Source of the DNA: Spirochaetaceae bacterium
Lineage (GTDB): Bacteria > Spirochaetota > Spirochaetia > DSM-27196 > Alkalispirochaetaceae
DNA: 64,000 nucleotides
NCBI GenBank assembly: GCA_007695175.1
Contig: REEH01000143.1
Location: 69,152-133,151, forward strand
Reading direction: 5' to 3'
The stretch's first letter is position 1, and the number at the start of each line of letters is the position of its first letter. Below the pieces are notes generated by a model. That model made no database searches. It saw only the letters and a list, made by a program, of their open reading frames with translations, and had not been told where the DNA came from. Shown here piece by piece: positions 1 through 64,000 of this stretch. The position numbers and the translations under genes are program-made.

Positions 1-249
1 CGCGAATTCGCCGAGGAGTTCGGCGTAACGGTCAGTGTAGCGGAGGAACTCGGGAGCGTACCCTTCGAACACGCCGGTACCAGATACATGCTGGTAGGCT
101 ACCGGGTGGAGATTCCCCCGGTGCCGCTGGAGCTGAGAGAGCATGTTGAGGCGGGGTGGTTTCTGCCCGGGGAGGTCCTTCAGCTCGATCTGGCCGATTC
201 GGATCGCTCCCTGGTTCAACATATCCTGCCTGCCTGCCCTGACCAGTGA
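1..249 (+). CDS. NUDIX hydrolase, C-terminal fragment (5' end lies outside the window)
   Basis: Frame-1 translation REFAEEFGVTVSVAEELGSVPFEHAGTRYMLVGYRVEIPP... carries the Nudix-box core REx2EExGU (REFAEEFGV). Stop TGA at 247-249. Confidence 0.55.
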   Translation, partial: REFAEEFGVTVSVAEELGSVPFEHAGTRYMLVGYRVEIPPVPLELREHVEAGWFLPGEVLQLDLADSDRSLVQHILPACPDQ

Positions 250-1037
250 TTCCCCTGCGTGAGGAGATTCCCTCTCCATCCCTTCCGGAACTCTTTCGGG
301 CGGGCGTCGTCCTGAGAAGTCAGAAAACGGGTCATCCCTCGGGATTCTCCATAAGTGCCGCCGCCTCTCTTGCACCGCGGGAGGCTCGCCTGGGTGTGCG
401 CCTCTTTTCCGCTCACCTGGGTGTCCCGCCGGACTCGTTGAGAACGCTGCGGCAGGTCCACGGTACGGGCATCCTGCGGCGTAGTCGTGATGAAGACGGT
501 GCCGCCGGTCCACCGGTCGGGGACGCACACTGGACCACCGACCCGGATGTGGTGCTCCTGGTGTACGTTGCTGATTGCTGCCCGGTCGTTCTCGCGGATC
601 CCGCTACCGGGATATACGGTGTCGCTCACGCGGGGTGGCGCGGTACTCTGGGAGGGATTGTGCCGACTCTGTGGAAACGGCTGATCGAGGGAGGAGCGAG
701 GCAGGAGAGTATCCGTGGATGGATAGGGCCGTGCGCCGGCCCGGACCGGTATGAGGTCGGTTCCGAGGTGGCCACACGCTTTCTCCCCGGACACCCAGGG
801 GCGGTACGGGATCATCCCTCAGGAGAGGGGCGATACCTGCTTGATATACGGTCCGTCCTCAGGAGTCAGCTCAGATCGTGCGGAATGGCGGAGGCTACGC
901 TTTCCGTATCAGAGGCGGATACGATCGGAGATCACCGGTATCACTCGCATCGCAGGGACGGGGTCAGGGCGGGCCGCATGCCGGCTTACGTGATGCGTCG
1001 TGATCATCGCAGCCGCGATCATCGCAATGGACGATGA
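246..1037 (+). CDS. pgeF: Peptidoglycan editing factor PgeF (YfiH/DUF152, laccase-domain family)
   Basis: 263-aa ORF with family motifs QVHG, ADCCPV, HAGWRG and YHSHRRDG. GTG start overlaps the upstream stop (GTGA). Confidence 0.72.
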   Translation: MIPLREEIPSPSLPELFRAGVVLRSQKTGHPSGFSISAAASLAPREARLGVRLFSAHLGVPPDSLRTLRQVHGTGILRRSRDEDGAAGPPVGDAHWTTDPDVVLLVYVADCCPVVLADPATGIYGVAHAGWRGTLGGIVPTLWKRLIEGGARQESIRGWIGPCAGPDRYEVGSEVATRFLPGHPGAVRDHPSGEGRYLLDIRSVLRSQLRSCGMAEATLSVSEADTIGDHRYHSHRRDGVRAGRMPAYVMRRDHRSRDHRNGR

Positions 1038-1101
1038 GACTCCAGTTTTGTACCTTTGGCTCTCCCGCAACCAGCAAGTATTGAATGGGAGGAGTACTAT
1101 C

Positions 1102-1665
1102 ATGGCAGAGATTATTCAGGAGATTCAGGACCGACGCGCCCGACGGGGTTACCGGGAGGCGCCGGTGGACCGGGCGACGCTCGGGCGGATATTCACCGCC
1201 GCTACCATGGCTCCCAGCTGCAGCAACAAGCAGCCCTGGCGTTTTCTCCTGTGCGACAAGGAAGAAGCCCTGGCAAAAGCACGGCACGCTCTCAACGGAG
1301 GCAACTACTGGGCCAAAGTTGCTCCCGTGCTCGTGGTTGTCACGACCAGGGATGAACTGGACTGCCAACTGGAGGACGACCGGAATTACGCCCAGTTTGA
1401 TACGGGCATGTCCGTGATGGCGCTCATGCTCCAGGCCACGAGAGAGGGGCTGTACGCTCATCCCATGGCGGGCTTTGATCCGGCCAGAATCAGGGAATCC
1501 TTCCATATCGAACCGGAGACGCGGGTCATCACGATTATCGCCATTGGCCACCCCGGGGATGGGGCCAACCTGAATGAGAAACACGCCGAGTCGGAGCGTT
1601 CCGCCCGGCAGCGACGGCCCCTGGAAGAGGTGATCCAGTGGAATCACTGGGCGCCCCTCTCCTGA
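1102..1665 (+). CDS. Nitroreductase family protein
   Basis: Internal ATG at 1102 preceded by GGGAGGAG. MAEIIQEIQDRRARRGYREAPVDRATLGRIFTAATMAPSCSNKQPWRFLL is a typical nitroreductase N-terminus; the longer ORF upstream (from 1000) overlaps pgeF. Confidence 0.7.
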   Translation: MAEIIQEIQDRRARRGYREAPVDRATLGRIFTAATMAPSCSNKQPWRFLLCDKEEALAKARHALNGGNYWAKVAPVLVVVTTRDELDCQLEDDRNYAQFDTGMSVMALMLQATREGLYAHPMAGFDPARIRESFHIEPETRVITIIAIGHPGDGANLNEKHAESERSARQRRPLEEVIQWNHWAPLS

Positions 1666-1689
1666 AAAGGCGATAACCCGCGGCCGGTG

Positions 1690-2844
1690 CTACCCCTGAT
1701 CCCCGTCGTATCCCAGTTTGAGGCGGCGGGCGATTGCACGGGAGTACTCGGCCAGCCCCGCGTGGTCCTCCAGGCGCGTATGTTCCCACGCCGCAAGGCA
1801 GTTCAGCTCCTCGTCGCAACCGTCGCTCAGGGCGTGGGCGAGCAGGATGGCGTCGTCTACGGCTTTGGCGGTACCGGATCCGATGTGAGGGCGTATGAGG
1901 CTGGCGGAATCCCCGATGAGCACGACCCTTCCAAAGACCAGTCGTGGTATAAGCAGATCATCGATCGTCTGCATGAACGGCTCCGGCGTGGCGTGGACCA
2001 CCTCCGCGAAGGGTGCGCAGAGATCTTCCGACGCAGTGCGTCGTATGCGCTCCAGCGTTGACTCCGGCATCATACCGCGGGGCAGAGTAGCACGATGGAC
2101 CGCTCCGGCCGTATCGGTGAGTACCTTCTGCAACTCCGGTTTGTCCGGAATACTTTCGTACCAGACCCAGTTTATGCGGCGCCGGCCCTCCTGGATCGAC
2201 CCATCCTCACCGGGGACTTCATAGAGGAGTATGTGCGTCCGCTTGCCACCGTGGGAGCAGAGGCTGTCCTGGAAACGGCGTACCGTGTCGATCGAAAGAT
2301 CCTGCTCCGACACCATGCCGCGCCAGGCCACGTAACCCGCATACTTTGGTTCTATTCCCGGCACGAGAAGGCGGCGTGTAAGGGATCCCACACCATCGGC
2401 GGCGACAACGACGGTCGAGGCCGTCGTAGTACCGTCGCTCAGCTCCACCTCTCCGGAAGCTCCCCAATCGAGGATATCGCTCATCGCCACTCCGCGTTCA
2501 ATGCTGTCCGGCCCGACGACCTTTTCCAGCTCCCGGAGAAGAATGTCCCAGGAGGTATAAGCGGAGGCAGTCTCAGGCATCGTCAGAACGGACCCATCCT
2601 CCCGGAAGATCTTGCGGCTGCGGGCGGGTACGCCGACAACCCCGGTTATACCGATCCCGCGCCCGCGGAGGTACTCCATCATCCGGGGTTGAACCACCAC
2701 TCCGCCCCCCGTGCGTGATGGGGATCCTGAACGCTCTATAATACGCACCGCCCAGCCGTTTGCCTTCAGGGCCGCCGCGGCGACGAGACCCGCGTAGGAG
2801 GCGCCGATGATCAGAGCCGACGACGTGTCCGATGATTGGTACAT
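1690..2844 (-). CDS. FAD-dependent monooxygenase (UbiH/salicylate hydroxylase-like)
   Basis: 384 aa. N-terminal dinucleotide-binding fold ALIIGASYAGLVAAAAL. Later GDSA(S)LIRPHIGSG FAD-contact motif. Confidence 0.7.
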   Translation of the reverse strand: MYQSSDTSSALIIGASYAGLVAAAALKANGWAVRIIERSGSPSRTGGGVVVQPRMMEYLRGRGIGITGVVGVPARSRKIFREDGSVLTMPETASAYTSWDILLRELEKVVGPDSIERGVAMSDILDWGASGEVELSDGTTTASTVVVAADGVGSLTRRLLVPGIEPKYAGYVAWRGMVSEQDLSIDTVRRFQDSLCSHGGKRTHILLYEVPGEDGSIQEGRRRINWVWYESIPDKPELQKVLTDTAGAVHRATLPRGMMPESTLERIRRTASEDLCAPFAEVVHATPEPFMQTIDDLLIPRLVFGRVVLIGDSASLIRPHIGSGTAKAVDDAILLAHALSDGCDEELNCLAAWEHTRLEDHAGLAEYSRAIARRLKLGYDGDQG

Positions 2845-2891
2845 GCGGAAAGGATACGAAATTCATTACCATTCCGGAAAGGCGTGATACG

Positions 2892-3239
2892 ATGCACGGC
2901 ATGATTCCTCAGATTATCGGAACAAAGAAATCGGCCGCCTATCGCGCGTGTCTCCGGTACTGTCGGGAGCGCGGTATCGCCGTGCAGGAGCGCAACCCCG
3001 ATGAGAAACCCCTCTCCCCGGGGGAACTGGACCGTCTTGCTGCACTGTGCGGCGGGTACGAAGAGCTGCTTGACCGGGAGGGAAGCTCCTTCAGGAAACG
3101 CGGTCTTGCATGGATGGATTTTGATCCGCGCGAGGAGATTCTTCAGGACCCATCACTCCTGCGACGCCCCATAGTCCGTACCGACCGGGGAGCGGCGGTG
3201 GAGCCGGAGGGAAAGAGGCTGGAAGAGCTCCTGTCATGA
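2892..3239 (+). CDS. ArsC/Spx/YffB-family thioredoxin-fold protein
   Basis: MHGMIPQIIGTKKSAAYRACLRYCRERGI... resembles the ArsC/Spx N-terminus. ATG 2892 follows GGAAAGG; the upstream part of the ORF overlaps the divergent monooxygenase. Confidence 0.5.
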   Translation: MHGMIPQIIGTKKSAAYRACLRYCRERGIAVQERNPDEKPLSPGELDRLAALCGGYEELLDREGSSFRKRGLAWMDFDPREEILQDPSLLRRPIVRTDRGAAVEPEGKRLEELLS

Positions 3240-3298
3240 GTGAATGGCGGTGTCTCTGCATTCCCGCGATTGCCCGGAGCGATCTGTACTGGTAGTAT

Positions 3299-3571
3299 AT
3301 GGGGGTGACAGAACTGGAGAAGTATCGCGCTTCCATCGACAATCTTGATGCCGCCCTGGTGCATGTCCTGGCGGAGCGTTTCCGCGTAACCCATGAGGTG
3401 GGTCTGCTGAAGCAGCGGGAGGGAATCCCTCCGGCGGACCCGGAAAGGGAGAGGGATCAACTGAACCGGCTGAAGGAGATCGCCCTCGGCGCCGGTCTGG
3501 ATCCCGCCGTGGTGGAGGCTGTCTTCCCCCTGATCATGGCGGAGGTGCGGCGTCGCCACTCCTCGCTGTGA
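3299..3571 (+). CDS. Chorismate mutase (AroQ class)
   Basis: 90 aa; R-x-x-ID-x-LD-x-ALV-x-LLAER...VG-x-LK, the typical AroQ helix-bundle pattern. Confidence 0.7.
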   Translation: MGVTELEKYRASIDNLDAALVHVLAERFRVTHEVGLLKQREGIPPADPERERDQLNRLKEIALGAGLDPAVVEAVFPLIMAEVRRRHSSL

Positions 3572-3599
3572 GAGATCCTGACCGGACGATAACCCGCTC

Positions 3600-4571
3600 T
3601 CAATCACCCTCCCACGTGCCCAGCATGCGCTGCCGGATCTCGTCCCTGAGGGCGACGATCATTTCCTGGATTTCCGAATCCGGTTCAAGGCCACGCGCGG
3701 CCGCGTCGGAGGGGGTGATGACCGAGGCCTTCATCTGGAGCCCCTCCTCCCGAAAACGAATTTCCACTTTCCCGAGGTACTTTGAGTATTCGTTGGCCTG
3801 GACAAAGAGCGTATCGTGATGCACCTCACCGTGGAGAAGCAGATCGTGAGAGTGCCCGTCCACGAAGAGATCGATCCCGGAGACCTCTTTCACGATGTCG
3901 GTGGAGGGGTAATTGCGTCCGAAACCCACGTGGCCCAGGGCAACGACGAGATCCACCTCTTCCTCCCGCAGTTCCGCCACCGCGGTGTGCGCCGCATCGA
4001 CCATATCATCAAAAACCAGGCCCTCAATGTTGCGAGGGTGCGTGGTCTGGTAGGTATCGGGCGTGGCAAGACCAAAAATCCCGACTCTGTAGTCGCCCAC
4101 CCGGCGGATCACCCAGGGTCGAAAAAGGCGTTCATTCTCCTTGTAGACGTTGGCCGCCACCAGATCAAACTCCATCAGGTTCTCAAGCTCCAGCAGGTGC
4201 GGGTACCCGAAGTTGAAATCATGGTTGCCCGGGACCATCACGTCGTACCCGGCGGCGTTCATCGTTTCCACCACGCTTCTGCCCTGCAGCTGGTTGGCGA
4301 TCGGGCGTCCGTGAAGCGTATCGCCCGCATCCAGTACCAGTACGTTCCCGTATCGGGCGCGATAATCCTCCACCAGCGTTTTGATCGTGGGCATCCCGAG
4401 CAGACCCTCCGCAACTTCAATCCGCCCGTGAATGTCATTGGTATGGAGAATGATCAGATCCGGTGTATCCGATGTGTCCGCAAACAGGAGGGACGGGGCG
4501 ATGAGCGCCAGGGCGATCATCAGCAGGCGCAGGCACGTCGTGCCCCCGGTCCGTTCTTTTGTCCTCTTCAT
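3600..4571 (-). CDS. Secreted metallophosphoesterase (5'-nucleotidase/UshA N-terminal domain family)
   Basis: Start at MKRTKERTGGTTCLRLLMIALALIAPSLLFA (signal peptide) after a GGAGGAGG RBS. Motifs ILHTNDIHGR, GDTLHG, GNHDF/GNHEF-like, GHSH. Confidence 0.65.
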   Translation of the reverse strand: MKRTKERTGGTTCLRLLMIALALIAPSLLFADTSDTPDLIILHTNDIHGRIEVAEGLLGMPTIKTLVEDYRARYGNVLVLDAGDTLHGRPIANQLQGRSVVETMNAAGYDVMVPGNHDFNFGYPHLLELENLMEFDLVAANVYKENERLFRPWVIRRVGDYRVGIFGLATPDTYQTTHPRNIEGLVFDDMVDAAHTAVAELREEEVDLVVALGHVGFGRNYPSTDIVKEVSGIDLFVDGHSHDLLLHGEVHHDTLFVQANEYSKYLGKVEIRFREEGLQMKASVITPSDAAARGLEPDSEIQEMIVALRDEIRQRMLGTWEGD

Positions 4572-4625
4572 TTGATCCTCCTCCTGATCCTTAATTGCTG
4601 ATTTCAATGTATCAAACCTGGCGCG

Positions 4626-4681
4626 CCCCGGCCACCCGGCCCCGGCCACCCGGCCCCGGCCACCCGGCCCCCGCCACCCGG
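4626..4681. repeat. Tandem repeat, 4 x 14 bp (CCCCGGCCACCCGG; 4th copy has one substitution) in a divergent intergenic region
   Basis: Read directly: copies at 4626-4639, 4640-4653, 4654-4667, 4668-4681, between the metallophosphoesterase start (4571, minus) and the histidine kinase start (4742, plus). Confidence 0.85.
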
Positions 4682-4741
4682 CCCTGGTGATGTTGCGCCC
4701 CTCCCTCAGGGGTAGTACTATCCATGCGGAAAGAGGAAACA

Positions 4742-6535
4742 ATGAGCCGCCTATTCGATAGTGTAAAGACCAGGCTGACTCTGACGGTGGCCCTCATCGT
4801 TCTTTTCTACACGGCTCTGCTCCTCGCGCTGACCTACGGGCTGATGCGGGAGATGGCGGAGCGTAACTCCGCGGAGCTCGCCGATACGGTGCTGGAGGAA
4901 GCGGATACGCACATAACCCGGTTTTTCCGCAATATGGAGGAGGTGGCCTACTCCCTGGCCCGGTACTCCACGGTATACGACAAGGACATTCCCCGCCTGC
5001 GGGAGCTGATTCTGACCAACGTCTGGGCTCGGCGCAGCTACATGCGCGCCTTGTATCTCGGCACGGAGAACGGAAACATGTACGAGTGGGGGTACGGCGA
5101 GGGTTTCGTGGATAACGCACCCGTCTTTGCTCCCGGGTATGATCCGCGGGTGCGCCCCTGGTACCGGGATGCGCTCGCCGCCGACGGGTTCGCCGTGACC
5201 GATCCGTACCTCTACGCGAGTATCGACGACTACGGAATAACCTGCGTCCTGCCCGTTTATCACCCCGAGTCCGGAGAGCGGGTGGGCGTGCTGGGGCTGG
5301 ATATCATGCTGGACGCGCTCCAGAACCTGGTGGAGGAGTTTGAGATCAGCATGGGCGGCAAGGTGCTGCTGGTCGATCGCTCGGGCAGCCCGATCGTGGA
5401 CCAGTTTTCCTCCACCGCCGGGGGTGAATTGCGGGCGTCGATACGGGAGGTGAGCGGGCAGGAACTCCCGGGCCGCTTCATGGCCGATTCGGGAGGAGTC
5501 CCCCATTTCTTCTCCTACAAGAAGAATCCCGTCACGGACTGGATGATCTTCGTGGGGCTTCCCCTGCCGGAAATCATGGCTTCCACCTATGCCGGAATCA
5601 GACTCAGCGTGGCGCTCTATTTCTTTCTGATGATACTCCTGCTCATAACGCTGGAGTGGTCCGTCGGGCGGATGGTAATCGAACCGGTGGAGAAGATGGT
5701 TCAGACGATCGACCGGATGAGATCCGGGGAGGGAAGTGCCCGGATAGACATCGCGAGAAATGATGAGTTCGGACTGCTGGCGCGGAGCTTCAATGGGCTT
5801 GCCGACAGAGTCCAGGAGTATGCCCGGGACATGGAGAGGCAAGTCCAGGAGCGGACGGACCGTCTGCAGATTCTGCAGCAGGAAAACCTCCGTCTGCGCA
5901 TCATCGAGGAAAAGGAACGCATTTACGGATACCTGCACGACTCCCTTGGCTCCCGATTGACCAATATTTTCATCTCCAACAACGTGGCCCGATCGGCCGC
6001 CACGGTGGACGGCGGGGTGTTAAAAGACATGCAGGACCGCATCGAGGAAAACGCCCAGGCCGGACTGGACGACCTCAAGGAGATTCTCTCCAGCAGCATG
6101 GAGATCGACCGGAGAATGATCGATTTCTCCATCGTGCTGGAGTTGCAGGTCCGGAGACGCCTGGAGCTGAAAGCGATCGGGTTTTCCTACGACGGCAGGG
6201 TTGCGGAGTTGAATTTCCTGCCCCGCGGGATGGCGGTGGAAGTGGAAAAAGTCCTGCAGGAGCTCGTCACGAATGTGCTCAAACATGCGGATGCGCGGCA
6301 GGTGAACCTCACCACCGATCTCACCGGGGAGCGACTGCACCTGGTATTTCGCGACGACGGCCGCGGGTTCGATCCTCGGTCCCTGCCCGTCGGATGCTTT
6401 GGATTGCGGGGAATCCGGCAGCGTCTGGAGCGGCGGGGCGGCTCGCTGAACATCACCTCCACTCCCGGGGAGAGAACGGAGGTTGTGATCGACCTTCCCC
6501 TGGTGGAATGTGAATCGGGAGACCGGGGTGAGTAA
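4742..6535 (+). CDS. Sensor histidine kinase: TM - Cache-like periplasmic domain - TM - HAMP - HisKA_3 - HATPase_c
   Basis: AGAGGA RBS 5 nt before ATG 4742. Two hydrophobic segments flank a ~250-aa extracytoplasmic domain. H-box YGYLHDSLGSRLT (HisKA_3, NarX/DegS type). C-terminal ATPase G-boxes (DDGRGF, GLRGIRQR). Confidence 0.8.
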   Translation: MSRLFDSVKTRLTLTVALIVLFYTALLLALTYGLMREMAERNSAELADTVLEEADTHITRFFRNMEEVAYSLARYSTVYDKDIPRLRELILTNVWARRSYMRALYLGTENGNMYEWGYGEGFVDNAPVFAPGYDPRVRPWYRDALAADGFAVTDPYLYASIDDYGITCVLPVYHPESGERVGVLGLDIMLDALQNLVEEFEISMGGKVLLVDRSGSPIVDQFSSTAGGELRASIREVSGQELPGRFMADSGGVPHFFSYKKNPVTDWMIFVGLPLPEIMASTYAGIRLSVALYFFLMILLLITLEWSVGRMVIEPVEKMVQTIDRMRSGEGSARIDIARNDEFGLLARSFNGLADRVQEYARDMERQVQERTDRLQILQQENLRLRIIEEKERIYGYLHDSLGSRLTNIFISNNVARSAATVDGGVLKDMQDRIEENAQAGLDDLKEILSSSMEIDRRMIDFSIVLELQVRRRLELKAIGFSYDGRVAELNFLPRGMAVEVEKVLQELVTNVLKHADARQVNLTTDLTGERLHLVFRDDGRGFDPRSLPVGCFGLRGIRQRLERRGGSLNITSTPGERTEVVIDLPLVECESGDRGE

Positions 6536-7175
6536 AATCCGGGTGGCGATCTGCGAGGACGTGCGGGAAGTACGGGAGGGGTTTCGGTATCTGCTGAACC
6601 TGGACCCGGAAATACAGGTACTCGGTGCGTACAGCGACGCGGAATCGCTGCTGGAAGCCCTGGAGACGGTGATCCTTGAACCGGATATCATTCTCATGGA
6701 TATCGGTCTGCCCGGTATGAGCGGGATCGAGGCGACGGGCATCATCAAAGAACGCTTTCCCCGGATGGAAGTACTGATTCTGACGATCTTTGAGGAAGAG
6801 CGGAAAATTATCGACGCTATCGAACGAGGTGCCGCGGGGTACGTGATGAAGAACACCCGGCCCGGGGATCTTGTGGCGCAAATCAAGGAGCTCAATGCCG
6901 GGGGGTCGCCCATCAGTCCGGGGGTGGCGCGCAAACTCTTCGCTGAGCTGCGACGGGAGCGGTCTCATTCCTCCGGTACCGAATACCATCTTACCGCTCG
7001 GGAACATGAGGTGGTGCATGCCATCGTGGAAGGGCTCACATACCGGGAGATAGCGGACCGGTACGGCATTGCCGGATCGACGGTCAAGAAGCATATCCTC
7101 AACATCTACAAAAAACTTGATGTGCGCTCCAAGGTTGAGTTCATGAAGAAGGTGATGAACTCGGACCTGATATAA
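6510..7175 (+). CDS. Response regulator, NarL/FixJ family (REC + LuxR-type HTH)
   Basis: REC motifs ICEDV...D54-like DIILMDIGLPGMSG. C-terminal HTH LTAREHEVVHAIVEGLTYREIADRYGIAGSTVKKHILNIYKKL. Overlaps the kinase stop; a GTG start at 6528 after GGAG is an alternative. Confidence 0.85.
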   Translation: MNRETGVSKIRVAICEDVREVREGFRYLLNLDPEIQVLGAYSDAESLLEALETVILEPDIILMDIGLPGMSGIEATGIIKERFPRMEVLILTIFEEERKIIDAIERGAAGYVMKNTRPGDLVAQIKELNAGGSPISPGVARKLFAELRRERSHSSGTEYHLTAREHEVVHAIVEGLTYREIADRYGIAGSTVKKHILNIYKKLDVRSKVEFMKKVMNSDLI

Positions 7176-7194
7176 CACTCCTCTTTCCCTATCC

Positions 7195-7212
7195 ATACAC
7201 CAAATGGTGTAT
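7195..7212. promoter_or_regulatory. 7-2-7 inverted repeat ATACACCA-AA-TGGTGTAT, a candidate NarL-family regulator site
   Basis: Perfect palindrome immediately after the regulator stop and ~135 bp upstream of the symporter start. No T-tract follows, so it is not a terminator. Confidence 0.3.
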
Positions 7213-7313
7213 ATTCCCCGTCGCACCGGCCCTTAAAAGCCCAAAAATGAAGAAAAGATACACCCTTGGGGGCATATACGGGAGAGAAAAAGGGCCTGAG
7301 AATACTGTATCTA

Positions 7314-7323
7314 AATCTAGATT
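7314..7323. promoter_or_regulatory. 10-bp perfect palindrome AATCTAGATT flanked by TGTA...TACA, just upstream of the symporter RBS
   Basis: Read directly; lies ~20 bp before ACAGGAGGG-N7-ATG(7345). Confidence 0.2.
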
Positions 7324-7344
7324 CAGGTACAGGAGGGTCGTATA

Positions 7345-8628
7345 ATGAGTGAAGGGAAAAAGGGCGCGCTGGACTGGTACTTCAAGTCCAACCTGCTCAT
7401 GCGCATTCTGATAGGTCTCATTCTGGGAGCGATTGTAGGGCTCCTGGCGGGCGATTCCATAATGTGGGTCGCGCCGTTCGGGACGCTTTTCGTTAGGTTG
7501 CTGCAGATGATCGTCATGCCGGTTATCTTCGCAACTCTGGTGATGGGTTCCGCCAGCATCAGCCCGGCGGAACTGGGTAAAGTGGGTGTGAAGATCGTTC
7601 TCTTCTACCTTTTTACTTCGGCTCTTGCCGTGGCGATCGGCCTCGGTATGGCCAATATCTTTCGACCCGGTTCCGGGCTCGGCCTGACCGGCGCGGACGG
7701 CGTGGCGGGACGGGCGCTGCAGCAGCCGGCGCTTCGGGACACGTTGCTCAATATCGTGCCCACCAACCCCTTTGGAGCACTCGCGAGTGGCGCGGTTCTG
7801 CCGGTGATTTTCTTCGCGATTCTCTTTGGTATCGGTATCTCCTACCTCAAGATCAGCAGTGACGAACGCATCCGGAAGGCCGGAGAGACGCTCTTCGTGA
7901 TCTTTGACGGTGCCGCCGAGGTCATGTACATCATGGTTCGCTGGGTACTGCAGTATGCTCCCATCGGTGTGTTTGCTCTTCTGGCGGTTGTTTTCGCCCA
8001 GCAGGGTGCCGCTGCGGCGGGTCCTCTGGGAATCGTCATTGTAGCAGTGTACCTGGGACTTATCCTGCACGTGGTGGTGGTCTACGGCGGAATCCTGAAG
8101 ATCAACGGTCTGAGCTTCGTGAAGTTTATCAAGGGCTCCCGGGAGGCTATGCTCACCGCTTTTGTTACACGCAGTTCCGGTGGTACGCTTCCGGTGACCA
8201 TGCGCAACGCTGAAGGAAACCTCGGGGTAAGCCGCAAGGTGCACTCCTTTACGCTGCCCCTGGGTGCAACGATCAACATGGATGGCACGGCGATCTACCT
8301 CGGCGTGTGTGCGCTCTTCATCGGTTACGCTATCGGGATGCCTCTCGGTTTCGGCCAGCAGATCACGATCATCCTGACGGCGGTACTCGCTTCAATCGGC
8401 ACGGCGGGCGTGCCCGGTGCGGGGGCGATCATGCTGCTTATGGTGCTTCAGTCGGTGGGTCTCCCCATCGAGGACGGCTCCGCAGTGGCCGCCGCGTACG
8501 CGATGATCCTCGGTATCGATGCGATCCTCGACATGGGACGTACCTGTGCCAACGTGACCGGTGACCTGACCGGTACCTCAATCGTCGCCAAGAGCGAGAA
8601 CGAACTGGATCTCTCCTGCTGGAGCTGA
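7345..8628 (+). CDS. Dicarboxylate/amino acid:cation symporter (DAACS family, GltP/GltT-like)
   Basis: 427 aa, ~8 TM plus re-entrant loops. Typical DAACS N-terminus ([17 protein letters not shown]) and conserved C-terminal core ([28 protein letters not shown]). Confidence 0.85.
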
Positions 8629-8646
8629 ACAGCCTGAGCTGAATCC

Positions 8647-8676
8647 GGGCCCGGATGCCACCTGGTGTCCGGGCCC
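8647..8676. terminator. GC-rich hairpin (9-bp stem GGGCCCGGA/TCCGGGCCC, 12-nt loop) between convergent genes; likely bidirectional terminator
   Basis: Read directly downstream of the symporter stop. Followed by AATCTTT on the plus strand. Confidence 0.45.
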
Positions 8677-8727
8677 AATCTTTGCGCGGTCAGTCCGGAG
8701 CCCGGCCCATGGGGGAGCCCGGCCGGA

Positions 8728-9105
8728 CTACTCCTTCCGGAGGGCACTCAGGAAGGAGGGCAGACTCTTTTTCAGCACGTTGGTGAAGGTGTAGGATCCG
8801 CCGATGGTGTCGATCCGCAGGGACGCGAGGAAGAAGCCCTTCCTGTGTTCCGTGTGACGGATTTCCTCCCGCTTGATTCCAACCAGGCGTGGATCCGCCA
8901 TTGTAGGCTTGGACAGCAGGAGCAGACGGTGCTCGGTGAGCAGAATATACCAGCGGGCTCCCTCGCGGATCCCCGAGGTTATGGCGATCAGCGTTTCGTC
9001 CCGCTCGAGGCATTCCGGGAGACGCTTTATCTCCCGGCGGTAGCCAAACTCGTTTTCCAGGCCCAGCACCCGAAGGCGGGCCCGTATTTCTTTCATCGTC
9101 GCCAT
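8728..9105 (-). CDS. Hypothetical protein, bacterial PH/GRAM-like domain
   Basis: MATMKEIRARLRVLGLENEFGYRREIKRLPECLERDETLIAITSG...WYILLTEHRLLLLSKP fits the bPH-domain pattern. Start chosen at the ATG within the longer ORF. Confidence 0.4.
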   Translation of the reverse strand: MATMKEIRARLRVLGLENEFGYRREIKRLPECLERDETLIAITSGIREGARWYILLTEHRLLLLSKPTMADPRLVGIKREEIRHTEHRKGFFLASLRIDTIGGSYTFTNVLKKSLPSFLSALRKE

Positions 9106-9192
9106 GGTAGTATCGCTACCGTACGGACTTTGTCGGGGCCTCGTCAATAGAGGTGGAATCGATCAGCGGAGATCGGCACGGAGGGTGAACGG

Positions 9193-9990
9193 ATGGATCG
9201 TCCCTTGATTCTGATCGGCGGGGGCGTGGGCCCCATGGCGGGTGTGGAGCTGCACCGCCGGATAATCGAGAATACCCGGACAAACGGCACGGACCAGGAT
9301 CACCTGGAGGTACTCCACCTGTCCCGGTCGCACCTGGTGGGTGACCGGACGGACTTTCTCGCTGGTATTGATGTGCCTGATCCGGCGGCGGGGATGGCGC
9401 GGGTTTTCCGCATGGCAGCGGGAGTACTGCAAAGCGAGGATCGTCGTGCCCTTGCGGGAGTACCCTGTAATACCTTTCACGCCCCGAGAATATTCAACCC
9501 CTTTGTCGAGGAAATCGGGAAGCTGGGTTTGCCCCTTCGGGTGGTGAACATGATCGACGAGACGAAAGAATGCGTATTCCGGGAGTTTCCCCGCAGCCGT
9601 CGCGTGGGACTGCTCTCCACCACGGGAACACGGGCTACCGGGGTGTATCGGGATGCACTGCTTGAATCGGAGATGGAGCTGGTCCAGATTCCGGAGTCGG
9701 AGCAACCCTTTCTGCATGAAGCGATCTACAATCTCACCTGGGGGCTCAAAGCGGTCTCACCACCGGATGCGCGCGCCCTGGAGCGCGTTGAGCGCTATGC
9801 CGTGATGCTCGCGGAATCGGGGGCGGAAGTGATCATTCTCGGTTGTACGGAGCTTCCTCTCGCATTGGCGGCGCCGGACTTCCGGGGTATTCCCCTGCTT
9901 GATCCCCTGACCGTTCTTGCACGAGCATTGGTACGCGCCACGGCACCGGAGAAGCTGCTCCCGACGGGCGAAGGAGAGATGCAACGGTAA
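9193..9990 (+). CDS. Aspartate/glutamate racemase family protein
   Basis: LILIGGGVGPMAG near the N-terminus and IILGCTELP near the C-terminus (the two catalytic Cys-region motifs of Asp/Glu/hydantoin racemases). Confidence 0.7.
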   Translation: MDRPLILIGGGVGPMAGVELHRRIIENTRTNGTDQDHLEVLHLSRSHLVGDRTDFLAGIDVPDPAAGMARVFRMAAGVLQSEDRRALAGVPCNTFHAPRIFNPFVEEIGKLGLPLRVVNMIDETKECVFREFPRSRRVGLLSTTGTRATGVYRDALLESEMELVQIPESEQPFLHEAIYNLTWGLKAVSPPDARALERVERYAVMLAESGAEVIILGCTELPLALAAPDFRGIPLLDPLTVLARALVRATAPEKLLPTGEGEMQR

Positions 9991-10861
9991 CCATCAGCAG
10001 CGCACCCGCGATGGCGGTGATGCCAAGGGCTCCTCTCAACGACACCGCTTCATCCAGCAGAAAAAATCCGAACAGAGCTGCCGCCGCCGGTTCGGCGAGC
10101 GAAACGGTGCCGGCCATGGCACCACCCACGCTGCGAAGACCCCGGGAAAAGAGGACGTAGGCGAGACCGGTCGCCACCACCCCCAGGTAGAGAACGGTTC
10201 CGACTCCATGGGCGGAATGGAGCCAGTCCAGCGGGCGAAGAATGAGCACCGGTGCAACCACCAGGGACGCCAGGAGGAAGAGGCGGCCCATGACCATCTC
10301 CGGTGGATGATCCTGAACGAGCCTCCGGATTACGATCGTCTGTGCCGCGTACGCGCCGGCCGCAAGCAGCGCGAGTCCGATACCGGCGCGGTCCATGGTG
10401 ACTTGAACGCCCGCCACATCCCCGCCACCCGCCAGCAGTATGACTCCGACGATGGAAATTGCCGTGGCGGGGAACCAGACCGGCCGCAATTTTTCCCTGA
10501 GGAAGACCGACGCGAGTAATCCCGCGAAGACGGGGGTGGTGCCGATCGTCGTTACCGTCGCCACCACGACGCCGGTCTGCCGCACCGCGGAAAAGAACGC
10601 GAACTGAAAGATCACGACGAAAAGAGTACCCGCCGGAAGGAGCGTGCGTGACCAGGGAAGGGTCGATCGCTGCCGCATCCGGTACGCCCGTGCGCTGATC
10701 AGAGCGCCCCCGATGATGATCCGGAGCGCCCCCACCGCGATCGGATCAATACCGGCGGGACCGAGGGTCTGTACCGTTCCGGTAGTACCCCAGATCAGTG
10801 ACGTGAGAAGAATCAGAAGTATACCCTGTGCCTCCGTCTGCCGATACCGAAGCTCGTTCAT
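9833..10861 (-). CDS. DMT superfamily transporter (EamA-like, 10 TM)
   Basis: Start at MNELRYRQTEAQGILLILLTSLIWGTTG... Two EamA-like halves. The 3' end overlaps the convergent racemase gene by ~158 bp. Confidence 0.7.
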   Translation of the reverse strand: MNELRYRQTEAQGILLILLTSLIWGTTGTVQTLGPAGIDPIAVGALRIIIGGALISARAYRMRQRSTLPWSRTLLPAGTLFVVIFQFAFFSAVRQTGVVVATVTTIGTTPVFAGLLASVFLREKLRPVWFPATAISIVGVILLAGGGDVAGVQVTMDRAGIGLALLAAGAYAAQTIVIRRLVQDHPPEMVMGRLFLLASLVVAPVLILRPLDWLHSAHGVGTVLYLGVVATGLAYVLFSRGLRSVGGAMAGTVSLAEPAAAALFGFFLLDEAVSLRGALGITAIAGALLMVTVASLLRPSGAASPVPWRVPMLVQERSGDQAGEYPGSPAPPMREEAPYNRE

Positions 10862-10953
10862 CCCGCGGGATTGTACAGGGAATCCGGCCGCGGGGGAATC
10901 TTTCGGTTGTTCCCCACCGGGAGCCGTGGTACCCTTGAAAACGGGAGTTGCCA

Positions 10954-11937
10954 ATGGCCTTGAACGGAGGGAGTACTCGACGGGATTTTCTGAAGCGCGC
11001 CGGCGTGGCGGCGGTCGGGATGGGCCTTGCCCTGACTCATCCCCTGGTTGCCCGGGACGCCTTCGTCGGTGAGGAGGGGCGGCCGGATCCGGGGAGCATG
11101 CCCTGCCGGCCGCTGGGCCGAACGGGTGCAAAGGTCGCTCTTTTCAGCCTTGGCGGGGAAGCGACGGTGCAGAACCGGCAGCGTCGACGGGATGCGACGG
11201 CGATCATCAATCGGGCCCTCGATCTCGGCGTCAACTATATCGATACATCCCCCACCTACGGCGGTGGAGGCAGTGAATCCAACATCGGGGATGTTCTCCA
11301 GGATCGTCGGGAGGAGGTCTTTCTCGCTACAAAGACGCACAGTCGCACCTACGACGGGACCATGCGCCTGGTGGAAGAGTCCCTGAAGCGTCTGAGGACG
11401 GACAGGATTGATCTCTATCAGATTCATAACGTGCGGCTGCCCTCGGATCTCGCGACCGCTCTCGGTCCCGGGGGCGCCCTGAAGGCGCTGGAGGAACTCC
11501 GGTCCGCCGGAGTTATCCGCTTTACGGGAATCACGGGCCATCGCGACCCGGATGTTCTCCTGCGAGGTATCAGGGAGTACCCCTTTGACTCTCTTCTCAT
11601 GACACTCAACGCGGCGGACATACACGAACGCCCCTTCCAGAAGGAGCTGCTCCGGGAGGCGGTGCGCCGTGAGATGGGCGTGATCGCGATGAAGGTTACC
11701 GCGGTGGGTCGGATCTTCCGCGAGGGAGGAATAACCTCGATGGAGGAAGCCCTGGGATACACCCTCTCCTTCCCCGTGAGTACGGCGATCGTTGGTGTCT
11801 CCAATTTGCGGGAGCTGGAGCAGAATGTCCAGGTGGCCCGTCGCTTCACACCCTACGCGGAGGCTGAAAAGGCGAGGATCGAGAGTCTGACCCTCCCTTA
11901 TGCGGCGGAGGGCAACTTTTTCAAGCACCACTGGTAG
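10954..11937 (+). CDS. Aldo/keto reductase with twin-arginine (TAT) signal peptide
   Basis: MALNGGSTRRDFLKRAGVAAVGMGLALTHPLVA, then AKR motifs (NYIDTSPTYGGGGSE, DLYQIHN). ATG 10954 after GGGAG. Confidence 0.8.
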   Translation: MALNGGSTRRDFLKRAGVAAVGMGLALTHPLVARDAFVGEEGRPDPGSMPCRPLGRTGAKVALFSLGGEATVQNRQRRRDATAIINRALDLGVNYIDTSPTYGGGGSESNIGDVLQDRREEVFLATKTHSRTYDGTMRLVEESLKRLRTDRIDLYQIHNVRLPSDLATALGPGGALKALEELRSAGVIRFTGITGHRDPDVLLRGIREYPFDSLLMTLNAADIHERPFQKELLREAVRREMGVIAMKVTAVGRIFREGGITSMEEALGYTLSFPVSTAIVGVSNLRELEQNVQVARRFTPYAEAEKARIESLTLPYAAEGNFFKHHW

Positions 11938-11962
11938 GAACGGATGGTGCGGGAGGTGAAAC

Positions 11963-13054
11963 ATGGCGATCTCGAGACGGGGGTTTTTGAAGAGCGCGGC
12001 CCTTGCGGGCGGAGCCCTGCTGTTCCAGAGTCACTCGTCCCGCGAGCAGGATCCCGATTCAGTCACCGGTGCGACCCCGTCCGAGGGTGCAGCGCGGGTG
12101 TCGGGAGAGTGGGTGCCGGCTTACCGCACGCTTGAGGAAGAGGGACGCTTTTCGGACAGGATTGACGAAGCCTGGGAGCACCTTGGCCGTTGCGATCTCT
12201 GTCCGCGCCAGTGCGGAGTCAATCGCCTGCAGGGCGGTCGCGGTCTGTGCCGCGCCCCGTCCAGGGTGGTGGTCTACTCCGCCCAGCCCCATTTCGGGGA
12301 GGAGATCCCCCTTGTAGGGCGGGGCGGGTCCGGTACGATCTTTTTCTCAAACTGCAACCTGCGCTGCGTATTCTGCCAGAACTGGCCCATCGCCCATGAG
12401 GGGCGGGGCCGGGAGATCAGCGACGCGGAACTGGCGGATCTCATGCTGGCGCTCCAGCGCCTGGGGTGCCACAATATCAATGTGGTAACACCGACCCACG
12501 TAATGCCCCACATACTCAAGGCGACGCGCCTGGCGATGCTCCAGGGTCTGAATCTCCCCCTGTGCTACAATACCGGCGGTTACGAGCGGCCGGAGATCGT
12601 GAAGCTCCTGGACGGCATTGTTGATATCTACCTGCCTGATATCAAGATGATGAACGGCTGGGAGGCCCGGCAGTACCTGGGAAGCGCCGAGGATTACCCG
12701 GAAATGGCCATGGGCTCCGTCCGGGAAATGCATCGGCAGGTGGGGGAGCTGCAGAAGGACAGTGCCGGTATCGCCCGGCGCGGAGTTATGATCCGCCACC
12801 TGGTGATGCCCAACGGAATCGCCGGCACGGCGGATTTTGTCCGGTGGGTTGCCTCAGAGCTGACTACCTCCACGTACGTCAATATCATGGCCCAGTACCG
12901 CGTGGAGCACCGGGCGTTCGAGTATCCACCGATTGCGAGGTCCATAACGTCCCGGGAGTTCGTGGAGGCGATGCAGCTCGCCCGGGAAGCCGGACTTACC
13001 AACCTGGATGAGCGATCGGTCATGCAGTACCAGGTGCATCGCAGTCGCGTCTGA
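11963..13054 (+). CDS. Radical SAM enzyme, PflA-like (AmmeMemoRadiSam-type architecture) with TAT-like N-terminus
   Basis: MAISRRGFLKSAALAGGALLF. N-terminal CDLCPRQC. GSGTIFFSNCNLRCVFCQNW (CxxxCxxC). GGGAGG RBS 5 nt before the ATG. Confidence 0.75.
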   Translation: MAISRRGFLKSAALAGGALLFQSHSSREQDPDSVTGATPSEGAARVSGEWVPAYRTLEEEGRFSDRIDEAWEHLGRCDLCPRQCGVNRLQGGRGLCRAPSRVVVYSAQPHFGEEIPLVGRGGSGTIFFSNCNLRCVFCQNWPIAHEGRGREISDAELADLMLALQRLGCHNINVVTPTHVMPHILKATRLAMLQGLNLPLCYNTGGYERPEIVKLLDGIVDIYLPDIKMMNGWEARQYLGSAEDYPEMAMGSVREMHRQVGELQKDSAGIARRGVMIRHLVMPNGIAGTADFVRWVASELTTSTYVNIMAQYRVEHRAFEYPPIARSITSREFVEAMQLAREAGLTNLDERSVMQYQVHRSRV

Positions 13055-14218
13055 TCAGCTCCACCGTCCGGGTATCGCCCCGTTGCAGCGTGAGCAGTGC
13101 CCATCCCGTATGTTGATCTCCTCGATTACGAAACCGAGACGCTTGATCGCGGTGGCTCCGCAGGAGGGGCAATAGGTGTTTTCTCCCTCGTGCCCCGTGA
13201 CACGGGCGACATACACGTAGTTGAGGCCCGCCTCCCGGGCCGCATCACGGGCACGATCGATCGTCGCCACCGGTGTGGGCGGGAGGTTGCTCAGCTTGTA
13301 GAGCGGGTAGAAGCGGGCCAGGTGAAGCGGCACGTCCGGACCGAGTTCGTCGTGGATCCACCGGCACATGCGGCGTATCATCGCGGTGTCGTCGTTCATG
13401 GTCGGGATCAGAAGATTGGTGATTTCCAGGTGAACACCGTTCTTTCCGAGCACTTTCAACGTATCCAGGACCGGTTGCAGCTCGCCCCCGCAGAGATTCC
13501 GGTAAAACTCCGGATCGAAGCTCTTCAAGTCCACATTCACCGCGTCCAGATTGTCCATCACCGCCGTGAGCGGCTCCCTGTTGATGTAGCCGCTGGTATG
13601 CAGAAGATTGTGCAGTCCGGCGCGGCGGGCACGTACACTCGTTTCCTGTACGTACTCCCAGAACGCTACCGGTTCACCAAAGGCATAGCTTACCGACTGG
13701 ACACCGGTGCTGCGCGCATGCTCCACCACATCCCGGGGCGGGAGGTGGTACGTATGGACCTCCTCCGGAGAAACAAGCGCCATATCCCAGACCTCACAGA
13801 AGGAGCACGACAGGGGGCAGCCGGCGGTGGAGATGGAGAGGGCCCGGGAACCGGGCAGAAAGTGGAAGAACGGCTTCCGTTCCACCGGATCCGACTGAAC
13901 GAGCGCGGGATTGCCGTAGGAGAGGGTATACCCGGTGCCGTTCTGGTTTGTCCGGACGCGGCAGCTTCCGCGTTCACCCGGCCCGATGCGGCACTCCCGC
14001 GGGCAGAGCAGGCACTGCACACCCTTGCGGGAGAGAGAACGGAACCACGGTGAGGGGTGTTTGCCCGTTACGCCCCGCGCCGTGGTCTGGGCATGCGTCG
14101 TGTGCAGGAGCCCCGGCGCTCCCAGGAGACCCGAAAGGCAGAGTGCCCCCGCACCGAATGCGCCGGCTTTCAGTATTGCCCGCCGTTGAAGATCGATCCC
14201 TTCTTTTCCCTTTTTCAT
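13055..14218 (-). CDS. Radical SAM enzyme, PflA-like paralog with TAT-like N-terminus and C-terminal CxxC...CxxC
   Basis: Start at MKKGKEGIDLQRRAILKAGAFGAGALCLSG (ATG 14218, ATGA overlap with the upstream stop). CLLCPRECRIG. AGCPLSCSFCEVWD. C-terminal CPSCG...CSRCNG. The listed N-terminal ORF extension overlaps the upstream gene in another frame. Confidence 0.75.
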   Translation of the reverse strand: MKKGKEGIDLQRRAILKAGAFGAGALCLSGLLGAPGLLHTTHAQTTARGVTGKHPSPWFRSLSRKGVQCLLCPRECRIGPGERGSCRVRTNQNGTGYTLSYGNPALVQSDPVERKPFFHFLPGSRALSISTAGCPLSCSFCEVWDMALVSPEEVHTYHLPPRDVVEHARSTGVQSVSYAFGEPVAFWEYVQETSVRARRAGLHNLLHTSGYINREPLTAVMDNLDAVNVDLKSFDPEFYRNLCGGELQPVLDTLKVLGKNGVHLEITNLLIPTMNDDTAMIRRMCRWIHDELGPDVPLHLARFYPLYKLSNLPPTPVATIDRARDAAREAGLNYVYVARVTGHEGENTYCPSCGATAIKRLGFVIEEINIRDGHCSRCNGAIPGRWS

Positions 14219-16638
14219 GGCCCGCTTCCTTTCTCCGATATCCTCAGTATACCATGGGATACGGCGTTTCCCGTAGCGGCGAGCATGCAGCACGCCACGA
14301 TTCCCAGCACGGGAGCCACCGCGAGTCCCGCAAGAAGCGATCCGAGACACGCCCCGAAAAGCTCCATGCCATATACGATTCCGGTCGTGCCCTCGGCGTT
14401 GCCCCTGATCCGGTGGTAGCAGGCCGTCGTGAGGGGGAAGTCGAAGCCGTTCAGAAATCCTGCCGAGAACGTGAGGGTGAAGAAGAAGCCCAGGAGAATC
14501 ATTGGTCTTTCGATCGTTGCGATAGGGGGGAGAGCGAGCCCGATAAGAAGCGCCCAGACCGCGATGATCAGCTGCACCCGACGGAGAACGAGGCGGCTTC
14601 CGGGATCCGGAACGAAGCGCCGGGCCGCCGTCGCGCCGAGAGCCAGCCCCACCATGAAGGCCGCTACGATCAGCCCGATCATCTCGTAGACGTATCCGTA
14701 AAAACTCTGGAAGGCGAAAAGAAGCGCGATCTGCAGCGCCATCGTGGAAAGGCCGGTGGTGAAAACCGCCACGAGAACGGCATACCGGTCGCTGCGCTTT
14801 CCGTCGCGTCGCTTGTCGCGCCCCCGGAGCAGGACCGCCGTGAGGAGAGCCAGGAGGATCGGCGGAATGATCCACCAGGGGCGGATACGGAGGATCCACG
14901 TAATCACTCTCCCCGGGGAATCCCGGGTCAGAGTACTCCAGTACGCCAGGGTATGCACGTATCCGATCGGTCGGAAGTCGGAATTGATAAAGTAACCTTC
15001 ATTGATCGGAGGCAGATCCTTCTCCATGCTTTCCTGCTCCGGTATGGTGGGAACCAGGAGCGGCACGGGCTCCGGCCCGTCCATGTGGGCCGATGGTGTC
15101 CGCCCGTGATTGCGAAGAATCCAGCCGAGCCGTCGGAGCGGGTCCTCCTCCAGGAGGAGCTGGAACTGGAATGGCGAGAAGGTGCTCTCCCGGATGCCCC
15201 GTTCGAGATAGCGCATTTGCAGGATCGATGGATCGGCGGTGGTTATCCCCGCACTTCCGGCGGCCACGAAGGTCAGGTGGCGCTGCCCCAGGGGCAGCAC
15301 GTGGTCAAAGACTCGTTTCAGGGTGTGATAGATGGTAGCGTTGCGGTTTGCCAGAGCGCGTCCACGCAGATCGGCGGCGGAGCCGACGCCGATCACCAGA
15401 ACGCCCCGCTCCTGGAGGCGCCGTGCCGCTTCCCGAAAAAACTCCTCCGTGTAGTAGCGGTTCAACACCGCCGTGAAGGGATCGGGTGTATCAATGATGA
15501 TGATGTCGTAGAGCTCCGCCTCGGAATCCGCACCGCCCCCTCCCGACTTGATAAAGAGGCGCCCGTCGCCATGGAGAAGACGCACCTCCCGCCGGTCCAG
15601 GGGTTCCGTCCTTGATCGGGGCAGGTGCTGTCGCGCCACCCTGGTCAGTACCGGATCGAGCTCAAGGTAATCCACCCGTTCCACCGGATGGGTCAGGATT
15701 TCGCGCAGAATGCCCCGCAGACCGCCTCCTACAAGCAGAATCCGTCGCGGCCGGGGATGCTGCGTCAGGGCCAGGTGCGCTGCGGTGATCGCCTCCTGTT
15801 CCTCCAGTTCCACCTCACCGGCGGAGAAAACCAGGTTGCCGCTCTGGAAGAAACTGTACTGGCCCTCCCGATGCGCGACGGAAACCGTTCCGTAGCGCGA
15901 CTGGTGGACCGCGAGGAGCTGGTGTTCCGGGCTGAAATACTTCCATTGCTGCTGGTGCGCCCACCCGTCGAAGGTGTCCAGAAAGGGGAGGGAGAGAATC
16001 AGGGTGGCGATCACGATCCAGAGCGGAATACGGCCGGTACGGGATGCCACGGTGAGCGAGGCCAGGGCCATCACGATACCTGCCAGAACCACCGCATGAA
16101 AGGAAGAGATGCGGTTCACCAGGAGGAGGGAGAAGAGCACCCCCCCCAGTGCGTTGCCCAGGGCCTCGGTGACGTAGGTCTTTCCCGCGCCGCCCTCGTT
16201 TTCCAGACCGTCCCGGAGCCGCCACGCCCGGGCGAGCAGAACAAAGAGCATTCCCAGGAGCACCCCGACCGGTGCGGTTACCAGGAAAACGGAGAGCGTC
16301 ATATCCGGTATGGAGAGATACGCTCCCGGCTGAACGGAGAAGAATGAGCGCAGTATCCGCACGAGGAAGAGCGTTACCGGCAGCAGTATCGGCAGGATCG
16401 TGCCGGTGAGCGCTATTGCCGGAGCGGGAGACGTGTCTCCGGTGAACCGGCTCGCCACGTATCCGGCCCCCACGCTGCCCAGACCGACCCACACCATCCA
16501 CGCTCCGAGAATGATTCCCATGGAGAGCTCGTTGCCGTGAAAGACGATCAGCAGTTCCCGCAGGAGTACGATCTGCCCGATCTGACCCACGATACCCAGG
16601 GAAAGTACGAGTGCCGGTGTAGCATGTGTCCTCTTCAT
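14215..16638 (-). CDS. Fused MFS-like membrane domain / spermidine synthase-like (aminopropyltransferase fold) protein
   Basis: 807 aa. N- and C-terminal polytopic membrane regions flank a SpeE-like core (ILLVGGGLRGILREI...YLELDP...DIIIIDTPDP...GVLVIG). Confidence 0.7.
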   Translation of the reverse strand: MKRTHATPALVLSLGIVGQIGQIVLLRELLIVFHGNELSMGIILGAWMVWVGLGSVGAGYVASRFTGDTSPAPAIALTGTILPILLPVTLFLVRILRSFFSVQPGAYLSIPDMTLSVFLVTAPVGVLLGMLFVLLARAWRLRDGLENEGGAGKTYVTEALGNALGGVLFSLLLVNRISSFHAVVLAGIVMALASLTVASRTGRIPLWIVIATLILSLPFLDTFDGWAHQQQWKYFSPEHQLLAVHQSRYGTVSVAHREGQYSFFQSGNLVFSAGEVELEEQEAITAAHLALTQHPRPRRILLVGGGLRGILREILTHPVERVDYLELDPVLTRVARQHLPRSRTEPLDRREVRLLHGDGRLFIKSGGGGADSEAELYDIIIIDTPDPFTAVLNRYYTEEFFREAARRLQERGVLVIGVGSAADLRGRALANRNATIYHTLKRVFDHVLPLGQRHLTFVAAGSAGITTADPSILQMRYLERGIRESTFSPFQFQLLLEEDPLRRLGWILRNHGRTPSAHMDGPEPVPLLVPTIPEQESMEKDLPPINEGYFINSDFRPIGYVHTLAYWSTLTRDSPGRVITWILRIRPWWIIPPILLALLTAVLLRGRDKRRDGKRSDRYAVLVAVFTTGLSTMALQIALLFAFQSFYGYVYEMIGLIVAAFMVGLALGATAARRFVPDPGSRLVLRRVQLIIAVWALLIGLALPPIATIERPMILLGFFFTLTFSAGFLNGFDFPLTTACYHRIRGNAEGTTGIVYGMELFGACLGSLLAGLAVAPVLGIVACCMLAATGNAVSHGILRISEKGSGP

Positions 16639-16723
16639 GCGTCCGTGGAACCGCCTCCACCCCCCACTGTAACGCTCCCGGTTTTTCCGGTCAATGCTCG
16701 GTACGACAGCTGCGACGGCGGTG

Positions 16724-16743
16724 GCCGCGGCCGCAGCCGCGGC
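16724..16743. other. Perfect GC hairpin GCCGCGGC-CGCA-GCCGCGGC abutting the mnhD-1 stop codon
   Basis: Read directly. No U-tract on either strand, so not called a terminator. Confidence 0.3.
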
Positions 16744-18276
16744 TTATCCGAAGACGACGAGCTGCAGGTAGATCATCTCCGTAAAGAAAAGCACCACGAT
16801 GTAGAGGAGTTCGTAGTTCAGATTACGGAAGAAAAAGCGCGTATCGAGACGGGAAAGAATTGACAGCCGGCGATACAGGGGACGGGCAAATACCAGGGCA
16901 CTCCCCATAACGGCCAGATCTATCAGGAAAGCAATGCCGGGCCGGCTGAGCGGGTAGGGGAAGGCAAGGTAATAGATCGCAAACATGGCAAGAAAGGTGA
17001 GGTAGAAGAGGTTGTTCTCCTTCTTCCGGACGATGCGATATCGGAACTTGAAGAACGCCCCCAGCACCAGAAACATCGAGAAGTAAACAACCAGGCGATA
17101 ACCCCCGAAGGACCCGACGAACTGGTACTTCAGTGCGTACGTCAGGGCGGGAAAGAATCCGGTGGTGAACAGAACGCCCAGACCACATATGGTGAGAGCT
17201 TTCCAGCTTCCCGCAACGCGCAGGTCGTCCTGGCGGGACTCGTCGTAGTCGAACTGGTCGTAGAGGAGGAAGAGGAGGCACTTGTACAGACCGTGAACGA
17301 CGATGTACGTAAAGGCTACCTCGTACATGCGGTAGGAGAGCATCAGCCCGATAAAACCGATCGTGAAGACCGTGGTTCCCGCGATGACGCGTTTGAGATG
17401 GGGCTCGAAGAAGAGAAAGAGTGCCGGCAAGAGCATGGTCGTCACCGAGAGAATACGCAGAAAATCGAAGATCCCCGTAAACCCCAGCAGGTCCGCCGGT
17501 ACAAGAACGAGGTAGTAGAGCCCGTAAATACCTGTGAAGATCGTAAAGGCCGAAAGAAATGCGGAGATGAGGGAGTTGGTGGCGGTATGGCACGTGCTGA
17601 CCCAGCTTGAGACGGGGAAAAACGCACCTTTCACAAAGAATGCGGTGCTGAACAGCAGCAGCACCAGGTGCAGGTTGTATTCACTGAAGGTCATTATCTG
17701 ATCCACGAAGGAGAACCCGAAGTAGGAACCGGAGGCGTAGAGCAGGATCACACCACCGAGGAAAAGCGCCGAACTTGAAGCGCCGATGATCATGTACTTG
17801 ATTGAGGCGTAATACTTGCCCTTGATACCGATCAGGACGTAGGCAGCCATGATCATTACCTCGTAGAAGACGTAGAAAGTAAAGACGTCGCCCGTGACCA
17901 GAAGCCCACTGCAGCCGGCCAGGTAAAAGAGGAGGATCATGCGGACGTACTGCGTCTTGAAGAGGTGAAGGCGGAAAAGGGTAAAGAGAAGCGGTGTCAG
18001 GTAAGCCGCGAGGAAGTAGGTTTTGTGGGCATCAAAGGCAAATACTATTGAGTAGTCCCATTCGGAAATGGCTGTTACAAAGACACCCTCGTAACCGATG
18101 AAGGATGCGATAATCACTGCCCCCGAGGCCAACTGGGCCAGGACTACCGCTACGATGACGGCCGAGGAGATGTCACGGCGCAGAAGGTACTTGGCGGTGA
18201 GGATAAACACATTCCCCAGGAGCGGGAGAACGGGGAAGAAGAGGAGCAGTGTCCGCACCAGGTATTCAGCGTTCAT
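16744..18276 (-). CDS. mnhD: Mrp/Mbh antiporter subunit D (NuoN/MbhH-like proton-translocating subunit), cluster 1
   Basis: 510 aa, ~14 TM, complex-I subunit 2/4/5 family pattern. Confidence 0.8.
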   Translation of the reverse strand: MNAEYLVRTLLLFFPVLPLLGNVFILTAKYLLRRDISSAVIVAVVLAQLASGAVIIASFIGYEGVFVTAISEWDYSIVFAFDAHKTYFLAAYLTPLLFTLFRLHLFKTQYVRMILLFYLAGCSGLLVTGDVFTFYVFYEVMIMAAYVLIGIKGKYYASIKYMIIGASSSALFLGGVILLYASGSYFGFSFVDQIMTFSEYNLHLVLLLFSTAFFVKGAFFPVSSWVSTCHTATNSLISAFLSAFTIFTGIYGLYYLVLVPADLLGFTGIFDFLRILSVTTMLLPALFLFFEPHLKRVIAGTTVFTIGFIGLMLSYRMYEVAFTYIVVHGLYKCLLFLLYDQFDYDESRQDDLRVAGSWKALTICGLGVLFTTGFFPALTYALKYQFVGSFGGYRLVVYFSMFLVLGAFFKFRYRIVRKKENNLFYLTFLAMFAIYYLAFPYPLSRPGIAFLIDLAVMGSALVFARPLYRRLSILSRLDTRFFFRNLNYELLYIVVLFFTEMIYLQLVVFG

Positions 18277-18577
18277 GTATCTCCGATATCTCTATCGTCC
18301 CGTGGTGTTGAAAATACTTCACGACAAAGGCGAGGGCGAGCGCGTTGAAGCAGACCCCTATTACGATCGCCGTAAGCATCAGGGCCTGCGGTACGGGATC
18401 CACGAATGTGGACTCCGGCACGCTGAGAATCGGAGCGGCGGCATGCGCCTGGAACCCGGTGGTGAGAAAAGACATCACCACGATACCCTGAACGACCGTG
18501 AGGCTCATGATTTTCCTGATCAGGTTGTCACAGACCACCAGCCCGTAGAGACCGACAAAGAGAATCAGCAGCGTCAT
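18266..18577 (-). CDS. mnhC: Mrp antiporter subunit C (NuoK-like), cluster 1
   Basis: 103 aa, 3 TM, MrpC-like; overlaps mnhD by 11 nt. Confidence 0.8.
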   Translation of the reverse strand: MTLLILFVGLYGLVVCDNLIRKIMSLTVVQGIVVMSFLTTGFQAHAAAPILSVPESTFVDPVPQALMLTAIVIGVCFNALALAFVVKYFQHHGTIEISEIHER

Positions 18578-18861
18578 GAGGTGCTCCGGATATACTTCAT
18601 ACCGAAGACGGTGAGGATCACCACGTTCACCTCCAGGAAAGTATCAAAAATCCGCGGTCCCAGGTACACCACCGCCACCATGTTCTCAATGTTCATGTGT
18701 TCCGCCAGCCCCCGGAAATCGGGAACGACCTGGCTGAAAACGAGATCGATTCCCCGCATGTAGGTCGCCACGTACACCAGCGATCCCAGCAGTATCACCG
18801 CCACGAGGGAATCAAAGATGACCTTGCGTCGTTTTTTCCTGTCAGTCCCGGTATGGTTCAT
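18574..18861 (-). CDS. Mrp subunit B-like small membrane protein (MbhF-like), cluster 1
   Basis: NMVAVVYLGPRIFDTFLEVNVVILTV matches the MrpB signature (NVV-x-IL-x-x-R-x-FDT-x-GE). 4-nt overlap with mnhC. Confidence 0.6.
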   Translation of the reverse strand: MNHTGTDRKKRRKVIFDSLVAVILLGSLVYVATYMRGIDLVFSQVVPDFRGLAEHMNIENMVAVVYLGPRIFDTFLEVNVVILTVFGMKYIRSTS

Positions 18862-19273
18862 CGCCTTTCCATTCTATCAGGGATCGGTAGATCAGGATCA
18901 GGGACCCCGAAACCTCGCTGTAGATAGCGAGGTTGAGGAGCCAATAGAAGACGTTTGAGAACATGGGGCTTCTCGTGGTGACCCCGTAGAGACCGGAGAA
19001 AAAGAAGTCCGTCAGGAAAAACCCGACGATGAGCGCGGTAAAGAGAAAGATAATGCCCAGGAACTCGATCTTCATATAGAAGGAGTTCTCAAAAATACGG
19101 CGACTGAAGACCATTTCCACCACGATTACCACCGTTCCGAAGACAACCCCCGCCTGGAAGCCGCCGCCGGGGAAGTTTGCTCCGTAGGAAGTCAGGTAGA
19201 ACCCGAACATCGCTATGAAAGGAAAGAGCATTCCCACGGTGTTTTTCAGTATGGCCGATTCACGAAGATCCAT
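18842..19273 (-). CDS. MnhB-domain membrane protein (MbhE-like, GGGFQGG motif), cluster 1
   Basis: 143 aa with FPGGGFQAGVVFG. In cluster 2 this region is fused with the MrpB-signature region in one gene. Confidence 0.65.
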   Translation of the reverse strand: MDLRESAILKNTVGMLFPFIAMFGFYLTSYGANFPGGGFQAGVVFGTVVIVVEMVFSRRIFENSFYMKIEFLGIIFLFTALIVGFFLTDFFFSGLYGVTTRSPMFSNVFYWLLNLAIYSEVSGSLILIYRSLIEWKGDEPYRD

Positions 19274-19629
19274 TACTTCCGTACCTCGTACTCCGCACCG
19301 ATGTAGATCGGGCAGGGAAAGGCCATCAGCGTACCCACCTCCGGTTGCGTCAGATCAATACCGTCCCGTCTGAGAGCGGCGTTCAGGGAGAATATGGTCT
19401 CCCGGTCAGGAACGACCGAGATTATCGTTTTGTTGAAAAGGATATCCTGCCCGAAGAGCGCGGTGACCTCGCTGAGAATTGGTGCGGTCTCGGTCGCCAC
19501 GTTTTCCACACCCTCACCGTCCAGGACGGAGGTGTCGAAAAGTCCCAGTTCCACCAGGGTCGATACAACGGGTTTCGCGTAGGCCTCGCTTTTCAGGATG
19601 ATGATCACCACATGCATGGAGTTGTCCAT
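19273..19629 (-). CDS. Hypothetical P-II-like (GlnB-fold) protein embedded in Mrp cluster 1
   Basis: MHVVIIILKSEAYAKPVVSTLVELGLFDTSVLDGEGV has the beta-alpha-beta spacing of P-II/SbtB-like proteins. Start uncertain (ATG 19629 or 19617). 1-nt overlap with the downstream MnhB start. Confidence 0.4.
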   Translation of the reverse strand: MDNSMHVVIIILKSEAYAKPVVSTLVELGLFDTSVLDGEGVENVATETAPILSEVTALFGQDILFNKTIISVVPDRETIFSLNAALRRDGIDLTQPEVGTLMAFPCPIYIGAEYEVRK

Positions 19630-19636
19630 CGTTGTA

Positions 19637-20095
19637 CTAATCCTCCCGGGGCTCTTCAAATGCACTGATCAGATCCCGCACCGCCTGGGGATCGCGCTTG
19701 AGGAAGACCTCCTCCGCATCGGGTCGCGAGAGGAATCGGGAAAGGCGGGCCATCAGGCTGAGGTACGTGCGGGACATCGAGTCCGGTACGATGATGCAGA
19801 GTACCGTATGGGCCGTTTCCCCCCGGCGATATCGTACGGACTTTGACAGGAGACCGACGCTGATACAGATTTCCGGGATCTCCGACGTGCGGGTATGTAC
19901 GAGAAAGAAACCGTTCCCCAGGTTCACCTCTTTCTTCCGGCTGAAAGCGGTGATATCGCTGTATATGCGCTCGTGAAAGCTTTCCGGTTCCTCCGGCAGG
20001 GCAGCGGCAATGAGTATACGCAGAATCTCCTCCCGACGGTCCGTCTCTACCGGTATTATTCTATCCGCCGGAATGTATTCCAAAAGGCTTTTCAT
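19637..20095 (-). CDS. PTS EIIA type-2 domain protein (Fru/Ntr class) embedded in Mrp cluster 1
   Basis: 152 aa. GNGFFLVHTRTSEI places a His at the position of the phosphorylatable His of EIIA-2 domains. AAGGAGA RBS. ATGA overlap with the upstream DUF4040 stop. Confidence 0.65.
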   Translation of the reverse strand: MKSLLEYIPADRIIPVETDRREEILRILIAAALPEEPESFHERIYSDITAFSRKKEVNLGNGFFLVHTRTSEIPEICISVGLLSKSVRYRRGETAHTVLCIIVPDSMSRTYLSLMARLSRFLSRPDAEEVFLKRDPQAVRDLISAFEEPRED

Positions 20096-20346
20096 TGATC
20101 ATTCTCCTTGCTGGTTTTCCGAATTGCTACCAGAAAAACGATTGTGGTGAGGCCCGTTCCCAGAGCCGCCTCGGTAATCGCCACGTCCGGTGCGTTGAGT
20201 ACAAAGTAGTTCAGAGCGAGAAACATGCTGAAAACGCTTAGCCCAAGCAGCGACATGATTATGCTGCGGGAGAAGACGACCACCACGGTGGCGGCAAGCA
20301 GAAAAACATGAAGCAGCTGGTCGAGCGTAAGGGGTAACTGGAGCAT
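20092..20346 (-). CDS. DUF4040-like small membrane protein (MnhB N-terminal domain, MbhD-like), cluster 1
   Basis: 84 aa from the internal ATG of ORF 20092..20694; 3 TM; the listed upstream part of that ORF overlaps mnhG in another frame. Confidence 0.55.
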   Translation of the reverse strand: MLQLPLTLDQLLHVFLLAATVVVVFSRSIIMSLLGLSVFSMFLALNYFVLNAPDVAITEAALGTGLTTIVFLVAIRKTSKENDQ

Positions 20347-20348
20347 CA

Positions 20349-20639
20349 CTACTGTCCCGCCCGATATTGACGGTACTTGATATAGGACAGGCCGAGAATA
20401 TGAGCGATCAGCGGTGAGGTTATTATGGTAATCGCCGCGAGTACGATGACCTTGATGATAAAACCGATACCATCCACCAGGAGAAGCAACCCCAGGAATA
20501 CCGTCAGGGACCCGGTGGCTCCACACTTGGTGCCGGCGTGAAAACGGGTAAGAGTATCGGGGAGAATGATCATTCCCAGGTTTCCCCAGAAGACGATGAA
20601 GAGACCAAGTGAAGCGAGAACGTACCCTATAATAGTCAT
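20349..20639 (-). CDS. mnhG: Mrp antiporter subunit G, cluster 1
   Basis: 96 aa; LTRFHAGTKCGATGSLTV matches the MrpG RxHAxTKxxTxG signature. Confidence 0.8.
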   Translation of the reverse strand: MTIIGYVLASLGLFIVFWGNLGMIILPDTLTRFHAGTKCGATGSLTVFLGLLLLVDGIGFIIKVIVLAAITIITSPLIAHILGLSYIKYRQYRAGQ

Positions 20640-20902
20640 AACGATACCATTTCCTCCGAGCGGTCCGGTCCGACGAGACGTACATAGGCGACAATCTCCG
20701 TGAAGGAGAGCAGCGCGTAAATCATCGCGACATCCATGTAGAAAACGTGATTGTAATGAACGGCGTAGAACGCCATCAGAAGCGTGACGTGGGCTGACAC
20801 CATATTAAGAGCAAGCAGTCTATCGTAGAGATTTGGGCCGATGATGAGGCGCACGATACTCATGGCGGTGAGGGCGTAGGTAACGTAAATAAGCACTATC
20901 AT
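20636..20902 (-). CDS. mnhF: Mrp antiporter subunit F, cluster 1
   Basis: 88 aa, 3 TM; N-terminus IGPNLYDRLLALN... is MrpF-like. Confidence 0.7.
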   Translation of the reverse strand: MIVLIYVTYALTAMSIVRLIIGPNLYDRLLALNMVSAHVTLLMAFYAVHYNHVFYMDVAMIYALLSFTEIVAYVRLVGPDRSEEMVSL

Positions 20903-21444
20903 CCGAAGATCCTTTCCAGAATATCCTCGATGAGGAAGGTGATCATGCGGGATGCTCTCTTGCTGTGCCGCGTTTCCACGTTGAACCAGTGCACGTATAT
21001 GGTGCTGCCTTCCATCCAGAGCGAAAGGGTTCCCGGCACGATTGATATGGTATTGCAGAGAACGGCGCGCCCGAAGGGGGAGCGCAGGCGCGTCCGTATC
21101 TTGACTATGCCCGGACGATAGTCTCCGGTAAGCATGCGTCGGACGATATCGATGATGGCGATGTAGCTGAGATAGAGGATGACCGCCACGTATATGATAA
21201 CCAGATCGAGACGGAGAAAGATCCGTGCCGTAGGACGCAGGTGCTGCTCGTAAAAGAGTCCAAAGGAGTACAATGCGGAGGCGAAGGAAAGCACCACCGC
21301 CACGGAGAGGGAGAGGGGATTAAGATCCTGCGCCATCAGGATCCAGAAGATGAAACACAGCAGGAAAACGGTGAGAATGCGCATAATGATGAGCCGCTTT
21401 TCCTTTTCCCGTTGCTGGGCTATCGGTGCGATGGTGTTTCTCAT
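20899..21444 (-). CDS. mnhE: Mrp antiporter subunit E, cluster 1
   Basis: 181 aa; N-terminal TM pair plus ISIVPGTLSL (MrpE TLTPGT-like). First gene of the cluster. Confidence 0.75.
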   Translation of the reverse strand: MRNTIAPIAQQREKEKRLIIMRILTVFLLCFIFWILMAQDLNPLSLSVAVVLSFASALYSFGLFYEQHLRPTARIFLRLDLVIIYVAVILYLSYIAIIDIVRRMLTGDYRPGIVKIRTRLRSPFGRAVLCNTISIVPGTLSLWMEGSTIYVHWFNVETRHSKRASRMITFLIEDILERIFG

Positions 21445-21526
21445 TACGTACTCACTCAGCTATATCTTTATACCATGTTCCCTGCCGCATTGACAGACCT
21501 CCCGGTCGTCGGGAGATACTTATACC

Positions 21527-21973
21527 ATGCTGTTTACGGAACTGGACGAATCGCTGGTGGCGATAAATCTTCCCGCCAGGACACGGGACGAGGTGATAGA
21601 TCAGCTTCTCGGTATGCTGGACAGGACCGGAAAAGTAAGGGACCTCGATCTTGCCCGGACGGACATTGAGCGCAGCGAGCAGTTGATGGCATTCGGTATG
21701 CAGCACGGGATCGCGATTCCCCACGCCAAGACGGAGGCGGTGGAAGAACTGCTGGCTTGTTTTGCCGTTACCGAAAACCCGGTGGATTTCTCCGGCATTG
21801 ACGGCACACCGAGCCGGATATTCATCATGACGCTCTCACCGCCCGACCAGATTGGTCCCCATATCCGCTTCCTCAGCGAGATCGGTCGCCTTCTGAAGAA
21901 CCGGAAGGTGCGCAAGGCGATACTTGGCGCCGAGACTCCGGAACAGCTGCTGCGGATAATCAAGGGCCGGTGA
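21527..21973 (+). CDS. ptsN: PTS EIIA(Ntr)-like protein (PtsN family)
   Basis: 148 aa; HGIAIPHAKT with the canonical phospho-His context of EIIA-2; sits between the two Mrp clusters. Confidence 0.8.
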   Translation: MLFTELDESLVAINLPARTRDEVIDQLLGMLDRTGKVRDLDLARTDIERSEQLMAFGMQHGIAIPHAKTEAVEELLACFAVTENPVDFSGIDGTPSRIFIMTLSPPDQIGPHIRFLSEIGRLLKNRKVRKAILGAETPEQLLRIIKGR

Positions 21974-21975
21974 CG

Positions 21976-23454
21976 CTACCGGGGCCAGAGCAGACCCGCC
22001 GTCACCGCGAGAACCAGCAGGAAGAGCAGTACCTGAGCCTGGGGACCAAGGTTGTGGAGAGTCCGGGCTCCTCGGCGGAGACGGGTGCCCGGAGCGTGTG
22101 CTTTCCCGGGAAAGGGCTTTGCGCGGGTGTCCGTCGCGTGGACGCCTCCCGCGCCTGTCCCCGCCCGTCCCACCGTCGTCGCCGGTCTGGTGAGACGTTT
22201 TTTCAGGACCATCCATAGTAGAGCCGAAGCGGCGAGCGGAAGCAGCGCCGAAAGGAGCGATGAGGGCGTGAAGAATGCGCGGCGGGGAACACCGGGAACC
22301 GCGTGGGGAAAGAGACCGATAAGAACCGTGATACCCGCCACAAGTACGAGGGGGACCATGGAGGGAGCGCGGGTTTTCGACGGATCGGAACTGGGAGGAT
22401 TGGCCCTGTTGAAAAACAGGAGGTGGGTGAACTTGATGAAGGATAGCCCGGTTCCGACCGATGCGGCGTACAGAAGGTATGTGACCAGCGGTTGAGCCTG
22501 GGATGCTTCCTTGAGAAGGTACTTGCTCGCGTAGCCGCTCGTAAAAGGCACGCCGGAAATCGCCGCGGCCCCTATGATACCGCACAGGAGAAGAAGTGGA
22601 CGTCGCGATCCGAGACCGCCCATCCTCGTCAGGTCCTCATGACCCCGGTGATGTACCGCCTGCGCAGCCACCAGCAGGAGCAGAGCCTTGTAGAGCGTGT
22701 GTGTTACCAGATGAAACATCCCGGCCGTAGCAGCCATTGCGGAAAACCCCGCGGCGAGACCGATGCCGGCAACCATGTATCCCACCTGGCTCACGATGTG
22801 GTAACTGAGCAACTTGCGTGCCTCATGCTGCAGCAGAGCGAGAATCACCGCCCCTACCGCTGTACCCGCGCCCAGCCAGGCGAGCACCGGAAATCCCGCC
22901 GGGGAGATCCATATCAGCTGCGCCGCCGTCAGGACGCCCACCTTGGTGGTGTAGACGGAAAGGAGCGGCGTGATTGAGAGCTCGACCGAGGGATATGCTT
23001 GGGTAAGCCAGAAGTGGACCGGCATCGTCGCCGTCTTTATGAGGATCGCCGCTACCATGAAGGGTTGCGCCGAGGGCACAAGAATCCCCGTCACCAGGGA
23101 CCCAGTCTCGCCAAAGTGCAGGAGGGCGGCGAAGAAGAAGAAGACTCCGCCCGTTACCTGGATGACCAGGTACCTCAGAGAGATCCGGCGACCCCGGGCT
23201 GTTCCCGTGCCGCGTATGAGGATGAATGCGGAAAAGGCGAGTACCTCCCACGCTACAAGCAGCGTCATGATATCCCGTGCGAGGATCGCGAGAACCCCGG
23301 CGGCGACGTGAACCGCCGCGGGAAAGGCGTACCGTCCCTCCTTCTGCCGGAGGATATTGAGGAATAGAATCACCCCGAGGAAGAGAAAGACAAGAAAAGC
23401 GGAGAAGTATATGCCCTCCGGTATGGCGAGTGCGAAGGGAAAGAGCGTGTTCAC
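21976..23454 (-). CDS. Second MnhD/NuoL-family proton-translocating subunit, cluster 2
   Basis: 492 aa from GTG 23454 (GTGA overlap with the upstream stop). ~14 TM. The 400-aa N-terminal extension in the ORF track overlaps the upstream mnhD in another frame and is rejected. Confidence 0.65.
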   Translation of the reverse strand: MNTLFPFALAIPEGIYFSAFLVFLFLGVILFLNILRQKEGRYAFPAAVHVAAGVLAILARDIMTLLVAWEVLAFSAFILIRGTGTARGRRISLRYLVIQVTGGVFFFFAALLHFGETGSLVTGILVPSAQPFMVAAILIKTATMPVHFWLTQAYPSVELSITPLLSVYTTKVGVLTAAQLIWISPAGFPVLAWLGAGTAVGAVILALLQHEARKLLSYHIVSQVGYMVAGIGLAAGFSAMAATAGMFHLVTHTLYKALLLLVAAQAVHHRGHEDLTRMGGLGSRRPLLLLCGIIGAAAISGVPFTSGYASKYLLKEASQAQPLVTYLLYAASVGTGLSFIKFTHLLFFNRANPPSSDPSKTRAPSMVPLVLVAGITVLIGLFPHAVPGVPRRAFFTPSSLLSALLPLAASALLWMVLKKRLTRPATTVGRAGTGAGGVHATDTRAKPFPGKAHAPGTRLRRGARTLHNLGPQAQVLLFLLVLAVTAGLLWPR

Positions 23455-24968
23455 CGGCCCCTCCCGATGAGAGCGGGCCCGACGAAATCCGCCTGGTCGA
23501 CAAGCCCCTCCGCCGCTCTCAGGAGGAGGGACCGCACCTGCACGTCCCGGGTACCCGCCATTACGGCAGCAACCGCAAGAGCAAGGACAACAGCTGTCTG
23601 CAGGCGGGGTCGCAACGAGAGCGGATGTGGCGCCGGGAAAGAATCCGGTGGATCGCGCCGTGTAGCGATGAGAAAGAAGCGTCCGTAGTAGACGAGGGAA
23701 ATGACCGTACCCGCCCCGATCACGAGGACCGGAAGAAGGGCCTGCTGCGCCATGGCTACAAACCACTTGGATGCGAAGCCGCCCGTTGGAGGTATGCCGA
23801 TGATGGCCAGGGCGGCGAGAGAGAAGGCAATGATGCTGCCCGGTGCACGCCAGGCAATTCCGCCGAGATCCATAATCCTGGAGGACCGGGAAAGGTGTAT
23901 GAGGCGGTGTCCCGACCAGAACAGGGCGCTCTTCATCAAGGTGTGCATGCCGGTATGAAAGAGAGCGGCCGCGACCGCGTACACGGCGGCGCTCCCCCCG
24001 ATCCGTCCCGCCGCGGCGACGCCGAGCAGAATATACCCGACGTGAGCGATACTGGAAAACGCGAGCATCCGCACGAGGTTCCTCTCGATCATCGCCATCG
24101 AGTGACCTGTCAGAATGTTGACCATCCCCATGACGAGGAGTATGGAGTACACCCCCGGCAGCACAACCGGGGCCTGCAGGGGAAACCAGAGGAGACGCAG
24201 CAGCGCGTAGACATGGATTTTCAGACCGAAGGCGGAAAGGATTGCCGCCACGGTGGTGCCCGCGGCGTGATACGTCCGGGGCTGCCAGAAGTGCATCGGC
24301 ACCAGGCCAATCTTGATACCAAAGGAAACGATTATGGCAGCGGTTGCCATTCCGTGCAGGTGTGCGGGCAGGTCCGGGGCCGCCTGCGCAACAAGGGGCA
24401 TGGCGACGGTACCGGTGGCGACGTACAGAACGAGGACGGCGAAGAGCAGCAAGGCACCGCTTATCGTGGCCGCCATCAGGGCCACAAATCCGGCTACGGC
24501 ACTGCCGGGATGGCGCTTGCGTGCGATCAGCCCGATCGAGCAGACCGTCGCGAGCTCCACGAAGATAAACAGGTTGAAAAGATCCGCCGTGACGGTTATC
24601 CCCGACAGGGCCGCAAAGAAAAGGGCGATCAGCGCCGCCGATTTCCTCGCCCACTCGGAGCGATCCCCGCTCTCGATCCGGACAAGCGCCGAAGCAAGAT
24701 GGCCGATAGCCAGGAGCAGCAGAAAGAACGCGGAGAAACTATCTACCATCAACGAGATTCCGACCGGAGCGATCCACTCACCAACGGAATAGAGAAGGGC
24801 CGGGCCGGTCATGCCCCGGTACGCCGCGGCCACCAGCGTGGTGCTGTGAGCGGTTGCCACCAGCAGTGCCGCAGTGGACTTGAACGCCGGTCTGACCGTA
24901 TCCACCAGGGAGATGAGAAAGGCCCCGGCAACAGGTATCACCACAACCAGAACGGGGAGATGATTCAC
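23451..24968 (-). CDS. mnhD: Mrp antiporter subunit D (NuoM/N-like), cluster 2
   Basis: 505 aa polytopic; complex-I antiporter-like subunit pattern incl. GLVPMHFW... and HAG. Confidence 0.8.
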   Translation of the reverse strand: MNHLPVLVVVIPVAGAFLISLVDTVRPAFKSTAALLVATAHSTTLVAAAYRGMTGPALLYSVGEWIAPVGISLMVDSFSAFFLLLLAIGHLASALVRIESGDRSEWARKSAALIALFFAALSGITVTADLFNLFIFVELATVCSIGLIARKRHPGSAVAGFVALMAATISGALLLFAVLVLYVATGTVAMPLVAQAAPDLPAHLHGMATAAIIVSFGIKIGLVPMHFWQPRTYHAAGTTVAAILSAFGLKIHVYALLRLLWFPLQAPVVLPGVYSILLVMGMVNILTGHSMAMIERNLVRMLAFSSIAHVGYILLGVAAAGRIGGSAAVYAVAAALFHTGMHTLMKSALFWSGHRLIHLSRSSRIMDLGGIAWRAPGSIIAFSLAALAIIGIPPTGGFASKWFVAMAQQALLPVLVIGAGTVISLVYYGRFFLIATRRDPPDSFPAPHPLSLRPRLQTAVVLALAVAAVMAGTRDVQVRSLLLRAAEGLVDQADFVGPALIGRGR

Positions 24969-25315
24969 GAATCCTCCCTGGTGGCAATGAACAACCGGGC
25001 GATATCAGTTGTCCCGTAGTGACGATAAACGGCGACTGTCAGGGCAAGGGCAATCGCCAGAATGCCGGCTCCGATCACGATCGCTGTAAGAGCCAGCGCA
25101 TGGGGGAGCGGATCCACGAATCGGAGCGCCTCAAAACCTGCGATAGGAGCCGCTCCGCCGGGAACATAAGCGGCCGCCACAAGGGCCATCACAAAGGAAG
25201 AATCCATGATGCTGATGGAGATACAGATTTTGATCATATCCCGCTGGGTGAGCATGCCGTACAGGCCGATGGCGAAGACACCCGCGGCGGTCAGGTACGC
25301 AGCGGTCTGCATCAT
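24965..25315 (-). CDS. mnhC: Mrp antiporter subunit C, cluster 2
   Basis: 116 aa, 3 TM, NuoK/MrpC-like. Confidence 0.8.
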   Translation of the reverse strand: MMQTAAYLTAAGVFAIGLYGMLTQRDMIKICISISIMDSSFVMALVAAAYVPGGAAPIAGFEALRFVDPLPHALALTAIVIGAGILAIALALTVAVYRHYGTTDIARLFIATREDS

Positions 25316-26067
25316 CGGCGCTTCTCCGGAACGTTCTCCGCTTCGTGTCCCGCCAGGTGCACATAGATCGAACTGAGACCGGCGGCGACCTTCATACCGA
25401 CGAGAAGATTGAGCAGGGGAATTACCCCGCCCGAAGCCAGCGTACCCGCCGTGCCCCGGGGAAAGCCCGCCGCAACGTTGGCAAGGTACGCGGAACCCTG
25501 GAAAATCCCCACGAACCCGATTCCTACCAGGCCGATAGCCGCTCCGTACTCGGACAGGGCAAGAATCCTGTGCGGAATCACCTCTTCTCCGAAACGGTCT
25601 CCAAAAGCGACGTGGATCAGTATCACCAGGACGGCGAGACTGACACCGCCCTGGAAACCTCCGCCCGGCGACAGGTGTCCGTGAAAGATCACGAAGAGCG
25701 GAAAGATGAAAAAGAGCGGCAACAGCGCGGAGAGCTGCCGCCGTGATAGGAGACCCATCGTGCGGTTGGAGGGGGAACCGGGTTTTCCGAGAATGGCCGC
25801 CGCTACCGCCACGGACGCGAAGATCACCGTCGCCTCACCGAGCGTGTCGAAGGCCCGGTAATCCATGAGAATCGCCGTGACAACGTTGATGCTGCCTGTT
25901 TCGGCCACGCTCCGGGCGGTGTAGGGTTCCTCCATCTGTGTCGGTATCGTTTGTGCTCGGTGACGGCCCGCGTCCAGGAGAAGCACGACGAAACCGAGGG
26001 AGAGGAGCAGGCACAGAAAACCCGCGGTGAGGCGCGTCAGAAACACCCGGATCACCGGGCTCTCCAT
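25312..26067 (-). CDS. mnhB: Mrp antiporter subunit B (fused MrpB-signature + GGGFQGG domains), cluster 2
   Basis: NVVTAILMDYRAFDTLGEATVIF and LSPGGGFQGGV in one 251-aa protein. Confidence 0.8.
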   Translation of the reverse strand: MESPVIRVFLTRLTAGFLCLLLSLGFVVLLLDAGRHRAQTIPTQMEEPYTARSVAETGSINVVTAILMDYRAFDTLGEATVIFASVAVAAAILGKPGSPSNRTMGLLSRRQLSALLPLFFIFPLFVIFHGHLSPGGGFQGGVSLAVLVILIHVAFGDRFGEEVIPHRILALSEYGAAIGLVGIGFVGIFQGSAYLANVAAGFPRGTAGTLASGGVIPLLNLLVGMKVAAGLSSIYVHLAGHEAENVPEKRR

Positions 26068-26309
26068 GTTCGCTTGCGCGTTTTGCTTATGGCGGTAACG
26101 AAGAGCGCCGTCATAAGACCGGCGCCGATTACCGCTTCCGCCATCGCTACGTCGACGGCCTGGAGAAAGGTGAACTTGACGGTAGTAAGAACGCTGAAGA
26201 CGGAAAGAATGATCACTGCGTTCAGATGACCCCGCACATGGATTGCCGCGAAAGCGCTGACCAGGATTGCGGCGAGTATGAGATAGAACGCGATATCAAG
26301 TGCCATCAT
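26052..26309 (-). CDS. DUF4040-like small membrane protein (MnhB N-terminal domain), cluster 2
   Basis: 85 aa, 3 TM; paralog of 20092..20346. Confidence 0.6.
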   Translation of the reverse strand: MMALDIAFYLILAAILVSAFAAIHVRGHLNAVIILSVFSVLTTVKFTFLQAVDVAMAEAVIGAGLMTALFVTAISKTRKRTWRAR

Positions 26310-26676
26310 CGTCCTGTGATCCCGTATCCTGCAGAGTGTCTACCGCTTCGCCGTACTCATCAACCACAAGGTGACGGCGCGCGCGCTCGATGCGATAGGA
26401 CGCCCGGGCGATGGCCTGTGTTGAAATCGGGTTGGTCACCATCAGGAAGACGGCCACGATGATCATGCGCAGTGCCGTGACGTAGTCAGGGGCACGCATG
26501 GCCGAGCCGAGCATGAGCAGACCCGCACCGATTGTAAGTCCCTTGGTGCCGGCATGGAGGCGTGTATAGGCGTCGGGAAAACGCATGATACCCAGAGTCA
26601 TTGCCACGGCAAAGAGCGTCCCCGTAACGAGAAAGAGCGTGCTGATACCGGAAAGGAGGGCCGGAAGCTGTATCAT
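26296..26676 (-). CDS. mnhG: Mrp antiporter subunit G, cluster 2
   Basis: YTRLHAGTKGLTIGAGL signature. Confidence 0.8.
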   Translation of the reverse strand: MIQLPALLSGISTLFLVTGTLFAVAMTLGIMRFPDAYTRLHAGTKGLTIGAGLLMLGSAMRAPDYVTALRMIIVAVFLMVTNPISTQAIARASYRIERARRHLVVDEYGEAVDTLQDTGSQDDDGT

Positions 26677-26933
26677 GAGTCTTCGGAGCCTCCCTGCTCC
26701 AGATACTTGCTGATGATCATCAGATCCGCGAAGAGCAGCAGGGAATAGACCATGGCGATATCAATAAAGATGGTACGCTCAAACACCAGGCTCAGAAGAA
26801 CGAGAATCACCGTCATGAGCACCCCGATTGCGTCCGCGGCGGCTATCCTGTCGAGGAGGGTGGGGCCACGTAATACACGCACGAGGCAGATAGCGCTGAA
26901 GGCGGTCAGAAGAGCAACAAGGGCGTTTATCAT
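26673..26933 (-). CDS. mnhF: Mrp antiporter subunit F, cluster 2
   Basis: 86 aa, 3 TM; LRGPTLLDRIAAADAIGV is MrpF-like. Confidence 0.7.
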   Translation of the reverse strand: MINALVALLTAFSAICLVRVLRGPTLLDRIAAADAIGVLMTVILVLLSLVFERTIFIDIAMVYSLLLFADLMIISKYLEQGGSEDS

Positions 26934-27445
26934 CCCGAGATTCTCCGGACCCAGGGACGCATGCCGCTGGTGATTTGTCCGTCTATGTCCCGGGCTTCAT
27001 AATCGGAAACGTCCATCCAGTGTATGTACAGGGTATCGGAAGCGGGATCGTAGTCCATTGTGAGCGTGCCGGGAGTGAGCGTTATCAGGTTTGCGAGTAT
27101 CGTCGTGGCCCCGATCGTCGGGAGTCCCCCCGTTGTCTTCACGATTCCCGGCCAGAAGGAAACGCCCGGGGTGAACGCGAAGCGCGCGATGGCGATGCCG
27201 GAAAGGAAAATCTTTCCGAGAAAGAGAGGCAGGAAGACCAGCGTGTATACGATCCGGCCGGGATGGAACCGTTTGCGACCCTGTGGCTCATGTCCCGGCA
27301 GCCACCTGCCCTGAATGCTCCGGCGGAAGAGGATCATAGCAACCAGGATCACCATCCCCCCGAGCAGCGCCGAGAGCGGGTCCGCTGACCCGGCAAAGAC
27401 GATCCATGCCCCGAAGAGAGCGATCGCGTACGTGGCGATTCCCAT
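26930..27445 (-). CDS. mnhE: Mrp antiporter subunit E, cluster 2
   Basis: 171 aa from the internal ATG 27445; NLITLTPGTLTMD matches the MrpE signature. The upstream part of ORF 26930..28009 overlaps acs and is rejected. Confidence 0.75.
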   Translation of the reverse strand: MGIATYAIALFGAWIVFAGSADPLSALLGGMVILVAMILFRRSIQGRWLPGHEPQGRKRFHPGRIVYTLVFLPLFLGKIFLSGIAIARFAFTPGVSFWPGIVKTTGGLPTIGATTILANLITLTPGTLTMDYDPASDTLYIHWMDVSDYEARDIDGQITSGMRPWVRRISG

Positions 27446-27528
27446 AGGGCGCAATAATACCCCGGAGTTTTTACTCGGCGCAACAAGAGGAGGCGTTGGG
27501 TCCTTTTTCTCTCCTCGTGCCCCCCCTG

Positions 27529-29514
27529 TCAGTCGAAGCAGCCGTGCAGGGTCACGCACTCGTCCGGGAGTGCCATTCGTGCTTCTATCAGTTTCTCCAC
27601 TACCGCCGGGTCCGCCAGAGTGCTCACGTCTCCCAGGGAATCCATCTGCCGTTCGCCGATTTTGCGCAGGATCCTGCGCATGATTTTGCCGGACCGTGTC
27701 TTGGGCAACCCCGGCGCGATCAGGATGTGGTCCGGTGTGGCGATCGGACCGATCCGGTGGCGTACCTCTCCCCGGAGCTCGCCCACAAGTTCCGCGTCGG
27801 GTTCCCAGCCCTCGGCGAGAACAACGTACGCGAAAATCCCCTGTCCCTTGATCTCGTGGGGGAACCCCACCACCGCCGCTTCGGCGCAGGCGGGATGGTT
27901 CACCAGGGCTGACTCCACCTCGGCGGTGCCCATGCGATGCCCGCTTACGTTGATGACGTCGTCCACGCGGCCGGTGATCCAGTAATACCCGTCCTCGTCG
28001 CGGCGGCATCCGTCCCCGGTGAAGTAATAGCCTTTGAACGGAGTGAGGTACGTCTGGAGGAACCGGGGATGATCGTCCTGGATCGTGCGGGCCATGCTCG
28101 GCCAGGGCCGACGGATCGCCAGAAGTCCCGATACGCCGTTGCCGGGAATCTCCCGGCCCTGATCATCCAGAACGACCGGCTCGATACCAAAGAAGGGCAG
28201 CGTAGCCGATCCCGGTTTGGTGGGGGTGACCGCCGGCAAAGGCGTGATCATGATTCCACCCGTTTCGGTCTGCCACCAGGTGTCGACGATGGCGCACCGT
28301 TTCTCTCCCACCACGGTGTAGTACCACTCCCACGTATCGGGATTGATCGGTTCTCCTACCGTTCCGAGCAGCCTGAGGCTGGAGCGGTCGTACCGGGTGA
28401 CCCAGTCGGAGCCCTCCCGGGCGACCGCCCGCAGCGCCGTGGGGGCGGTGTAGAACTGCGTGATTCGGTGTCGCTCCACCATATCCCAGTAGCGCCCCGC
28501 GTCGGGGTAGACCGGGGTCGATTCAAACATCACCGTGGTGGCGCCGTTCGCCAGGGGTCCGTATACCACGTAACTGTGCCCGGTGATCCATCCTACGTCG
28601 GCCACGCATGCGTAGATGTCCCCCTCCTGGTAGTCAAAGACGTACCGGTGGGTGAGGGAGGTGTACAGCAGATACCCCCCGGTGGTGTGAGCTATCCCCT
28701 TGGGTTTGCCCGTGCTGCCCGAGGTGTAGAGCAGAAAGAGGGTATCCTCCGCGTCCATCGGCTCGGCGGGACAGTAGGGCTTCTGGTTCTTCATCATCTC
28801 CTCCAGGTCCACGTCCCGGGGCGGGAAAAAGGGAACGGTGGCACCGGTGCGGCGCGTGATGAAGACGTTTCGCACCGTGGGACAAGCCATCACCGCCTCG
28901 TCTACCGTCCTTTTCAGGGGGATCGTCTTTCCGCCCCGGAGACCCTGGTCCGCCGTTATTACCGCTACCGCCTGCGCATCCTGGATGCGATCCCGCAGCG
29001 CCTCCGCGCTGAAGCCGGCAAAAACGACCGTGTGTACCGCACCGATTCGTGCGCACGCGAGCATTGCATACGCCGCCTCGGGGACCATGGGCAGGTAGAT
29101 CGCCACGCGATCTCCTTTCCGTACACCGTAGCGGAGCAGCACGTTTGCCATGCGGCACACCTCTCTCTGCAGCTCCCGGTACGTAATATGCCGGACCAGC
29201 GCTGGATCATCTCCCTCCCAGAGAATCGCCGTCTGACTGCCCCGGGTTGCTACGTGACGGTCCACGCAGTTGTAGGCAGCGTTGAGACGCCCTCCGAGGA
29301 ACCATGAAATCGTACCATCGGAGAAGTCGTTGTCCATCACCGTGTGAAAGTCTTTTTCCCAGGTGAGGCGGTCGCGGGCCTGGTCCGCCCAGAACGCCTC
29401 CGGATTCTCTACACTCGCCCGGTAGAGTTTCTCGTATGACTCGCGATCGGTAACGTGAGGATCAGTGCCTGGGGGTGCTGAATAGACCGGATCGTAGATG
29501 GGGGAATCGGACAT
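27529..29514 (-). CDS. acs: Acetyl-CoA synthetase (AMP-forming acetate--CoA ligase)
   Basis: 661 aa; canonical Acs N-terminus ([20 protein letters not shown]). AMP-binding [12 protein letters not shown]-terminal [25 protein letters not shown]. Confidence 0.9.
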
Positions 29515-29625
29515 GGTACCTCCTGAAGCAGCGTTGTGGCCGGCACTTCCGGTGGTTCGCTCTGGTGAGATGCGGGGCCGACCCGGTCAGTATGAAGTAG
29601 GTTATAAAAACAGTCAAGAAATGGC

Positions 29626-29657
29626 GTGTGCACACCCTCCGGGAGCACACCCTCCGG
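29626..29657. promoter_or_regulatory. 10-bp palindrome GTGTGCACAC overlapping two direct repeats CACACCCTCCGG (3-bp spacer) in the acs/NMO divergent intergenic region
   Basis: Read directly at 29626-29635 (palindrome), 29631-29642 and 29646-29657 (repeats). Confidence 0.3.
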
Positions 29658-29780
29658 CTCCGCAAATCGGCCGTTGACCGGGAAAGTAAAGGTCTCTATG
29701 ATGAATACAGGTGCTCAGCAGAGAGTGAATCCGTGGCGGTGGAGCGACGGAGCGATGAATTGCGTACCGAAGGAGCTATC

Positions 29781-31268
29781 ATGAATCACCCCCGGATTAT
29801 ACAGGGAGGAATGGGCGCGGGAGTCTCGGACTGGCGGCTGGCCGGGGCGGTGTCCCGACAGGGGGCGATGGGCGTCGTTTCCGGAACGGCCCTGGATACG
29901 ATTCTGGCGCGGCGCCTGCAGCAGGGCGATCCCGGCGGGTATATGCGCCACGGCATCGACGCGTTTCCGGACAAGGCGGTGGCGTCGCGAGTCCTGGACC
30001 GCTATTTCCGCAGCGAGGGGACGCCGGACACGCACCGTTTCAAGCCGACCCCCATGGGTACCCTCGTGGAAACAACCGGTTCGGAAGGCACCCTTTCCGC
30101 TGAACTCCAGGAGCTGCTGGTGCTGGCCAACTTCGTGGAAATATTTCTGGCAAAAGAGGGACACTCCGGTGTAGTGGGCATCAATTACCTGGAGAAGATC
30201 CAGCTCCCGAATCCCGCCTCAATCTACGGGGCGATGCTTGCCGGTGTCGACTACGTACTCATGGGCGCTGGAATACCTCTGGAGATTCCCGGTCTCCTTG
30301 ACCGGTACGCCCGGGGGGAGAGCGGTTCCATAACCCTGACCGTGGCGGATGTCCCCCGGGAGGAGTCGATAAAACTTGTGTTTGACCCCGCCACTGTTCT
30401 GGCCTCGCCACCAGCGGTGTTGAAACGTCCCGCCTTTCTGGCGATTGTATCGTCCAACGTCCTGGCGAAGACGATGGTTACCCGGGCAAGCGGAACGGTG
30501 GACGGTATCATCGTGGAGGACCACACCGCCGGCGGGCACAACGCACCACCCCGGGGCACTCTTGTCCTCTCGGAGGAGGGGGAGCCCCTTTTCGGAACCA
30601 AGGACGAGGTGGACGCGGCCCGAATGTCGGAGCTCAATATACCCTTCTGGCTGGCCGGTTCAAGAAGTGACGCCGGGGCGGTGGAGATCTCCCGTCGTAC
30701 GGGAGCTCAGGGAGTACAAGTGGGAACGCTCTTTGCGTTCTGTCGGGAATCGGCGTTTCTCCCGGAACTGAAGAGACGGTTTCTCCATCTCGTGGAGGCG
30801 GGCAGGATGCGCATCTTTACACACCCGGAAGCCTCTCCCACGGGGTACCCGATAAAAATCGCCCGCCTGGAAGGCACTGTCGGGGACGACGAGGAGTTTG
30901 CCCGGCGCCCCCGGGTGTGCAACGTGGGACTGTTGCGACACATCTACCGCAAAGGTGAAAACGTGGGCGAGAAGAACGGGACCGCCTCCGTGCGCCTGGG
31001 GTACCGCTGTCCCGCGGAACCGATCGAAGCCTACGTGCGCAAGGGTGGGGCGGAAGCAGAAGCGCTCAACGCGCGCTGTCTGTGTAACAGTCTTCTTGCC
31101 GCGGTGGGACTCGCCATGGAATACGCCGGGGGATATCTGGAGAAGCCCCTCCTCGTACCGGGGGAGTACCTGGAATCGCTGCGGGAACTGATCAGGAAGG
31201 TCGGCCTTGATTACACCGCGGCGGACGTAATCCGCTTCCTCGGGGTTGCGGAGACGGATCCGGCGTAG
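29781..31268 (+). CDS. NMO-family FMN oxidoreductase (nitronate monooxygenase / 2-nitropropane dioxygenase-like), long form
   Basis: AGGAG RBS then ATG 29781. MNHPRIIQGGMGAGVS (NMO N-terminal motif) with a ~150-aa C-terminal extension. The ORF portion upstream of 29781 lacks an RBS. Confidence 0.7.
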   Translation: MNHPRIIQGGMGAGVSDWRLAGAVSRQGAMGVVSGTALDTILARRLQQGDPGGYMRHGIDAFPDKAVASRVLDRYFRSEGTPDTHRFKPTPMGTLVETTGSEGTLSAELQELLVLANFVEIFLAKEGHSGVVGINYLEKIQLPNPASIYGAMLAGVDYVLMGAGIPLEIPGLLDRYARGESGSITLTVADVPREESIKLVFDPATVLASPPAVLKRPAFLAIVSSNVLAKTMVTRASGTVDGIIVEDHTAGGHNAPPRGTLVLSEEGEPLFGTKDEVDAARMSELNIPFWLAGSRSDAGAVEISRRTGAQGVQVGTLFAFCRESAFLPELKRRFLHLVEAGRMRIFTHPEASPTGYPIKIARLEGTVGDDEEFARRPRVCNVGLLRHIYRKGENVGEKNGTASVRLGYRCPAEPIEAYVRKGGAEAEALNARCLCNSLLAAVGLAMEYAGGYLEKPLLVPGEYLESLRELIRKVGLDYTAADVIRFLGVAETDPA

Positions 31269-31295
31269 GAACCGGACCCGTCGATAGCTAACAGA

Positions 31296-31778
31296 TCAGG
31301 GAAGAACCTCTTCCGCCACCTCATTGGCCAGATCGTCAATCTTGTCATGGGAGTCCATATCCTTCAGACGCAACGCCCGGGAGACCACTTTATCGGCCTT
31401 GCGTACTTTCAGGGTATGGTTGATCTTTCGCATGAGCTGCTCGTAAATGCCGTATCCCACCACCAGGTTGACGATGGATTTTCCCTCAAGGTTGTCCAGC
31501 GCATTCAAAAAGGCACGTACCGCTGGGCAGAGCGAGCTGGCCCAGACGGGTCCGACGATCACCAGTATCTCCGCATCCTCCACGGGCGGTAGAGCGGCGA
31601 GTTTTGAGGGCCGTCGGAGGACGGACATGAGAACACCGGTCAGCGCTGAAAGAGGAACCACCGTTTTCAGTCCATGAATCTCGGCGGTATGCCCGCGCCT
31701 GGTGAAAGCATCTCGTACACCCTTGGCGAGTTGCTCATTCCTGCCGGTGATACTGTAGTACACAACCAGAGTTTTCAT
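31296..31778 (-). CDS. Flavodoxin-family protein, copy 1
   Basis: MKTLVVYYSITGRNEQLAKGV... (flavodoxin-like FMN-binding loop T/SGN); GGGAGAAG RBS. Confidence 0.6.
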   Translation of the reverse strand: MKTLVVYYSITGRNEQLAKGVRDAFTRRGHTAEIHGLKTVVPLSALTGVLMSVLRRPSKLAALPPVEDAEILVIVGPVWASSLCPAVRAFLNALDNLEGKSIVNLVVGYGIYEQLMRKINHTLKVRKADKVVSRALRLKDMDSHDKIDDLANEVAEEVLP

Positions 31779-31799
31779 TCTTCTTCTTCTCCCTGTCCG

Positions 31800-31989
31800 T
31801 TCTGTGTTCGTCAGCGGGCCGGTACCGGATCATCCGTATCTGAACAAACATGGAAAACACCATCGGACCGCGTACGCCGATCACCGCATCGAAGACAGTA
31901 GATCCAGGTTCGCCACCGACACCGCCCGTACAGGAGGGATTGTACATGATAATCAGCTCACGGAGAACGCCGGCAAGAAACTTTTTCAA
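31800..31989 (-). pseudogene. Degenerate remnant of the C-terminus of a membrane-protein paralog (compare 32645..33658)
   Basis: LIIMYNPSCTGGVGGEPGSTVFDAVIGVRGPMVF aligns with LIIMYTSPFMGGAGGKLGTTAFGAVIGIRGLIVI, the C-terminus of the 337-aa membrane protein. No complete gene present. Confidence 0.3.
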
Positions 31990-32033
31990 GCTGTTTCAGA
32001 GCTGTGCTACGAGGTGAGTTGCGAAAAAAAAAC

Positions 32034-32063
32034 GCGGCGTCCGGGACGCCGCGCTGAAAAACC
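32034..32063 (-). terminator. Intrinsic terminator: 9-bp GC stem (CGCGGCGTC/GACGCCGCG, loop CGG) followed by U9 in the minus sense
   Basis: Read directly: A9 at 32034-32042, then the perfect hairpin 32043-32063. Lies ~50 nt downstream of flavodoxin copy 2's stop. Confidence 0.65.
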
Positions 32064-32112
32064 GGTATCGTCTCCGGTATCATGAGAGGGTCGAACGAGG
32101 AAGCGACGCCGA

Positions 32113-32598
32113 TCAGGCAAGGATCCTCTTCACCATCCCTTCCGCGTACTCGCTCATCTTCTCCGGGTTGTCGACGTCCCGCAGCCGCAGAGCGTCGGAA
32201 ACGATCAGACCGGAATTGTGCGTTTTGATCTTATGGTTGATATCCCGGACGACGTTCTCGTGCGGATTGAAGCCCGCCACGATATTGAGCACCTTGCGTC
32301 CGCCCAGGTCGGGTAGCGTTCCCAGAAACGCGCGGATCGCGGGACACATCGCGCTTGCCCAGACGGGTCCCACCAGTACGAGCAGATCCCCATCCTTGAT
32401 GACCGGGGGGTCGACGAGCCGTGCCGGCATCTTGAAGACGGACATGAGGACGGTCGGGATTACCGATGCGTTCGGATGGGTTGTTTTCAGCTGGTTCAGT
32501 TCCGCCGCATGGCCCTTGTCTTCCAGTGCACGCGCTATCGCCCGGGCTAACCGTCCGTTATTGCCGGTGCGCGAAAAATAGACAACATTTGTTTTCAC
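32113..32598 (-). CDS. Flavodoxin-family protein, copy 2
   Basis: MKTNVVYFSRTGNNGRLARAIA...; paralog (~45% identity by eye) of 31296..31778. GTG start after AGGAGAAG. Confidence 0.6.
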   Translation of the reverse strand: MKTNVVYFSRTGNNGRLARAIARALEDKGHAAELNQLKTTHPNASVIPTVLMSVFKMPARLVDPPVIKDGDLLVLVGPVWASAMCPAIRAFLGTLPDLGGRKVLNIVAGFNPHENVVRDINHKIKTHNSGLIVSDALRLRDVDNPEKMSEYAEGMVKRILA

Positions 32599-32644
32599 GA
32601 TTCTTCTCCTGCGTAAAGATGGACTCTGTTAACGGAGCCGGTAC

Positions 32645-33658
32645 TCAGCTCTCCGGGACCGCATCGTCCGGATCCCGTAGTCCCAGAAGTCGTTGAACAC
32701 GCGCGCCGATTACGATCAGCCCGCGGATACCGATCACCGCGCCGAACGCGGTTGTTCCTAACTTGCCACCGGCACCACCCATAAAGGGAGAAGTATACAT
32801 GATGATAAGCGCGCATAGAAGTCCCGCGAGAACCATCCAGTACGCCTTCTCAAAGCGGTTGGTACCGCTCATACCGGCGTAGGTCGCAGAGGTGACACCA
32901 ATCGCCAGCAGTGCTCCCGATTCAACGCCGTGGAGCGAGGGTAATAACACACCCGCCGCGAGCGCGACGATCGCCGACGCAAGTACCGGACCTTGACCGA
33001 ACCAGACGCTGATGACGAACGTGAGTACCGCACCGAAGATGCAGTACATCACCAGGAGCCGGCCCACATCCCATCCTGGTACGGGACTGCTCAACAATGG
33101 ACTGCCTGTGATCAACGCCGCGAAGACAGCCCCGGCAAAGGCTATTGTCCCGAGTTTTCCGCCAAAGCCGTTGAAGACGTGTTTCCCCAGGACAAATACC
33201 ACACCGGCGATTACACCGGCAAGCATGAGGCCCGGCCAGTCAAGCAACGCCGATGAAGACATACCGACAAAGGCGCCGCAGTACGCCGGTACGGCATACG
33301 GTTTGACCAGTACAGCGGCGAATACGCCCACCAGTCCGGACGCGATAACCGCACCGTGGCCAAGATCAATGCTGATCCAATAGGTAACTGTCGCACCGAG
33401 AAAAACCGACGATACGATCAGGATATCCGTCGGTAAATCCCAGCGCTGTTCCACTGAGTCGGCCGCGTAGGCAAACTTCCACTCGCGGACCCCCTCGTAG
33501 GTAAGCCCGAGGACCCAGATCGCCAGAATGGCGGTAACCACGATCGAAAGACTGCTTGCCTGGTACAAGCCTGTTCCGTACACAGCGTAGGTAAACGCCG
33601 CGAGAATCAGAAATCCAACGATCGATGCAATCCTCCGATGAGATGCTAGATGTTTCAT
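32645..33658 (-). CDS. Hypothetical polytopic membrane protein (Gly-rich, ~10 TM)
   Basis: 337 aa; hydrophobic segments throughout; no motif I can assign to a named family. Confidence 0.5.
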   Translation of the reverse strand: MKHLASHRRIASIVGFLILAAFTYAVYGTGLYQASSLSIVVTAILAIWVLGLTYEGVREWKFAYAADSVEQRWDLPTDILIVSSVFLGATVTYWISIDLGHGAVIASGLVGVFAAVLVKPYAVPAYCGAFVGMSSSALLDWPGLMLAGVIAGVVFVLGKHVFNGFGGKLGTIAFAGAVFAALITGSPLLSSPVPGWDVGRLLVMYCIFGAVLTFVISVWFGQGPVLASAIVALAAGVLLPSLHGVESGALLAIGVTSATYAGMSGTNRFEKAYWMVLAGLLCALIIMYTSPFMGGAGGKLGTTAFGAVIGIRGLIVIGARVQRLLGLRDPDDAVPES

Positions 33659-33710
33659 TTCTTCTAATACTCCTCTTCATACGTATTTCCCGGTCCTCTC
33701 AACCCGACGA

Positions 33711-34319
33711 TCAATCGTTCCCGCGGATCGCGGATTCCCAGTCCGAAAGCAGCTCCCGCGCCAGGCGGCGCGACCCGACATCGGTGATGTCTCCCAGAAC
33801 GTCGCACAGTTCCCGACGTGATACCCGGAACATCCGCCGGGGATCGGGCGGTTCCCCCGCGTTCCATCGACGATCGACCCGGAGGTCGTAATCGGCTTCA
33901 AAGCACATCAGGTCCACCAGGAGATCGGGAAGCTCTCCCAGGGGCGGCGTATCGACGTGCGCCATATTCAGTTGGAACTGAAGGACAGTCCCATGCCCCG
34001 GTTCCGATTCCAGTTGATAGCCTCCACCGGTCTGCTCGACCGTCTGGAGCAGAAACGGAATTCCCAGGCCAACCCGCCGGCCGGGATGCTTGCCCGGTTC
34101 CGTGTAAAACGGGTCCAGGGCGGCGACACGCACCGCCTCATCCATTCCTCGCCCGTTATCCCGGATCATGATATCGAGCACCACGTCGCGCTCATCGATC
34201 ACGAACTCCACGACGCTCGCGCCGGCTTCCACGCTGTTCTGGACGAGGTCCAGAACCATATCTCCTATCGACCAGTGCATCGCGCTGTTGTGCCTCGAAC
34301 GAAAAACCCCGGAGAGCAT
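33711..34319 (-). CDS. GHKL/HATPase_c-like ATP-binding protein, co-oriented directly downstream of fdhA
   Basis: DLVQNSVEAGA (N-box), DNGRGMD (G1), GLGIPF (G2-like); ~90-aa C-terminal region of unknown nature. Confidence 0.5.
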   Translation of the reverse strand: MLSGVFRSRHNSAMHWSIGDMVLDLVQNSVEAGASVVEFVIDERDVVLDIMIRDNGRGMDEAVRVAALDPFYTEPGKHPGRRVGLGIPFLLQTVEQTGGGYQLESEPGHGTVLQFQLNMAHVDTPPLGELPDLLVDLMCFEADYDLRVDRRWNAGEPPDPRRMFRVSRRELCDVLGDITDVGSRRLARELLSDWESAIRGND

Positions 34320-34350
34320 TCTCTCCGGGGTATCCGCACAGTTGGCTTTC

Positions 34351-37230
34351 TCAACTCGCGACGGCGACTTTCTTCTTCGCCGCCGGGTTGGTCACCTTGA
34401 CGGCGCACACCTTCAGTTCCGGAATCTTGGCGGTCGGGTCCAGGTTCTCGTCCTGCGTGAGCAGGTTTGCCGCCGCTTCCCGGAAGTGGAAGGGGATGAA
34501 CACCATTCCCCGCTGAACGGTTGTGCCCACCCGTGCCGCCGCGCGGATCGAACCGCGCCGGCTCTCCACGACGACCGGTTTGCCGTCGGCGATGCCCATT
34601 TCCGCTGCGTCGTCCTCGTGGATCTCCACGTACGCTTTTGGCTGCTTCCAGTGCAGGACTTCCGTCCTCCGGCTCATCGTACCGGTGTGGTAGTGGTAGA
34701 GCATGCGCCCCGTTCCCAGGTAGAAGGGGTACTCCTCGTCGGGCATTTCCGCGGGACCCTTGGGCGTGACTGGGGTGAAGGCACCCTTGCCGCGCTTGAA
34801 CTGGCCCACGTGCAGGATCGGCGTACCCGGGTGGTTTTTATCCGGGCAGGGCCAGTTGAGTCCGTCACCGGGCAGACGCTCGTGGACGATACCGCCGTAG
34901 ATCGGCGATACCAGGGAGATTTCCTCCGCCACGTCGGCGGAGTCCCTGAAGTCCCAGCGGGTGTCGGTGTGACCCAGGATTTTTGCTACCCGCTTTCCGA
35001 TCTCGCTCACGATCCGCCAGTCCTCGCGGGCTTCGCCGGGAGCGGCAACGACCTGTCTGGAGAGCTGAACGCGTCGTTCCGTATTGGTGAAGGTTCCAAC
35101 CTTTTCCAGGGCCGCCCTGGCCGGAAGCACCACATGGGCCAGCTGGGCAGTTTCGGTGAGGAAGATATCCGCCACCACCAGGAAGGGGAGCGTCCGCAGG
35201 GAATGCTCCACGTGGGTGATGTTGGGGTCCGAGATCATGGGATTCTCACCCATGATGAACATCGCCTTGATATCGCCCGATTCAGCGGCACGCATCATCT
35301 CGACGATCGTCAGGCCCGGTTTGTTGGGGATCGTTGCGCCTCCCCACTTCTTCTCCACCGTCGTCCGCAGAGCATCGTCCGTTACCGCCTGGTACCCGGG
35401 AAGCACGTTTGGAAGCGCGCCCAGGTCACACGCGCCCTGGACATTGCCCTGACCGCGCAGAGGGTTCACACCGGAAGATTCCTTACCGATCATTCCGCAC
35501 ATCATCGCCAGGTTGGCCAGGGTGAGGACCAGTTCCGTCCCGTTGCTGCGCTGGGTTATTCCCATGGAGTAGAGGATCGTGGAACGACCGCGGCCCTCAC
35601 CGTATTTCGATACGCCCTCCTGCCTGATGCCGCCGGCATAGATCCGGGCGGCCCGGCGGATGTCCTCGGCGTCCACGCCGGCCACGCGAGCCGCTTCCTC
35701 GACGGTAACGTCCTCCAGACCGGAGGCAAAGAGTTCGAAGCCCTCGGTGCGCGTCTTGATAAATTCCTCGTCCGCCAGTTTCTCGTCCCGTATAACGCGC
35801 ATCATGCCCTGGAAGACCCATATGTCCGTACCGGACTTTGCCTGCAGGTGAATCGTCGCCTTTCGGGCGAGCGGTATGCGGCGGGGATCCACGACGATGA
35901 GGCTGGCGCCCTTCCTGAGCGCCCGCGTTACCTCGTACCCGATGACCGGGTGCGCCTCGGAGGTGTTGCTGCCCGTGATGAAGATACAGTCCGCGTGCCG
36001 CACCTCGCCGATGCTGTTGGTCATGGCGCCGCTGCCGAAGGCCTTCGCCAGGCCCGCTACCGTGCTGGCGTGGCAGAGTCGGGCGCAGTGGTCAACGTTG
36101 TTGGTACCGAACTCGGAGCGCATCAGTTTCTGGAACGTGTAGTTGTCCTCGTTGCTGCACCGTGCCGAGGCGAGACCGCCCACTGAATCGGGGCCGTTTT
36201 CCTTGACCGTTTTTGCGAGTCGATCCGCCACCACGTCCAGTGCCTGGTCCCAGCTCACGGGAACGAAGTTGTCCCGTGCGTCCTTGACCTTCAGGGGGCT
36301 GTCGCCGGGGAGCTCCCACGCTTCCCTGGTAATACCCAGCTCAAAGGCGAGATCCTTGCGGATCAGGGGCATGTCCAGGCGATCGGGCTTGGCGATGTAG
36401 TCCCAGCCATATCGTCCCTTGGTGCAGAGGAAAACCCCGTTTGCCGGGGCTTCCGGGAAACCGTTGACGGAGACGATCTCGGTCTTGCTCTTTCCCTGCG
36501 CGTCCAGGACCTGCCGGGTGCGGTATTCCATCTGACAGCCCACACCACAGTAGGTGCAGACGCTCCGGACCTTACCCAGCTCCCACTCCCGGCCCTTGCG
36601 GAGCCGGGATTTCGTCATGAGCGCCGCCGTGGGGCAGACTTCCACACAGCTCCCGCAGAAGACACAGGGTGACTCCTCCATGGGCCGGTCGAAAGCGGTG
36701 GCGATATGCGATTCAAAGCCGCGGTCCGCGTACTCCAGTGCATCCGCACCGACCACCTCGCTGCAGGCGCGTACACAGCGGCCGCAGAGGATGCAGTACT
36801 TGTGATCCCGCAGGAATGCCGGGTTGTCATCCTGGAAGAGCGTCCGACCCAGCTCAAAGTGCATGCTCGTCTCTTTCAGGTCGTACCGGTAGGCCAGTTC
36901 CTGGAGCTCGCACGCACCGGCCTTGTCACATGTGACGCAGTCCAGGGGATGGTCGGAGATAAACCCGTCCAGGGTTATCTTGCGGTGATTCTCGATCTCC
37001 TCGGTGACGGTAACCACTTCCATTCCGTCCCGGGCTTCCAGCGTACAGGAAGTCTGCATGCCCTGTATGCCGGAGACCTCCACCATGCAGAGGCGACAGC
37101 CTCCCGAGGGTGTGAGCTCCGGATGGGCGCACAGGCGCGGGATATCGATTCCCGCTTCGAGAGCGGCGTCCAGAATCGTATTGCCCTGAGCCGTCTCGAG
37201 CTCACGACCGTCTATCTTCAGGCGTACCAT
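34351..37230 (-). CDS. fdhA: Formate dehydrogenase alpha subunit, NAD-linked FdsA/NuoG-like type (2Fe-2S + 4Fe-4S + molybdopterin domains); Cys, not Sec
   Basis: 959 aa. N-terminal CAHPELTPSGGCRLCMVEV (2Fe-2S), Cx2Cx2Cx3CP ferredoxin motifs, CTYCGVGC. Mo-ligand region VDHCARLCH has Cys. AGGAGG RBS; TAATG overlap with the upstream gene. Confidence 0.85.
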   Translation of the reverse strand: MVRLKIDGRELETAQGNTILDAALEAGIDIPRLCAHPELTPSGGCRLCMVEVSGIQGMQTSCTLEARDGMEVVTVTEEIENHRKITLDGFISDHPLDCVTCDKAGACELQELAYRYDLKETSMHFELGRTLFQDDNPAFLRDHKYCILCGRCVRACSEVVGADALEYADRGFESHIATAFDRPMEESPCVFCGSCVEVCPTAALMTKSRLRKGREWELGKVRSVCTYCGVGCQMEYRTRQVLDAQGKSKTEIVSVNGFPEAPANGVFLCTKGRYGWDYIAKPDRLDMPLIRKDLAFELGITREAWELPGDSPLKVKDARDNFVPVSWDQALDVVADRLAKTVKENGPDSVGGLASARCSNEDNYTFQKLMRSEFGTNNVDHCARLCHASTVAGLAKAFGSGAMTNSIGEVRHADCIFITGSNTSEAHPVIGYEVTRALRKGASLIVVDPRRIPLARKATIHLQAKSGTDIWVFQGMMRVIRDEKLADEEFIKTRTEGFELFASGLEDVTVEEAARVAGVDAEDIRRAARIYAGGIRQEGVSKYGEGRGRSTILYSMGITQRSNGTELVLTLANLAMMCGMIGKESSGVNPLRGQGNVQGACDLGALPNVLPGYQAVTDDALRTTVEKKWGGATIPNKPGLTIVEMMRAAESGDIKAMFIMGENPMISDPNITHVEHSLRTLPFLVVADIFLTETAQLAHVVLPARAALEKVGTFTNTERRVQLSRQVVAAPGEAREDWRIVSEIGKRVAKILGHTDTRWDFRDSADVAEEISLVSPIYGGIVHERLPGDGLNWPCPDKNHPGTPILHVGQFKRGKGAFTPVTPKGPAEMPDEEYPFYLGTGRMLYHYHTGTMSRRTEVLHWKQPKAYVEIHEDDAAEMGIADGKPVVVESRRGSIRAAARVGTTVQRGMVFIPFHFREAAANLLTQDENLDPTAKIPELKVCAVKVTNPAAKKKVAVAS

Positions 37231-38807
37231 TATTGAGCCTCCTTAATGATGTACTCATCGCTAAAGTGCTTGATGGAGGAGAGCACCGGGTTCGGAGCTG
37301 TATTCCCGAGGCCGCAGAGTGAGCTCGATTTCATCCAGTGCCCTATTTCGGCGATTTTATCCAGGTCCTCCTGCGTTCCTTCTCCGTCCACAAACTTCTG
37401 AACGAGGCGCTTCAACTGGCGACCACCCACCCGACAGGGTACGCACTTGCCGCAGCTCTCTTCCACGGTGAATCCCAGGTAGAAGTTGGCTACCCCTGCC
37501 ATGGAATCGTCCTCGTCCATTACGATCATACCGCCGGAGCCCATCATCGATCCCAGCGCCGTAAGGGACTCGTAATCGATCGGGCTGTCCAGATAATCCG
37601 CGGTGATCATTCCACCGGAGGGTCCACCGGTCTGAACCGCTTTGAACTTTTTGCCCTTGGGAATACCGCCTCCGATATTGAAGATGATATCCCGCAGGGT
37701 GATGCCCATGGGTACTTCGATCAGGCCGGAGTTGTTGATTTTTCCGGTGAGCGCGAAAACTTTCGTTCCCTTGGACGTCTCGGAACCGATCGAGGCAAAC
37801 CAGTCTCCCCCGCGTGTCATGATCACGGGGATATTGGCCAGAGTCTCCACGTTGTTGATTACCGTGGGCTTACCCCAGAGTCCCTTCACGGCGGGGTAGG
37901 GTGGACGCTGGTTGGGCATACCGCGACGGCCCTCCACGGACATGAGAAGCGCCGTCTCCTCGCCGCACACGAATGCACCGGCGCCGAGGCGGATCTCGAT
38001 CTCGAAGTTGAAGCCGCTTCCAAAGATGTCCTCACCCAGGAGTCCCCGTTCGGTGGCCTCCATTATGGCGTGCTGCAGCCGCTTGATCGCCAGGGGATAC
38101 TCCGCACGGATGTAGATGTAGCCCTTGGAAGCACCCACCGTACAGCCTGCGATCGCCATCGCTTCCAGGATGGAGTGGGGATCACCCTCGAGAATGCTGC
38201 GATCCATATAGGCGCCGGGGTCTCCCTCGTCGGCGTTGCACACGATATATTTCTGCGTGGCCTTTGTGTCCTTCGTGAAAGCCCATTTTCGGGCCGTAGG
38301 ATACCCCGCTCCGCCGCGTCCCCGGAGACCCGATTTCTCGAGTTCCCTGATAACGCCATCAGGTTTGAGGTCAAAAAGCGCCTTGGCAAGTCCCTCGTAC
38401 CCGCTGCGGGCGATATACTCTTCAATATTTTCCGGATCGATGAAGCCGCAGTTGCGCAGAACGATCCTGACCTGTTTCTGGTAGAAGGAGATCTGGTCCG
38501 TCGTTTCCACCACGGCGGCCTTTTCCTTGTACTGGAGTCTGTCTATGGGGCGTCCCTTGTTAAGGTGCTCCTCCACGATCTCGTCCGCGTCGCGCGGTAC
38601 TACCTGGACGTAGAATGATTCGTCCGGGAGAACTTTAACGATCGGGCCCTGCTCACAGAAACCGAAACAGCCGGTCTTTACGACCTGCACCTGGTCCTCA
38701 AGTTTCTTCTCGCTCACCCCGGCCTGAATGCGCTTGTAGATCTCGTCGGCTTTGCTCGATTCACAAGCCGTGCCCCCGCAAATGAGGCAGTATGTTGAAT
38801 ATGCCAT
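37230..38807 (-). CDS. NuoF-family flavoprotein subunit (FdsB-like; NAD(H)/FMN/4Fe-4S)
   Basis: NuoF signatures: GRGGAGYPT, FKAVQTGGPSGG, CGKCVPCR. N-terminal thioredoxin-like CLICGGTAC. ATG 38807 with GGGAGG at 6-nt spacing. Confidence 0.85.
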   Translation of the reverse strand: MAYSTYCLICGGTACESSKADEIYKRIQAGVSEKKLEDQVQVVKTGCFGFCEQGPIVKVLPDESFYVQVVPRDADEIVEEHLNKGRPIDRLQYKEKAAVVETTDQISFYQKQVRIVLRNCGFIDPENIEEYIARSGYEGLAKALFDLKPDGVIRELEKSGLRGRGGAGYPTARKWAFTKDTKATQKYIVCNADEGDPGAYMDRSILEGDPHSILEAMAIAGCTVGASKGYIYIRAEYPLAIKRLQHAIMEATERGLLGEDIFGSGFNFEIEIRLGAGAFVCGEETALLMSVEGRRGMPNQRPPYPAVKGLWGKPTVINNVETLANIPVIMTRGGDWFASIGSETSKGTKVFALTGKINNSGLIEVPMGITLRDIIFNIGGGIPKGKKFKAVQTGGPSGGMITADYLDSPIDYESLTALGSMMGSGGMIVMDEDDSMAGVANFYLGFTVEESCGKCVPCRVGGRQLKRLVQKFVDGEGTQEDLDKIAEIGHWMKSSSLCGLGNTAPNPVLSSIKHFSDEYIIKEAQ

Positions 38808-39202
38808 CACTGACCTCCCTGGATGTCGGCGGCGGGGCGGTCGACGATGTGTCCGTCCAGCAGGCGCCCTTCCTTGAGATGAACCTGCACGATTTCCCGT
38901 GCTACGGCATCGTCCACCCGGCCGTAGATAACGGTGGGCATGCCCTCTTTGTGTACTTCCACGATGGGTTCCATGCTCTCCAGACCCATGCTGCCGGTCT
39001 GGCGCACAGGTATATCCGTGAGGTTCTGCTCTTCCAGCGCTTCCACGAGCGCCGCCAATGTCTTTTTTGCACCTGCTGCGATTCCGCTCGTACCCATGGA
39101 TACGACCAGCCGGGTCGAGCTGCCGCCGGACTCGCGCAGTCCCATCTCAAACTGTTTCTTGTCCCGAACTTTTCTCAGTTCGTCCAGTGTCATCCTGGGC
39201 AT
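38807..39202 (-). CDS. Thioredoxin-like ferredoxin-fold protein lacking Cys ligands (NuoE-C-terminal-like)
   Basis: 131 aa, no cysteine at all; position and size match the extra 2Fe-2S module of bifurcating enzymes, but ligands are absent. Confidence 0.4.
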   Translation of the reverse strand: MPRMTLDELRKVRDKKQFEMGLRESGGSSTRLVVSMGTSGIAAGAKKTLAALVEALEEQNLTDIPVRQTGSMGLESMEPIVEVHKEGMPTVIYGRVDDAVAREIVQVHLKEGRLLDGHIVDRPAADIQGGQ

Positions 39203-39684
39203 TACGCACCCTCCTGGTAATTATCCAACATCTCCTGCACCTTCTCAGGAGTCAACTTGCCGTACAGGTCCTCATCAACGAGCACCGCCGGAGCGAGACC
39301 GCAGCAACCAACGCAGCGCACTTCCAGCAGCGAAAACTGCTTGTCCTCGGTTACCTCGTTGACGCCTACCTTCAGCGTCGTGGAGAGTTCCTCCGTCAGT
39401 GCCGGCGCTCCTTTGAGGTAACAGGCGGTTCCCATGCAGACCGCGATCCGGTGCTTGCCCGGAGGCGTAAGGTTGAAGAAGTTGTAGAACGTTGCCACGC
39501 CGTAGATCTGCGCAAGGGACAGGTCCGCCAAGCGGGCCACCTCGTCGACAACCGGTTCCGGGAGATACTTGTAATGCTGCTGCACCCGGTGCAATATCAT
39601 TATGAGATTGCCCGGTCGATGTTTCCATTCCAGTATGAACTCGCAGAGCTCATCCGGAAGGGTCGTTCGTGTTTCAACTGCCAT
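39202..39684 (-). CDS. NuoE-family 2Fe-2S subunit (FdsG-like)
   Basis: CMGTACYLKG...CVGCCGLAP (NuoE four-Cys pattern); AAGGAG RBS; first gene of the operon. Confidence 0.8.
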   Translation of the reverse strand: MAVETRTTLPDELCEFILEWKHRPGNLIMILHRVQQHYKYLPEPVVDEVARLADLSLAQIYGVATFYNFFNLTPPGKHRIAVCMGTACYLKGAPALTEELSTTLKVGVNEVTEDKQFSLLEVRCVGCCGLAPAVLVDEDLYGKLTPEKVQEMLDNYQEGA

Positions 39685-39939
39685 GGCTTGCTCCTTTCAG
39701 TGTGTCTTTATAGTGATTGAATTCACAAGAAATTGTCAATAGATTTTTATAGTCTAGGCGTCGGAACTAATAAAATCCGATTGTGTTTTTTTAGGACCAG
39801 TCGGAAGGTTAGAAGCGCCATTCGTGGCATAAATTATACGGTACTTCCGGTGATGCCGCAACCGAAAAAAACGACCACTCCGCTCATCTACTTTACATGC
39901 CTCATGGCACGGGTGTTATACTCCGCCTGGAGTAACCTG

Positions 39940-41136
39940 ATGAAACCTCACACATCCCTGTCTCCCGAATCGGCTCTGGAGCGTATCACCTCTGATCTGG
40001 AGCCCTTGCCGGTGGAAGATGTCCCCCTGTCGGAGTGCCTGCATCGCGTTCTGGCGCAGCCTCTCCCGGCTCGGCTCGAGGATCCGCGGTTCGACAAGTC
40101 CGCCGTGGACGGAATCGGCCTGCGCCGGGAGGATTCCTCCCCGGAATTCGTCCTTGTGGGGGAGATCGCGGCCGGTGACAGCGGTGACTACACCCTCGAG
40201 CCGGGCCAGGCGGTACGAATCATGACGGGAGCTCGCGTGCCGCCGGAGGTGGGACGGGTTATCAAATTCGAGAATTGTCGGATCGAGGGAAACCGGGCGC
40301 GGATCATCGAGCCGGAACGCATCACGAACATCGCTCGCCGAGGGGAGTGTATCCGGGCCGGCGAGCCGCTGCTTTCCCCGCGCCGGCTCACTCCTCCTGA
40401 TGTGGGCGTCCTCGCCTCACAGGGGTATTCGCGCATCCCCGTCCGCGCCGTACCGCGAGTGGCCGTCATCGCCACGGGTGACGAAATCCACCCTGCCGGC
40501 AAGGACCTGCCCGTAGCCGGGATTTATGACAGCAACAGCTTTCAACTCAGTGCGTTTGCCCGGGACGCCCACGCGTCCGTTTCCAACCTGGGTATAGTCG
40601 GGGACGATCTCGACCGGATACGCGACACCCTGGCGGGAGCGGCGGCGGAGCACGATGTGGTTATCCTCTCCGGCGGTGTCTCCATGGGAGACCTTGATTT
40701 CGTGCCGGAAGCTCTGGCGGCGATCGGAGCTGAAACGGTTTTCCACGGCCTGGCCATGAAGCCGGGACGGCCGACGCTGTATGCCCTCTTGAAGCAGGGA
40801 CGGAGGACAACGCGTTTCTTCGGACTTCCCGGCAATCCGGTCTCCACGGCCGTGCAGTTTGAGATTCTTGTCCGGCCGACCCTGGAGGCGCTCGGCGGGG
40901 CACCGGCCGCGCCGCGGGAAGCGTGGCTGCCGCTGGCGGATGATTTCATTCGTCGTAACAGCGATCGCTTTGAGTTTCTGCCGGGGATCGTGCATGAGGG
41001 CGCGGTGGCACGGCTTCCCTACACCGGATCGGGGCATATTACCGTCCTGGCGGAAGCGACTCTCTTTTTTCGCGTTGATCGGGGGGTCTCCAATCTGCAA
41101 GCGGGAAGCGAAGTATATGTTCGATTCATTCGGTAG
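39940..41136 (+). CDS. moeA: Molybdopterin molybdotransferase MoeA
   Basis: MoeA motifs GPGQAVRIMTGA and LPGNPVS; start at MKPHTSL (ATG 39940). The listed upstream ORF extension crosses the promoter region. Confidence 0.85.
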   Translation: MKPHTSLSPESALERITSDLEPLPVEDVPLSECLHRVLAQPLPARLEDPRFDKSAVDGIGLRREDSSPEFVLVGEIAAGDSGDYTLEPGQAVRIMTGARVPPEVGRVIKFENCRIEGNRARIIEPERITNIARRGECIRAGEPLLSPRRLTPPDVGVLASQGYSRIPVRAVPRVAVIATGDEIHPAGKDLPVAGIYDSNSFQLSAFARDAHASVSNLGIVGDDLDRIRDTLAGAAAEHDVVILSGGVSMGDLDFVPEALAAIGAETVFHGLAMKPGRPTLYALLKQGRRTTRFFGLPGNPVSTAVQFEILVRPTLEALGGAPAAPREAWLPLADDFIRRNSDRFEFLPGIVHEGAVARLPYTGSGHITVLAEATLFFRVDRGVSNLQAGSEVYVRFIR

Positions 41137-41917
41137 ACGCATCGACTATCTGAGGATTTCCATAACGGATCGCTGCAATCTTCGCTGTACCTACTGCATG
41201 CCCTGCGGCCACTTCCGCCCGCTCGTGCCGCAGCGCATTCTGACGCTGGAAGAGATTCTGGACACGGTGGTTGCCGCGGCTGATCTGGGGATACGGAAGA
41301 TTCGCCTCACCGGGGGAGAACCGCTCGTGCGGCGTGGCGTGGTGGAGCTCGTCCGGTCCATTTCCGCCGTTCCGGGAATCGAGACGGTGGGCATCACCAC
41401 CAACGGGATTCTTCTCGCCCGTTTCGCCCGGGACCTCAAGGAGGCGGGACTCAAGGCGCTCAACGTTTCCCTGGATACGCTCGACCCGGAGCGGTTCCGG
41501 GAAGTGACGCAACGGGGCAGGGTAGAGAGTGTGATCGCGGGAATAGTGGCCGCCCGGGAGGCGGGAATCGAACGGATCAAGGTGAACACCGTGGTGGGGC
41601 CGGAGACGTCGGAGCATGATCTGGCGGCGATCCGCGCTTTCTGCCGGCGGCACGGACTCATACACCAGCGCATCGCCCTCTACAGCCTTGAATCGGACAA
41701 GCATGACAACCACGAATGCGACCGGCCCCTTCCCTGTGAGGAATGCAATCGGATCCGACTTCTCTCCACGGGACTGTTGAAACCGTGCCTGCACTCAAAC
41801 GAGGAGGTGCAACTGGATCTGGCGAATCCGGCGGAGAGCCTGCGTCGCACGGTGGCGCTCAAACCGGAGCGGGGCACGGTCTGTACCAATCGCTCCATGA
41901 TCGAGATCGGAGGATAA
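41117..41917 (+). CDS. moaA: GTP 3',8-cyclase MoaA (short form)
   Basis: RISITDRCNLRCTYCMP (CxxxCxxC), LTGGEPL, C-terminal cluster CEECNRIRL...C; 20-nt overlap with moeA. Confidence 0.85.
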   Translation: MFDSFGRRIDYLRISITDRCNLRCTYCMPCGHFRPLVPQRILTLEEILDTVVAAADLGIRKIRLTGGEPLVRRGVVELVRSISAVPGIETVGITTNGILLARFARDLKEAGLKALNVSLDTLDPERFREVTQRGRVESVIAGIVAAREAGIERIKVNTVVGPETSEHDLAAIRAFCRRHGLIHQRIALYSLESDKHDNHECDRPLPCEECNRIRLLSTGLLKPCLHSNEEVQLDLANPAESLRRTVALKPERGTVCTNRSMIEIGG

Positions 41918-41918
41918 G

Positions 41919-42377
41919 ATGGGGGATGAAGTGCTTTCCCACGTGGATGATTCCGGTAAGGCGCGGATGGTGGATGTCTCCGGGAAGCCCTCCGTGAGAC
42001 GGACCGCCGTTGCCCGGGGATTCATTTCCCTCGCCGCTGAAACGGTGGCGCTGGTGCGGGAGAACGGCATCCGCAAAGGTGACGTCCTTACGGTCGCGAA
42101 GCTGGCCGGTATAACGGGTGCGAAGCATACGGCTCTTCTCATTCCGCTCTGTCACCAGATCGGGATCGAGTTTGTTGACGTGCAGATGACCCTTCTGGAG
42201 GAGGGTGTCGCCATTGAGGCGACGGCGCGGTGCACCGATAAGACCGGCATTGAGATGGAGGCCCTGACGGCGGTCTCCGTGGCGGCTCTTACCGTTTACG
42301 ACATGTGCAAGGCCGTGGACAAGCAAATGCGCATCGGGCCGGTGGAACTGGTCCGGAAGACCAAGGAAACGGTCTGA
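41919..42377 (+). CDS. moaC: Cyclic pyranopterin monophosphate synthase MoaC
   Basis: SHVDDSGKARMVDVSGK...LIPLCHQI...YDMCKAVD, canonical MoaC. Confidence 0.9.
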   Translation: MGDEVLSHVDDSGKARMVDVSGKPSVRRTAVARGFISLAAETVALVRENGIRKGDVLTVAKLAGITGAKHTALLIPLCHQIGIEFVDVQMTLLEEGVAIEATARCTDKTGIEMEALTAVSVAALTVYDMCKAVDKQMRIGPVELVRKTKETV

Positions 42378-42838
42378 TGAAGACAATTTCCCTGGTGGGA
42401 TATTCGGACAGCGGCAAGACAACCGTTGCTTCCGCGATTATTGCTGAAGCGACTCGCCGGGGGCTGCGGACCGCAGCCGTCAAGGTGGGTCACCCTGCCG
42501 CGGAAGGCGGCCCGGAGGGAGCGGCGGGTAGGAAAACGCGTGATACCGACCGGCTTCTTCAGGCCGGTGCGGATCCGGTTGCCTTCCGGACGCCCGGGGG
42601 CTGGCAGGTGCAGGTTCACGATCCCGCGCCCCAATCCATGGAGATCCCCCGGTGGCTCCAGGCGATGATGGAGGATGTTGACCTGCTCGTTGTCGAGGGC
42701 CGGCGTATCGCCGGGGCCTTCGTGGTTCAGACCGTTGGTCATGACGGCCGCCGAAAGGTGGAGGATTTTGATCTGCTCATCGAAAACGCGCCGGCGGAAC
42801 CGTTGCCGCCGGAATTACTGGAAGTGATAGGAGGATAA
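42377..42838 (+). CDS. mobB: Molybdopterin-guanine dinucleotide biosynthesis adapter MobB
   Basis: MKTISLVGYSDSGKTT P-loop; TGATG overlap with moaC. Confidence 0.75.
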   Translation: MKTISLVGYSDSGKTTVASAIIAEATRRGLRTAAVKVGHPAAEGGPEGAAGRKTRDTDRLLQAGADPVAFRTPGGWQVQVHDPAPQSMEIPRWLQAMMEDVDLLVVEGRRIAGAFVVQTVGHDGRRKVEDFDLLIENAPAEPLPPELLEVIGG

Positions 42839-42841
42839 GGA

Positions 42842-43042
42842 ATGCGGAATTCAAATCAGCAGCATCGGATAAGTGAACGAAAGGTGGAGCTCAAGGTAGG
42901 AGGATCGCCGGTCGAACTCAACGGGTTCGTGCAGGATCTCTTCCAGGAAGTACTGGTGGGACTGGTGCGCAGCCTGGGGACGGAGGACCCCTCCAAGCGA
43001 ATCGAAGTCCTGATCGACGCCGAACCGCGGGACGTGCGGTAA
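42842..43042 (+). CDS. Small hypothetical protein (66 aa) inside the Moco operon
   Basis: GGAGGATAAGGAATG strong RBS; TAATG coupling to moaD; no recognisable motif. Confidence 0.35.
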   Translation: MRNSNQQHRISERKVELKVGGSPVELNGFVQDLFQEVLVGLVRSLGTEDPSKRIEVLIDAEPRDVR

Positions 43043-43281
43043 TGTCGGTCGCGGTACGTTATTTCGGACCGCTCCTGGATGTAACCGGTCGGGAGGGAGA
43101 GTCGATTGAACTGGAATTGCCCGCCACGGTAGCGCGTATCGAGGAAGAAATTCTCCGGGTTCATCCGGAACTCCGCCAACGGGAGTTTCGTATCGCCGTG
43201 GACGAAACGTTCCGTGAACGCGATGAGGTCGTGGAAGGTGCGCGAGAGGTTGCTCTTCTGCCGGCGTTCTCCGGCGGGTGA
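43042..43281 (+). CDS. moaD: Molybdopterin synthase sulfur-carrier subunit MoaD
   Basis: 79 aa ending in ...FSGG (C-terminal Gly-Gly). Confidence 0.65.
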   Translation: MSVAVRYFGPLLDVTGREGESIELELPATVARIEEEILRVHPELRQREFRIAVDETFRERDEVVEGAREVALLPAFSGG

Positions 43282-43739
43282 GGAGACTCGGTATGAAAAC
43301 TCTCTTTGATGCGACCGAGGTATTCCTTGAAGGTCCGATACCGCCGGAACTGGCCGGGGAATTCCAGGAGCGCTTCCGGGCGGATCATTCCGTCGGTGCT
43401 CATCTCGTTTTCCTCGGACAGGTGCGGGCCGATGAAATCGCTTCCGGCACCGTGACGGGGATCGAGTATTCCGCTCACGAGACGATGGCCCGCACGGCTT
43501 TTGCCGATCTTGTGGAACGGGTTACCTCCGGAAGCGATATCGCGGGCCTCGCGATCCGGCACAGTCTCGGATACGTACCGGCGGGGGGGGCGTCACTCCT
43601 GATTGCCGTTGCCACCGGTCATCGGGAACAAGCCTACGCCCTGTCCCGGGAGCTGCTTGAGGCGATCAAGAGGGAAGTGCCCATTTACGGCAGGGAGATA
43701 ACGAACGGGGATCGTTCGCAGTGGAAGGTCAACCGCTAG
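43278..43739 (+). CDS. moaE: Molybdopterin synthase catalytic subunit MoaE
   Basis: LVFLGQVR...GIEYSAHETMA...ATGHR, MoaE-like. Confidence 0.8.
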   Translation: MRRLGMKTLFDATEVFLEGPIPPELAGEFQERFRADHSVGAHLVFLGQVRADEIASGTVTGIEYSAHETMARTAFADLVERVTSGSDIAGLAIRHSLGYVPAGGASLLIAVATGHREQAYALSRELLEAIKREVPIYGREITNGDRSQWKVNR

Positions 43740-44268
43740 CCGACCTGGGGCGGAATGCTTCTATCACCGCCGGATCGGTCCGCAGCTGAGGACCGCCGAT
43801 GAGCTCAATGGCGTAGGGAACGGCGGGAAAGACTGCCCGCAGGCAGTCCGCTATCGCCGAGGGATTGCCCGGCAGGTTGATCACCAGGGTCCTGCCGCGA
43901 ATCCCGGCGGTCTGTCGTGAGAGGATGGCCGTGGGGACCGATTCCAGTGAAACAGCCCGCATCAACTCACCGAATCCGGGAAGCATCCTGGCGCAGGAGA
44001 GTTCCGTCGCCTCCGGGGTCACATCCCGTGGAGCGGGGCCGGTGCCCCCGGTGGTAATGACCAGGGCGCACTCCTCCCGATCGCAGAGCTCTTCAAGAAC
44101 TCCGCGGATGGCGGGGATCTCGTCCGGCACGACCCGGGCAACTGCCCTCCAGGGGGGTGACAAGGCCTCGCGAAGCCACTTCTCCACGGCAGGGCCGCCA
44201 CGATCAACATATTCCCCGCGGCTCGCACGGTCCGAGACCGTTATTATTCCTATCGGTACGTCCCTCAT
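43729..44268 (-). CDS. mogA: Molybdopterin adenylyltransferase MogA/MoaB family
   Basis: IGIITVSDRAS...VITTGGTGPAPRDVTPEA...INLPGNPSA; ATG 44268 gives the ~179-aa typical size. Confidence 0.7.
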   Translation of the reverse strand: MRDVPIGIITVSDRASRGEYVDRGGPAVEKWLREALSPPWRAVARVVPDEIPAIRGVLEELCDREECALVITTGGTGPAPRDVTPEATELSCARMLPGFGELMRAVSLESVPTAILSRQTAGIRGRTLVINLPGNPSAIADCLRAVFPAVPYAIELIGGPQLRTDPAVIEAFRPRSASG

Positions 44269-44369
44269 GAATCGAGTATGCCGGTTACCGGGCGACTGGT
44301 CCAGTAACGGCTCGCCGGAGGGCCCACCGCTTGTGGGAGACACCCCGATCCCGGTATTCTCCGTTCATC

Positions 44370-45161
44370 ATGAGTTTCCAGCTGCTCCAGGACGTAGAGA
44401 TTATTCGGGTTACGGCGGAGGACGCCGTTACCGAACAGGACGTGGTGGTACCGGAATATGCCCTGCATCTCACCGTGAACGGAGAGGAACTGGCCACGCT
44501 GATGTGTTTCCCTGAAGCCCTGCGGGAGCTGATAACGGGATTTCTCATCGCCGAGGGGCTGGTCCGGGACCTGACGATGATCCGGTCGATCCGCATAGAC
44601 GAGGAACGGGGGGAAGCGTCCGTCACCCTCTCCGGCGAAGCGGAGCTACCCCTGCGTCTGTACGGCAATCGTACGATTCAGGCGGGATGCGGCAGTCCGC
44701 CCCTTTTTCCCCGCACTCTGGAGTCGATTCGCGCCCGCGTGCTTCCCGAAGGTCCCCCCGTCGCGGTTTCCGTTATCATGGATTCCATGCGGGCGTTTCA
44801 GGGGCAGTCCGGCTTGTACGGCCGCACCGGAGGAGTTCACAGCGCAGCCATGGTCCACCGCGGGAAGATTGTGATCTTCCGGGATGATGTGGGACGCCAC
44901 AACGCGGTGGACAAGGTGGCGGGAGAAGCGGCGATGAAGGGGGTGCCCCGGGATGAATGCGTACTCCTCTCCTCGGGGCGCATCTCCTCGGACCTGGTGA
45001 CCAAGGCAGCGGTTCACGGAATCCCGGTGGTGGCTTCCCGTTCCGCTCCGACGGGGCGCGCCGTTGAGATAGCGCGCATGCTGAAACTGGGTCTGGCCGG
45101 GTTTGTCCGGGGAAAACGGATGAACATCTACGCCGGCGCGGAGAGGTTCGTGCTGCCGTGA
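44370..45161 (+). CDS. fdhD: Formate dehydrogenase accessory sulfurtransferase FdhD
   Basis: RDDVGRHNAVDKVAG and the catalytic Cys-region; ATG 44370. Confidence 0.85.
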   Translation: MSFQLLQDVEIIRVTAEDAVTEQDVVVPEYALHLTVNGEELATLMCFPEALRELITGFLIAEGLVRDLTMIRSIRIDEERGEASVTLSGEAELPLRLYGNRTIQAGCGSPPLFPRTLESIRARVLPEGPPVAVSVIMDSMRAFQGQSGLYGRTGGVHSAAMVHRGKIVIFRDDVGRHNAVDKVAGEAAMKGVPRDECVLLSSGRISSDLVTKAAVHGIPVVASRSAPTGRAVEIARMLKLGLAGFVRGKRMNIYAGAERFVLP

Positions 45162-45766
45162 TCCCGCCGGTAAGCGCCGCCATCGTTGCGGGCGGCGCCA
45201 GTTCACGTATGGGTTCTCCCAAGGGATTGCTCGAGTACGACGGGAAGCCCTTTCTCACGCGCATCCTGGACGTACTGGAAACGCTCAGTGAGGATCTGAT
45301 CTGCGTCACGTGCAGACCGGAGGAATATGACTTTGAGAAGCAGCGCCTGCGCTTTGTTCCCGATTATGGTGGTGAACCCCGGGGGCCGCTCTCGGGCATC
45401 ATGGGTGCACTTTCCGCGGCGCGGCACCCCCTCTGTATTGTCGTGGCGGTGGATATGCCTTTTCTTAACGGCCGCGTCCTGGGGTACCTGGCGGAACAGG
45501 CGGAGGGAGTTGACGCGGTCCTGCCCGTGATCGAGGGGGATCGTCTGGAGTGTCTCCATGCGGTGTACCGGGATACCTGTCTCCCCCACGGTGAGGAAGC
45601 CCTTCTTCAGGGACGTCTCCGCGTGTCCCGGTTTCTATCGGATCTGAAGGTTAAGCGCGTGACGGCGGCGGACCTGGGGATGATCGGGGAGGGCACGGGG
45701 AGTTTTGAGAACATCAATACCCCGGAGCAGTGGATCTCCGCCCTGCGGGGGACGGGGCCCGGCTGA
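45158..45766 (+). CDS. mobA: Molybdenum cofactor guanylyltransferase MobA
   Basis: AAIVAGGASSRMG-x-PKGLL and GPLSGI, canonical MobA; overlaps fdhD stop. Confidence 0.8.
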   Translation: MIPPVSAAIVAGGASSRMGSPKGLLEYDGKPFLTRILDVLETLSEDLICVTCRPEEYDFEKQRLRFVPDYGGEPRGPLSGIMGALSAARHPLCIVVAVDMPFLNGRVLGYLAEQAEGVDAVLPVIEGDRLECLHAVYRDTCLPHGEEALLQGRLRVSRFLSDLKVKRVTAADLGMIGEGTGSFENINTPEQWISALRGTGPG

Positions 45767-45861
45767 AAAAACCCGCGCAAAGCGGCGTCACGCATGGCAA
45801 CAACAGGGTGGAAAGTGTTACACTGCCGGAAGTTGGAACTCATCGAGACAAGGGGTCTTTC

Positions 45862-47250
45862 ATGAAACGGATACGCAGGGGAGCTCTTCGGTTCTCGCTT
45901 CTGGTGATGACAGCTCTCGCGGTGCTCGCGTGCGGCGATCGCGGAGCCGCCGATCCTGGTGATGCCGCAGCCTTTCGCGAAGCCTTCCTGGCGGGCCGCC
46001 TCTCCTGGACGGAGGTGGAAGAACGGGCGGCTCGGGAGGGGGAGGTTGAGTTTTACCACTGGGGCGGAAGCGAGGCTCTCAACAGCTGGATGGAGACCTC
46101 GGCGCGGCCTGATATTGAACGGTACGATATCCGCCTGAATCTGCGCCGGTCCGATACCCGGGACGTGGTGGACCTGATTCTCGCCGATATGGCCACGGGG
46201 CGTGGTCCCGGTGAGGGTACCGTTGATATGGTGTGGATCAACGGTGAGAACTTTCGCACCCTGAAGGACAACGATGCACTGTTTGGTTCTTTTGCGGCGC
46301 TCCTCCCCAATTCACGGTACTTTGCCCTTGATCCCGATGATCCCGCCTCAAGCGTCAATCTCTTTGATTTCGGTACGCCCACGGAACTGATGGAGATGCC
46401 CTGGGCTGCGTTTCAGTACACCTTCCGGATCGATACGGAACGGGTCCGGCCGGAGGACGTCCCCCGTACCTTTGCACAGCTTGAAGAATGGATGCGAGCC
46501 AATCCGGGCCGCTTCGCCTACGTGGCGCCGCCTCATTACATTGGAACAACCTTTGTGCAGACCCTCATGTACGAGAAGAATCCCGACGGCACACGATACG
46601 AGCCGTTTCTCCAGGATCCCGCCGATCTCGGCCGCGGCGAGTTTATCCGGCTCGTGAAACCGGCCTTTGAGTATCTGCGTCGCCTGGAACCATACCTTCT
46701 CGGCGGAGGCGGAACCGAGGGCCGGCGCGGCAGTCCCGTCTATCCCGCGACGGCGGGAGCGCTCCAGTCCCGCTTCGTGGGGGGGGAAGTGGATTTCGAC
46801 ATGGAGTTTGGAGTCTTCGACGTGGATCGGGACATCCGCTCCGGGGTATACCCCGAAAGCGTCCGGAATATCATCTTCCCCGAGTCGGGCATGATCACGG
46901 ACAAGAGTTTCCTCGCAATTCCCTGGAATGCCCCGAATCCCGCCGCCGCCCTTGTTGCGGTAAACGCTCTCTCATCTCCTGCAAGCCATCTTTCGAAGCT
47001 GGCGGACATCGGATACGCACCGGGACTCGATCTGCCCCTTCTTGATCCGGAGGACCAGGAGTCCTTCCGGCAGGCGGCGCCGGACCTGCACGGCGTGACG
47101 GCGGAGGAGCTGGCAAAGCACGAAGCGCCCAACGTGAATGCCCGTTTCGTGGATGTTATCGACGCGATCTGGATGACCTACGTGGCGGAGCGCTCCGAAC
47201 GCGAGTTTGAGGAAATCGTGGCCGATGCCTGGGACAGCGTTGTCCGGTAG
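45862..47250 (+). CDS. ABC transporter substrate-binding lipoprotein (family-1 solute-binding protein, 462 aa)
   Basis: Signal/lipobox LLVMTALAVLAC; large bilobed SBP; no specific substrate motif recognised. Confidence 0.65.
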   Translation: MKRIRRGALRFSLLVMTALAVLACGDRGAADPGDAAAFREAFLAGRLSWTEVEERAAREGEVEFYHWGGSEALNSWMETSARPDIERYDIRLNLRRSDTRDVVDLILADMATGRGPGEGTVDMVWINGENFRTLKDNDALFGSFAALLPNSRYFALDPDDPASSVNLFDFGTPTELMEMPWAAFQYTFRIDTERVRPEDVPRTFAQLEEWMRANPGRFAYVAPPHYIGTTFVQTLMYEKNPDGTRYEPFLQDPADLGRGEFIRLVKPAFEYLRRLEPYLLGGGGTEGRRGSPVYPATAGALQSRFVGGEVDFDMEFGVFDVDRDIRSGVYPESVRNIIFPESGMITDKSFLAIPWNAPNPAAALVAVNALSSPASHLSKLADIGYAPGLDLPLLDPEDQESFRQAAPDLHGVTAEELAKHEAPNVNARFVDVIDAIWMTYVAERSEREFEEIVADAWDSVVR

Positions 47251-47251
47251 G

Positions 47252-48145
47252 ATGTCCAGGAATTTTTTCCGTGACCGTCGTGTGGTGATCTTCCTCGGCC
47301 TCGCCCCCGCGGTGGGGACGCTCCTCTTCCTTTTCGTGGGTCCTTTGCTGGTTGCCCTGGTCCAGAGCCTCGGCCATGCGCCGATCTACCGGGTGCACCG
47401 CTTTCCGACCCTCGAGTTCCATCGACAGGTGTTGTTCTCGACGCGTTTCCGGATAGCGGCGGTGGTCACTCTCTACTACGCCCTGGTGCCGACGTTCCTT
47501 GCGACTCTTCTCGGGGTAGCACTGGCGGTAACCTTCTCGCGCCGCGTTCGGGGCAAACGCTTCCTCAGTTTCTTCTTCCGTCTGCCCCTGGTCGTGCCGT
47601 ACCTGGTGGGTGCCGCCATGGTGGTGGCGCTTTTCGCCAACGGCGGGCTGATCGCACGGTTGTTGTATGCGGCGGGCCTGATTGAGTCCACGGGACAGTT
47701 CCCCCGGATTCTGTTCAGCGCCGGCGGGTGGGGTATCATGCTGGTGTACCTCTTCAAGCAGGTGCCCTTTACCTTCATCATCGTCACCGCCGTACTCTCC
47801 GGCGTGGGCCCGGAATATGAGGAGGCGGCGCGCACTCTGGGAGCCTCCCGCATGCAGGCGTTCCGGTTTGTTCTGCTCCCCAGGATCATGCCCGGCGTCG
47901 TCACATCCTCACTGCTGGTCTTTGCGTTCAATTTCCAGTCCTACGAGATCCCCTACCTGCTGGGGGCTACCTTTCCTGCCACGCTTCCCGTGGAGGCGCT
48001 GCGGCGTTTCAACGTGCCCGACCTGACGCGCCGGCCGGAGGCGATGGCCTACGTTGTTGCCATTACGGTGATCTCCGGTATCGTGCTGTTTGCCTACCTG
48101 CGCCTGTACCGGAGGTGGGAGCGGTCACGGGGAGGTGTAGGGTGA
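47252..48145 (+). CDS. ABC transporter permease (binding-protein-dependent transport inner membrane component)
   Basis: 6 TM; EAA-like loop EEAARTLGASRMQAFRFVLLP. Confidence 0.8.
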   Translation: MSRNFFRDRRVVIFLGLAPAVGTLLFLFVGPLLVALVQSLGHAPIYRVHRFPTLEFHRQVLFSTRFRIAAVVTLYYALVPTFLATLLGVALAVTFSRRVRGKRFLSFFFRLPLVVPYLVGAAMVVALFANGGLIARLLYAAGLIESTGQFPRILFSAGGWGIMLVYLFKQVPFTFIIVTAVLSGVGPEYEEAARTLGASRMQAFRFVLLPRIMPGVVTSSLLVFAFNFQSYEIPYLLGATFPATLPVEALRRFNVPDLTRRPEAMAYVVAITVISGIVLFAYLRLYRRWERSRGGVG

Positions 48146-49005
48146 GGCGAGTATCCGTAACGGGACGGCTCTTTCTGGTGGTCATGCTTCTGGCGTTCGC
48201 CTTTCCCTTCCTGCCGCTTCTGGTCGCCTCCTTCTCATTCCGCTGGCACTGGCCCGCTCTGCTGCCCACGCAGTGGCTCTGGGACGCCCGGGAGACGACT
48301 CCCTTTCCCGTGGGGTGGGATTATCTCTTTTCTCCGATATCCGGCCTGGGTCCCGCATTTCTGAATACCGTGGTAATCGGGGTGGTGACGGCGCTCCTCG
48401 CGGTTGTCCTGAGTCTGCCCGCCGCCCGTGTGCTCGCACGATACACCTTCCGCGGCAAGGGAGTCGTGGAGTTTTTTCTGCTGGTTCCGGTCATCGTCCC
48501 GCAGATAGCGGTGGGCATGGGAATGCTGCTGCTCTTTATGCGTATCGGTATCGCCCGCACCTACGTGGGAATCATCCTCGCACACCTGGTGCCGGCCATA
48601 CCCTACGCGGTGCGGATTCTCACCTCGGTCTTCCAGAATCTCGACCCGCGCTACGAGGAGCAGGCCCGTACTCTCGGCTCGGGATGGCTGAGTACGTTTC
48701 GCCGGATCGTGCTGCCCATGGTGCTGCCCGGCGTCACCACGGCGTTCCTTTTCAGTTTTCTCATCAGTGCCAATATCTTTCTCCTGACCTTCCTCATTTC
48801 CGGTGGTCGCCTTCAGACGCTGCCCACCATGCTCTTTTCCCATATCGAGTCCGGGGCACCTCTGGACGCCACCACGGCGGGCCTGGTCCTGATCGTTTCC
48901 GTTCCGGGTCTGGTCTTTCTCATGATTTCCGACTGGCTTACCGGGGACCACGCGGCCCTGGGACGCACTTCCTTCGGATCCCGGTCAAAAAAGGAACGGC
49001 CATGA
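48142..49005 (+). CDS. ABC transporter permease
   Basis: GTG start (GTGA overlap, GGAGG RBS); EEQARTLGSGWLSTFRRIVLP EAA loop. Confidence 0.8.
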   Translation: MRRVSVTGRLFLVVMLLAFAFPFLPLLVASFSFRWHWPALLPTQWLWDARETTPFPVGWDYLFSPISGLGPAFLNTVVIGVVTALLAVVLSLPAARVLARYTFRGKGVVEFFLLVPVIVPQIAVGMGMLLLFMRIGIARTYVGIILAHLVPAIPYAVRILTSVFQNLDPRYEEQARTLGSGWLSTFRRIVLPMVLPGVTTAFLFSFLISANIFLLTFLISGGRLQTLPTMLFSHIESGAPLDATTAGLVLIVSVPGLVFLMISDWLTGDHAALGRTSFGSRSKKERP

Positions 49006-50105
49006 CCGATATAACACTGCACGGTGTCTCCAAGACCTACGACATGGATCCAGTCGTCCGGGATCTCACGCTTCACGTGCCGGCGGGGACGATGTTCGGG
49101 CTTCTTGGACCGAGCGGATGCGGCAAGACAACGATACTGAGAATGATAGCCGGCCTGCTGGAACCCGATTGTGGCGATATCGCCTTTGATGGCGTCTCCG
49201 TGCTGTCGGTGCCTACGGAACGGCGCCGGATCGGGATGGTTTTCCAGCAGCACGTGCTCTTTCCGCATATGACCGTTGAGGAAAACGTTGGTTTCGGGTT
49301 GCGCATGCAGGGCGTGAAGCTGAGGCAGGCACGGCCCCGGATCGATGAGGTGCTGGAGCTTGTACAGCTGGGAGGGTACAACCGGCGCTTCCCCGGGCAG
49401 CTCTCCGGAGGGCAGCAGCAACGGGTTGCCCTCGCCCGTGCAGTCGTAACCGATCCGGTGGTACTGCTCCTGGACGAACCGCTTTCCAACCTTGATGCGC
49501 GCCTGAGGGACGACATGCGCGTGTTGATCCGGGATGTGCAGCGCCGCCTGGGTATCACCACGATATTCGTCACGCATGACCAGGCGGAGGCGATCGAGCT
49601 CTCGGACCGGATGGTGGTGCTATTCGAGGGCGAGGCGGCGCAGGAAGGGCCGCCGGAAGAGGTATTTGAGCGGCCGGTCAGCAGCCGGGTCGCGCGCTTT
49701 CTCGGTTCCACCAATCTTATTCCCGTGCAGGTTCCGGTATACCCTGAGGAAGGGTGGGTGGATGCGCCTTTCGGCAGGGTTGCCGTATGCTGCGGCGGAT
49801 ACGCCGGGGGATCGGTGCCCCGGGAGCTTCTGCTTTCCGTCCGTTGCGAGCACATATCCCTGCACGGGGAGGACTCTCCGGGAACGGTCGGATCGGACGG
49901 GATCAACACCTTCCACGGACGTGTGCTGGATTCCGTTTTCAAGGGGGGTCTGATCTTCTACCGGGTGGACCTGGAGGGCTTTCCCGTGGACGTGATCGAT
50001 CGGTCCGACCGCCAGTTTGTTCCGGGTGCCCGCGTCGTCGTCCAGTTACCCGAGCAGCACCTCTGGGTGATGCCTGCTGTGGAGTATGATGGCGGCCCCG
50101 TATAG
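49002..50105 (+). CDS. ABC transporter ATP-binding protein with C-terminal TOBE-like domain (PotA/FbpC/MalK type)
   Basis: Walker A GPSGCGKTT, signature LSGGQQQRVALARA, Walker B LLLDEP, H-loop; ATGA overlap. Confidence 0.85.
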   Translation: MTDITLHGVSKTYDMDPVVRDLTLHVPAGTMFGLLGPSGCGKTTILRMIAGLLEPDCGDIAFDGVSVLSVPTERRRIGMVFQQHVLFPHMTVEENVGFGLRMQGVKLRQARPRIDEVLELVQLGGYNRRFPGQLSGGQQQRVALARAVVTDPVVLLLDEPLSNLDARLRDDMRVLIRDVQRRLGITTIFVTHDQAEAIELSDRMVVLFEGEAAQEGPPEEVFERPVSSRVARFLGSTNLIPVQVPVYPEEGWVDAPFGRVAVCCGGYAGGSVPRELLLSVRCEHISLHGEDSPGTVGSDGINTFHGRVLDSVFKGGLIFYRVDLEGFPVDVIDRSDRQFVPGARVVVQLPEQHLWVMPAVEYDGGPV

Positions 50106-50166
50106 GGTTGCTTGGTATAGGGCGGCTCCGGCATTAGGCGCCCCTGTACAAGAACGCCGGGCCCTC

Positions 50167-50811
50167 CTATGCTCCCAGGTGCCTGGCGGCCCACGCTACG
50201 CGCTGTATGGTGCTTATCAGTCCCGCGGCCGCCGCCACGATCGCGACCTCAACGACAAAACCGGGAACCCCCAGAAGCAGGCCGTACACCAGAATCGTCT
50301 CGGTCCCTTCGATAAGACCATGGGGCATTTCCACGGAAGTCTCATACGCACGGGCCGCGCCGGCGGCTTCGGCTTCGGCCGCGCCGGAGGAGCGGCGCTT
50401 CTCCAGGAGCGCCGAGAGATAGCTCCAGGAAGCGATGTTCATATAGAAGGCCGACATCATGAGAAGAATCGCCGTCGTGACAGCTGGTTCCGACCGGGCG
50501 TACACTATCCCGAGAGGGATCAGGGCGTAGACCAGGACGTCGCTCATCATATCCACGTACCCTCCGAAGTCACAGGCTTCTCCCCGGGCACGGGCAACCT
50601 CTCCGTCCAGGCCGTCGGCGAACCGGTTGGCCAGCCAGAACAGGAGGGCCGGCAGGGGCATACCCGCGGCCGCGCTGAAAGCGGCGCCGAGACCCATTGC
50701 CAGGGCCGCCAGCGTGATCGGCATCGGGCCGACGCGGCGGCCCAGCCAGCGTGCAAATCCGCCCACAAGCCGGTGCTTGACCCTGCGCATCGCCAAATCA
50801 ACCATGATCAC
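50167..50811 (-). CDS. CDP-alcohol phosphatidyltransferase family protein
   Basis: DGLDGEVARARGEACDFGGYVDMMSD = D-G-x2-A-R-x8-G-x3-D-x3-D motif. Confidence 0.7.
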   Translation of the reverse strand: MIMVDLAMRRVKHRLVGGFARWLGRRVGPMPITLAALAMGLGAAFSAAAGMPLPALLFWLANRFADGLDGEVARARGEACDFGGYVDMMSDVLVYALIPLGIVYARSEPAVTTAILLMMSAFYMNIASWSYLSALLEKRRSSGAAEAEAAGAARAYETSVEMPHGLIEGTETILVYGLLLGVPGFVVEVAIVAAAAGLISTIQRVAWAARHLGA

Positions 50812-50885
50812 TCCTATACAAATGCGGTAGTACTTGCATCAACCATAACCGACCGGTACGGTACCGTTACCAGTATCGCGGGCTT

Positions 50886-51440
50886 ATGAAAAAACTCGAC
50901 CGGTATCTCTCTCGCGCTTGGGCCGAGGGCAAACTGAAACAGATCGCTCCATTTCTTCCGCCCTCGGGCCGGATGCTGGACATCGGGTCCGGCCGGGGGA
51001 CAATCACCGGAATTCTTCGCCGGCGGGGGTACGGGGTAACGCCCCTGGACATCCGCGACCGCAGCATCGATTCCGATCTCAGACCCCTTCTCTACGACGG
51101 GGAAGCGATACCCTTTCCGGACGATTCCTTTGATTGCGCCCTGTTGCTCACGGTGCTGCATCATACCCCCGATCCCGTAGCGGTCCTGCGTGAGGCGGCT
51201 CGCGTGGCGCCTCAGCTTATCATCATCGAGGACGTCTTTTCCAATTCCCTGCAGAAACAGCTGACCTTTTTTACCGACAGTCTCTTCAATTGTGAGTTCC
51301 GCGGGCATCCGCACTCCAACAGGAGGGACGGGGAATGGCGGCGCGTCTTTGAACAGCTGGAGCTGACCCTTGCGGAGGAGCAATCTCGGAGAGTACTCCT
51401 CTTCTATCGGCAACAGGCGTACAACGTTCTCCGGAAGTAA
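50886..51440 (+). CDS. Class I SAM-dependent methyltransferase
   Basis: MLDIGSGRGTITGIL (motif I). Confidence 0.65.
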   Translation: MKKLDRYLSRAWAEGKLKQIAPFLPPSGRMLDIGSGRGTITGILRRRGYGVTPLDIRDRSIDSDLRPLLYDGEAIPFPDDSFDCALLLTVLHHTPDPVAVLREAARVAPQLIIIEDVFSNSLQKQLTFFTDSLFNCEFRGHPHSNRRDGEWRRVFEQLELTLAEEQSRRVLLFYRQQAYNVLRK

Positions 51441-51489
51441 TGGTACGCCTTCTCCGGCAGGAAAAGCACCCCGAATCCGTTCGCTGATC

Positions 51490-51521
51490 GAAAAAAAGTC
51501 CCCGACAGAACGTGTCGGGGA
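51490..51521 (-). terminator. Intrinsic terminator: 10-bp stem GTCCCCGACA/TGTCGGGGAC, loop GAACG, U7 in the minus sense
   Basis: Read directly ~45 nt downstream of the rhodanese-DedA stop. Confidence 0.6.
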
Positions 51522-51564
51522 CCGAAAGATCAGGATTTCTCCTTTCACCGCGTTCGGGACAGCC

Positions 51565-53253
51565 TTAATCGAGGACGTCCGCCACGCCCGCTTTCTTTTT
51601 AAGAAGCTTGGGCAGGAAGGAGAGCCCCACCAGGATTATGGCGCCGATCGCGAAATAGATCATGATCGTTCCCAGATCCGCACCGGAGGCGGCTGCTCCG
51701 GCAATGAATACATACGCCATCGTTCCGGGCAGCATAAAGAGCCACGAGAGAAGAGCGAATGTTACGAAAGGTATCTTCGTAAGCCCGTAGACGTAGTTCT
51801 GCACGTTGAAGGGAAAAAGAGGTACAAAGCGCGTGATCATGAGCATGCGCCACCCGTTGCGCTCCACGCCGTCGTCGATCTTCTTCAGCTTGGGGTTCTT
51901 GGCCACCAGGTTTTCCGCAAAGCCCCTGAAGGCGTACCGGCCCAGGAGAAAAGCCAGGGAGGCACCGATGGTGGACCCGATCGAAGCCCAGATAGTACCG
52001 AAGATGGGGCCAAAGACGATGCCCGCGACGATTCCGAAGGGACCTCCCGGGAGGAAGAATACGCAGGCGGCGATGAAGAGCAGCATGTAAACAACCGGAC
52101 CCAGCAGGCCGAAGCCCTCAATCCACATCTGCAGTTCGTTGATCCTGCTCATACTGATCAGGCTGAAGAGGTTGAAGAACCACATCAGGAAGATGGCGTA
52201 CACCACGAGCAGAAGGATGTCCACCTTCATGAGTCTGCTGGTTTTTCCCTGCTTGATCGTCTTGAAGTGGATCGCTCCTATGAAGAGGATTCCCACGATG
52301 AAGACTCCGCTCACGATATAGAGGAAGTACGCCGTGACGGGGCGATCCCGATGGTAACTCCACTCGATCCAGGATCCATCGTAGTTGCTGACGTTGGGAT
52401 ACCCCAGCATATCCGCCAGGACGGTGGTGGTCATGGCGGAGCGGACTCCGGACTGGCAGTAGGCGATAATCTCCTTGTCGGGAGTGATGCCGGCTGCCTC
52501 GTAGAGCGCCCGCAGCTCCGCGGCGGGTCTGATGCCGCCGTCGGTGAAGTTTTCCGTGAAGTTCACATGAATGGCGCCGGGTATATGTCCCTTGCGGAAC
52601 GCCCCGTCATACTGGGCGATTCCCCACCACTCCTCGGGAGTGCGCGTATCCAGAATGATCACGTTGGGATCCTTCCGGGCCCGGTCCAGGTCTTCCAGGC
52701 GAGCCAGGCGGGACTCGTCGATCGCGCGGGCCGGGCGGTAGGTCACGGGGGTGACTGTGGGAGCGTCCGTGCTGGTGGGCAGGCCCGCCGCGCTCCAGGC
52801 GGGGAAGAAACCGTCCAGGACGTGAACCTTGTCCCGGTCGTGGCCGTACATCGTGATGAGCCAGGCAAAGCGGAAGGAATCGTGGCCGCTGCTGTGGGTA
52901 TAGACGATCACCCGGGTGTCCGTGTCGATTCCCAGGTTTCCCAGAAGCTCGTGAATCTTCTGGGGGTTGCCGCGCATACCGCGGTAATCGTACTCACCGC
53001 TCGAGGCGCCGTACATCGGACGCCATACGTTGACCGCGCCGGGAATGTGGCCCGCCTCGTACTGGGCCGCCTGACGGACATCCACGAAGACGACGTTGTC
53101 CTCGGTCTGCATGAGGTGATGTGCCCGGGCCGGGCTGATCAGTACGTTCGATTCCACGTACTCCTGATATTTGGGCTCTATCTCAACTCCAGAGACGGCA
53201 GCCACCGAGACTGCCGTCATTACGACGAAGAAAACGAAAAGCGACCGTTTCAT
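51565..53253 (-). CDS. Fusion protein: signal peptide + tandem rhodanese domains + DedA/TVP38 (VTT) membrane domain
   Basis: Start MKRSLFVFFVVMTAVSVAAVSG after AGGAGG. Rhodanese 2 has the catalytic CQSGVRS. The C-terminal ~230 aa are polytopic with a DedA-like G-x3-G/LPGGP pattern (FLPGGPFGIVAGIVFGP). Confidence 0.7.
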   Translation of the reverse strand: MKRSLFVFFVVMTAVSVAAVSGVEIEPKYQEYVESNVLISPARAHHLMQTEDNVVFVDVRQAAQYEAGHIPGAVNVWRPMYGASSGEYDYRGMRGNPQKIHELLGNLGIDTDTRVIVYTHSSGHDSFRFAWLITMYGHDRDKVHVLDGFFPAWSAAGLPTSTDAPTVTPVTYRPARAIDESRLARLEDLDRARKDPNVIILDTRTPEEWWGIAQYDGAFRKGHIPGAIHVNFTENFTDGGIRPAAELRALYEAAGITPDKEIIAYCQSGVRSAMTTTVLADMLGYPNVSNYDGSWIEWSYHRDRPVTAYFLYIVSGVFIVGILFIGAIHFKTIKQGKTSRLMKVDILLLVVYAIFLMWFFNLFSLISMSRINELQMWIEGFGLLGPVVYMLLFIAACVFFLPGGPFGIVAGIVFGPIFGTIWASIGSTIGASLAFLLGRYAFRGFAENLVAKNPKLKKIDDGVERNGWRMLMITRFVPLFPFNVQNYVYGLTKIPFVTFALLSWLFMLPGTMAYVFIAGAAASGADLGTIMIYFAIGAIILVGLSFLPKLLKKKAGVADVLD

Positions 53254-53284
53254 GTAAGGTCCTCCTGATATGGTCTTAAAGGAA

Positions 53285-53309
53285 CGCCCGATGCTTTTGC
53301 TATCGGGCG
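53285..53309. other. Palindromic hairpin (8-bp stem CGCCCGAT/ATCGGGCG, 9-nt loop) between the HdrB-like and rhodanese-DedA genes
   Basis: Read directly; followed by UUCCUUUAAG in the minus sense. Confidence 0.3.
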
Positions 53310-53319
53310 ACACCGGGTG

Positions 53320-54087
53320 TCAAGCCAGAACTTTCTCGATGCTTTTCTTGGCCTTCCTGCGGTTTTTCCAGGATTCGACCGTCGATCCTGCTCCGGGGAA
53401 GGGCGTTTTTGAGGTCCATGGACCACCAAATACAAGGTCAAGGATGTGCAGCGACTGCTTGCCTCCCATCATCATGGACATGCGGCAAGCCGCGCAGTAG
53501 GTGACCATGTAGTCCGATTGCACCTCGCTGGTGCGGTTTTTCATTATCCGCTGAGCAAGATCAGGATTGGCGGGCAGCACCATTCCGCCAAAACCACAAC
53601 AGAGCGTTGTCATTTTGGTGTGCGCCGGTTCCTCGTACTTGTATCCCAGCTCGTCCATGATCCAGCGGATTCCCTCGTGGATATCCGGGCGATACCGGGT
53701 TGAGCAGGAGTCATGAATGGCAAAGGTGATGTCGCTATCCTTACCGATACCCCTGACCTCCTCCGGAAGGCCGATCTCGGGAAGAATCGTCCAGAGGGAC
53801 CGCACCTTCTGCTTGGGGCTGTACTCGGAGAGCGTGAGGAAACAGGACTGACACGCCACGATCACCTCTTCCGCGTCAAGCCGGTCGATCTCGGACTGTA
53901 CACCGGCGTACCGCTTCTTGAACTGGTCAATCTGCCCGAGAGCCTTGGTGGGTTTGCCGCAGCACTTGAGAATCGCTCCCGTTCCCGGCAGGTGGTTCTG
54001 CAGGTGCACCAGGGTCTTCTGTACAGCCATGGGATTGTATGAGGGCAGACTGCATCCCGGAAAGAAAACTCGTTTCGTGGTACTCAT
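53320..54087 (-). CDS. CCG-domain Fe-S protein (HdrB/GlpC-like)
   Basis: Two Cys-rich CCG repeats: PGCSLPSY...LKCCGKP and DSCSTRY...LCCGFGG. Confidence 0.7.
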   Translation of the reverse strand: MSTTKRVFFPGCSLPSYNPMAVQKTLVHLQNHLPGTGAILKCCGKPTKALGQIDQFKKRYAGVQSEIDRLDAEEVIVACQSCFLTLSEYSPKQKVRSLWTILPEIGLPEEVRGIGKDSDITFAIHDSCSTRYRPDIHEGIRWIMDELGYKYEEPAHTKMTTLCCGFGGMVLPANPDLAQRIMKNRTSEVQSDYMVTYCAACRMSMMMGGKQSLHILDLVFGGPWTSKTPFPGAGSTVESWKNRRKAKKSIEKVLA

Positions 54088-55898
54088 TTCCCACCTCCTG
54101 TGGGGGCTGTCGGCTGGTTGGTGCCGTTCCTGGCCGGGCGGGACGTATTGAAGAGGCGGGAAAAGCTCAGCAGCTGGTGCATGTCGATCACCTTGTGACC
54201 TTTCATCGGAGACTTGCCCCCGTTATTCATTACCATCTCCTTGCGCATGTTCATGAACGCATCCTGGAGTTTGAAATCCTTGGGACATACCAGCGTACAG
54301 GTACCGCACATGTTGCAGGAGTACGGAACGACCGGATCGACCTCGCCGGCGATAAGGGCATCCTTGAAGTATTTCTTGGGGCAATCCGGGGAGAACTCTT
54401 GGAGCATGAGACATTCCTTGACGCAGAGGCGGCATTCGCACTGGAGACAGCGCGACGCCTCCTCCACAGCCTGCTCCTCCGAGAAACCGAGATCAACCTC
54501 GGTGAAACTCCGCATGCGGGTGGCGATATCAAGCTTGCGCGTGTTGACGCGCTCCGGGTTTGTATCATCCGCGGGTATGGACGTTTCCAGATTAGTACGG
54601 TAGCCCCGTTCGTGGTCGCGCTGGATGCGCATGTCCTTGAGGTTCAGGTACCGGTGGAGCGATTCCGCCGCGATACGGCCTTCCGCCATAGCCTCAACCG
54701 CCATGAGGGAGATGCCCGTTCCGTCTCCGCAGGCAAACACTTTGCGGATGTTGGTCTGGAGTGTTTTCTCGTCCACGACAAAGCGTCCGCCGCGACCGAC
54801 CTCCACGGAGGTTGCAAAATCGCTGTCCACGCCCTGGCCGATCGCGAAAATCACCATATCCGTCTCTACGATCTCCTGGCAGCCCTCGTCGTAGGCGGGA
54901 TTGAAGCGCCCCTTGGGGTCAAAGACCTGGATACACTTCTTGAGGATGATCTGTTCAACCTTGTCGTCGCCCTTGATCGCTTCAGTTCCCCAGCTGTTGT
55001 GGAGGATCACGCCTTCCTCAAGCGCTTCCCGGACTTCCCAGTCGTGGGCGAACATCTCCTTGATATCTTTCTCAAGACAGACCAGGTGCACTTTTTCCGC
55101 ACCCAGCCGGACGGCGGTCCGGGCGGAGTCGAGCGCCACGTTTCCACCACCTATCACGGTGATCCGTTTGCCGAATCCCTTGTAGGTGCCGGTGAGACTG
55201 ACTTCCCGCAGGAAATCGACCGCCTGGATCGCTCCGGGCAGATCCTTGCCGTTTACCGGAAGCTTGAACCCTTTGTGGGCGCCTATAGCGATTACCACGC
55301 CATCGTAGGTGTCGACGATTTCCTGGAAAGGGATATCCTTGCCCACTTCAGTGGCCAGTTTGATCTTGATTCCCATACGGTGGAGCAAGCTGTATTCCGC
55401 ATTGATAATTTCCCGGGGGAGCCGATAGGAGGGGATCCCCACGTAAAGCATGCCCCCCACGACGGGGTGTTTCTCGTAAACTGTTACGCTGTAACCCTGG
55501 CGGCGTAAATCAAGCGCTGCCTGAGCACCGGCGGGACCGGAGCCGATGACGGCGATTTTTTCCGGGCGGTCCGGCTCCCGGGTTACGTCCCAGTCAAATT
55601 CATCGTCATAATTGTCCGCCGCAAAGCGCTTGAGGGAAGCGATGGACATGGCGTTGCCAACCTCGTTGCGCTTGCAGTGTTCCTCACAGGGGTGAGCACA
55701 AACTCTCCCCAGGGATTTAGGCAGAAAGAGTTTCTGCCGGATTGTCTGTATCGCTTCCTTGTACTTGCCTTCCGCAATGAGGTTTACGTACCCCTTGACG
55801 TCCGTGTGCATGGGACACGCCGTGTGACAGTACGGGGGCGCATCACCCATACAATCCTCAATGACCGGAAGCATCTCCCTGACTGTATCAGCCTTCAT
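54084..55898 (-). CDS. FAD/NAD(P)-dependent oxidoreductase, GltD-like (glutamate synthase small-subunit fold) with C-terminal 2x[4Fe-4S] ferredoxin domain
   Basis: N-terminal Cys cluster, VIGSGPAGAQAA and VIGGGNVALD Rossmann motifs, C-terminal CLQCECRLCVKEC...CNMCGTCTLVCP. ATG 55898 after GGAGG (the ORF-track start is a TTG 12 nt upstream). Confidence 0.75.
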   Translation of the reverse strand: MKADTVREMLPVIEDCMGDAPPYCHTACPMHTDVKGYVNLIAEGKYKEAIQTIRQKLFLPKSLGRVCAHPCEEHCKRNEVGNAMSIASLKRFAADNYDDEFDWDVTREPDRPEKIAVIGSGPAGAQAALDLRRQGYSVTVYEKHPVVGGMLYVGIPSYRLPREIINAEYSLLHRMGIKIKLATEVGKDIPFQEIVDTYDGVVIAIGAHKGFKLPVNGKDLPGAIQAVDFLREVSLTGTYKGFGKRITVIGGGNVALDSARTAVRLGAEKVHLVCLEKDIKEMFAHDWEVREALEEGVILHNSWGTEAIKGDDKVEQIILKKCIQVFDPKGRFNPAYDEGCQEIVETDMVIFAIGQGVDSDFATSVEVGRGGRFVVDEKTLQTNIRKVFACGDGTGISLMAVEAMAEGRIAAESLHRYLNLKDMRIQRDHERGYRTNLETSIPADDTNPERVNTRKLDIATRMRSFTEVDLGFSEEQAVEEASRCLQCECRLCVKECLMLQEFSPDCPKKYFKDALIAGEVDPVVPYSCNMCGTCTLVCPKDFKLQDAFMNMRKEMVMNNGGKSPMKGHKVIDMHQLLSFSRLFNTSRPARNGTNQPTAPTGGGK

Positions 55899-56172
55899 GA
55901 AAACCTCCAAAAATATTCTGTCCCTCGGGACGTTACCGACCGGTACGTGCCGAAGTATGTCTTCTACGAAGCGCGGTGCATAAACGCGGTGAAAAATCCA
56001 ACTCGATATCGCTTCGTATTATGTGATTATCGTAACTTAAAATACGACTCGGGTCAATTATAACGCGGAAAAATCATGACGATTCGTACAATCGAGCGAT
56101 ATAGAAGGATATTTCTTTCGTAATTTGTCCGGTTATCTTATCATGAGTTGTTTATTAATAGAATTCAATCAC

Positions 56173-56209
56173 ATAAACGCGGACCGGAAGAGTCCTTTCG
56201 GAGTCCGCG
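56173..56209 (-). terminator. Candidate terminator after the OMP-like gene: 7-8-bp stem CGCGGAC/GUCCGCG with internal UCC-GAAA-GGA, then UUUAU
   Basis: Read directly in the minus sense, just below the stop at 56216; long loop and short U-run make it weak. Confidence 0.35.
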
Positions 56210-56215
56210 GCGGCA

Positions 56216-57526
56216 CTAGTAGAGGTAGCGGAATCCCAGTGCGAGGGTGGCCGACTCCGCACGGCCCCAGCCGTATACGCTGGTATCATCTCCGGCCTGG
56301 ACCGACACGAAGGCGAGCATGTGGAATCCCTGGAAAACGTTCCACGCTACGCCGCCGGTTATCTCGGCGGATGCATCGATCGGGGACACCAGGCCGCGAC
56401 CGATCACCTGCACCGTCCGACCCGCCCCCCATACCAGCTCCGGGTGCAGTTGCACCGCGTATCCGGCTTCAGGATTCCGGAGGTCGTTCCAGGCGCCGGC
56501 GGGGGTAATCAGCGCTTCCAGCCGCGCCGCCAGGGTATGGTCCCGGCCGATCGGGAAGAGATAAAACGCGCCGAGGCTGAGCAGGGAGTAGTCTTCCAGC
56601 ACGTGTCCAATGCGCCCGCGGCCGGGTGGGGGACCATCCTCCGGCAGATGCAGGGCAGCGGCACCGTAGAGATCCGCCCCGAGGCTTCCCTGCAGCGCGA
56701 TCGCGGTACGGTGCACCCCGGCGGAACCGTCATAGAGCCAGGAGGGTTCCACCGTGAGAGGGCCCGCGGAACTGTGCAGGCGCAATCCCGCTCGGGAGTC
56801 CGCCGCCGGCGCTACCGCGGTCGCCCCGTTGCCGGTGGTGCCGGTGGAGGGGCTGCCGTCCGGATCGTCCGGGTAGTCCTGGGCGGCATTCGCTGTCCCG
56901 CCCAGGCTCAGTTCGGGCAGGGGCGGCAAGGCGACCGCCTCCAGATACCCCAGCGCACCAACGGGGAAATACAGCGCGAGAAGCCACGTCGTCTCATCCC
57001 GCACATCCTCGGACCGGGTGAAGTCCGCGGTGCTCCGCCCGTCGGCGCCAAAGATCAGGTCCGCCGCGTTGAAAAGGGACCCCAATCCCCAACTGAGACG
57101 ATCCCTCCCGGTGGTGACGCGCATCGAGTATTCTTCGGTCAGGGGGAAACGGAACCGGATGCTCGCCCGGGGGACTTCAAGGAATGCCGGGGAGGACGCG
57201 CCGGAGGAGTCCTCCAGCAGCGTCAGGCGCAGCTGGAGCCGGGACTGGACGTTTCGGTCTCCGGCGGAGCGAAAGTCCACCGTTCCCCGGGTCAGACCGG
57301 TGAGACCCAGTTCCTCACCGGTCCAGACCGTAGCGGCGAAACTCTCGATCTCCGTCTGGACGCGCGTCTCCGCGCCGAGAACTCCCGCCCCGCCAAGGAG
57401 CAGTACCATTGCCGCCGCGGTCGTCGCGCCTCTCAAGGCGCCACGCACGACGCCACGGCCGGCCCCACGGCCGGCGCCACGCCCCGTCTCGAACGATGCC
57501 CGCTTCCTCTGCTCCAGCGTTACCAT
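56216..57526 (-). CDS. Putative outer-membrane beta-barrel protein with Arg/Gly-rich N-terminal region
   Basis: Ends ...LALGFRYLY (aromatic C-terminus typical of OMPs); alternating beta-strand-like pattern; N-terminus MVTLEQRKRASFETGRGAGRGAGRGVVRGALRG before the hydrophobic MVLLLGGAGVLGA. ATG 57526 overlaps the upstream gene by 7 nt. Confidence 0.5.
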   Translation of the reverse strand: MVTLEQRKRASFETGRGAGRGAGRGVVRGALRGATTAAAMVLLLGGAGVLGAETRVQTEIESFAATVWTGEELGLTGLTRGTVDFRSAGDRNVQSRLQLRLTLLEDSSGASSPAFLEVPRASIRFRFPLTEEYSMRVTTGRDRLSWGLGSLFNAADLIFGADGRSTADFTRSEDVRDETTWLLALYFPVGALGYLEAVALPPLPELSLGGTANAAQDYPDDPDGSPSTGTTGNGATAVAPAADSRAGLRLHSSAGPLTVEPSWLYDGSAGVHRTAIALQGSLGADLYGAAALHLPEDGPPPGRGRIGHVLEDYSLLSLGAFYLFPIGRDHTLAARLEALITPAGAWNDLRNPEAGYAVQLHPELVWGAGRTVQVIGRGLVSPIDASAEITGGVAWNVFQGFHMLAFVSVQAGDDTSVYGWGRAESATLALGFRYLY

Positions 57527-58317
57527 GTCAGCGCATCCAGGGAGAAGATATTCCGGGGCAGGCTTACCCCGAGGCGTGCGGACTCGATAATCATTTCGGT
57601 ACCGCTGGAGCGGCGAGTCTCGTCCACGACTCGCATGCGCGACGGAAAGTGGTATCCGTCCCGGCGCATCGTCTCGAGAACGTGGACAGTTTTGAGCAGC
57701 CGTCCGCTCCGGGCAAACTGCTCCGCCCGACGCAGAACAAACTCCTCCCGGTCGACCCAGTAAACCTGGCGGGGGTAGGCTACGCTGGTGGTACGCGCCA
57801 CCAGCTCCACCTTGTACGAGGGATATCCGTCGACCTCATCCTCACCGATCAGGGTGAACCGGTAGTCTGACGCGAGACCCCGTCCGCCGGTCATGTCCTC
57901 GTAGGAGATGTCCGATCCGAGCAGGTTGTCCCGCAGGGCGGCGCCCTGGAGCCTGATTGTTTCGCGCGCGTCCGGGTAATAGAGGTAGAGGCTGTCGTCA
58001 CGACGCAGCACCCGCTGCCCCTCCTCCGCACGGGAGGTGAACTCTACCAGGAAGCGGTCCGCTCCCTCGCTGTGAGCGATGTAGGTACTGGAGCGGTCGC
58101 CGAAACGATCGCTGATTACCAGGCGCCCCTCGATGATCGCCGTTGAGTGCGTCTGGTTCGCCTCCATGCGCTCGATGATTTCATCGGCGGTGAGCGCCTC
58201 CGCCCGGGGGGGTGTCGCGAACAGGAAGCTCGCCGGAAGCAGCCATGCAGATATCAGTATACGCATACCGGCGCGGGTAATATTTCGACCGATTCGTTTC
58301 TTCTCAGAATTATGCAT
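57520..58317 (-). CDS. LolA-like periplasmic protein (outer-membrane lipoprotein-sorting protein family)
   Basis: Signal peptide MRILISAWLLPASFLFA; ~230-aa soluble domain of the LolA-like family usually found next to MacB/FtsX-type ABC permeases. Confidence 0.6.
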   Translation of the reverse strand: MHNSEKKRIGRNITRAGMRILISAWLLPASFLFATPPRAEALTADEIIERMEANQTHSTAIIEGRLVISDRFGDRSSTYIAHSEGADRFLVEFTSRAEEGQRVLRRDDSLYLYYPDARETIRLQGAALRDNLLGSDISYEDMTGGRGLASDYRFTLIGEDEVDGYPSYKVELVARTTSVAYPRQVYWVDREEFVLRRAEQFARSGRLLKTVHVLETMRRDGYHFPSRMRVVDETRRSSGTEMIIESARLGVSLPRNIFSLDALTW

Positions 58318-58368
58318 CTTTAACCTGTCCTTTCGCTTTCCGTTTTAAGCATCACCGCATCGGCGGGA

Positions 58369-59598
58369 TCACTCCGCCCGCAGCGCCTCCACCGGCCGCA
58401 GCTTTGCCGCCCGTCGCGCCGAGGGGTAGGTGGATACCATTGCCACGGCCAGGCCGAAGAAGAACACCAGCACGGTGGATCGCACATTCAGCACGGGGTA
58501 GAGCACGCTGGAGAGATCCATCTCCACCATATCCATGGCGGAACCGAAGTCGATGCCGATCCTGGAGAGTGGAATCGTAATCGCCACGCCGATCACCACT
58601 CCGACAAAGGATCCGATCGCCCCGAGGTACGCGGACTCCAGGAAGAAGAGGCGCACCAGCTCCCCACCGTGCATCCCCATCGCCGCGAGGGTACCGATCT
58701 CCCGGGTCCGCTCGTGGATGATCATCATGGTGGTGCTGATGATCACCGTGCTGGCCAGCAGGAAGAAGATCAGTGCGACGATGTTGTACACGACGCCGGC
58801 TGTCCGCAGGTAGGAGTACCCACCGCTGATCCGCGTCCAGGGAACGACGCTGAGCTCCGTCCTCCCTGATTCTTCAAGGAACGACCGCACACCATCGGCG
58901 AACTCCACGGTGTCACCACCGACACTCTTCAAGAGAATCTCGCTCGCCGCACCGTCCATCCGCATGTACCGGTCCGCGTTCTCGATCGGAAGGATATACC
59001 CGCTGCTGTTGAGCTGCGGTACGGGGAAGTCAGCCAGGCCTACCACGTCCAGGGTGAACGCGTTGGACCCGCGCCGGCGGGTCTGGATCAGAAACGTGAC
59101 GATATCCCCCGTTCCGATGTCCAGATCCGAGGCCAGACCGCGTCCGAGGATCGCCTCGTTGGTCCCGGATCGTGGAAGGCGCCCCGCCGCGATGACTCGC
59201 TCGAGATCCTGGTATTCCTGCTCCCGTTCCAGATCGAGGCCCAGCCCCAGAGTAGCAAACTGCTGTTCACCCCGGAACGCTGCTCCGAGAACGCGAATGC
59301 GGGGACTCACCGTTCTCACCTCAGGGTGCGCGCGGAGCCGGTCCACCAGGTCCCGGTAGTCCCCCACCACGTACTGAACGGGATTCAGGTACTCGTACCG
59401 GTCAAATTCGGCGTGGCGCAGGCGCACTTCCCCGGCGTCCCAGTCCCAGGAGTTGGTCTGGATGTTCGTTTTAATCCCCTCAAAGAGGGAAAAGAAGATG
59501 GTGATCGAAGTGGCCGCTACCGCCAGGGCAAGGATCGAGAGCAGACTGCGTCGCTTGTTTCTGAATATGTTCCGCAAAGCGATTCCTGACAGTCTCAT
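58369..59598 (-). CDS. ABC transporter permease, FtsX/MacB-like (4 TM + large periplasmic domain), copy 1
   Basis: MRLSGIALRNIFRNKRRSLLSILALAVAATSITIF...; C-terminal FtsX domain; ATGA overlap with the upstream stop. Confidence 0.8.
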   Translation of the reverse strand: MRLSGIALRNIFRNKRRSLLSILALAVAATSITIFFSLFEGIKTNIQTNSWDWDAGEVRLRHAEFDRYEYLNPVQYVVGDYRDLVDRLRAHPEVRTVSPRIRVLGAAFRGEQQFATLGLGLDLEREQEYQDLERVIAAGRLPRSGTNEAILGRGLASDLDIGTGDIVTFLIQTRRRGSNAFTLDVVGLADFPVPQLNSSGYILPIENADRYMRMDGAASEILLKSVGGDTVEFADGVRSFLEESGRTELSVVPWTRISGGYSYLRTAGVVYNIVALIFFLLASTVIISTTMMIIHERTREIGTLAAMGMHGGELVRLFFLESAYLGAIGSFVGVVIGVAITIPLSRIGIDFGSAMDMVEMDLSSVLYPVLNVRSTVLVFFFGLAVAMVSTYPSARRAAKLRPVEALRAE

Positions 59599-60866
59599 AC
59601 ATGCCTCAGACAATCGGTAACGCTCTTCTTGAGAATCCGCCGGGTGGGAAAGATCGCCACCACCCCGGCGACCAGGACGGCGAAAACCGTGGCGCTCACC
59701 ATCGTTCCATAATTCCATACGCCGTACAGAACGCTGTCAAAGCGGTAGCCCGCAAAATCGATCTCCGACATGAGCCTGGAGTAATCGACTCCGTAGGTGA
59801 CCAGCAGCCCCGTGAAGACGCTGCCCAGAGCAAGACCGCCGATCGCGCCGAGAACGCCGATTCCCGCCGCTTCCAGGGAGAAGAGCAGGCGGATCTCCCT
59901 GTTATGAAGACCCAGGGACCGCAGCATCCCGATCTCCCGTTCGCGCTCAAGGACCGACATGAGCATCGTGTTGGAGACCCCCACGATCGCGATAATCGCC
60001 AGGAGAAAGAGCAGCAGGTTGGTAAACCCCTCCTCCATCTCCATCATCTCCGTGAACTCCTCGGTCATATCCGCGTAGGAAAGGGCAACGACAGGGCCGG
60101 CGCCGACCGCTTCGAGAACCCGCCGCGCCGGGGCAGGGTCCGCCGTGCCCGGTATCGCTTCCGGAAGCTTCAGGTGAATCGAGGTAACCGCCCCCTTCAT
60201 CTCCAGGTAGAGATCCGCCACGTCCAGCGGCAGGTGTACCTTGTTGCGGTCCACGTAGGGATTGGGAGACTCGTAGATTCCTGCCACCTCCAGTTCCAGG
60301 AACTGCCGGTACCCGTCGCGAGTCCGGGTGGTGACGCTCACGGGATACCCCACCTCCGCACCGAGCTGCTCCGCGAGCCACCGCCCCAGGACGATCTCCT
60401 CCCGGCCCGATTCCAGCCAGCGGCCCTCCACGATCGCCTCCCGCAGACGGAAAACCCGGGAATCAAGCTCCGGGTCCAGACCGGCAAAAACCATCGGAAC
60501 AGACCCATCCTCGGGGAAGGGATCGTAGTGCACGATCAGGTCTCCCCGGAACGTCGTGCGCGGAGCCGCGGGTATACCGGCCTCCTCGAGTACCCGCAGA
60601 AGCGCCTCCGGGTCCTCCACGAGACGGTCCAGGAGGTACCGGTGCCGCTCATCCCAGTATTCCGGCGCGGTAATCGCGGCGTTGCCGATCTCGAAATCCA
60701 CCAGGTTCCGGTCGATTTCGCTGATGAAACCCACCAGGATCGAGTCCATGCTCGTATAGATCGAGATACCTACCGCCATGGCGAGGGCGGTAACAACCGT
60801 CCGACGTCTGTGACGAGTCAGGTTCCTGAAGGCCAGGACGAAGAAGAATCGCGCTCGTCGTACCAT
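59595..60866 (-). CDS. ABC transporter permease, FtsX/MacB-like, copy 2
   Basis: MVRRARFFFVLAFRNLTRHRRRTVVTALAMAVGISIY...; TGATG overlap with the ATPase stop. Confidence 0.8.
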   Translation of the reverse strand: MVRRARFFFVLAFRNLTRHRRRTVVTALAMAVGISIYTSMDSILVGFISEIDRNLVDFEIGNAAITAPEYWDERHRYLLDRLVEDPEALLRVLEEAGIPAAPRTTFRGDLIVHYDPFPEDGSVPMVFAGLDPELDSRVFRLREAIVEGRWLESGREEIVLGRWLAEQLGAEVGYPVSVTTRTRDGYRQFLELEVAGIYESPNPYVDRNKVHLPLDVADLYLEMKGAVTSIHLKLPEAIPGTADPAPARRVLEAVGAGPVVALSYADMTEEFTEMMEMEEGFTNLLLFLLAIIAIVGVSNTMLMSVLEREREIGMLRSLGLHNREIRLLFSLEAAGIGVLGAIGGLALGSVFTGLLVTYGVDYSRLMSEIDFAGYRFDSVLYGVWNYGTMVSATVFAVLVAGVVAIFPTRRILKKSVTDCLRHV

Positions 60867-61549
60867 CACACGCTCCGTTTCTCGTCGCTCTCGATCTCTC
60901 CGTCGTGCAGCCGGCAGAGGCGCCCGGCGTAGTCCATCACCATCGGATCGTGGGTTGAGAAGACAAAGGTGGTTCCCCGGTCATGGTTGATGCGCTTCAT
61001 GAGCTTCAGAAGAGCCTCGCCTGTTCCGGAGTCGAGATTAGCCGTGGGCTCGTCGGCGAGCACGATCAGGGGTTCCTTGATAAGAGCCCGGGCGACGGCC
61101 ACCCGTTGCTGCTGACCACCGGAGAGTTTGGACGGCCGCCGGTTCTCCATTCCTTCCAGTCCGACTTCGTGGAGCAGGGTCATTGTCCGTTCACGGATCT
61201 CTCCCCGGGGCAGTTCAAGCATCTCCAGGACGATCGCTACGTTCTCGTAGGCCGAAAGTACCGGGATGAGGTTGAAACTCTGAAAGACAAAACCGATCTT
61301 GTGGCGCCGGATCTCCACCAGCTCCTTTGCCTTTCGCCGCGCGAGTTCTTCACCATCGATCGAGATTTCTCCGCCGTCGATACTGTCGATGCACCCGATC
61401 AGGTTGAGCAGGGTAGTCTTTCCAGATCCCGATGGACCTGCTATGGAGAGAAACTCGCCCCGCTCGATTTCCATGGAGACACCCCGCAGAGCGTGCACCT
61501 TGATGTCCCCGTCGATGTAGTCTTTCTTCACGTCCTTGATCGTGATCAT
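60866..61549 (-). CDS. ABC transporter ATP-binding protein (LolD/MacB-ATPase/YtrE-like)
   Basis: Walker A GPSGSGKTT, LSGGQQQRVAVARAL, Walker B VLADEP, H-loop FSTHD. Confidence 0.85.
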   Translation of the reverse strand: MITIKDVKKDYIDGDIKVHALRGVSMEIERGEFLSIAGPSGSGKTTLLNLIGCIDSIDGGEISIDGEELARRKAKELVEIRRHKIGFVFQSFNLIPVLSAYENVAIVLEMLELPRGEIRERTMTLLHEVGLEGMENRRPSKLSGGQQQRVAVARALIKEPLIVLADEPTANLDSGTGEALLKLMKRINHDRGTTFVFSTHDPMVMDYAGRLCRLHDGEIESDEKRSV

Positions 61550-62700
61550 CGAGCGTTCTCCTCCCCACCGGCGGGACTGTCGCCGGTCGGACCTCGCTGG
61601 TCGTCCTCCCGATTCTGCATCGCCGCAAGCTTGTTCTGCAGCGCTACCAGTCCCACCGGGTGTCCCAGGTTCATCTGCTCCGCCGCGGAGGATGGTACCA
61701 GGACAACCGAGCCTTTGCTCTGACGCAGCGCGTCGTAGACCATGTTCATCGCCCGCAGCTGAAACGCCTGGGGGTTGTCCCGATAGTACTCGTCGGCGCG
61801 GCGCATCTTTTCCGCCAGCTGGATCTCCGTGTCGCCGAGAATGATCCGCGCCCGGTGCTCCCGGTCCGCCTGGGCGTGGCGGCTCATGGCGTCCTCCAGT
61901 TCCCCGGGAATCACGATGTCCGTAAACTCCACCGACAGAACGGTGATACCCCAGGGATTGGTCTTTGCGTCGAGAATCTTCTGCAGCTTCGCCCCCACCT
62001 GGTCGCGTTCGCTCAGGAGCTCCTCCAGATTATGCGAACCGATCGCCTCACGCAGGGCGGTCTGGGCGGAAAGCGTCACCGCCTCGAGGAAATCCTGCAC
62101 CTCCAGGACCGCCTTCTGGGCGTCCCAGATCATCCAGAAACAGATAGCATCCACGTGGACGGGAACGTTGTCCCGGCTCAGGGTGCGTTCCGCGCTGAAG
62201 TCGGTCACGCGAATACGCGTATCCACCCGGGCGGCAATGCGGTCGATGAAGGGGGGGAGCAGGAAGAGACCCGCCCCACGCACCCTGTGGAAGCGCCCCA
62301 GGCGCAGGATGACTGCCCGGTCCCAGTGGAGGAGCAGGTTCACCATCGCCGCCGGGAGAAGCGAAAGTGCGGGTACGGCGTACAGGATGGCCCGATCGGA
62401 CCCGCTCACGCTGTAAAGGACTGCCCAGCTCGCCATAAGCGCGATCACCAGCATCCCCCAGGTGGGAAGGGCAACCAGGAGGAGCGCCCCCAGGATCACC
62501 GCGTAAACGACTCCCTGAAACTCCTCGCCGGAGAGCGCGAAACCTGAAAGGTGCATCGCCCCGAACGCACCGGCACACACCACCGCCAGAAGCAGAAAGG
62601 AAAAAGTGGAAAACCGGAAGTCCCGCGGGATCACCCGGCGGGGAACGTTTTTTATCCGCGACACCCGGGGGTTGCGAAAGAGTCCCTGTAAACCCGTCAT
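61546..62700 (-). CDS. SPFH/band-7 (stomatin-prohibitin) family membrane protein
   Basis: Start MTGLQGLFRN... (ATG 62700). N-terminal TM segments. SPFH core ...VDAICFWMIWDAQKAV...LREAIGSHNLEELLSERDQVG... Coiled C-terminus. ATGA overlap with the ABC ATPase start. Confidence 0.75.
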   Translation of the reverse strand: MTGLQGLFRNPRVSRIKNVPRRVIPRDFRFSTFSFLLLAVVCAGAFGAMHLSGFALSGEEFQGVVYAVILGALLLVALPTWGMLVIALMASWAVLYSVSGSDRAILYAVPALSLLPAAMVNLLLHWDRAVILRLGRFHRVRGAGLFLLPPFIDRIAARVDTRIRVTDFSAERTLSRDNVPVHVDAICFWMIWDAQKAVLEVQDFLEAVTLSAQTALREAIGSHNLEELLSERDQVGAKLQKILDAKTNPWGITVLSVEFTDIVIPGELEDAMSRHAQADREHRARIILGDTEIQLAEKMRRADEYYRDNPQAFQLRAMNMVYDALRQSKGSVVLVPSSAAEQMNLGHPVGLVALQNKLAAMQNREDDQRGPTGDSPAGGEENAR

Positions 62701-62713
62701 AAAGACCTCCTGA

Positions 62714-63100
62714 TCATTCTCGCTCTCCCATTTCCCGGAGCTGGGCGATAATCTCCTCCAGGGAAAACCCGTAGGAACCGGCCTGGACGAGGGTCGACCG
62801 GCATAGCTCGGAGAGAATACGCTCCCGTTCCACCTCGGAAAATGAAATCTCCCGATCCGAGATGAACGTGCCGGTACCCTGCTGGGTGTTGACGATGCCC
62901 CGGATCTCCAGCTGGTTGTACGCCTTCGCCACTGTGTTGGGGTTGATCTGCAAGTCCACCGCAAGGCTTCGCACCGTAGGCAGCTGGTCGCCGGCGGCCA
63001 GGCGATCGCCGGCGATCGCCATCTCCACCTGGAGAATTATCTGCTTGTAATAGGGTATCCCGCTGTTGTTGTCGATTGTAAACCGGATTTCCCGCGCCAC
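62714..63100 (-). CDS. GntR-family transcriptional regulator, short YtrA-like subfamily
   Basis: 128 aa; N-terminal wHTH AAGDQLPTVRSLAVDLQINPNTVAKAYNQLEIRGIV; short C-terminal domain typical of YtrA. GTG start after GAGGAA. Confidence 0.8.
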   Translation of the reverse strand: MAREIRFTIDNNSGIPYYKQIILQVEMAIAGDRLAAGDQLPTVRSLAVDLQINPNTVAKAYNQLEIRGIVNTQQGTGTFISDREISFSEVERERILSELCRSTLVQAGSYGFSLEEIIAQLREMGERE

Positions 63101-63112
63101 GTCCTGTTCCTC

Positions 63113-63148
63113 TGTACTATTGTACTACATAAACAGTACAATAGTACA
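63113..63148. promoter_or_regulatory. Perfect inverted repeat TGTACTATTGTACT-N8-AGTACAATAGTACA (four GTAC cores), candidate operator of the YtrA-like repressor
   Basis: Read directly, 13 nt upstream of the gntR start. Overlaps a plausible -10 (TACTAT) with TTGCGT ~15 nt further upstream (minus sense). Confidence 0.55.
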
Positions 63149-63178
63149 GGAAAACTTTTTTACGCAATGGGTGCAGCG

Positions 63179-63934
63179 CTACAACTCAGCCACGATACAG
63201 AGGAGAAAAGAATCGTCTTCATCGAAAGGACTGCCCTCGTACCCGCCGTAGGTCCTGATACCGGTGAAGCCCGCCGCCCGAGCGGCCGCAACCAGCTCGT
63301 CCCGACGCAGCGTGAGGAGCGGCGTCGTGGCACTGACCGACTCCTCTCCCTCCCGTTCCAGTTCAACGTGAAAGACCGTCGTCCCCGGCGTACTCGAAGG
63401 CCGGTATTCGCGCCGCATGGTAATACCCGTCCGCTCCACGGGCGGTAACGGACGGGCTCTCTCCTCTCCACCCTCCGGGGGTGCAAACCGGGCGAAGTTG
63501 ATCACCTGAACAACCAGCCTGCCCGTTCCCGACGATCCGGGGGAGGCCAGCACTCGAGCCGCTTCCCGGAAAAAGATATCAACCGCTCCGCGATCGCTCA
63601 GGTGGGGCAGGGAGTTTCCGATGCAGAACATGCCGCCCCAGGGAATGGAAACGGCAGCGGTTATGGCCGGGATATCCTCCAGGGAACCAACCAGAAAGCG
63701 ACCATCCCGTCCGCAGCATCGGGCACGAGCGATCATCGCCTGGTCGGCATCGAATCCGACAACCGACATGCCCCGGGAGGCGAGTGCGGCTGTGTAATTA
63801 CCGGTTCCGCAGGCGGCATCGACGATAACCCCCGACACACCGCCAAAGGTTTCCTCCAGGAAATCGACGGTTTCATTTTCCGCCGGAAACAGCGTGTCGT
63901 AATACTGGGCCAGAATACTGTAGAAACTGCTCAT
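63179..63934 (-). CDS. Class I SAM-dependent methyltransferase
   Basis: VIVDAACGTGNYTAALA (motif I), VGFDADQAM (motif II-like). Confidence 0.7.
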   Translation of the reverse strand: MSSFYSILAQYYDTLFPAENETVDFLEETFGGVSGVIVDAACGTGNYTAALASRGMSVVGFDADQAMIARARCCGRDGRFLVGSLEDIPAITAAVSIPWGGMFCIGNSLPHLSDRGAVDIFFREAARVLASPGSSGTGRLVVQVINFARFAPPEGGEERARPLPPVERTGITMRREYRPSSTPGTTVFHVELEREGEESVSATTPLLTLRRDELVAAARAAGFTGIRTYGGYEGSPFDEDDSFLLCIVAEL

Positions 63935-64000
63935 ATCGCTCCGTCCCGTATTTCATCATAGCACGTTTGCCCATACGGTTCGGAAGGAAAAACGGGAGAA

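Follow-up and report, generated by a model that had tools for sequence, protein, structure and literature searches.

A candidate YtrA-type operator in front of a conserved spirochaete operon for SPFH, MacB-type ABC transporter and LolA-like proteins

The YtrA subfamily of GntR regulators is defined by a C-terminal domain that is reduced to about 50 aa and two α-helices (Rigali 2002, as excerpted in PMC4494728). The DNA motifs of this subfamily are long palindromes with distal GT and AC, and most of its regulons consist of a single ABC operon (PMC4494728); a YtrA-type operator is characterized by a palindrome of about 24 bp whose conserved GT and AC stand well away from the centre, in keeping with the GntR consensus NyGTNxACNy (PMC4494728, PMC6746942). 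In Bacillus subtilis, YtrA binds a box that was defined by experiment, AGTGTA-13bp-TACACT, and that precedes the regulator's own ABC operon, and the sites quoted are those at ytrGABCDEF and ywoBCD (Salzberg et al. 2011, as excerpted in PMC8060467). The YtrA protein of Sulfolobus acidocaldarius (PDB 6sbs) recognizes a core motif lying over the transcription start and flanked by secondary half-sites that add to binding (PMC6746942). For CGL2612 of C. glutamicum, a distance of about 62 Å between the recognition helices is reported, roughly two DNA turns (PMC6746942). In the MbrR-MbrAB system of Streptococcus salivarius, a YtrA-family repressor binds a palindrome in the promoter of its own ABC operon and is reportedly sequestered by the cognate ABC ATPase (2026 preprint, bioRxiv 10.64898/2026.02.18.706565). 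The comparative study of GntR motifs in the literature (PMC4494728) does not cover spirochaetes, and our literature search joining spirochaetes, GntR and YtrA returned no match.

The window, by which we mean the whole 64-kb stretch of spirochaete DNA analysed here (G+C content 60%), contains a short GntR-type regulator gene at the head of a series of closely spaced genes on the minus strand. A palindrome lies in the 78-nt gap that separates this gene from a second minus-strand gene upstream. The genes of the locus are as follows.

63179-63934, minus strand: methyltransferase gene (251 aa), upstream of the palindrome
63108..63112, minus strand: Shine-Dalgarno sequence GAGGA of the regulator gene, abutting the palindrome
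62714..63100, minus strand: ytrA-like regulator gene (128 aa, GTG start), encoding a GntR winged helix-turn-helix (wHTH) domain and two C-terminal helices
61546..62700, minus strand: SPFH/Band 7 membrane protein gene, with its ATG at 62700, 13 nt past the regulator stop
60866..61549, minus strand: ABC transporter ATPase gene, with a 4-nt overlap with the SPFH stop codon
59595..60869, minus strand: MacB_PCD/FtsX permease gene 1, with a 4-nt overlap with the ATPase stop codon
58369..59598, minus strand: MacB_PCD/FtsX permease gene 2, with its likely ATG at 59598 overlapping the permease 1 stop (the longest ORF runs from 59718)
57520..58317, minus strand: LolA_like / TP_0789-like gene of the lipoprotein-sorting type
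56216..57526, minus strand: ORF of 436 aa without a Pfam match, with a 7-nt overlap with the LolA-like stop codon

The 128-aa regulator, which is identical to a protein of a Spirochaetaceae MAG, matches Pfam PF00392 over residues 18-80 (E 5.1e-16, 58.5 bits against a cutoff of 27). Its matches in the PDB comprise 3by6 (E 3e-18, query residues 16-119), 4r1h, 4ham, 3neu, the Sulfolobus YtrA structure 6sbs (E 4e-9) and, at low sequence similarity, the CGL2612 entries 2du9/2ek5 (query residues 15-125, E 1e-5). The AF2 model (mean pLDDT 80) predicts helices at residues 17-30, 43-50 and 54-66 and a β-hairpin wing at 70-79, and resolves residues 81-128 into two helices (89-109 and 114-127). This combination of a wHTH domain and a two-helix dimerisation module is shared with CGL2612, the structural prototype of bacterial YtrA proteins. 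The wHTH domain, the two C-terminal helices, the full-length similarity and the ABC gene neighbours identify the regulator as a member of the YtrA subfamily. Three DNA-reading segments of the protein, TVRSLA, NPNTVA and QGTGTF, are invariant in 30 homologues.

A genome scan with alignment of homologues provided 80 spirochaete loci for comparison, whose encoded proteins are 61-81% identical to the window regulator. Downstream of the regulator, tblastn detected the SPFH gene in 79 of the 80 loci, the ABC ATPase in 72 and the permease in 71 (short locus flanks account at least partly for the shortfalls from 80). The gene order of the window recurs identically, over seven genes, in S. africana, where the homologue of permease 2 has 409 aa and a 413-aa gene, also without a Pfam match, takes the place equivalent to the 436-aa ORF, which is probably the last gene of the operon. 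A literature search on TP0789, the counterpart named in the annotation of the LolA-like gene, gave nothing useful. The methyltransferase gene upstream of the palindrome was found by tblastn in none of the 80 loci; since the operon genes are syntenic and this gene is not retained, the box belongs to the regulator operon rather than to the upstream gene. The tight or overlapping gene junctions and the conserved synteny further suggest that the palindrome controls the whole, putatively co-transcribed operon.

The letters at 63113-63148 read TGTACTATTGTACT-ACATAAAC-AGTACAATAGTACA. The initial annotation had described this element as a perfect 14-N8-14 palindrome with four GTAC cores, 13 nt upstream of the GTG start. 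The palindrome is real and its 8-nt spacer was given correctly, but the perfect arms have 15 nt, one base more on each side (63112-63126 and 63135-63149). All four cores are present (63114-17, 63122-25, 63136-39 and 63144-47), and the distance holds, with the GTG at 63100 and the palindrome edge at 63113. No perfect inverted repeat in the window with a loop of up to 20 nt is longer, the next best in the 64 kb having arms of 11 nt. Among 300 windows simulated with first-order Markov models of the window, none reached arms of 15 nt and two reached 14 nt. A search with mismatches for the 14-mer arm remained at chance level and revealed no further copies in the 64-kb window beyond the two arms themselves. 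The palindrome is divided below into the parts to which the comparative analysis refers; none of them is assigned to a strand.

63112..63149, no strand: complete 38-bp palindrome, the proposed composite operator, with 15-nt arms, an 8-nt spacer and four GTAC
63119..63142, no strand: putative primary (inner) YtrA box ATTGTACT-N8-AGTACAAT, which fits the family consensus and contains GTAC-N10-GTAC
63113..63118, no strand: putative outer auxiliary half-site TGTACT, gene-proximal, displaced by 8 bp relative to the inner core
63143..63148, no strand: putative outer auxiliary half-site AGTACA, on the promoter side, overlapping both candidate -10 hexamers

The inner part of the palindrome has a clear comparative footprint. 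Of the 80 loci, 79 have the pattern GTA[CT]-N10-[GA]TAC no more than 250 nt upstream of the regulator gene, compared with only 16 sites in the other 426 kb, which corresponds to an approximately 1000-fold enrichment of the box upstream of the regulator relative to the rest of those loci. When the spacer between GTA[CT] and [GA]TAC is varied, the spectrum of pairs shows a sharp peak at N = 10, with 79 pairs upstream and 16 elsewhere. From the count matrix of the aligned sites we obtain the family consensus TATTGTACTA-N6-TAGTACAAT, to which the inner 24 bp of the palindrome (63119-63142) correspond in the window. The core positions are invariant partly by construction, because the sites were picked with the pattern. 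The unselected positions of the box carry 1.1-2.0 bits, namely TATT 5' of the left core, TA 3' of the left core, TA 5' of the right core and AAT 3' of the right core; the flanks carry at most 0.4 bits, and the central six bases at most 0.6 bits save for a single central position with 1.0 bit. Scanned with a PWM derived from the relatives, the window has one match only, which scores 31.1 at 63118-63143; no other site in the 64 kb scores 5 or more, and no additional regulon member was identified there. The position of the box relative to the regulator gene and its promoter is kept in the 79 loci, which represent many spirochaete genera. The inner 24 bp are a candidate for the primary operator of the entire family, and in the window they have the form of the approximately 24-bp palindrome that characterizes YtrA-type operators.

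In several respects this arrangement resembles that of B. subtilis YtrA. Both systems have a short GntR/YtrA-type repressor, or predicted repressor, at the head of an ABC operon and an autoregulatory architecture, and both boxes are long palindromes whose distal TGTA/TACA half-sites are similarly spaced (AGTGTA-N13-TACACT compared with ATTGTA-N12-TACAAT in spirochaetes). In contrast to B. subtilis, the spirochaete half-sites differ in sequence and are separated by a spacer one base shorter, and the window possesses two extra perfect half-sites in 8-bp phase. The operon also differs, in that it encodes SPFH, MacB-type ABC transporter and LolA-like proteins in a diderm host. The 62-Å separation of the recognition helices in CGL2612 would be compatible with the half-site centres of ATTGTA-N12-TACAAT, which are about 18 bp apart. 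To our knowledge, there is no structure of a protein-DNA complex for either CGL2612 or the spirochaete regulator.

The distribution of the box was also followed from motif to gene. A search for the exact consensus ATTGTACTA-N6-TAGTACAAT in a metagenome collection retrieved at least 120 stretches; 17 of the 120 listed were too near a contig end to judge, leaving 103 that could be tested. Among the matches listed, a GntR homologue starts within 250 nt of the motif in 80 of these 103 (29-71% identity, median 49.5%). Several copies of the motif without an adjacent GntR gene, again among the matches listed, lie directly upstream of ABC ATPase genes (L093, L144, L159 and L179) or precede a MacB-type permease gene (L156), a LolA-like gene (L087) and genes for small membrane proteins. 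The frequent proximity to GntR genes, together with the occurrence of part of the remaining copies in front of ABC, MacB or LolA genes, suggests that YtrA-type regulators of ABC exporters using this box extend beyond the spirochaete orthologues.

The outer half-sites of the palindrome are shared by a smaller group of loci. The four-core form GTAC-N4-GTAC-N10-GTAC-N4-GTAC is common to L001-L005 and L035, whose proteins are 64-81% identical to the window regulator, and S. africana has a degenerate form of it (GTTC) in a palindrome with 17-nt arms, TATTGTTCTATTGTACT-N8-AGTACAATAGAACAATA. Across the loci, additional half-sites follow an 8-bp phase. Measured from the primary cores, forward TGTAYT half-sites occur at -8, -16 and -24 and reverse ARTACA half-sites at +6 and +22; on this scale, the right primary core is at +14. 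The copy at -16 overlaps the -10 hexamer (GTAC/TAnnnT). Auxiliary half-sites beside the primary sites of GntR-family regulators have been noted statistically by Suvorova et al. (PMC4494728), and those of Sulfolobus YtrA were shown by mutation to contribute to binding (PMC6746942); by analogy with these cases, we read the outer cores of the window as putative auxiliary sites. The likeness to Sulfolobus includes the overall design, since core and flanking half-sites form a larger inverted repeat of about 32 bp there and of 38 bp in the window, and the very small regulon, which in Sulfolobus includes the regulator's own operon of membrane proteins. Unlike the spirochaete primary box, which spans 24 bp as in bacterial YtrA systems, the Sulfolobus core is compact (14 bp) and is bound by a compact dimer, and its promoter is of the BRE/TATA type. 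The phasing could mean that several YtrA dimers assemble co-operatively along and around the promoter, with neighbours on different helix faces, instead of a single dimer on a single palindrome, and that de-repression would then occur through capture of the repressor by the MacB-type ABC ATPase or the SPFH scaffold; we give this elaborate arrangement a small chance.

The promoter of the operon was assigned by comparison with relatives. The following hexamers were considered in the window.

63162..63167, minus strand: candidate -35 TTGCGT, 11 nt past the stop codon of the upstream methyltransferase gene
63141..63146, minus strand: candidate -10 TACTAT of the initial annotation, 15 nt downstream of TTGCGT, a short spacing
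63138..63143, minus strand: preferred candidate -10 TATTGT, 18 nt downstream of TTGCGT, predicted from relatives

A consensus sigma-70 scan of 62600-63600 found no site at a threshold of 9 of 12, and the individual hexamers match the consensus weakly (TTGCGT 3/6, TATTGT 4/6); the predicted window promoter would thus be weak, its hexamers resting on those of the relatives. In L001 and L002, TTGCAT occupies the place of the window's TTGCGT and is followed after 17 nt by TATTGT, and in S. africana TATTGT lies 17 nt after TTGCCA. In all four sequences, TATTGT arises where the outer half-site meets the inner one. Both candidate -10 hexamers of the window fall within the promoter-side arm. The positions proposed earlier for TACTAT and for TTGCGT about 15 nt upstream of it, and the overlap with the palindrome, were correct. 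The choice of hexamer has to be revised: because TACTAT is only 15 nt from TTGCGT, the likelier -10 is TATTGT, with its 18-nt spacer and the 17-nt spacers of L001, L002 and S. africana. If TATTGT is the -10, transcription would start at about 63131, the centre of the palindrome, and the composite site would extend from about -18 to +20. We also considered TACAAT in the gene-proximal arm as the -10 of the window and rejected it; the corresponding -35 place reads GTACTA (2/6), and the start would fall in the Shine-Dalgarno sequence, a place taken by AGGAG in L001-L003.

The relatives display two promoter layouts. A TTGACA-like -35 hexamer (at least 5/6) begins upstream of the left core at a distance of exactly 35 nt in 52 of the 79 loci and of 34 nt in another 4, and is followed after 17 nt by TAnnnT, which places the box at about +1 to +22, over the expected start. 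In 9 further loci the TTGACA is closer to the box, beginning 8 or 9 nt ahead of the left core, and the 17-nt spacer is taken up by the box; the TACAAT of the right half-site is predicted to serve as the -10 there. Both layouts are classic designs for steric repression. In the clade of the window, the distance between the box and the candidate -10 differs from that of most relatives, the box being shifted upstream by about 7 bp, which makes the exact promoter-operator geometry less certain here.

A different interpretation of the palindrome is that it acts as RNA, either as a terminator or processing site of the methyltransferase transcript, or as a stem-loop in the 5' leader that affects stability or translation of the regulator mRNA. 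Its location between two genes of the same strand, with one end at the Shine-Dalgarno sequence, would suit such a role, and the full sequence folds as a 16-bp stem (-36.4 kcal/mol, z = -5.3) that a scan lists as terminator-like on the plus strand, with a T-run behind it. However, a stable fold follows from any perfect palindrome, so that the fold energy does not separate a DNA site from an RNA structure, and on the plus strand there is no gene that a terminator could serve. Both flanking genes are on the minus strand, where GAGGAACAGG and not a U-tract comes after the stem, and with 5 G-C pairs among 16 the stem is A+T-rich, unlike the G+C-rich stem of an intrinsic terminator; in L003, a canonical G+C-rich terminator is present directly upstream of the palindrome. 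The gene that would be terminated is itself not conserved. With the -10 upstream of the box, as most relatives have it, transcription would start at or inside the box and leave the full hairpin untranscribed. The best Rfam match is a miRNA model with E = 0.99 and 20 bits against a gathering score of 100. The conservation pattern argues in the same direction, as the sequence itself is conserved and the centre is variable. The only pair with appreciable variation, base 4 of the left core and base 1 of the right core, is C/G in 43, C/A in 21, T/G in 10 and T/A in 5 of the 79 loci, and about 5 T/A would be expected if the two bases were independent. This independent variation, without compensatory changes and with a C-A mismatch in 21 loci, indicates selection on the half-site sequence and not on pairing. 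We therefore rejected the hairpin or terminator as an explanation, given a coding strand without a U-tract and the lack of covariation, and regard it as highly improbable.

The box could also be a genuine operator bound by a different GntR-family or global regulator that is encoded elsewhere, a possibility suggested by the roughly 20% of testable metagenomic motif copies, among those listed, without an adjacent GntR homologue. Yet the box accompanies the regulator gene in nearly all of the spirochaete loci and in 80 of the 103 testable copies listed, its geometry resembles that of the B. subtilis YtrA box, and autoregulation via a single site upstream of the own ABC operon is the rule in the YtrA subfamily (PMC4494728). 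The invariant DNA-reading segments of the 30 homologues match the invariant core of the box, which we count in favour of the adjacent regulator as the box-binding protein, and we consider binding by another regulator very unlikely. That the palindrome arose by chance, or was left behind by a mobile element (for instance as terminal inverted repeats or as a recombination site), and has no regulatory role would be in line with some metagenomic motif copies that lie in tandem arrays or within larger inverted repeats with no regulator gene nearby (L161, L131 and L178). The failure of all 300 simulations to produce arms of 15 nt, the single copy in the window and the conserved position relative to regulator gene and promoter across 79 loci leave this explanation with almost no probability.

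We conclude that the palindrome is very probably the operator of the putative YtrA-subfamily GntR repressor whose gene lies immediately downstream of it on the minus strand. The proposal that it forms the autoregulatory operator of the adjacent YtrA-like regulator, made in the initial annotation, is thus supported by the footprint in 79 of 80 loci, the motif-to-gene association in 80 of the 103 testable copies listed, the subfamily features of the protein, the predicted overlap with the promoter or start region in relatives and the likeness to the B. subtilis box. In the proposed mechanism, a repressor dimer would bind the inner 24-bp box ATTGTA-N12-TACAAT (63119-63142), each half-site being read by one of its winged helix-turn-helix domains. 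The two GTAC half-sites on the outside (63113-63118 and 63143-63148), 8 bp from the inner ones, may add affinity or recruit further dimers. Together, the sites would extend over the -10 region, whether TATTGT or TACTAT, and over the predicted start at about 63131 and the early leader, and the bound repressor would block RNA polymerase, presumably acting by repression rather than activation. The result would be autoregulation of the regulator gene and of the presumably co-transcribed genes for SPFH, the ABC ATPase, the two MacB-type permeases, the LolA-like protein and the 436-aa ORF. Envelope or transport stress could be the inducing signal, and the cognate ABC ATPase might pass it on through sequestration of the repressor, as reported for MbrR. 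The MbrR-MbrAB system is alike in combining a repressor with a palindrome at its own ABC operon and by analogy offers a possible induction route for repressors without a ligand pocket, but it is a Gram-positive bacteriocin-resistance system.

A repressor acting on a palindrome over its own promoter is a textbook mechanism, and we do not describe a new one. Through the analysis, a previously anonymous palindrome receives a regulatory assignment that can be tested, and a predicted spirochaete-wide YtrA box is described before a conserved operon; the box can be used for predicting regulon members in spirochaete genomes. With its SPFH protein, MacB-type ABC transporter and LolA/TP_0789-like protein, the operon is likely involved in envelope or lipoprotein handling. 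If the repressor were indeed captured by the ABC ATPase or the SPFH protein, this would extend the MbrR mechanism of transporter sequestration, proposed for a Gram-positive bacterium, to diderm spirochaetes. The half-sites phased by 8 bp provide a data point on how YtrA repressors that lack a ligand pocket may assemble on DNA and be released from it.

In Spirochaeta africana (CP003282; locus L081, 7937-7990), the region corresponding to the proposed operator of the YtrA-type regulator contains a perfect palindrome with 17-nt arms, TATTGTTCTATTGTACT-N8-AGTACAATAGAACAATA, in which the outer cores are degenerate (GTTC). An extra GTGTACTA half-site lies upstream of this palindrome, and the array as a whole comprises three forward and two reverse half-sites that are phased by 8 bp. 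At the spirochaete locus L004, approximately 48 nt upstream of where the match begins, one symmetric double change was found between the outer and inner cores, with TATT replaced by CATT on one arm and AATA by AATG on the other, so that the palindrome is still perfect. This one event is equally compatible with symmetric protein recognition and with base pairing.

A second candidate promoter-operator layout was observed upstream of the regulator gene at L026, L041, L042, L044, L047, L051, L070, L075, and L077, where the left core of the box (the inner 24-bp palindrome) is preceded by TTGACA. The first base of this hexamer lies 8 or 9 nt from the left core, so that the box fills the spacer of 17 nt and TACAAT, its right half-site, would also serve as the -10 hexamer. 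Separately, GGCGATCGCC occurs twice in tandem at window positions 63001-63020, within the regulator coding region (…AGDRLAAGD…), and each copy is a 10-nt palindrome with GCGATCGC inside.

Two ORFs of the proposed operon have the following positions in the window.

56216-57526, minus strand: 436-aa ORF, no Pfam match
58369-59718, minus strand: longest ORF of permease 2, overlapping the permease 1 gene by 124 nt

The 436-aa ORF shares 7 nt with the stop codon end of the LolA-like gene, and the equivalent position in S. africana is occupied by a 413-aa gene, likewise with no Pfam match; the ORF is probably a conserved, uncharacterised final gene of the operon. For permease 2, an internal ATG at 59598 would give a product of 409 aa, the length seen in S. 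africana, and the gene would then overlap the preceding stop codon by 4 nt in an ATGA-type junction. This ATG is a likelier start than that of the longest ORF.

Among the matches listed, three termite-gut metagenome contigs carry the box with no regulator gene near it (L161 1-300, L131 875-923, and L178 1343-1366). The L161 region holds about five tandem repeats of approximately 56 nt, each of which includes the box. In L131, where the box is doubled, and in L178, it is centred in a far larger inverted repeat. These boxes could be part of a mobile element or of an origin of replication.

Other metagenomic contigs, also among the matches listed, carry exact box copies at the following positions.

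L093: 4131
L144: 2288
L159: 1313
L179: 1498
L156: 1249
L087: 5069

The genes directly downstream encode an ABC ATPase, a MacB/FtsX-type permease, or a LolA-like protein, and no adjacent GntR gene was detectable at any of these six boxes. This arrangement suggests that the YtrA-box regulon in some organisms takes in separate transporter operons.
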